From Candidatus Bathyarchaeota archaeon (lineage in GTDB: Archaea; Thermoproteota; Bathyarchaeia; Bathyarchaeales; Bathyarchaeaceae): a stretch of 12,463 bases of DNA. The stretch spans positions 1 through 12,463 of the forward strand of contig JAUWZP010000055.1 of the NCBI GenBank assembly GCA_030615265.1, read 5' to 3'. Of the stretch, positions 1 through 12,463 are shown in pieces (the stretch's first letter is position 1; the number at the start of each line of letters is the position of its first letter). Under the pieces are notes generated by a model. It was not told where the DNA came from, did not search any database, and saw only the letters and a list, made by a program, of their open reading frames with translations. The position numbers and the translations under genes are program-made.

Positions 1-1
1 G

Positions 2-18
2 GGGTTAATAATTTAAGG
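2..18 (+). promoter_or_regulatory. Partial copy R0: GGGTTAATAATTTAAGG, 85 bp upstream of R1
   Basis: A 17-bp identity with R1. The sequence diverges after AAGG. Confidence 0.4.
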
Positions 19-86
19 CGCACACAGTGAACAAAGCATTTATTGTAGGTCAATTTCTTTCTGGAATATGGTAAGAGAGAGAGTGT

Positions 87-115
87 GGGTTAATAATTTA
101 AGGAGAAAACTTCTA
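87..115 (+). promoter_or_regulatory. Conserved promoter-like motif, copy R1: GGGTTAATAATTTAAGGAGAAAACTTCTA
   Basis: 25 of 26 positions match the copy at 6323-6348. Copies R1, R3 and R4 share the 26-bp core; R0 and R5 share only the 14-17 bp TATA-like part. It contains the TATA-like AATTTAAG. Confidence 0.5.
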
Positions 116-125
116 GGCGTAGGAA

Positions 126-165
126 GGAGAATTTGTTCCTCCTTCACCACAAGTTTGAGCAGAAA
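126..165. repeat. Direct repeat DR1 with core TCACCACAAGTTTGAGCA (144-161), downstream of the Ntn-hydrolase gene
   Basis: The 18-bp core is identical to DR2 at 1159-1176, with additional flanking similarity (TT..TCC.C). Confidence 0.6.
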
Positions 166-266
166 AAAGAGGGAAGAATTCTTCAAACAGTGAAGAATGA
201 GATATTATAGTTTTTATTAAAAACCCTAAATAGAATAGGGAGAAAAAATGGAGAATGTCGTTCCTC

Positions 267-1079
267 TCACAACATGCGCTCGAATTCTTCGTATTCTCCT
301 CGATATTTTTTCTGTTGTATCCATTTGAAGCCATCATGGTGAGTTATGATAGCAATATCAATATCACCGCCAACATTTGGAACCATTGTAGCAAATCTTT
401 GGTAATCTTTTGTGGTGCGAATTAGAAAAACAGCGTAATCAATGGCGTCCTGCAGTGTCATTAATGCATAGTTAGGTTTAGCAATGGGAATCTCGGGGTC
501 TTTCTTCCAGAGTTTTGCAGCAACTCGTCCTTCTCCCCCACAAGTGCAACCATAGCCTTTCGTGTGTTTTGGCTCGATTGTAATTTTCCGTCCTATCTTA
601 ACGAGAAAGGTTTTCCCTATCTTTACATCTTTCTTATCATATCCAGCAACCTGAAAACCTACAACTAGGTGTTTCTCTGGAATCTTGGAGAGAATTTTTA
701 CTTCCTTCTTAACATTGTCATGCAAATAATCCGCGAGTTTGTGCGCTACTTCCTTCACTTTTTCCTCGCCTACTATTTTTAATTTCTCAAATTCCCTTAT
801 ATGGCTCTCAACAGTTCTCCCATTCAATGCAGGGGCACCATAAACGGCGACACCAATATTACGCTTTTCAATGTTGAAAAGTTTACGTCCAAAAGGAGAA
901 CTCCCTGCAGGCATACGAATAAGCGGCAGTTTCAATTCGGATATTTTTATGTCTTCTTCGCATTTTGGACACTTTGCTCCTAAGTCTTCTACTGGAATTA
1001 TCGTTGCTAATATGGAAACTAAACTATCGGTTGCGAGAACTATGCCATCGGGTACACGAACACTTATGGTTAACGTCAA
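267..1079 (-). CDS. Ntn-hydrolase, proteasome beta / HslV-like T1 threonine peptidase with a Cys-containing insertion (CPKC...CTC). The probable start is TTG at 1079, giving an N-terminal M-T-L-T-I-S-V-R.
   Basis: The N-terminus TLTISVRVPDGIVLATDSLVS matches the HslV/beta-subunit pattern: Thr1, Asp17 and a GxxK motif about 33-35 residues in. Upstream of the TTG the only in-frame start-like codon is a CTG, whereas the track ORF extends to 1331 and would overlap the divergent promoter. A TATA-like element AAAAATATTAAGTATA (1106-1122, minus orientation) lies about 27-43 nt upstream of the TTG. The size is 270 aa against roughly 175-200 aa for HslV or beta subunits, so there is an insertion of about 70 aa. 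Confidence 0.5.
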   Translation of the reverse strand: MTLTISVRVPDGIVLATDSLVSILATIIPVEDLGAKCPKCEEDIKISELKLPLIRMPAGSSPFGRKLFNIEKRNIGVAVYGAPALNGRTVESHIREFEKLKIVGEEKVKEVAHKLADYLHDNVKKEVKILSKIPEKHLVVGFQVAGYDKKDVKIGKTFLVKIGRKITIEPKHTKGYGCTCGGEGRVAAKLWKKDPEIPIAKPNYALMTLQDAIDYAVFLIRTTKDYQRFATMVPNVGGDIDIAIITHHDGFKWIQQKKYRGEYEEFERML

Positions 1080-1143
1080 TTTAACTCCCCTGTTGTATTG
1101 TTGTGTATACTTAATATTTTTTGCTCCAGAAAACAGGAAAAAG

Positions 1144-1180
1144 GAAAGGTTTTCTCCCTCACCACAAGTTTGAGCACACG
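1144..1180. repeat. Direct repeat DR2 with core TCACCACAAGTTTGAGCA (1159-1176), in the divergent promoter region between the Ntn-hydrolase and RHH genes
   Basis: Identical 18-bp core, same orientation as DR1. It lies about 35-75 nt upstream of the Ntn-hydrolase TATA element. Confidence 0.6.
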
Positions 1181-1237
1181 CACAGCAAAGTTTATATTGT
1201 GGTTTCACAGTTCCTTCGTGTATGGCTGTGAATACCC

Positions 1238-1801
1238 ATGCCAAACGTGACAATAAGTGTTCCTGAAAAGCTGAAAATTGAGATGGATAAGATTCCTGAG
1301 GTTCGTTGGTCTGAAATATGTCGTGACGCAATTTCTCGGTATATCGCGCAAAGGAAGAACCCTACTCCCAGAATTGAATTAGAACTTCGCAATGCAACAT
1401 TAACTCATAGCGACATTAGAACTGGATATCCAACATTGGCAATGTCCCTAAGGATACATAACAAAATGGATTCAGAAATCACTGTTGATAGAATAATAGT
1501 ATCTGATGCTGTGTTCATTCCACCAGGTGGGGGTCATAGTTATGGAATTGGTACCGCCTACGACCTCCATAAGAGAAATATCAACCCACATGCTGTTGGC
1601 GGAGCAATGGTTTTTCTGACTTTACCAAAAGACAAAATTGACGATCTTAAAGACGCTTTTGACTCAACGTTCGATTGGCGCGCCAGCGGTACTGTGTACG
1701 TTGAAGGTTTCAAGAATGAGTATCGAACAGATATGCACGCAAGGATTCCGATTGACGATTGGAAATCAGTTGTGAAAAAAGTTTTGAAAGAACCAAAATA
1801 G
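1238..1801 (+). CDS. Ribbon-helix-helix (CopG/antitoxin-like) DNA-binding domain protein with a C-terminal domain of about 140 aa of unknown function
   Basis: The N-terminus VTISVPEKLKIEMDKIPEVRWSEICRDAISRYI has the typical RHH pattern: a beta-strand followed by two helices, with a conserved W-S-E. The ATG start is at 1238. The gene is divergent from the Ntn-hydrolase gene and they share a 160-bp promoter region. Confidence 0.55.
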   Translation: MPNVTISVPEKLKIEMDKIPEVRWSEICRDAISRYIAQRKNPTPRIELELRNATLTHSDIRTGYPTLAMSLRIHNKMDSEITVDRIIVSDAVFIPPGGGHSYGIGTAYDLHKRNINPHAVGGAMVFLTLPKDKIDDLKDAFDSTFDWRASGTVYVEGFKNEYRTDMHARIPIDDWKSVVKKVLKEPK

Positions 1802-1811
1802 AGTTGGTAAA

Positions 1812-1896
1812 GGCGAGGTGAGCGAAGCACGGTGTTAGCACGCAATCGGCTCACGTCAATCCAGACGTTGGGTCGATTCGCTTAACCTCGCCGCCA
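1812..1896 (+). repeat. Imperfect long inverted repeat or stem, not a canonical tRNA. GGCGAGG-t-GAGCGAA pairs with TTCGCTT-aa-CCTCGCC around a 50-nt interior, and the element ends in GCCA.
   Basis: The pairing was seen directly: 7 bp, then a 1-nt/2-nt asymmetric internal loop, then 7 bp. An interior mini-hairpin CGTC-aatcca-GACG is also present. It lies between convergent genes (1238..1801 + and 1925..2494 -). The 7-bp outer stem plus a discriminator-like G and CCA looks like a tRNA acceptor end, but no D, anticodon or T arms can be drawn. Confidence 0.3.
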
Positions 1897-1924
1897 ACTA
1901 CAAGATCATAGATAGCGTAGTTTA

Positions 1925-2494
1925 TTAGTTCTTCTCCTTGCTAAAATCCATGATTGAGTAGATTTCGGGGTATCGTTGCCTCAGCTTTGCTCGTGCCATT
2001 AAGCGTGTCACCTTGTCAGGGGAATAAGCTTCGTCAATCAGCCTTCTCAATCTAAGCTCTCTATAGGATTTAGCGATTGCGTGAGCGGTTTCAGCAGTAA
2101 TTGTTTTTCCTGCAATCCAAGCATATTTCGCTCCTAACTTGATTCCTTTACCGATTCCTGTACCAATGATTTTTAGCGCTTTTCCTAGGTCGGGGTCTAT
2201 GACTTCAACTGAGATAGGATTTCTCGAGTCCGTCTTCTCTTCAAAAGCCTCGTCCAATGCGTCAGAATAATTTCTTGCGATAACCACAATGCTTTCACCG
2301 TCTCCTTTACGCTTAGAATACTGGAAATTGATAGTGAAGGATTTTGGCTTGTCGGTCTTAATCAATTTCTTACGAGTGAAAGTAGGAGTAGTTCTTGTGC
2401 CTTTCCCACGGACATAATCGCTTACTCGGTCACCAGTTTTCTTTTGATAACTTCTTACATGGTGCCTAATTGGGGATTTACGCTTCTTTGCCAT
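1925..2494 (-). CDS. Hypothetical protein with a very basic N-terminus (MAKKRKSPIRHHVRSYQKK...) and a Gly-rich IGTGIGKGIKLGAKYAWIAGK segment
   Basis: A long ORF with an ATG start at 2494. A TATA-like TTAATATAATTATGG sits immediately upstream on the minus strand. I do not recognise a conserved family. Its neighbourhood with a tyrosine integrase suggests mobile-element cargo. Confidence 0.5.
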   Translation of the reverse strand: MAKKRKSPIRHHVRSYQKKTGDRVSDYVRGKGTRTTPTFTRKKLIKTDKPKSFTINFQYSKRKGDGESIVVIARNYSDALDEAFEEKTDSRNPISVEVIDPDLGKALKIIGTGIGKGIKLGAKYAWIAGKTITAETAHAIAKSYRELRLRRLIDEAYSPDKVTRLMARAKLRQRYPEIYSIMDFSKEKN

Positions 2495-2846
2495 TTAGCT
2501 CATTTCCATAATTATATTAAGAGTTTAACCTTAAAATAGTATTTGAGGTAAAGCATTCGGGAGAACGTGCTTTGTCTCAATGCCGTAGGAGTGAAGGTTC
2601 GGGTGTTTGACTTCATTCCTGCGGTAAAAGTGAATGGAGTAGAAGAAAATTCCTTTCAAAGAAGGAGTATATCACGAAAAGCGACATGGACGAGGTGTAA
2701 GATTCCGTTTCTGTAAAAAATGTGGTAGGCGATTAAAGGAAGGAGAGAAGATTTACAAAAGGATAAGTTACAATAAGGCTTCTTTAACTCCATGCCGCAT
2801 AATCGGTTATTACTGCGAGGAATGCCGCGATGCTCTTTACATTTAG

Positions 2847-3320
2847 GTGAGAGTGAGTGAAGTGGTAGGAAAGAAAGGAATGAAACAATCAGGACATAGA
2901 ACCTTCACATATAAGGAACGGAAATTCAACTCGTTCGGTAGAGGTGGACTATTAGACTACTTTACGCCTAAATCAAGCCCAGAAGAAATAAGGTATTCCT
3001 TTAGGACAAAGCATAATCATGAAATGTCCCTATCAGAAGCTAAGTTAGTTGCTAGGAGTGTAGATGAAAAGTTGGCTGAAGATAACAGAGAATTCAGAAC
3101 TGATATGGTCGATACTATACTACACTTTGCTAATGTCTTTGACGTATCCAACATCGAAGCATTCGCACTGACATGCTACTTATACAAGGCTATAGGTGCA
3201 AAAGAGAACCTTACAAAGAGAGAACTCGGGGATATTACTGAGAAGACTATACGAGAAGCGAATAAACTCCGGGAGATGAATTGGGATTCCTTTATGAGAA
3301 TCCTTAAGGAAGTTTCCTGA
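2847..3320 (+). CDS. Hypothetical protein. The start is uncertain: GTG at 2847 or ATG at 2880.
   Basis: A 157-codon ORF. A purine-rich stretch lies before ATG 2880. It is followed by the G6-C-T7 terminator-like element at 3393-3408. No recognisable family. Confidence 0.45.
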   Translation: MRVSEVVGKKGMKQSGHRTFTYKERKFNSFGRGGLLDYFTPKSSPEEIRYSFRTKHNHEMSLSEAKLVARSVDEKLAEDNREFRTDMVDTILHFANVFDVSNIEAFALTCYLYKAIGAKENLTKRELGDITEKTIREANKLREMNWDSFMRILKEVS

Positions 3321-3392
3321 CGCTACCGTATAAGCCCTCCAAGAATCGAGAAAAACCAAAATGGGGTACTATCTACTAGATATATTATTTAA

Positions 3393-3408
3393 GGGGGGCT
3401 TTTTTTGA
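3393..3408 (+). terminator. AAGGGGGGCTTTTTTT, a G-run followed by a T7 tract, giving an archaeal oligo-T terminator
   Basis: The T7 tract lies about 75 nt downstream of the 2847..3320 stop. Archaeal RNA polymerase terminates at T-runs of 5 or more. Confidence 0.4.
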
Positions 3409-3472
3409 TCTTTTCATTCAAAACATTATTATCCCAATTGTCTATATCTATAATTTGTCAAGACATAGTTGA

Positions 3473-4315
3473 ATGGGAAGTTGTATCATGGCTATCGCAA
3501 TGCGTGACAAGATGCGTGAGTACTATCAAAAGGAGAAAGAGAAGGACATAGGTACCGATGTGTCAAAGCCAGAAGTGCTTGAAAAAGATAGGGGAGAAAG
3601 GCGTACTTCTATAAGGCGTGGTGGTGTAGGGAATCCTTACGTGGGGAAAGGTGGAAGGTACAAAGACAAAGTAGAGACAGTTTTAACAGAAGTAGAGTAC
3701 GAGCATTATTTGAAGAACGCTAAACAACTAGAGACAAAGAGACTAGATCAGAAAGAGAATCCTTCATATCCTTTCGATTATCGTGTTCAAGTCTTCAGCA
3801 TAAGTGGACTTCTAGCAATGTTATACTACACTGGATTACGAATAACAGAAATCGTAGGAGATGTTCCACACAAATACTTTTTGAAAGATGGCACAGAGAA
3901 ATGGACTAAAGATTTTCACGGACTACGAAAAATGGACTTAAGTATCAAAGACGATCTTTTGAAAGTTGACGTTAAGGAAGCACGTAAGCACGGTAAGAGA
4001 GAAGAGCCGTTATGGATTCCTTTAGATAAGTTAGGAGTAGATTCAATTGTTGAAGTGTGGGAATCTTCAAAAATTCCTGAAGATAGGATTTTTCCAATAA
4101 CGAAGTGGTTAAGTTGGAAATTGATCTCATTAGTTACAGAAGGAAGACTTTATCCACATTTCTTCCGTTTGAATAGAGCAACAGAATTTGCGAATAATCC
4201 AGAAACCTCTCTTCTTGAACTAAAAAAATGGTTTGCGTGGGCTGACGCGAGAACTGCTAGTTTCTATATGGGTAGAGCAGGACGTACAACAAAGAAGATG
4301 GCGGATAGGTTGTAA
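3473..4315 (+). CDS. Tyrosine recombinase / phage-type integrase
   Basis: Motifs of the catalytic domain are present. LLAMLYYTGLRITEI is the box I Arg. HFFRLNRATEF is the HxxR motif. WADARTASFYMGRAG aligns with lambda Int GHKSDTMASQY, with Trp in place of the second His as in Cre, followed by the catalytic Tyr. A TATA-like TATATCTATAATTTG lies upstream. Confidence 0.8.
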   Translation: MGSCIMAIAMRDKMREYYQKEKEKDIGTDVSKPEVLEKDRGERRTSIRRGGVGNPYVGKGGRYKDKVETVLTEVEYEHYLKNAKQLETKRLDQKENPSYPFDYRVQVFSISGLLAMLYYTGLRITEIVGDVPHKYFLKDGTEKWTKDFHGLRKMDLSIKDDLLKVDVKEARKHGKREEPLWIPLDKLGVDSIVEVWESSKIPEDRIFPITKWLSWKLISLVTEGRLYPHFFRLNRATEFANNPETSLLELKKWFAWADARTASFYMGRAGRTTKKMADRL

Positions 4316-4529
4316 ATCATGGGAGAGTTGGTGAGTATCTGGAAGCATGTGAAAGAGCGCGTGGAATCCCTTCTTGAGTCTGCGGGCACACCGCCATTAT
4401 CTGCAGCGCTTTGTTAGGCTTTGTTATTATGGTCTAAAGTTATGACTACATGCATGCATGCCTTCTGATTTAGCACACTTAATTTAAATAACTCCACCAA
4501 CTTCATGGTGTTTTATAAGGAGGGTTCGA

Positions 4530-5090
4530 ATGCCCAGAGTTGAAGCTTCTATCAGAATCGAAAACGTCGTGGGCACTGCCACGTTAAATCAGAGGATTGA
4601 CCTAAACGCAGTGGTGAAAGGTTTTCCGGATGTTGATTACCGTCCAGAACGGTTTCCGGGACTGGTCTTCAGATTAAAGAGACCCAAAACGGCTATCCTA
4701 ATCTTCAATTCAGGGAAGATGGTTTGCACCGGAGCCAAGTCCGAGAAGAGGGCAAAGAAGGCAATTAATAAAGTTGTAAAGGAACTGAAGAAGAGCGGGG
4801 TCATCATCCTTGGCAAACCCGAAATCAAAATAGTGAACATGGTTGCGTCAGCGAGTTTAGGAGGATTGATAGACCTTGAGAAGTCAGCCTACTCGCTTAA
4901 GAGAAGCATGTATGAACCCGAACAGTTTCCTGGTCTCATCTACCGAATGGATGAACCAAAAGTTGTTATTCTTCTCTTCACAAGTGGGAAACTTGTTTGC
5001 ACAGGAGCCACGAAGGAAGAAGACGTCCACGAAGCGGTTGCCAAACTTCATAAGAAACTCGAGGAAGAAGACCTGATATACTACGAGTAA
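4530..5090 (+). CDS. tbp: TATA-box binding protein (archaeal TBP) with two direct repeats and an acidic C-terminal tail
   Basis: ENVVGTATLNQRIDLNAVV...RPERFPGLVFRLKRPKTAILIFNSGKMVCTGAKSE, followed by the second repeat NMVASASLGGLIDLEKSAY...EPEQFPGLIYRMDEPKVVILLFTSGKLVCTGATKEE. RBS AAGGAGGG is 7 nt before the ATG. TATA TTAATTTAAATA is at 4481-4492. Confidence 0.93.
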   Translation: MPRVEASIRIENVVGTATLNQRIDLNAVVKGFPDVDYRPERFPGLVFRLKRPKTAILIFNSGKMVCTGAKSEKRAKKAINKVVKELKKSGVIILGKPEIKIVNMVASASLGGLIDLEKSAYSLKRSMYEPEQFPGLIYRMDEPKVVILLFTSGKLVCTGATKEEDVHEAVAKLHKKLEEEDLIYYE

Positions 5091-5169
5091 ATGTGATTGA
5101 AACCCCATGCGCGCAAGTGCAAGTTATATATAGTCCAAAGAGAAAGTAAAGCCAAAACGAACAAAAGAG

Positions 5170-5382
5170 GTGAAATACGTGACAAAGGGTACAGTGGCGA
5201 AATGGCTCGGCGAGAGAGGCTACGGGTTCATTAAATGCGAAGATGGCAAAGAAATCTTTGTTCATAAGTCGGATATCCAGGGCAAAAGCAGTCTCAAAGA
5301 AGGAGAAAAAGTAGAGTTCGAAGTGACAGAAGGCACAGGTAGAGGACCGAGAGCCGTCAAAGTTAAACCGATTTCTGAATAA
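5170..5382 (+). CDS. csp: Cold-shock domain protein (CspA family). The start is GTG at 5170 or, more likely, GTG at 5179, giving MTKGTVAKW.
   Basis: GTVKWF-like N-terminus [30 protein letters not shown] carries the RNP1-like GYGFI and RNP2-like FVH motifs. AGAGGTGA RBS precedes GTG 5179. TATA TTATATATAG at 5124-5133. Confidence 0.85.
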
Positions 5383-5423
5383 ATCGAGAACATTTGTCGA
5401 AGATTCAAAAATCGGTTTAAATT

Positions 5424-5440
5424 ACCGGGGTTTAATTTTT
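5424..5440 (+). terminator. CCGGGGTTTAATTTTTC, a G/C-rich segment followed by a T5 tract downstream of csp
   Basis: An oligo-T tract about 45-55 nt after the csp stop. Confidence 0.3.
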
Positions 5441-5573
5441 CTTCTGATTTGTAGATTGGTTCTACCTTTCCCTAAAGCGCGCGCAGCTTGTGTTAACTTA
5501 TATAAGCAAGAGCGTTTGTTTCTGATAAGGTCTTTCACTTGTCCCTACGCGCGCAACGTAAAGGTGAGCATGA

Positions 5574-6260
5574 ATGAGGAATAGAATATGGGCTGGAAGA
5601 GGACGTCCTAGAGGTAGCCATCGCACACGCGACATTAGAATTCTTGAGTACCTTGTAGAACTCGCTACGAAACACGGAATCACCACATGCGAATTTTTTA
5701 ACGCAATTGTAAGCGCATGGGAAAATGGAAAAGCCAAGTGTAGAGGATTAAATGTTCAATGTCGCATAAAGAAAAAAGGTCGCGCCATCTTTCTCATAAC
5801 AAAAGGCTACACGGTGGTCGCTCAATTTCCAATACACGAAAACATCCTCAAAGAAACTGACCCGCTCAAAGGGTTTGACTATGTGCGTGAACGCGTTAGA
5901 CGCGTTTCCGAAATGAAAGAAAGGAAAAGGCTTGACCTTAGCCATCTAAGCATCAAAGATTTGAAGGCTGGAATGAAGAAAATTCACCTGAAAGCTCGAG
6001 TCACCGAAATTTCAAAGCCAAAACTAGTCTTAACGAGGTCCAACGATTACGCCGTCTTTGCCAACGCAACGCTTTCTGACGAAACCAGTACAATCAAGCT
6101 GACTCTATGGAACGGACGCGTCAACATGGTTTCCATCAACGACATGGTTCAAATTGAAAATGCAAAGGTCATCATGTTTAGAGGTGAAAAACAGCTGAGA
6201 ACAGGAAGATACGGCAGATTGAAAGTCCTTGAAACCAATCCGATAAATGTAATTCAATAA
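5574..6260 (+). CDS. Nucleic-acid-binding protein: an N-terminal winged-helix-like region plus a C-terminal OB-fold (SSB/RPA/tRNA-anticodon-type)
   Basis: The C-terminal ~110 aa KKIHLKARVTEISKPKLV...DETSTIKLTLWNGRVNMVSINDMVQIENAKVIMFRGEKQLRTGRYGRLKV follows the OB-fold pattern seen in archaeal SSB/RPA (..DeTG.i.ltlWd.......gd.v.i.na.v.....). The N-terminal ILEYLVELATKHGITTCEFFNAIV looks like an HTH. The start is ambiguous: ATG at 5574 or 5588. Confidence 0.5.
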   Translation: MRNRIWAGRGRPRGSHRTRDIRILEYLVELATKHGITTCEFFNAIVSAWENGKAKCRGLNVQCRIKKKGRAIFLITKGYTVVAQFPIHENILKETDPLKGFDYVRERVRRVSEMKERKRLDLSHLSIKDLKAGMKKIHLKARVTEISKPKLVLTRSNDYAVFANATLSDETSTIKLTLWNGRVNMVSINDMVQIENAKVIMFRGEKQLRTGRYGRLKVLETNPINVIQ

Positions 6261-6317
6261 GCTCATTGCTAACTCACGGTCCTGAGCGCGCGCATTTTAT
6301 TAATATAGGATTTTTCC

Positions 6318-6348
6318 CATCCTTAATAATTTAAGGAGAAAAGTTCTA
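6318..6348 (+). promoter_or_regulatory. Conserved promoter-like motif, copy R3: CCTTAATAATTTAAGGAGAAAAGTTCTA, 65-71 nt upstream of the zinc-ribbon gene
   Basis: Its position relative to the gene start and its TATA-like core support a promoter role. Confidence 0.55.
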
Positions 6349-6412
6349 TACCCACGAGGTTTGGAGAGCAATTAAACTAATTAATATCTAACATGTTAAA
6401 TGATTTGAAGTG

Positions 6413-6685
6413 ATGATTATGGAAGGAACACAAGGTCAAATCTGTCAAAGTTGTGGAATGCCAATGCGGAAGAACGAAGATTTTGGAACAAACACAGATG
6501 GAAGCAAGAATGAAGAGTACTGCCATTATTGCTATAAAGAGGGAAGATTTACAGATGAAGGAATTACAATGGAAGAGAAAATCAAGAAAAACATAGAAAT
6601 GGCTACGAAAGTGGGAATGGCAGAAGAAGAAGCAAGAGAAATGGCAAACAGTATCATTCCAAAGCTCAAGAGATGGAAGAAGTAA
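6413..6685 (+). CDS. Small zinc-ribbon protein (CQSCGMPM...DFGTNTDGS.NEEYCHYCYKEG.F, a putative-zinc-ribbon family seen in methanogens and Firmicutes)
   Basis: A characteristic CxxCGMP...DGS...YCxYCY motif with a C-terminal acidic/basic helix. The track ORF starts with GTG at 6410; ATG codons lie at 6413 and 6419. The conserved promoter-like motif lies 65-70 nt upstream. Confidence 0.6.
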   Translation: MIMEGTQGQICQSCGMPMRKNEDFGTNTDGSKNEEYCHYCYKEGRFTDEGITMEEKIKKNIEMATKVGMAEEEAREMANSIIPKLKRWKK

Positions 6686-6791
6686 ATACTAACAATGTTC
6701 ATCTTATCACAATTAGGTTGTTCAGGTTCTACATACATCTTCTTTAGATAACACCAATACCTGTTCTCAGAGAGGAATAGGTTTTAACAGT

Positions 6792-6983
6792 TTACTCTTC
6801 AGAAGCTTCCTTCCACTTTTCAACTGTTAGTTTGTCATCTCCAGCTTTGAAAGATATCTTCAGCTTCATTGAGGTTTTAGTTTTGAATGGAAACATGCTG
6901 TCTTCTGCTAAGTCTAATGGAACATATAGTAAGTACTTGCCATCTTTTCTTCTGAATAATCTTCCTCTTCCTTCATTAACCAT
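6792..6983 (-). CDS. Small protein of 63 aa, MVNEGRGRLFRRKDGKYLLYVPLDLAED..., possibly an AbrB/swapped-hairpin-like DNA binder
   Basis: The track ORF starts at a TTG at 7028. An internal ATG at 6983 is preceded by AAGGAG at the right spacing. The GRGRLFRRKDGKYLLYVPLDLAED segment weakly resembles AbrB/MazE-type hairpins. Confidence 0.4.
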   Translation of the reverse strand: MVNEGRGRLFRRKDGKYLLYVPLDLAEDSMFPFKTKTSMKLKISFKAGDDKLTVEKWKEASEE

Positions 6984-7226
6984 TGTCAAGTCTCCTTTCT
7001 CAGATTTTGAGCCATTCTTATTGTTCAAGTATACATAAAGGTTTGCTCTTTCCCTCTTCTTTTACAATTAGTTCTTTTGTTTCTGCTATAACCTTTCCGC
7101 TTTTCTCACTTTAGAACTCAGTACGATTATTCATAACTTCTGTGCATGCATGTGTTTTATTAGTGCTGAGCAAATGGGAATCCAAAACATTCCTTCTTGA
7201 GTTCATGAGTTATTAATGTTTAAGTA

Positions 7227-7248
7227 TTCTTAATCCTTAAATTATTAA
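7227..7248 (-). promoter_or_regulatory. Partial motif copy R5: CCTTAAATTATTAA, matching 14 bp of the core
   Basis: Matches the TATA-like half of the motif on the minus orientation, roughly 200-240 nt upstream of the 6792..6983 gene. Confidence 0.3.
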
Positions 7249-7327
7249 TGCAACTTGAAAGGAAATGATGATAAGATGAATTGACCATGTGAGAGACTTT
7301 CTCTGTCTGACAATCAACCACAGTAGG

Positions 7328-7657
7328 CTAATCTGGATAATATGTTGGTGGTTTTATGAGAAAGGAAGCAGAGAACAAAACAATGGATAGAATGAGAGCA
7401 AAGATTCCTATAGAAAATGCGAGTATCATGGTCTTCTTCAGATTTTCTTCTGCTCCAACACCTGAGTTGAGTAACATTACTGCCAAAAGTGTTACAAGGA
7501 AGGAGATATTCGCTATGGTGGCTGAAATGAGCATAACGGTCCTTATGGCTTGGGGTATCCCAAAAGGTAGAATGGATGCAAGAGTCCAAGCACCACTAAC
7601 GAACAACATCAGAAGTGACATGAGAACCAACCAAACTGGCGGTCTTTGCTCTATCAC
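7328..7657 (-). CDS. Small integral membrane protein with about 3 TM helices
   Basis: A hydrophobic 109-aa ORF with a GTG start at 7657. The conserved promoter-like motif lies 70 nt upstream, in matching orientation, at 7727-7754. Confidence 0.5.
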   Translation of the reverse strand: MIEQRPPVWLVLMSLLMLFVSGAWTLASILPFGIPQAIRTVMLISATIANISFLVTLLAVMLLNSGVGAEENLKKTMILAFSIGIFALILSIVLFSASFLIKPPTYYPD

Positions 7658-7726
7658 GAGTTTACCACATTTTTGTGAATAGAGAAACTAAGCATTAAAC
7701 CTTGTGCTTTCCGTTCTAACGAGATA

Positions 7727-7754
7727 TAGAACTTTTCTCCTTAAATTATTAACC
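7727..7754 (-). promoter_or_regulatory. Conserved promoter-like motif, copy R4, in inverted orientation: TAGAACTTTTCTCCTTAAATTATTAACC
   Basis: It is the reverse complement of R1 with 27 of 28 positions matching. It lies 70 nt upstream of the GTG start of the minus-strand membrane-protein gene, and also in the divergent region with the wHTH regulator. Confidence 0.55.
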
Positions 7755-7853
7755 AAACCCAAACCAAAAGATGAATAGAGAAACTGTATGCCAAATTCTT
7801 AGCTGGAATTCTGAAAGGATAAATAACTCATACCCAACACATGAGAAACGGGT

Positions 7854-8180
7854 TTGCCCAACATGCGGAGGTCAAAACTGGAAACCCATATTGACATTCT
7901 TGAAGCCCTAGCTCGACGGGGACCGTTAATGCTAACTTTTATCATGCATGAGACTCACATAAGCTACAGCCTTCTGAATCAATACTTGAACTTTCTAATC
8001 CAACACGACCTCGTTGAAGACCAAACACCGCACAAGAAAAGGCATGGAGCTGAGGCTGTTTACGCAATTACTGAAAGAGGTAGAATTGTCCTAGGATACT
8101 TCAAGAAGCTAAATACTGCATTCCAAGTAGTTGAGGAAGCAAAAAAGACCACACCGTTGATGCATATAACACGTAGTTAG
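7854..8180 (+). CDS. Winged helix-turn-helix transcriptional regulator
   Basis: LETHIDILEALARRGPLMLTFIMHETHISYSLLNQYLNFLIQHDLVE...AVYAITERGRIVL shows the helix-turn-helix plus wing pattern of small archaeal wHTH regulators. Confidence 0.6.
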   Translation: MPNMRRSKLETHIDILEALARRGPLMLTFIMHETHISYSLLNQYLNFLIQHDLVEDQTPHKKRHGAEAVYAITERGRIVLGYFKKLNTAFQVVEEAKKTTPLMHITRS

Positions 8181-8437
8181 GCATTGTCTGGTTGCTGGTG
8201 GACTTTACTATGAAGACGCCAAACTATTCTACAAAAACGGCGAGCATCTGATATAATAAGGCCTACTGAAGAATTGAATATCAAGCAAGATGAAGTAAGA
8301 CACTAAAGAATCGTTGCGTTTAGCGTAGAACAAACCCCTCAGGCTATGCTATTTGGGTATATTTCTTCATCATAACTAACCTTAAACCAGCCAACCGGAG
8401 ACATGGTCTCGGATGTTATAGCAAAAGAGGCTTCTCC

Positions 8438-8551
8438 ATGATCCAGAAGATATATCACGGCATTCCGTTGCATGTTTGCCAGTCTTGCGGTTGGCGTTGG
8501 AACAGTTTTGAAGCCAGAAAATGCCCGAAATGCGGAAACGAACTTTTATGA
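8438..8551 (+). CDS. 37-aa zinc-ribbon peptide, MIQKIYHGIPLHVCQSCGWRWNSFEARKCPKCGNELL
   Basis: Two CxxC pairs 13 residues apart. AAGAGG lies 8 nt upstream of the ATG. It is below the ORF-track length threshold. Confidence 0.4.
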   Translation: MIQKIYHGIPLHVCQSCGWRWNSFEARKCPKCGNELL

Positions 8552-8563
8552 ATTATTGATTGG

Positions 8564-8637
8564 AAAAAAAGGGGAGTTTGCGGGGAAAATCGAGAGATAT
8601 CTCCAAGGTGAGTAGGGGTTCAAACCCGTGGTTGCAT
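8564..8637 (+). repeat. Copy A of a ~65-nt structured repeat: A7, then GGGGAG-TTTGCGGGG...ATCTCC, then AAGGTG, then GGGG-TTCAAA-CCC
   Basis: Aligns with copies B and C (see findings). On the minus strand it lies immediately 3' of the ICMT-family stop codon and ends in a T7 run. Confidence 0.5.
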
Positions 8638-8638
8638 A

Positions 8639-9199
8639 TTAAATGAATCTTGGTACTTCTTTGCAGTAGTCATCGTATTCTTCTTTGAATTGCTCTCTTA
8701 GCCAAGGTTCTTCAATGAAAGGAGTGAGTAGAAACCAGATGTTACCTATGATGCCCGTGACAAGTGCATAGAAAGAATTGAAGAGTAGTATAGTTCCTGA
8801 AAAGAATAGAACAACCGCAACATACTGTGGATTTCTTGATTATCTGTAAGGGCCTTTAGTAATCAATTTTCCCTTCAAGCCCAACGACGTGTTAATGGTT
8901 AAAGTTCGCAAAGCCCAGAGGAAAACAATCGCCCCCGCAACCATAAAGATGAAAGCGAAAACAAAGCGCAACCAATGAGTTAGAAAAAGTGCGTTCCAGT
9001 CAAGAAAACCTAAAACAAGAAAGCAGAATATGGAACTTTCTGTTAGAAGGTGTGTGTACCAGTATTGCCATGAGCCTTTCTTCGGAGGAGGCCATACTCT
9101 ATACTTTGGGTAAAGCAACGACACTATGAGACCCCCACCTAACAGAAATTCAAGAACAAGAGTTACCGTAAATAATGCGAATTCGATAGTCATATCCAT
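8639..9199 (-). pseudogene. Isoprenylcysteine carboxyl methyltransferase (ICMT) / phospholipid methyltransferase family gene interrupted by an in-frame TAA at 8840-8842
   Basis: The translation reads ...LITKGPYR*SRNPQYVAVVLFFSG...FLLTPFIEEPWLREQFKEEYDDYCKEVPRFI in a single frame. The family motif GPYR[YF]xRHPxY and the C-terminal EExxLxxxFGxxYxxYxxxVPR are intact except that the aromatic codon (TAT/TAC) after GPYR is TAA. About 5 TM segments. Confidence 0.7.
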
Positions 9200-9280
9200 G
9201 AACAATAAGAAACTGGCACACTAATCTTTTATGCAATTTGTGTTTGCATGACAAATCAAGTTTAACATGTAAGAAGTAAA

Positions 9281-9345
9281 CAAAAAAGGGGGAGATTGGG
9301 TGATGTCTCCACGCGGTGGGGGGTTCGAATCCCCCTAGGCTTCTT
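9281..9345 (+). repeat. Copy B of the structured repeat: A6, then GGGGGAGA-ttgggtgatg-TCTCC, then ACGCGGTG, then GGGGG-TTCGAAT-CCCCC. The last part is a perfect tRNA T-arm-like hairpin.
   Basis: GGGGGTTCGAATCCCCC is a 5-bp stem with a 7-nt TTCGAAT loop, identical in form to a tRNA T arm. No acceptor, D or anticodon arm can be built around it. Confidence 0.5.
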
Positions 9346-9879
9346 TGAAGGGTGAAATGGGACCAAAACATTTTAGATACATTGACGTATATCTTAGCTC
9401 CACAAGGATGGTTAGTATGAAAGGAAAACGTAACGTTTTCACTTGCTTTCTGAAAGGTAATGTAGCCATGCATGCGTGTGTGGTGTTGTAAGTGGTGAAG
9501 GCTAAGCGAATTAAAGAGTTAGAGAAGAAATACGAGGTAGTATCTCTGATATTGGGTCCGAAAGACAAAAGTGGGTTACGAATATGCTCTGTTCCAGAAA
9601 AAAAGTTAAGGGCATTAGCGAAGTGGCATCAGGGGCACCATACTCCAAGAAAGTGGCATTTAAGCGAGGATAAAAATCACCTAATCCTTGAGTAGAAACG
9701 AGATAGTAGGTTTGTAGAGTTTTCATAAATAGAGGCGCGTAAATGTTACCCTGTGAAGGGTATGTGTGATCCCCTACTACTTGGGGATTCACACAATTCG
9801 CGCCGTTCGCTTGCCTCTGGATTTTGAGGTAATACATATCAAATTTATGAAGGAGGAATCAACATTCGGAATAAACAGA

Positions 9880-9940
9880 AAAAAATGGGGATTTGCGGGG
9901 GGCATCTCCACTGTGGGGAGGATTCAAGTCCCTCTCCGAT
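9880..9940 (+). repeat. Copy C of the structured repeat: A6-T, then GGGGAT-ttgcggggggc-ATCTCC, then ACTGTG, then GGGAGG-attcaagtc-CCTCTC
   Basis: Shares GGGGA-TTTGCGGGG with A and ATCTCCAC..GTG.GGG..TTCAAG.CCC with B. It lies 79 nt upstream of the 4Fe-4S gene start. Confidence 0.5.
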
Positions 9941-10018
9941 ATTTTCCTAGAACCAACTGGCTAAGAACAGGAAATAAATATGTGCATGCGTATGCTGAGA
10001 GTGTGGAACTGATGCGGT

Positions 10019-11086
10019 ATGACAGATGAAGTCTACGAGCAACTTGCAGATGCCTTGAATAAACTCCCTAATGGTTTTCCTAGAACTTCATCTAACGTAG
10101 AAACTAAGATTCTGGAAAAGATTTTCTCACCAGATGAGGCTAGAATAGCCAGTCAGCTTAGCGGCAACTTGGAGTCTGTTGAGGTAATAGCCAAAAAGGG
10201 GGGTCTTCCCGTTGAGGAAATTAGCTCTATCTTGACAAAAATGGCTAAGCGCGGTGTCCTATGGTTCGATAGGAAAAGTGAGAAACCACGGTTCAGACTA
10301 GCTCCCTTTATAGTTGGAATTTATGAAGCACAGTTAGAGAACATGGATCATGAACTAGCACATCTTGTTGAGCAGTATCTGGCGAATGGAGGAGCAGTCG
10401 GAATTATGAAACCCCAACCTGCTATACATCGAGTTATCCCCGCCCAAAAGGCAGTGAAGTCTGAATGGATTCTTCCCTACGATGATGTTAGAAGGATCCT
10501 TCTGACCGCCAAAAGATTTCGTCTCCGTGATTGCATCTGCCGAGTGCAGCAAGACTACATCGACCGCAAGTGTAGTTTTCCAACGAGAATGTGCCTAAGC
10601 TTCTCGTCAACTGAAAGCTCTCCCCATCCAAATGATATTTCGCAAAAAGAGGCTTTAGATATTCTCGACAAGGCTGAGGAGATTGGTTTAGTTCACACAG
10701 TCAGTAACGTAATGAAAGGCTTTGGCTATGTCTGTAACTGTTGTGGCTGTTGTTGCGGCATACTCCGTGGAATCACTGAGTTCGGGATTGCAAAATCAGT
10801 GGCTCACGCCAATTATTATGCAATGATTGATCCTGATTCGTGCCTAGGATGTGAAACGTGTATAGAACGTTGTCAAGTGCATGCGATTTCTGAACAAGAT
10901 GGAGTTGCTGTTGTGGATCGGGAGCAATGCATCGGCTGTGGACTATGTGCTACAGGATGTCCAAATAATGTGGCAAAACTTCAACGAAAGCCAGACGAGG
11001 AAATTATTGACCCCCCTATGGACTTCGCAATGTGGGAACGTGAACGCCTGCGAAATCGAGGTTTGGTCAGTAAGAAACGAAAATGA
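10019..11086 (+). CDS. 4Fe-4S dicluster (ferredoxin-type) domain protein with an additional Cys-rich CNCCGCCCG motif and an N-terminal helical domain
   Basis: Two canonical ferredoxin motifs, CLGCETCIERCQ and CIGCGLCATGCP, preceded by CNCCGCCCG. A 355-aa ORF with an ATG start. An oligo-T terminator follows. Confidence 0.8.
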   Translation: MTDEVYEQLADALNKLPNGFPRTSSNVETKILEKIFSPDEARIASQLSGNLESVEVIAKKGGLPVEEISSILTKMAKRGVLWFDRKSEKPRFRLAPFIVGIYEAQLENMDHELAHLVEQYLANGGAVGIMKPQPAIHRVIPAQKAVKSEWILPYDDVRRILLTAKRFRLRDCICRVQQDYIDRKCSFPTRMCLSFSSTESSPHPNDISQKEALDILDKAEEIGLVHTVSNVMKGFGYVCNCCGCCCGILRGITEFGIAKSVAHANYYAMIDPDSCLGCETCIERCQVHAISEQDGVAVVDREQCIGCGLCATGCPNNVAKLQRKPDEEIIDPPMDFAMWERERLRNRGLVSKKRK

Positions 11087-11146
11087 GATCGTACAGAATC
11101 ATGCATGCGTACATAATCTACTAGAGCTTTTAAGCAAACTTCTCTA

Positions 11147-11160
11147 AATCTTCTTTTTTA
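11147..11160 (+). terminator. ATCTTCTTTTTTAG, a T6 tract about 65 nt after the 4Fe-4S gene stop
   Basis: An oligo-T run on the coding strand downstream of a convincing gene. Confidence 0.4.
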
Positions 11161-11332
11161 GGTGATAGAATGAGAAGAATCAAAACCTTGAAATGCATGC
11201 ATGAGGGACCATCATCCTTGAAACAACCATTGGGGCAGACTACCGATTCTCAATCCCTAAGTCGATACGGCATATGCTTATACCAGAAGAGCCGATACGA
11301 ATAACGATTGAGAAGATAGGGGGCGAGCACAA

Positions 11333-11500
11333 GTGAAACTTACGCCAAAAGCAAAAGCCACTCTGTTATTCTTGATATTCGCTCTGGCTTACTTAGTTTC
11401 GCCGTGGGATTTGCTGCCTTTCACCTTCTTCGAGGACATTGCGCTCGTAGCTATAGCTTTAATAGTTTGGCTTATTGTTGCAATAGTTGAGTGGAGGTGA
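11333..11500 (+). CDS. Small membrane protein of the YkvA/DUF1232-like family (55 aa, GTG start)
   Basis: MKLTPKAKATLLFLIFALAYLVSPWDLLPFTFFEDIALVAIALIVWLIVAIVEWR carries the SP-DL(I/L)P-F...DD/ED signature of DUF1232. AGGGGG lies about 10 nt upstream. Its stop is 1 nt before the SPFH-gene ATG, so the two are translationally coupled. Confidence 0.45.
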   Translation: MKLTPKAKATLLFLIFALAYLVSPWDLLPFTFFEDIALVAIALIVWLIVAIVEWR

Positions 11501-11501
11501 T

Positions 11502-12458
11502 ATGTTGAACATGAAAAGACCGCTTATGTATGGTGGCTTGGCCATCTTGGTTTTTGCAATCATCTTTGCCGCATTGTGGTCAGCAAGTGCTTGGATTGTC
11601 GTAGGAGTCGGTGATGCAGTTCTAATTGTTGATGCTACCACAGGAACTATAAGCGACCCAATACTCGGACCATCGGCAGGCTTTCTTGTTGACGGCTTCA
11701 AGCGGATGGTTAGATTGCAGTATCCAGTTTACATTTACTACCAGATTGATAGCGTTGGAATGTGGACTGAGTGGACACGAGAGGGGCAAACCTTGACTGA
11801 AGCATCGAGAGGGGAATACCCAGCGATTATGGGTATCTCAAAAGACGGATTGGAAATCGAAGTTGACGTCCTAGTAAGATGGTCACTAAATCCTGACCAC
11901 CTAAAAGAGCTGTATATGAACTATCCAAACAAGAATTGGAAAACTGTCACCATCGCATCAATCATCCGAGAAGAGACTCGACACACAATATCAAACTTCA
12001 CCGCAATTGAGGTGATAGAAAAACGAGCAGCCATCGAGGAGGCGCTAAACCAAGCGATACGCCAAGGCCTGCTAGGAGAAACTAGCTTGGCAGGTGCAAT
12101 TGTTGAATCCACACTCGAAGTGGATTTGAGAGACATTGACCCTTCGATGGAGTTCATTAGGGCAATAGAAGCAAAATTGGCAGCGGAACAGGCGCAGATA
12201 CAGGCACAATTTGAGTACGAAAGGGCATTAATTCTTGCAAGAGCAGAATCTGAGTCGATGATAATTGTGGCCAATGGTACCCGGGAAGCAATCGATACAA
12301 TAGTTTCTATAACTGGAGAGACAAACTCGACACGAATAGCTGAGCTATACCTAACCGTGGAAGCGTTAAAAACAATAGCTCCGAACGCAAAGAACTTCAT
12401 AGTCGTTTGGGGTGGCGGAGAAATCCCCATAGTTTACCCCATCCAAGATGGCGCTTAG
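11502..12458 (+). CDS. SPFH/band-7 (stomatin/prohibitin-like) domain membrane protein
   Basis: An N-terminal TM helix is followed by VVGVGDAVLIVDATTG...EIEVDVLVRW...IREETRHTISNFTAIEVIEKRAAIEEALNQAIRQ...FIRAIEAKLAAEQAQIQAQFEYERALILARAESE, the PHB-domain pattern with its coiled-coil tail. The track ORF starts at TTG 11487. ATG 11502 is preceded by GGAGGTGA. Confidence 0.8.
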   Translation: MLNMKRPLMYGGLAILVFAIIFAALWSASAWIVVGVGDAVLIVDATTGTISDPILGPSAGFLVDGFKRMVRLQYPVYIYYQIDSVGMWTEWTREGQTLTEASRGEYPAIMGISKDGLEIEVDVLVRWSLNPDHLKELYMNYPNKNWKTVTIASIIREETRHTISNFTAIEVIEKRAAIEEALNQAIRQGLLGETSLAGAIVESTLEVDLRDIDPSMEFIRAIEAKLAAEQAQIQAQFEYERALILARAESESMIIVANGTREAIDTIVSITGETNSTRIAELYLTVEALKTIAPNAKNFIVVWGGGEIPIVYPIQDGA

Positions 12459-12463
12459 CCTGT

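Follow-up and report, generated by a model that had tools for sequence, protein, structure and literature searches.

A repeated ~45-bp promoter-like block precedes dozens of unrelated genes in a Bathyarchaeia lineage

Bidirectional promoters in which a shared TATA box serves start sites 52 bp apart have been documented in Thermococcus kodakarensis (bioRxiv 10.1101/2020.01.31.928960). The study by Warman et al., 'Widespread divergent transcription from prokaryotic promoters', covers this species and Haloferax volcanii (bioRxiv 10.1101/2020.01.31.928960); in these promoters only the TATA box and the BRE are conserved and the remainder is promoter-specific. Putative mobile promoters, the products of promoter propagation, are very similar non-coding stretches before non-homologous genes within and across related genomes, some copies of which carry the adjoining 5' UTR. 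Their definition sets a minimum of 50 nt in length and of 80% in identity (Matus-Garcia, Nijveen and van Passel 2012, NAR 40:10032, PMC3488235).

A block with likeness to both systems was found in a window of 12,463 nt, the whole stretch of Candidatus Bathyarchaeota DNA that was analysed (contig JAUWZP010000055.1). Like the shared-TATA promoters, it has a central A/T-rich TATA-like box between divergent genes, its ~45 bp fit within the ~52 bp between start sites (predicted ones in our case), and gene starts and Shine-Dalgarno signals are symmetric on both sides in its class A. However, dozens of loci in Bathyarchaeia share the interval almost unchanged over its whole length, and no BRE of the CGAAA type was seen. 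Like putative mobile promoters, it precedes non-homologous genes within and across related genomes, and some copies carry adjoining 5' UTR. It differs from them in being archaeal, in often serving two genes and in that its copies were counted across metagenome contigs; against the defined length, the common block measures 44–47 nt and the class B version ~62–66 nt. As in MITEs and REP/REPIN-like repeats, the unit is short, multi-copy, intergenic and sharp-edged, and metagenome assemblies break at it, but it has no terminal inverted repeats, hairpin or target-site duplication and is strongly biased towards divergent gaps and a fixed start-codon distance. The (GT)n, (GGTT)n and (GGTTT)n tracts that abut the TATA box in class C resemble bacterial phase-variable simple-sequence-repeat promoters in sequence alone.

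The first-pass annotation had reported five copies of the motif in the window, and the repeated 26-bp motif is real, with three full and two partial copies against none expected by chance from shuffles (Table 1). A search of the window with up to three mismatches recovered 87–115 (+) without mismatch, 6320–6348 (+) with three, every one within the leading GGG, and 7727–7755 (−) with one. The repeat in the first-pass consensus was thus borne out, whereas its leading GGG lies outside the conserved unit across the family. Both partial copies are present, and all three full copies belong to classes B or C, none to class A.

Table 1. Motif copies and adjoining features in the window.
Feature	Position	Strand	Description
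Partial copy	1–18	+	TATA part TTAATAATTTAAGG (5–18), then unrelated sequence CGCACACAG
Class C upstream element of copy 90–115	75–89	+	GAGAGAGAGTGTGGG, purine/T simple repeat, abuts core
Full core copy	90–115	+	TTAATAATTTAAGGAGAAAACTTCTA
Class B upstream element	6283–6322	+	GCGCGCGC box and second TATA-like box TTATTAATATAGGATTTTTCCCATCC
Full core copy	6323–6349	+	TTAATAATTTAAGGAGAAAAGTTCTAT, upstream of Zn_ribbon_2 gene
Zinc-ribbon gene leader, long	6350–6409	+	Conserved with L141 and L106
Zn_ribbon_2 gene	6410–6685	+	PF12674, E 4e-30; putative forward target of copy 6323
Partial copy, class A	7234–7265	−	TTTCCTTTCAAGTTGCA (7249–7265) and TTAATAATTTAAGGA (7234–7248), then divergence
Small membrane-protein ORF	7328–7657	−	No Pfam match; putative forward target of copy 7752
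Full core copy	7726–7752	−	Reverse complement of TTAATAATTTAAGGAGAAAAGTTCTAT
Class C upstream element	7753–7772	−	(GGTTT)n-type microsatellite; motif strand reads ATCTTTTGGTTTGGGTTTGG
46-aa CPxCG ORF, divergent side of copy 7752	7771–7911	+	
Winged-helix gene (HTH_45), divergent side of copy 7752	7854–8180 (ORF)	+	

The motif family is large, and the window shows a small part of it. At least 120 metagenome contigs contain the exact 24-mer, and several Bathyarchaeia species carry exact 20- or 24-mers in their genomes (L001, L005, L009, L019, L021, L022, L034 and L035). Metagenome Ga0114921 contributed 34 of the listed contigs with at least 27 unrelated contexts and also holds a contig 100% identical to window 1–4718. 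Matches outside the Bathyarchaeia were bacterial ribosome-binding regions without the flanks. The three complete Bathyarchaeia chromosomes sampled carry only one or two exact 20-mers each, so the high copy number is lineage-specific. Unseeded extra copies were fewer and more degenerate, roughly 30–45 at 2–7 mismatches in 450 kb.

Across the family, the block consists of ttTCATTTcAAGTTGCA, TTAATAATTTAAGGAGAAAA and GTTCTAt in succession, with sharp edges at −17 and +27, and its conserved core is TTAATAATTTAAGGAGAAAA(G/C)TTCTA(T). Among 107 non-identical instances, the information content drops to zero beyond −17 to +27. As all instances were retrieved by the exact core, the conservation measured is that outside the core; the search pattern contained neither GTTCTA(T) nor the class A arm. 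As noted in the first pass, the conservation is tighter than that of ordinary BRE/TATA elements. The upstream part comes in three interchangeable versions, namely, the commonest one, class A, with the arm TTTCATTTCAAGTTGCA (−17 to −1), class B with a second TATA-like box and class C with G/T microsatellites. In neither direction does a conserved, purine-rich BRE of the ordinary type directly precede the TATA box, and AAGTT flanks the TATA box on both sides in direct orientation, ~27 bp apart.

The motif behaves like a promoter: it lies between genes, is A/T-rich and resembles a TATA box, and it is enriched beside gene starts. Motif-bearing gaps were divergent in 48 cases, tandem in 30 and convergent in 10 (55% divergent), compared to 63, 213 and 101 for gaps in the same loci that lack the motif and span at least 40 nt (17% divergent; chi-square p = 5e-13), with gene calls from a crude ORF caller that placed 16 of 122 instances inside a gene. 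Shine-Dalgarno 5-mer profiles, which are independent of ORFs, peaked on the reverse side of class A with 3.06 per 100 nt against 0.12 in the antisense control and more weakly on its forward side with 1.44 against 0.36, while the other classes showed a forward-side peak only (2.73). From ~21 nt past the block, ribosome-binding sites and start codons occur on both sides in class A, the main class, and on the forward side only elsewhere. On either side, credible starts with a Shine-Dalgarno signal and ATG begin ~21 nt past the core. Where the block lies between two divergent ATGs, the shortest spacers measure ~70–76 bp (L091, L127, L174), which leaves room for one TATA box only. The TATA-to-ATG distance of 37–55 nt matches that of ordinary promoters in the window, e.g. 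those of the TBP and CSD genes.

A placement 65–70 nt before starts in gene-matched orientation had been proposed and applies to two of the five copies. Copy 6323, whose core ends at 6348, is separated by 61 nt from the GTG at 6410 and by 70 nt from the ATG at 6419. For copy 7752, with its core end at 7727, the distance to the GTG at 7657 is 69 nt; the start of the membrane-protein ORF is uncertain between this GTG and a downstream ATG. The other three copies do not follow the rule. Copy 5–18 (+) is followed by the next motif copy, copy 90–115 faces the 3' end of the convergent gene 267–1079 (minus strand), and copy 7234–7248 (−) immediately follows the stop codon of the membrane gene, with the next minus-strand ORF more than 200 nt away. 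A fixed-length leader is not supported by the family, in which starts follow the 20-nt core at ~21–100 nt with a mode of 30–39, the two cases in the window being at the long end. Nor is the orientation consistently gene-matched, since in tandem contexts 14 copies point towards the start and 18 away from it.

It is very improbable that the motif acts as RNA, be it a conserved 5' leader, a ribosome-binding site, a small RNA or a terminator. The core does contain AAGGAG, but without a start codon at ribosome-binding distance, and the real pairs of Shine-Dalgarno signal and ATG lie further downstream. The TATA-like box of class B is located 26 nt upstream of the core, which could thus be transcribed there, but classes A and C have no such upstream box. 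The 150 nt between copy 90–115 and the convergent gene hold no ORF; this region folds no better than shuffles (z = −1.2), and no Rfam or tRNA matches were found. The motif is not a terminator as it is depleted in convergent gaps, which hold 10–11 instances including copy 90–115, and with its copies irregularly spaced it does not form a CRISPR array.

The block adjoins at least 56 unrelated gene families. Downstream proteins formed 56 clusters among 69 and upstream proteins 65 among 74; among 35 proteins, Pfam recognised 14 different families, and most of the proteins had no match. A coherent regulon is unlikely because the downstream genes have no common function. Partners are exchanged at the block edges: homology of relatives to the window begins or ends exactly at the core, in L141 and L106 at 6323 and in L098 and L176 at 7726, and the near-identical contig L098 starts precisely at core copy 7726–7752. 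The upstream arm of the same zinc-ribbon gene is of class B in the window and of class A in both L141 and L106, and homologous methyltransferase (PEMT/ICMT-type) genes bear class A, B or C arms. The class B stretch of ~36–40 nt within 6283–6322 also precedes the core in L035, L078, L097, L103, L147 and L158. In the zinc-ribbon leader, the first ~28 nt resemble the entire 5' UTR of the L147 methyltransferase (PEMT/ICMT-type) gene, up to its ATG. The suggested mobile promoter cassette suits these data, the unrelated gene families and the homology breaks at the edges, better than ordinary promoter drift.

The inverted copies 6323 and 7752 had also been put forward as possible terminal inverted repeats, which would make them the ends of a 1.4-kb MITE or composite transposon with the zinc-ribbon and membrane genes. 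The arms, 1374 nt apart, are indeed complementary at 28 of 28 positions (6323–6350 and 7725–7752), but they face inwards as putative promoters of convergent genes, their flanks (..CCATCC and CCAAACC..) show no target-site duplication and no transposase lies between them. L141 and L106 hold the zinc-ribbon gene and the core with different DNA outside and beyond, and L176 holds the core and the wHTH side without the membrane gene. As each of these relatives keeps one side and swaps the other, the segment is not gained or lost as a unit. Other multi-copy loci (L035, L141, L001, L104, L119, L128) are mostly co-oriented, and a transposon of this kind is extremely improbable.

Homology breaks at the block edges would also be expected if the block were a site-specific recombination site at the limits of gene cassettes that are exchanged as in integrons or shufflons. 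Small cassette-like genes in co-oriented arrays with one motif copy each fit this reading, as does a tyrosine-recombinase-like ORF at 3473–4315 in the window, recognised by eye from its motifs and without Pfam match. We regard it as improbable: the block has neither an attC-like imperfect palindrome nor R'/R'' boxes, it stands 5' of genes on both strands, no recombinase was seen in the motif-bearing loci inspected, and ordinary homologous recombination between dispersed repeats would also produce such breaks.

Archaeal repressors typically bind downstream of the TATA box, ahead of the start site. It is conceivable, though rather unlikely, that the block mainly serves as an operator or recognition site, either for a global regulator in this interval (GGAGAAAAGTTCTA) or for a dedicated TBP/TFB paralogue pair. 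The latter would define a separate promoter class. In both cases, the conservation would reflect selection for binding and not copying. A specific regulator site may lie within GGAGAAAASTTCTA. Conservation well past the TATA box, maintained across different Bathyarchaeia species, and the AAGTT direct repeat are in line with this, as are the position of the TATA-to-start interval and the presence in the window of a TBP gene, which adjoins an integrase-like ORF. Strong selection by a DNA-binding factor could cause the conservation without copying. However, the diverse targets argue against a regulator and no candidate factor was identified, and selection for binding accounts neither for the sharp edges that the copies share and the interchangeability of their upstream arms nor for the homology breaks exactly at the core and the 5' UTR-like remnants travelling with the block. 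This reading overlaps with a promoter cassette, as the block would remain a promoter.

The motif is most likely the core of a ~45-bp promoter block that stands nearly letter for letter before dozens of unrelated genes of Bathyarchaeia, uncultured archaea from sediments, and that often serves both sides. Judged from the geometry, it is probably the half that stays constant in a compact core-promoter cassette of this Bathyarchaeia lineage, a cassette that was propagated or shuffled between genes and that would be bidirectional in class A. Two conserved arms would enclose a TATA box rich in A/T (TTAATAAT.., centred near core position 4–5), the putative binding site of TBP. The forward arm, ..TTTAAGGAGAAAAGTTCTAT (to +27), would span the distance from the TATA box to a predicted start site ~4–5 nt past GTTCTAT, and on the opposite strand the class A arm would have the same role towards a second start site. 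Thus, a single TATA box may drive two divergent transcripts that start ~52 bp apart. With the reverse arm replaced, as in classes B and C, the cassette looks unidirectional. Because near-identity over ~45 bp at dozens of unrelated genes exceeds what TBP and TFB contacts need, we infer that the block was spread and homogenised via copying or recombination between copies. It would serve as a ready-made promoter mainly for small, poorly conserved genes.

Concerning the partial copies, the one at 7234–7265 (−) is probably decayed, and the G-run of the copy at 1–18 extends leftwards in L159 as tttttttttgggggggggg.

The motif proved to be real. The 29-mer proposed in the first-pass annotation was found, with up to 3 mismatches, at 87-115 (+), 6320-6348 (+) and 7727-7755 (-), and at no position in 200 shuffles of the window. 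A repeat finder paired 6323-6350 with 7725-7752 (28 of 28 positions complementary) and also recovered the two partial cores. The leading GGG of the proposed consensus is not conserved across the full copies, and the unit common to all of them, here termed the core, is TTAATAATTTAAGGAGAAAA(G/C)TTCTA. The copies are spaced irregularly (85, 6233 and ~1400 nt) on mixed strands and do not form a CRISPR array; the sole weak match to a CRISPR repeat (CRISPR-DR8, 5061-5103) reached 23.3 bits, short of the gathering score of 39, and overlaps no copy. The motif had been described as lying 65-70 nt before gene starts. This applies to copy 6323 in front of the zinc-ribbon gene and to copy 7752 in front of a small membrane ORF, with leaders of 61-70 nt after the 26-mer, and not to the other three copies, of which 90-115 is directed at a convergent gene's 3' end. 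The two leaders are unusually long for the family and no fixed feature of it.

Positions of motif copies, upstream classes, other repeats and genes. L-numbers denote genome or metagenome contigs bearing the motif
Feature	Window position (strand)	Description	Other contigs
Partial core	5-18 (+)
Full copy 90, class C	90-115 (+)
Full copy 6323, class B	6323-6349 (+)	zinc-ribbon gene downstream (PF12674)
Partial core	7234-7248 (-)
Full copy 7752, class C	7726-7752 (-)
Class A upstream	7234-7265 (decayed copy)	(t)TTCATTTCAAGTTGCA	~80 of 107 instances
Class B upstream	6283-6322	GCGCGC..TTATTAATATAGGATTTTTCC(C/T)ATC(C/A)	L035, L078, L097, L103, L147, L158
Class C upstream	copies 90 and 7752	G/T simple repeats: (GT)n, (GGTT)n, (GGTTT)n, GAGAGAGTGTGGG	L021, L072, L075, L088, L108, L144, L154, others
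Tracts abutting TATA box, class C	7753-7772	microsatellite-like: (GGTT)12, (GGTTT)3, (GT)4-5	L021 (1440-1487), L154, L088, L072, L108, L144
Second repeat pair	143-161; 1158-1176	TCACCACAAGTTTGAGCA
Recurring module	1177-1205; 19-50	CACGCACAGCAAAGTTTATATTGTGG
GCGCGC boxes	1678; 5109; 5477-5484; 5549; 6286-6293	7 vs 0.7 expected
Palindromes	4451; 7143; 11194	TGCATGCA, 3 vs 0.18 expected
GCATGC variants of the palindrome	7953; 9466; 9985; 11100
Three more palindromes		in the 429 nt left of the window	L159 (4730-4970)
Related ~70-85 nt elements	8556-8640; 9276-9345; 9871-9945	A-run, GGGGAG..ATCTCC hairpin, T-arm-like GGGGGTTCGAATCCCCC	L154 (two partial matches)
~70-90 nt repeat	6700-6790	..AAACTTATCACAATTAGGTTGTTCAGGTTCTACATACATCTTCTTTAGATAACACCAATAC..	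L079, L086, L111, L124 (88-98% identity); partly L141
Membrane methyltransferase-like gene	~8640-9205 (-)	GPYR.SRNPQY motif of PEMT/ICMT type; in-frame TAA at 8838-8840
Orphan-gene block	1925-4315	no Pfam matches; adjoins TBP gene
Zinc-ribbon-like reading frame	~2650-2845	no standard start codon
~100-nt intergenic repeat		tacgatgataggcaaaagaaaatgtatcattctaat..	L141, 3.9 kb (2443-2550; 3498-3600)

The window is archaeal, and its genes encode TBP, a cold-shock protein, an Ssb-like OB-fold protein, an HTH_45 winged-helix protein, a ferredoxin-domain protein and a Band_7 protein. The exact 20-mer derived from the core was found in Bathyarchaeota/Bathyarchaeia genomes of several species, comprising three complete chromosomes and several MAGs (L001, L005, L009, L019, L021, L022, L034 and L035). 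Since the complete chromosomes hold only one or two exact 20-mers each, high copy number appears as a property of particular lineages. The exact 24-mer occurs in at least 120 metagenome contigs, nearly all from sediment samples. Among the matches listed, the sample Ga0114921 alone contributed 34 contigs with at least 27 unrelated contexts, and 121 instances were left once identical contexts had been removed. One contig of this sample, L159, is 100% identical to window positions 1-4718, and L098 matches 7726-11078 with 99.6% identity, its first base lying exactly at the motif. Within 450 kb of motif-bearing sequence, the 26-mer was found at 72, 46, 11, 12, 1, 10, 7 and 15 sites with 0 to 7 mismatches, respectively; the same search on shuffled sequence gave no sites at up to 6 mismatches.

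The remaining genome matches to the 20-mer, with one exception, lie in bacterial ribosome-binding regions without the family's flanks. Many of them belong to a conserved gene of Saccharibacteria starting with MLAIRMQRNGR, which we take to be rpsP, and this match is a coincidence. The exception is the contig L002 (CAYFXF010000164.1), labelled Gemmatimonadota, which carries a full class A block and, over the stretch compared (25 nt on the upstream side of the core, 40 nt on the downstream side), matches the Bathyarchaeia-type contig L087; it is probably mis-binned. Viral contigs gave only 3 matches to the 20-mer, none with family flanks except for a class-C-like upstream sequence in L182.

When 107 non-identical instances were aligned on the core, conservation was seen to end sharply near -17 and +27 and was flat beyond. 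The conserved stretch includes GTTCTA(T), located past the searched pattern, and the common block measures 44-47 nt. Its parts are the TATA box, GGAGAAAAGTTCTA and, directly upstream, the class A arm, which is replaced in the other two classes; the class B sequence amounts to a second TATA-like box 26 nt upstream. The G/T tracts of class C could permit switching of the promoter by changes in repeat length. A change of TA to AG at core positions 5-6 seemed to go together with A to T at position 20, as if marking a subfamily, but this was not significant without the copies selected by the search itself.

Several features are those of an archaeal core promoter. The A/T-rich stretch TTAATAATTTAA, which agrees with the ~8 bp of a TATA box, is invariant in all copies and resembles the TATA-like boxes of other window genes, e.g. 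TTAATTTAAATAA before the TBP gene. Upstream of it, class A has GTTGCA, class B has CCATCC and class C has G/T repeats, with CTTTTCTCC on the other strand. A purine-rich BRE would be expected directly before the TATA box, and none of these sequences fits the cRnaAnt or CGAAA types of it, which may not be those of the Bathyarchaeia TFB. Archaeal TATA boxes are centred ~26 nt before the transcription start. The TATA-to-ATG distances of the family (37-55 nt) equal those of ordinary promoters in the window. Shine-Dalgarno and ATG signals begin at least 21 nt beyond the core, credible pairs of both being found from about 21 nt off on either side.

The motif is intergenic and lies next to gene starts, as expected for a core promoter. 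Gaps holding it were divergent in 48, tandem in 30 and convergent in 10 cases (55%, 34% and 11%), compared to 63, 213 and 101 (17%, 56% and 27%) for motif-free gaps of the same loci (p = 5e-13; simple non-overlapping ORF caller, motif-free gaps of at least 40 nt only). The gene-matched orientation reported before is not general in the family, because the motif in tandem contexts faces the downstream start in 14 cases and the opposite way in 18. Close starts flank class A on both sides and class C on the forward side only. Starts on both strands at promoter distance, the hallmark of a shared TATA box, were found for class A only, with 33 of 61 resolved contexts being divergent. This agrees with the count of Shine-Dalgarno 5-mers, which is independent of ORF calls: class A showed a peak 20-30 nt past the reverse edge (3.06 per 100 nt vs 0.12 in the antisense control) and a weaker forward peak (1.44 vs 0.36 per 100 nt), while the other classes peaked forward only (2.73). 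The shortest divergent ATG-to-ATG spacers containing the block measure ~70-76 bp (L091, L127 and L174) and therefore have room for only one TATA box.

One shared TATA box would produce just this geometry. The box (TTAATAAT.., centre near +4.5) would direct initiation near +31 and, in class A, near -21, i.e. at start sites ~52 bp apart, and the length of the block (-17 to +27) is compatible with such divergent starts. The shared-TATA bidirectional promoters of Thermococcus kodakarensis have a start spacing of 52 bp (bioRxiv 10.1101/2020.01.31.928960), equal to the one predicted here from sequence. Each conserved arm would then span the distance from the TATA box to the start in one direction, and replacement of the reverse arm in classes B and C would leave a one-way promoter. 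The first-pass annotation saw a one-way pattern because the full copies of the window all belong to class B or C.

The genes behind the block are mixed. Downstream proteins fell into 56 clusters among 69 and upstream proteins into 65 among 74. Pfam searches with 35 downstream proteins gave 14 different families and no shared one, and most proteins had no match; Band_7, beta-helix, Zn ribbons, NERD, a solute-binding protein (SBP), PEMT and many orphans are represented. With such diverse downstream proteins and no common Pfam family, a functionally coherent regulon is unlikely, and an operator of a transcription factor, which should stand before functionally related genes, does not fit the mixed functions. 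It is conceivable that a sequence-specific factor also selects for the sequence of the block.

Homologous upstream sequence in front of non-homologous coding sequences is the mark of "putative mobile promoters" (PMPs), a concept that the family fits (PMC3488235). PMPs are defined by alignments of at least 50 nt with at least 80% identity (PMC3488235); the common block is slightly shorter, and alignments between copies of class B span 54-84 nt at 90-96%. DNA that relatives have in common with the window begins or ends exactly at the core. L141 (96.5%) and L106 (97.5%) match the window from 6323 rightwards, but upstream of this point both carry a class A arm and different genes. L176 (85%) and L098 match from 7726 rightwards, L176 with different DNA on its other side. 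Homologous methyltransferase genes (PEMT/ICMT-type) carry class A, B or C arms. Over its first ~28 nt, the leader of the zinc-ribbon gene is similar to the complete 5' UTR that precedes the ATG of the methyltransferase gene in L147, which is suggestive of a promoter and 5' UTR copied before another gene. Together, the homology breaks at the core edge, the arm swaps and this likeness point to copying or recombination between copies.

The pair 6323/7752 had also been read as terminal inverted repeats, and the inverted pair exists. It has no target-site duplication at its flanks and no transposase within 6323-7752; relatives keep one side only, so that the segment is not inherited as a unit, and multi-copy loci elsewhere are mostly co-oriented. 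A MITE or composite transposon was thus rejected. Integron attC sites, which close cassettes on the 3' side, are imperfect palindromes built from R''/L''-L'/R' boxes (RYYYAAC...GTTRRRY); the block lies 5' of genes and lacks an internal dyad, and its GTTCTAT and GTTGCAT do not fit GTTRRRY. Terminators, ribosome-binding sites and structured RNAs fail in their defining features. Scans for tRNAs and Rfam families over the window and 848 nt at the end of L159, including 429 nt left of position 1, revealed no RNA family, just a T-arm-like fragment and the sub-threshold CRISPR-DR8 match away from the motif. A small RNA after copy 90-115 was rejected as well, the 111 ORF-free nt folding no better than shuffles (z = -1.2).

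A bolder reading, to which we give only a small chance, is that a Bathyarchaeia lineage carries a self-propagating promoter of ~45 bp containing everything between two divergent starts. Copying or gene conversion would carry it to new intergenic sites, a dedicated TBP/TFB variant would perhaps read it, and its arms A, B and C would be swapped for two-way or one-way firing. If true, this would be a mechanism, undescribed in archaea, for wiring new or orphan genes into expression.

Bathyarchaeia are abundant, largely uncultured sediment archaea and, to our knowledge, almost nothing is known about their transcription signals. Literature searches on the motif sequence and on Bathyarchaeia promoter motifs or repeats yielded nothing relevant. 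Bidirectional promoters with a shared TATA box and the propagation of promoters have each been described before; the literature searched contains no account of their apparent combination, a near-invariant ~45-bp block that has swappable arms and is amplified in an uncultured archaeal lineage. A near-identical promoter block at dozens of unrelated genes would offer a direct handle on Bathyarchaeia promoter architecture, and it yields a clear prediction of shared-TATA bidirectional initiation that metatranscriptomes could test. It would be a natural case of archaeal promoter reuse, and genetic tools of the future may find in it a candidate for a strong, portable promoter. As a repeat, it fragments Bathyarchaeia assemblies and helps to spot mis-binned contigs.

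Other short repeats were observed as well. The module CACGCACAGCAAAGTTTATATTGTGG lies in the promoter region of the 1238 gene and recurs directly after a partial motif copy; its order relative to the second repeat pair is permuted, and promoter regions of the window look like mosaics of short modules. Of the seven GCGCGC boxes, six are intergenic, and most precede a TATA-like box by 10-20 nt, as at the CSD gene, the OB-fold gene and the class B arm. In many loci, boxes of the forms GCGCGC, GCGTGC and GCATGC follow the motif by 10-20 nt as well; they may represent an initiator or regulator site. Most of the checked TGCATGCA palindromes and variants are intergenic near promoters, the one at 7953 being inside the wHTH ORF.

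The three ~70-85 nt elements gave no tRNA with ARAGORN and a sole Rfam match, of the T-arm to tmRNA, and folded no better than shuffles; they could be tRNA-derived repeats or attachment-site remnants. The repeat at 6700-6790 lies just 3' of the zinc-ribbon gene, recurs in unrelated contexts and could encode a micro-ORF, MYVEPEQPNCDKFK, on the minus strand. Of the two repeat copies in L141, one follows a degenerate motif copy and the other a CATGCATGCATG box. Genomes of this lineage are rich in dispersed intergenic repeats.

The orphan-gene block may be an integrated element; its last ORF (280 aa) has, by eye, tyrosine-recombinase-like motifs (GLRITE, HFFR and a C-terminal Tyr). Where the methyltransferase-like gene has its in-frame TAA, L098 reads TAT (Tyr); the stop reflects a nonsense mutation, variation between strains or an error of sequencing.

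Follow-up and report, generated by a model that had tools for sequence, protein, structure and literature searches.

Organisation of the locus

The window, by which the entire contig of 12,463 nt is meant, carries three plus-strand copies of a conserved module (copies A, B and C; 8564–8629, 9282–9335 and 9879–9934), which lie within 1.4 kb, flank a gene for an ICMT-like protein and a small open reading frame (ORF), and stand beside ordinary host genes. The original prediction had placed three copies at 8564–8637, 9281–9345 and 9880–9940, and these proved to be real. The composite pattern AAAAAANGGGG..TCTCCA..TTCRA gave exactly three matches (8564, 9282 and 9880) against 0.00 expected from 200 shuffles, while a family profile HMM (nhmmer), trained on ~53 family sequences with copy B among them, recovered copy A (8557–8627; E 4.6e-8), copy B (9274–9336; E 3.5e-12) and copy C (9871–9937; E 5.5e-12). 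All three copies are kept in a 99.3 % identical strain variant (L312). The features of the array are:

8438–8551, + strand: small zinc-ribbon gene, left flank of the array (Pfam Zn_ribbon_3, E 4.5e-5)
8564–8605, + strand: conserved module of copy A, consisting of A7, GGGG, AGTTTGCGGG, a ~10-nt insertion and AGATATCTCCA (pattern and nhmmer); A-run 8564–8570, GGGG 8571–8574, GCGGG 8580–8584, insertion 8585–8594 and TCTCCA 8600–8605 (sequence read)
8614–8629, + strand: degenerate, imperfect T-arm-like tail of copy A, A-GGGG-TTCAAA-CCCG-T (sequence read; GGTTCAAACCC match)
8639–9205, − strand: ICMT/PEMT-like membrane methyltransferase gene, between copies A and B (translation; intact homologue in L312)
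9282–9311, + strand: conserved module of copy B, consisting of A6, GGGGG and AGATTGGGTGATGTCTCCA (pattern and nhmmer; row in alignment A2); A-run 9282–9287 and TCTCCA 9306–9311 (sequence read)
9319–9335, + strand: perfect tRNA T arm of copy B, GGGGG-TTCGAAT-CCCCC (sequence read; sub-threshold Rfam T-arm matches)
9492–9695, + strand: 67-aa ORF, between copies B and C (ORF list; coding status uncertain)
9879–9910, + strand: conserved module of copy C, consisting of A7, T, GGGG and ATTTGCGGGGGGCATCTCCA (pattern and nhmmer; row in alignment A2); A-run 9879–9885 and TCTCCA 9905–9910 (sequence read)
9918–9934, + strand: T-arm-like tail of copy C, GAGGA-TTCAAGT-CCCTC, with 4/5 pairs (sequence read; GATTCAAGTCC match)

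The second hairpin of copy B is thus the textbook T arm that had been described, and the tails of the three copies all differ from each other. The sequences downstream of the copy A tail (GGTTGCAT) and of the copy B T arm (TAGGCTTC) are not tRNA acceptor strands, and none of the three window tails runs on into a recognisable one, the tRNA likeness ending after the T arm. That the copies are not tRNA genes, as had been stated, was borne out by ARAGORN, which found 0 genes in the window, and by the Rfam tRNA model, which gave no match there even at E<=10. No tRNA lies within 650 nt to the right or 429 nt to the left of the window ends, as judged from the strain variants (L312, L322–L324). More distant Fer4 homologues (L313–L316) are not syntenic with the window, and IMG/VR contains no occurrence of a 32-mer specific to the window.

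A gap of 12 nt separates the end of the zinc-ribbon gene from the copy A A-run; the homologue of this gene in L308 has a longer C terminus and is not directly followed by a module. The ICMT-like gene contains an in-frame TAA at 8840–8842 (translation GPYR*SRNPQY), while its counterpart in L312 is intact (184 aa; PF04191/PF04140), with TAT at the position of the TAA codon. The 67-aa ORF has no Pfam or PHROG match, and a gene is called at its position in L312.

A family of modules in the Bathyarchaeia

The copy count beyond the window, which the original prediction had called for, came to 222 copies at 165 loci across genome, virus and metagenome scans, and 26 of the 28 titled true-family loci belong to the Bathyarchaeia. 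The three window copies are members of this family. The conserved module spans ~35 nt (A6–8, GGGG, ..GCGGGWGAYRTCTCCA) and is followed by a variable tail resembling a tRNA T arm or 3' end. Among the 108 copies having a GTTCRA-type T loop, 102 place GTTCRA 12–13 nt from TCTCC, a further 99 copies being without this type of loop; a T loop after the arm is absent in about 40 % of the family. Arm length is bimodal, at either 17–21 nt or ~10 nt more, which equals one helical turn, and copy A falls in the longer subfamily by virtue of its insertion. The fixed geometry of arm and core fits DNA recognition. The arms of L038 and L084 are near-identical and the two sequences diverge right after the T loop, while L255, L262, L258, L238 and L087 share near-identical arms and diverge after GGGTTC.

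Two to five copies occur at 33 loci, with a median spacing of ~1.2 kb (26/53 gaps <1.1 kb). The arrays L233, L196, L246 and L203 hold one accessory gene per unit and no integrase, and gene orientation within the array units is mixed. Neighbouring genes downstream within 200 nt are convergent in 76 cases versus co-oriented in 48. BLASTP clustering of 337 flanking ORFs revealed no conserved neighbouring gene, and a literature search found no description of the module motif.

Conserved RNA structure

The original prediction favoured the idea that the copies are genes for a family of small structured, tRNA-like RNAs. The strong sequence conservation, the G-U pairs, which favour the plus strand, and the AT-rich, TATA-like stretches that in some copies precede GGGG by 20–30 nt are in keeping with such genes. 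However, RNAalifold returned no consensus structure for 215 copies (energy 0.0 on both strands), and the count of hairpin 1 pairs altered on both sides is 0, although TCTCC belonged to the search patterns and this side was hardly free to vary. The T stem is paired in 73 % and unpaired in 27 % of cells, and the tail either copies a neighbouring tRNA or is absent. Folding of the first hairpin is thermodynamically unremarkable, with weak z-scores (−0.8 to −1.8 on the plus and −0.5 to −1.7 on the minus strand). The Rfam check that had been proposed yielded 0 matches at gathering score in the window; sub-threshold matches, to tmRNA and other T-arm-containing models, were confined to the 17-nt T arm of copy B (9319–9335). 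A conserved RNA structure therefore finds no support in these data, and RNA genes appear highly improbable as an explanation. The stem differences between copies B and C, which had been taken as covariation, are real as sequence differences, but arise from T arms of different tRNAs or att variants; covariation in the T arm is inherited from different tRNAs and does not reflect RNA structure.

Several more specific candidates were also rejected. tRNA, split or permuted tRNA and tmRNA genes were dismissed as ARAGORN and Rfam were negative, with T-arm fragments alone matching. A mini-tRNA with acceptor-like pairing, in which GCGGG would pair with CCCGC after the T arm, was discarded at 62 % of cells pairing in 60 sequences; these pairs are mostly G-C by composition, and one apparent covariation was seen in L071. 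The palindrome GGWGA-NN-TCWCC was rejected as a selected inverted repeat, as inspection by eye shows mismatched T..T to be the most frequent combination, and there is thus no covariation.

Duplication of tRNA 3' ends and linkage to an integrase family

At ten related loci, a number to which intron-containing tRNAs that ARAGORN may miss could add, an intact tRNA gene lies on the same strand 0.6–5.4 kb upstream of a copy, and its sequence from the T loop to the 3' end is repeated in the tail of that copy. These include tRNA-Arg (L054), tRNA-Phe (L102), tRNA-Leu (L025, L225), tRNA-Cys (L032, L286, L248) and tRNA-Pro (L213) loci, as well as L256, and in L025 the tails of two copies repeat the 3' end of the upstream tRNA-Leu. 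The match score between tRNA and tail was reached by 10/24 same-locus pairs, versus 2.1 % of cross-locus pairs. In L241 the matching tRNA is on the wrong side of the copy.

A single family of tyrosine integrases (PF00589), or fragments thereof, is encoded in 25/165 loci, where it adjoins either the tRNA or the module. In L054 the order is tRNA-Arg, integrase (PF00589, 7.8e-15; phrog_1, 2e-22), DNA methylase and copy. The integrase abuts the tRNA in L054, L032, L194 and L265, and the copy in L158, L185, L035, L087 and others. It lies 30–70 nt beyond the copy in six loci (L035, L087, L185, L204, L240 and L251), where the gene is on the opposite strand and ends reading towards the T-run that the arm presents on the minus strand; the original prediction's emphasis on this T-run was thus pertinent. 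L158 and L054 instead encode the integrase on the arm's own strand, with the same arrangement of arm and core. L158, an IMG/VR contig of a tailed virus with a tail-protein match, has module, core and integrase lined up in an attP-like arrangement. The best NCBIfam matches of the family integrase are to integron-integrase and XerA models, far below their cut-offs.

No remnant of this integrase family was found in the window. The integrase that had been noted there (ORF 3473–4315) is plausibly a divergent tyrosine recombinase: PF00589 is present in 6/30 of its homologues and matches the ORF itself at E 0.015. It belongs to a different family, however, and neither modules nor tRNAs lie within 10 kb of its homologues. 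It was therefore rejected as the responsible integrase, and with its family absent beside modules it lends poor support to an attachment-site origin of the copies.

The copies as probable attachment-site junctions

The duplication of tRNA 3' ends in the tails, the adjoining integrase family and the attP-like L158 together make it likely that the copies are element-side attachment (att) junctions of tRNA-targeting integrative elements, namely viruses and small islands, of the Bathyarchaeia. Each copy is best read as an attR- or attP-type site made up of a P arm and the core. The suggestion of degenerate tRNA-3'-end attachment sites, one of several made in the original prediction, is thereby supported. 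Both the direct partial tRNA repeat and the adjoining recombinase are found at family level, together with the fixed geometry. The window itself has neither a cognate intact tRNA nor a cognate integrase, and its copies are accordingly relics identified by their family membership; its tails are without an acceptor strand and mutually different, so that it is on family membership that the claim for the window rests. The window copies would thus have arisen by the route of tRNA-targeted integration, and the ICMT-like gene is likely cargo of a former element.

Under this model, the element would carry the constant ~35-nt arm beside its crossover site, with a tRNA-like core 12–13 nt beyond it that comprises the T stem 5' strand and T loop and usually also the T stem 3' strand and acceptor 3' strand of the target tRNA. 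A tyrosine integrase would insert the element into the 3' part of the tRNA gene by recombining at the T loop or directly beside it, with the exchange point probably within the loop. The tRNA would thereby be rebuilt at one end of the element, while at the far end the 3' fragment displaced from the tRNA would be fused to the arm. The constant arm may, as our best guess, serve as a binding site for the integrase or an accessory protein, with the A-tract as a bend. On the opposite strand the arm presents a T6–8 run, which probably also stops transcription arriving from the core side, in the window that of the ICMT-like gene. Repeated insertion, followed by loss of the integrase, would leave arrays in which every short gene unit closes with an arm and a T-arm fragment, and the tandem arrays are best read as reflecting such repeated integration.

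Some properties of the family sit less well with attachment sites. The long arrays examined hold no integrase, which fits serial integration and decay less well; the T loop is lacking from the proportion of copies given above, and L241 has its tRNA on the wrong side. The arm is also far more conserved at the nucleotide level than the integrases (27–47 % mutual identity).

Alternative explanations

The arm and core might instead form a cassette-type recombination site, with integrase-less units of ~0.4–3 kb being shuffled at tRNA genes by an integrase acting in trans, and the arrays resembling integron cassettes or cis-mobilisable elements rather than decayed full elements. The number and close spacing of multi-copy loci, the single accessory genes that make up the units of the four integrase-less arrays, the integron-integrase and XerA matches of the family integrase and the separability of the arm from the tRNA tail all agree with this. 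Gene orientation in the units is, however, mixed, unlike that of integron cassettes, neither circular cassettes nor empty sites were seen, and integrase fragments lie beside many single copies, as decay predicts; furthermore, the contigs are short, and integrases may lie just outside them. This explanation is consequently considered unlikely. Its bolder extension, that the Bathyarchaeia carry a tRNA-anchored gene-cassette system with the arm and exchangeable T-loop core as a portable site, appears doubtful. Here a XerA/IntI-like integrase acting in trans at tRNA genes would stack up, cut out and rearrange single-gene units that lack an integrase, and the three copies in the window would be the ends of three cassettes. 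If true, integrons would have a tRNA-based counterpart in archaea, and arrays of mobilisable cassettes would represent a new route of archaeal gene exchange.

It is very unlikely that the arm acts mainly in the transcript. In that case the GC-rich segment and T6–8 on its minus strand would serve as archaeal terminator or 3' UTR of genes reading into it, namely the ICMT-like gene at copy A and, in many elements, the integrase gene. The six integrase genes whose stop codons lie close to a copy on the opposite strand, the excess of convergent downstream neighbours and the position of the copy A arm, which supplies the first long T-run past the ICMT stop codon, would be accounted for. A T-run alone would suffice for this function, however, leaving the invariant GCGGG..GA..TCTCCA and the fixed T-loop distance unexplained, and the arrangement of arm and core is unchanged where the integrase is on the arm's strand (L158, L054). 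A scan for intrinsic (bacterial-type) terminators found no minus-strand site at the copies, which in the window present a plain T6–7 run on that strand. A plain T-run is the archaeal type of termination signal. Self-mobile, tRNA-derived SINE/MITE-like repeats, which had also been proposed, or 3' halves of split tRNA genes would agree with the many intergenic copies, with the tails unrelated to tRNA in some of them and with the tRNA ancestry suggested by the T arm. The former idea fails as the tail is not constant but tracks the neighbouring tRNA, and a repeat scan showed no terminal inverted repeats. Intact upstream tRNAs share the 3' end with the fragments, which are therefore duplicates and not sole 3' halves, and a constant leader would be unable to pair specifically with different 5' halves. 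Both can be regarded as exceedingly improbable.

Significance and comparison with known systems

Bathyarchaeia are very abundant sediment archaea with very few cultured members, and to our knowledge their mobile elements have barely been described. With the copies read as attachment-site junctions, an apparent novel tRNA-like RNA family becomes a set of interpretable markers of past mobile-element integration in this class. The arm could serve as a simple sequence tag for element ends, flexible gene islands and viral attP sites in metagenomes, and could help to delimit proviruses, to link viruses to hosts via the tRNA core and to avoid the mis-annotation of partial tRNAs.

Elements that integrate into tRNA genes by tyrosine recombinases reportedly leave attL/attR partial-tRNA repeats, with a T-loop sublocation among those described by Williams in 2002. 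The family shares with these an intact tRNA at one end, with its 3' part directly repeated at the opposite end, an integrase adjoining the att site and a block of identity that begins in the T-loop region and extends to the 3' end of the tRNA. It differs in its ~35-nt arm, whose nucleotide sequence is conserved between elements targeting different tRNAs (Arg, Leu, Cys, Phe, Pro and others). In lambda-like attP sites, arm-type sites are conserved element-side sequences at a fixed distance from the crossover. The family is similar in both respects, and an A-tract bend is plausible by analogy; its integrases, unlike that of lambda, are short (~220–320 aa), XerA-like and without a demonstrated arm-binding domain. 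A review of archaeal cases (PMC8371274), with 0 mentions of the Bathyarchaeia, notes that nucleotides beyond the shared core are required in archaeal att sites.

In the passages of the Prochlorococcus tycheposon paper retrieved by term (10.1101/2020.12.28.424599), islands are seeded at tRNA genes, neighbouring ones are separated only by a partial tRNA copy, and degenerated remnants, scattered extra partial tRNAs and cargo genes are described. The tRNA seeding, partial-tRNA separators, remnants and cargo genes are common to the family, whereas tycheposons are bacterial and use a different recombinase family; the same passages contain no conserved arm motif and report fragmented integrases in the islands, while the Bathyarchaeia arrays examined are without integrases.

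As in integron attC arrays, short gene units each end in a recombination site with inverted repeats, and the weak best NCBIfam match of the family integrase is the integron-integrase model (53.5 bits against the IntI cut-off of 265 bits). However, attC sites conserve structure whereas the family copies conserve sequence, and the mixed gene orientation, the anchoring of the site in tRNA genes and the absence of a visible attI/IntI platform set the family apart from integrons. Finally, mascRNA/MALAT1-type 3'-end elements and split tRNA halves share with the copies a T arm and an upstream A-rich tract, and copy B scores 16.2 bits (E 5.3) against the mascRNA model, for which the gathering score is 42.5 bits; unlike these, the copies are without an acceptor stem or consensus fold, and their tails duplicate complete tRNA genes.

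Three copies of a conserved module and their wider family

The three repeats of the window are distinguished as copies A, B and C:

8564-8629, plus strand: copy A, its first half extended by a ~10-nt insertion
9282-9335, plus strand: copy B
9879-9934, plus strand: copy C

A pattern describing their architecture (AAAAAANGGGG, 10-30 nt, TCTCCA, 9-16 nt, TTCRA) matched the window three times, always on the plus strand (8564, 9282 and 9880), and had no match in 200 dinucleotide-preserving shuffles of it, and thus the predicted elements of shared architecture are real. The family profile HMM described below recovered all three (E-values 4.6e-8 to 3.5e-12). That they are not tRNA genes was borne out by ARAGORN, which reported no tRNA in the 12.5-kb window. 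No Rfam match in the window reached its gathering score, and with thresholds relaxed, matches to T-arm-containing models, e.g. tmRNA, were confined to the 17-nt T arm of copy B (9319-9335). By sequence this second hairpin of copy B is a perfect T arm, as originally described, with imperfect counterparts in copies A and C.

A gene for a TATA-binding protein marks the window as archaeal. Species-representative genomes were scanned with the architecture pattern, while its most conserved part was used against the IMG/VR and JGI metagenomes. Dozens of Bathyarchaeia loci, plus bacterial noise, were obtained from the genomes, and further family loci from both metagenome sets. Twenty-six of the twenty-eight titled true-family loci belong to Bathyarchaeia/-ota, the others being one Thermoproteota single-cell genome and one unclassified bin. 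The profile HMM recognised 222 copies in 165 loci (designated by L-numbers), of which thirty-three contain between two and five copies each. Array spacings range from 124 to 4865 nt (median ~1.2 kb), and those of the window, 717 and 597 nt, therefore fall inside the family range. In the family alignment a sharply bounded module, or arm, consists of an A-run, GGG(G), a short variable stretch, GCGGG, W, GA, YR and TCTCCA, where the invariance of TCTCC arises partly by construction, as it formed part of the search patterns. A ~7-nt linker and GGGTTCRAATCCC follow, with no conservation 5' of the A-run and highly variable sequence after the T arm. No description of the arm or of this Bathyarchaeia family was found in the literature.

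Copy tails repeat the 3' ends of neighbouring tRNA genes

In a number of loci the tail, 3' of the arm, duplicates the 3' end of a nearby tRNA gene. For example, the tRNA-Arg(CCT) of locus L054 (5517-5593) ends in ...GGTCGTGGGTTCAAATCCCACCCCGCCCGTT, and the tail of the copy two kb downstream reads GGTCGTGGGTTCGAATCCCACCCCGCCCGTT. Further cases are:

Loci where a copy tail repeats a tRNA 3' end
L102: tRNA-Phe (3.1 kb)
L025, L225: tRNA-Leu
L032, L286, L248: tRNA-Cys
L213: tRNA-Pro
L256: a tRNA

The match score was reached by 10 of the 24 same-locus, same-strand tRNA/tail pairs, versus 2.1 % of 5,514 cross-locus comparisons, and ten of eleven high-scoring cases have the copy on the strand of the tRNA and downstream of it. 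The identity starts in or just 5' of the T loop and ends 2-4 nt beyond the tRNA 3' end, with CCA, where encoded, inside the block. A duplication of this kind is what site-specific integration into the 3' portion of a tRNA gene classically leaves behind. Its extent from T loop to tRNA 3' end corresponds to the T-loop sublocation of integration within tRNA genes that Williams reportedly distinguished in 2002. The archaeal literature on integration into tRNA genes has been summarised (PMC8371274).

Integrases accompany a number of these sites. Between the tRNA-Arg and the copy of L054 only two genes are encoded, a DNA methylase and a tyrosine recombinase of 287 aa that starts directly after the tRNA (PF00589, 7.8e-15; phrog_1, 2.2e-22; weak NCBIfam matches to XerA and integron integrases). 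An HMM of this integrase family detected full genes or fragments in 25/165 loci, most commonly on the opposite strand with the stop codon 30-70 nt past the copy (L035, L087, L185, L204, L240 and L251). The IMG/VR contig L158, which has a match to a tail protein, carries module, core and integrase in that order on one strand, so that a virus genome shows an attP-like layout. C-terminal integrase fragments adjoin tRNAs or copies in L032, L070, L113 and L111 and indicate decayed elements. No trace of this family was found in the window, which constitutes one entire public contig.

Nature of the copies

The family behaviour matches that of tRNA-targeting integrative elements, and the copies are likely to be element-side att junctions, in which a constant arm is joined to a tRNA T-loop core. 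Near-identical arms in L038 and L084 part directly after the T loop, while those of L255, L262, L258, L238 and L087 part after GGGTTC. A GTTCRA-type T loop was detected in 108 copies, and in 102 of these its G lies 12-13 nt from TCTCC; no such loop was found in 99 further copies. The spacing between A-run and TCTCC falls into two classes, one of 17-21 nt and one longer by ~10 nt, to which copy A belongs. A ~10-nt insertion equals one helical turn and would thus preserve the DNA helix face, a length step that would fit protein recognition and be arbitrary for an RNA loop. Within the att-junction explanation, the chances are about equal that the arm does or does not serve as a putative binding site for the integrase or an accessory protein, with an A-tract bend. 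The minus-strand T-run probably doubles as a terminator.

The original prediction of a conserved RNA structure from stem covariation received no support. RNAalifold returned no consensus structure for 215 copies on either strand, and the first hairpin, GGGG(G)A...(A)TCTCC, showed zero pairs with compensatory change in a clean 60-sequence alignment, its TCTCC side being partly fixed by the search patterns. Single-sequence folding of the window copies was weak on both strands (z-scores -0.5 to -1.8). In the same alignment the T arm covaries at 5/5 pairs, yet only 73 % of cells pair, as expected if its strands often derive from different partners. A structured ncRNA is accordingly very improbable. 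Acceptor-like pairing was also considered and rejected (62 % of cells pair). The tails of A, B and C differ mutually and, as read, do not continue into acceptor strands. A split tRNA, or a MITE/SINE, is the least credible explanation. A primarily transcript-level role as terminator or UTR is improbable. As in the window, single accessory genes lie between copies, without integrases, in the arrays of L246, L233, L196 and L203. These might be read as an integron-like cassette system, which is unlikely, although less so than the preceding alternatives.

The behaviour of the family shows a particular likeness to that of the tycheposon islands of Prochlorococcus, which have partial tRNAs between elements and accumulating remnants (10.1101/2020.12.28.424599). 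The conservation of one arm across elements with different tRNA cores, and integrase-less arrays spaced ~1 kb, are unusual.

Genomic surroundings in the window

Features of the window
1238-1801: RHH/VapB-like protein
3473-4315, plus strand: ORF originally taken as an integrase
4530-5090: TATA-binding protein (TBP), second-copy-style
7854-8180, plus strand: HTH_45 winged-helix gene, upstream of copy A
Left flank of the array, ending 12 nt before copy A: small zinc-ribbon gene
9205 to 8639, minus strand: ICMT/PEMT-like gene between A and B, with an in-frame TAA (8840-8842)
Between B and C: 67-aa ORF, function unassigned
Right of the array: Fer4 and Band_7 protein genes, widely conserved and host-type

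Judged from family membership, the window copies would be relics of junctions within a small island of flexible genes. All three also occur in L312, a 99.3 % identical strain variant. The TAA falls inside the GPYR-x-SRNPQY motif of the ICMT/PEMT-like gene; L312 has TAT (Tyr) at this codon and an intact gene of 184 aa, and the TAA stems either from a nonsense mutation that occurred recently or from a sequencing error. Of the 39 differences from L312, five cluster in 17 nt (8554-8570; the A-run of copy A and its left edge), outside which the copies are almost unchanged (one difference, at 9336). The HTH_45 gene has a homologue (L111 927-1148; 35 % identity over 81 aa) that directly precedes a further module copy, and such a gene may recur near element ends.

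The ORF at 3473-4315 is probably a divergent tyrosine recombinase, since PF00589 is found in 6/30 of its homologues; the ORF itself matches PF00589 at no better than E 0.015, and matches nothing in PHROG, NCBIfam or PDB. BLASTP and hhalign revealed no relationship to the module-linked integrases, and no modules or tRNAs occur within 10 kb of its homologues, so that it provides no evidence for the att reading. The homologues occur in mobile-element-like contexts, where genes for restriction-modification, primase-like genes (DUF3987, D5_N) and small ORFs of no known family abound, and together with the ORF this context suggests that the left 8 kb are mobile-element-derived. The left two thirds (1-8500) have the look of mobile-element DNA, with many ORFs lacking family matches, and also encode a cold-shock protein, an SSB-like OB-fold protein, two zinc-ribbon proteins and a wHTH regulator. 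A 26-28-nt repeat, TTAATAATTTAAGGAGAAAAGTTCTA(TA), occurs at 90-115 (+), 6323-6350 (+) and 7725-7752 (-), two copies being exact and one having a single mismatch (0 expected). Those at 6323 and 7752 precede ORF starts at 6410 (+) and 7657 (-) by ~60-70 nt, and the repeat resembles a promoter or 5'-leader element shared within this part. In L322, another strain contig, T8 then G10 directly precede another partial TTAATAATTTAAGG repeat copy (~400-430), immediately to the left of position 1 of the window, where the public contig begins.

Palindromes and unusual junctions

Palindromes of the ATGCATGC type are in excess (27 matches with ≤1 mismatch; 8.2 expected) and grouped at intergenic spots (4448-4463, 7142-7153, 9466-9477, 9982-9991, 11099-11110 and 11193-11204, and 1-430 of L322). 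That at 11099 differs from L312 by one CATG unit, and module copies in L111 and L163 have similar GCATGC runs nearby. Two opposed modules converge on one T arm in L013 (7421-7517; module, T arm, reverse-complement module), which could be a recombination product of inverted sites, the T arm having the dyad symmetry to allow it. In L099 (~690-720) and L075 (~6150-6180) the T loop is followed by TGTCCTCTATCTGA(A/T)TAG and then GGACCGGTG or a close variant. The tRNA-Val of L058 also begins with GGACCGG. ARAGORN called no tRNA at these two sites, and the sequence may represent an unusual or intron-containing tRNA beside the junction.
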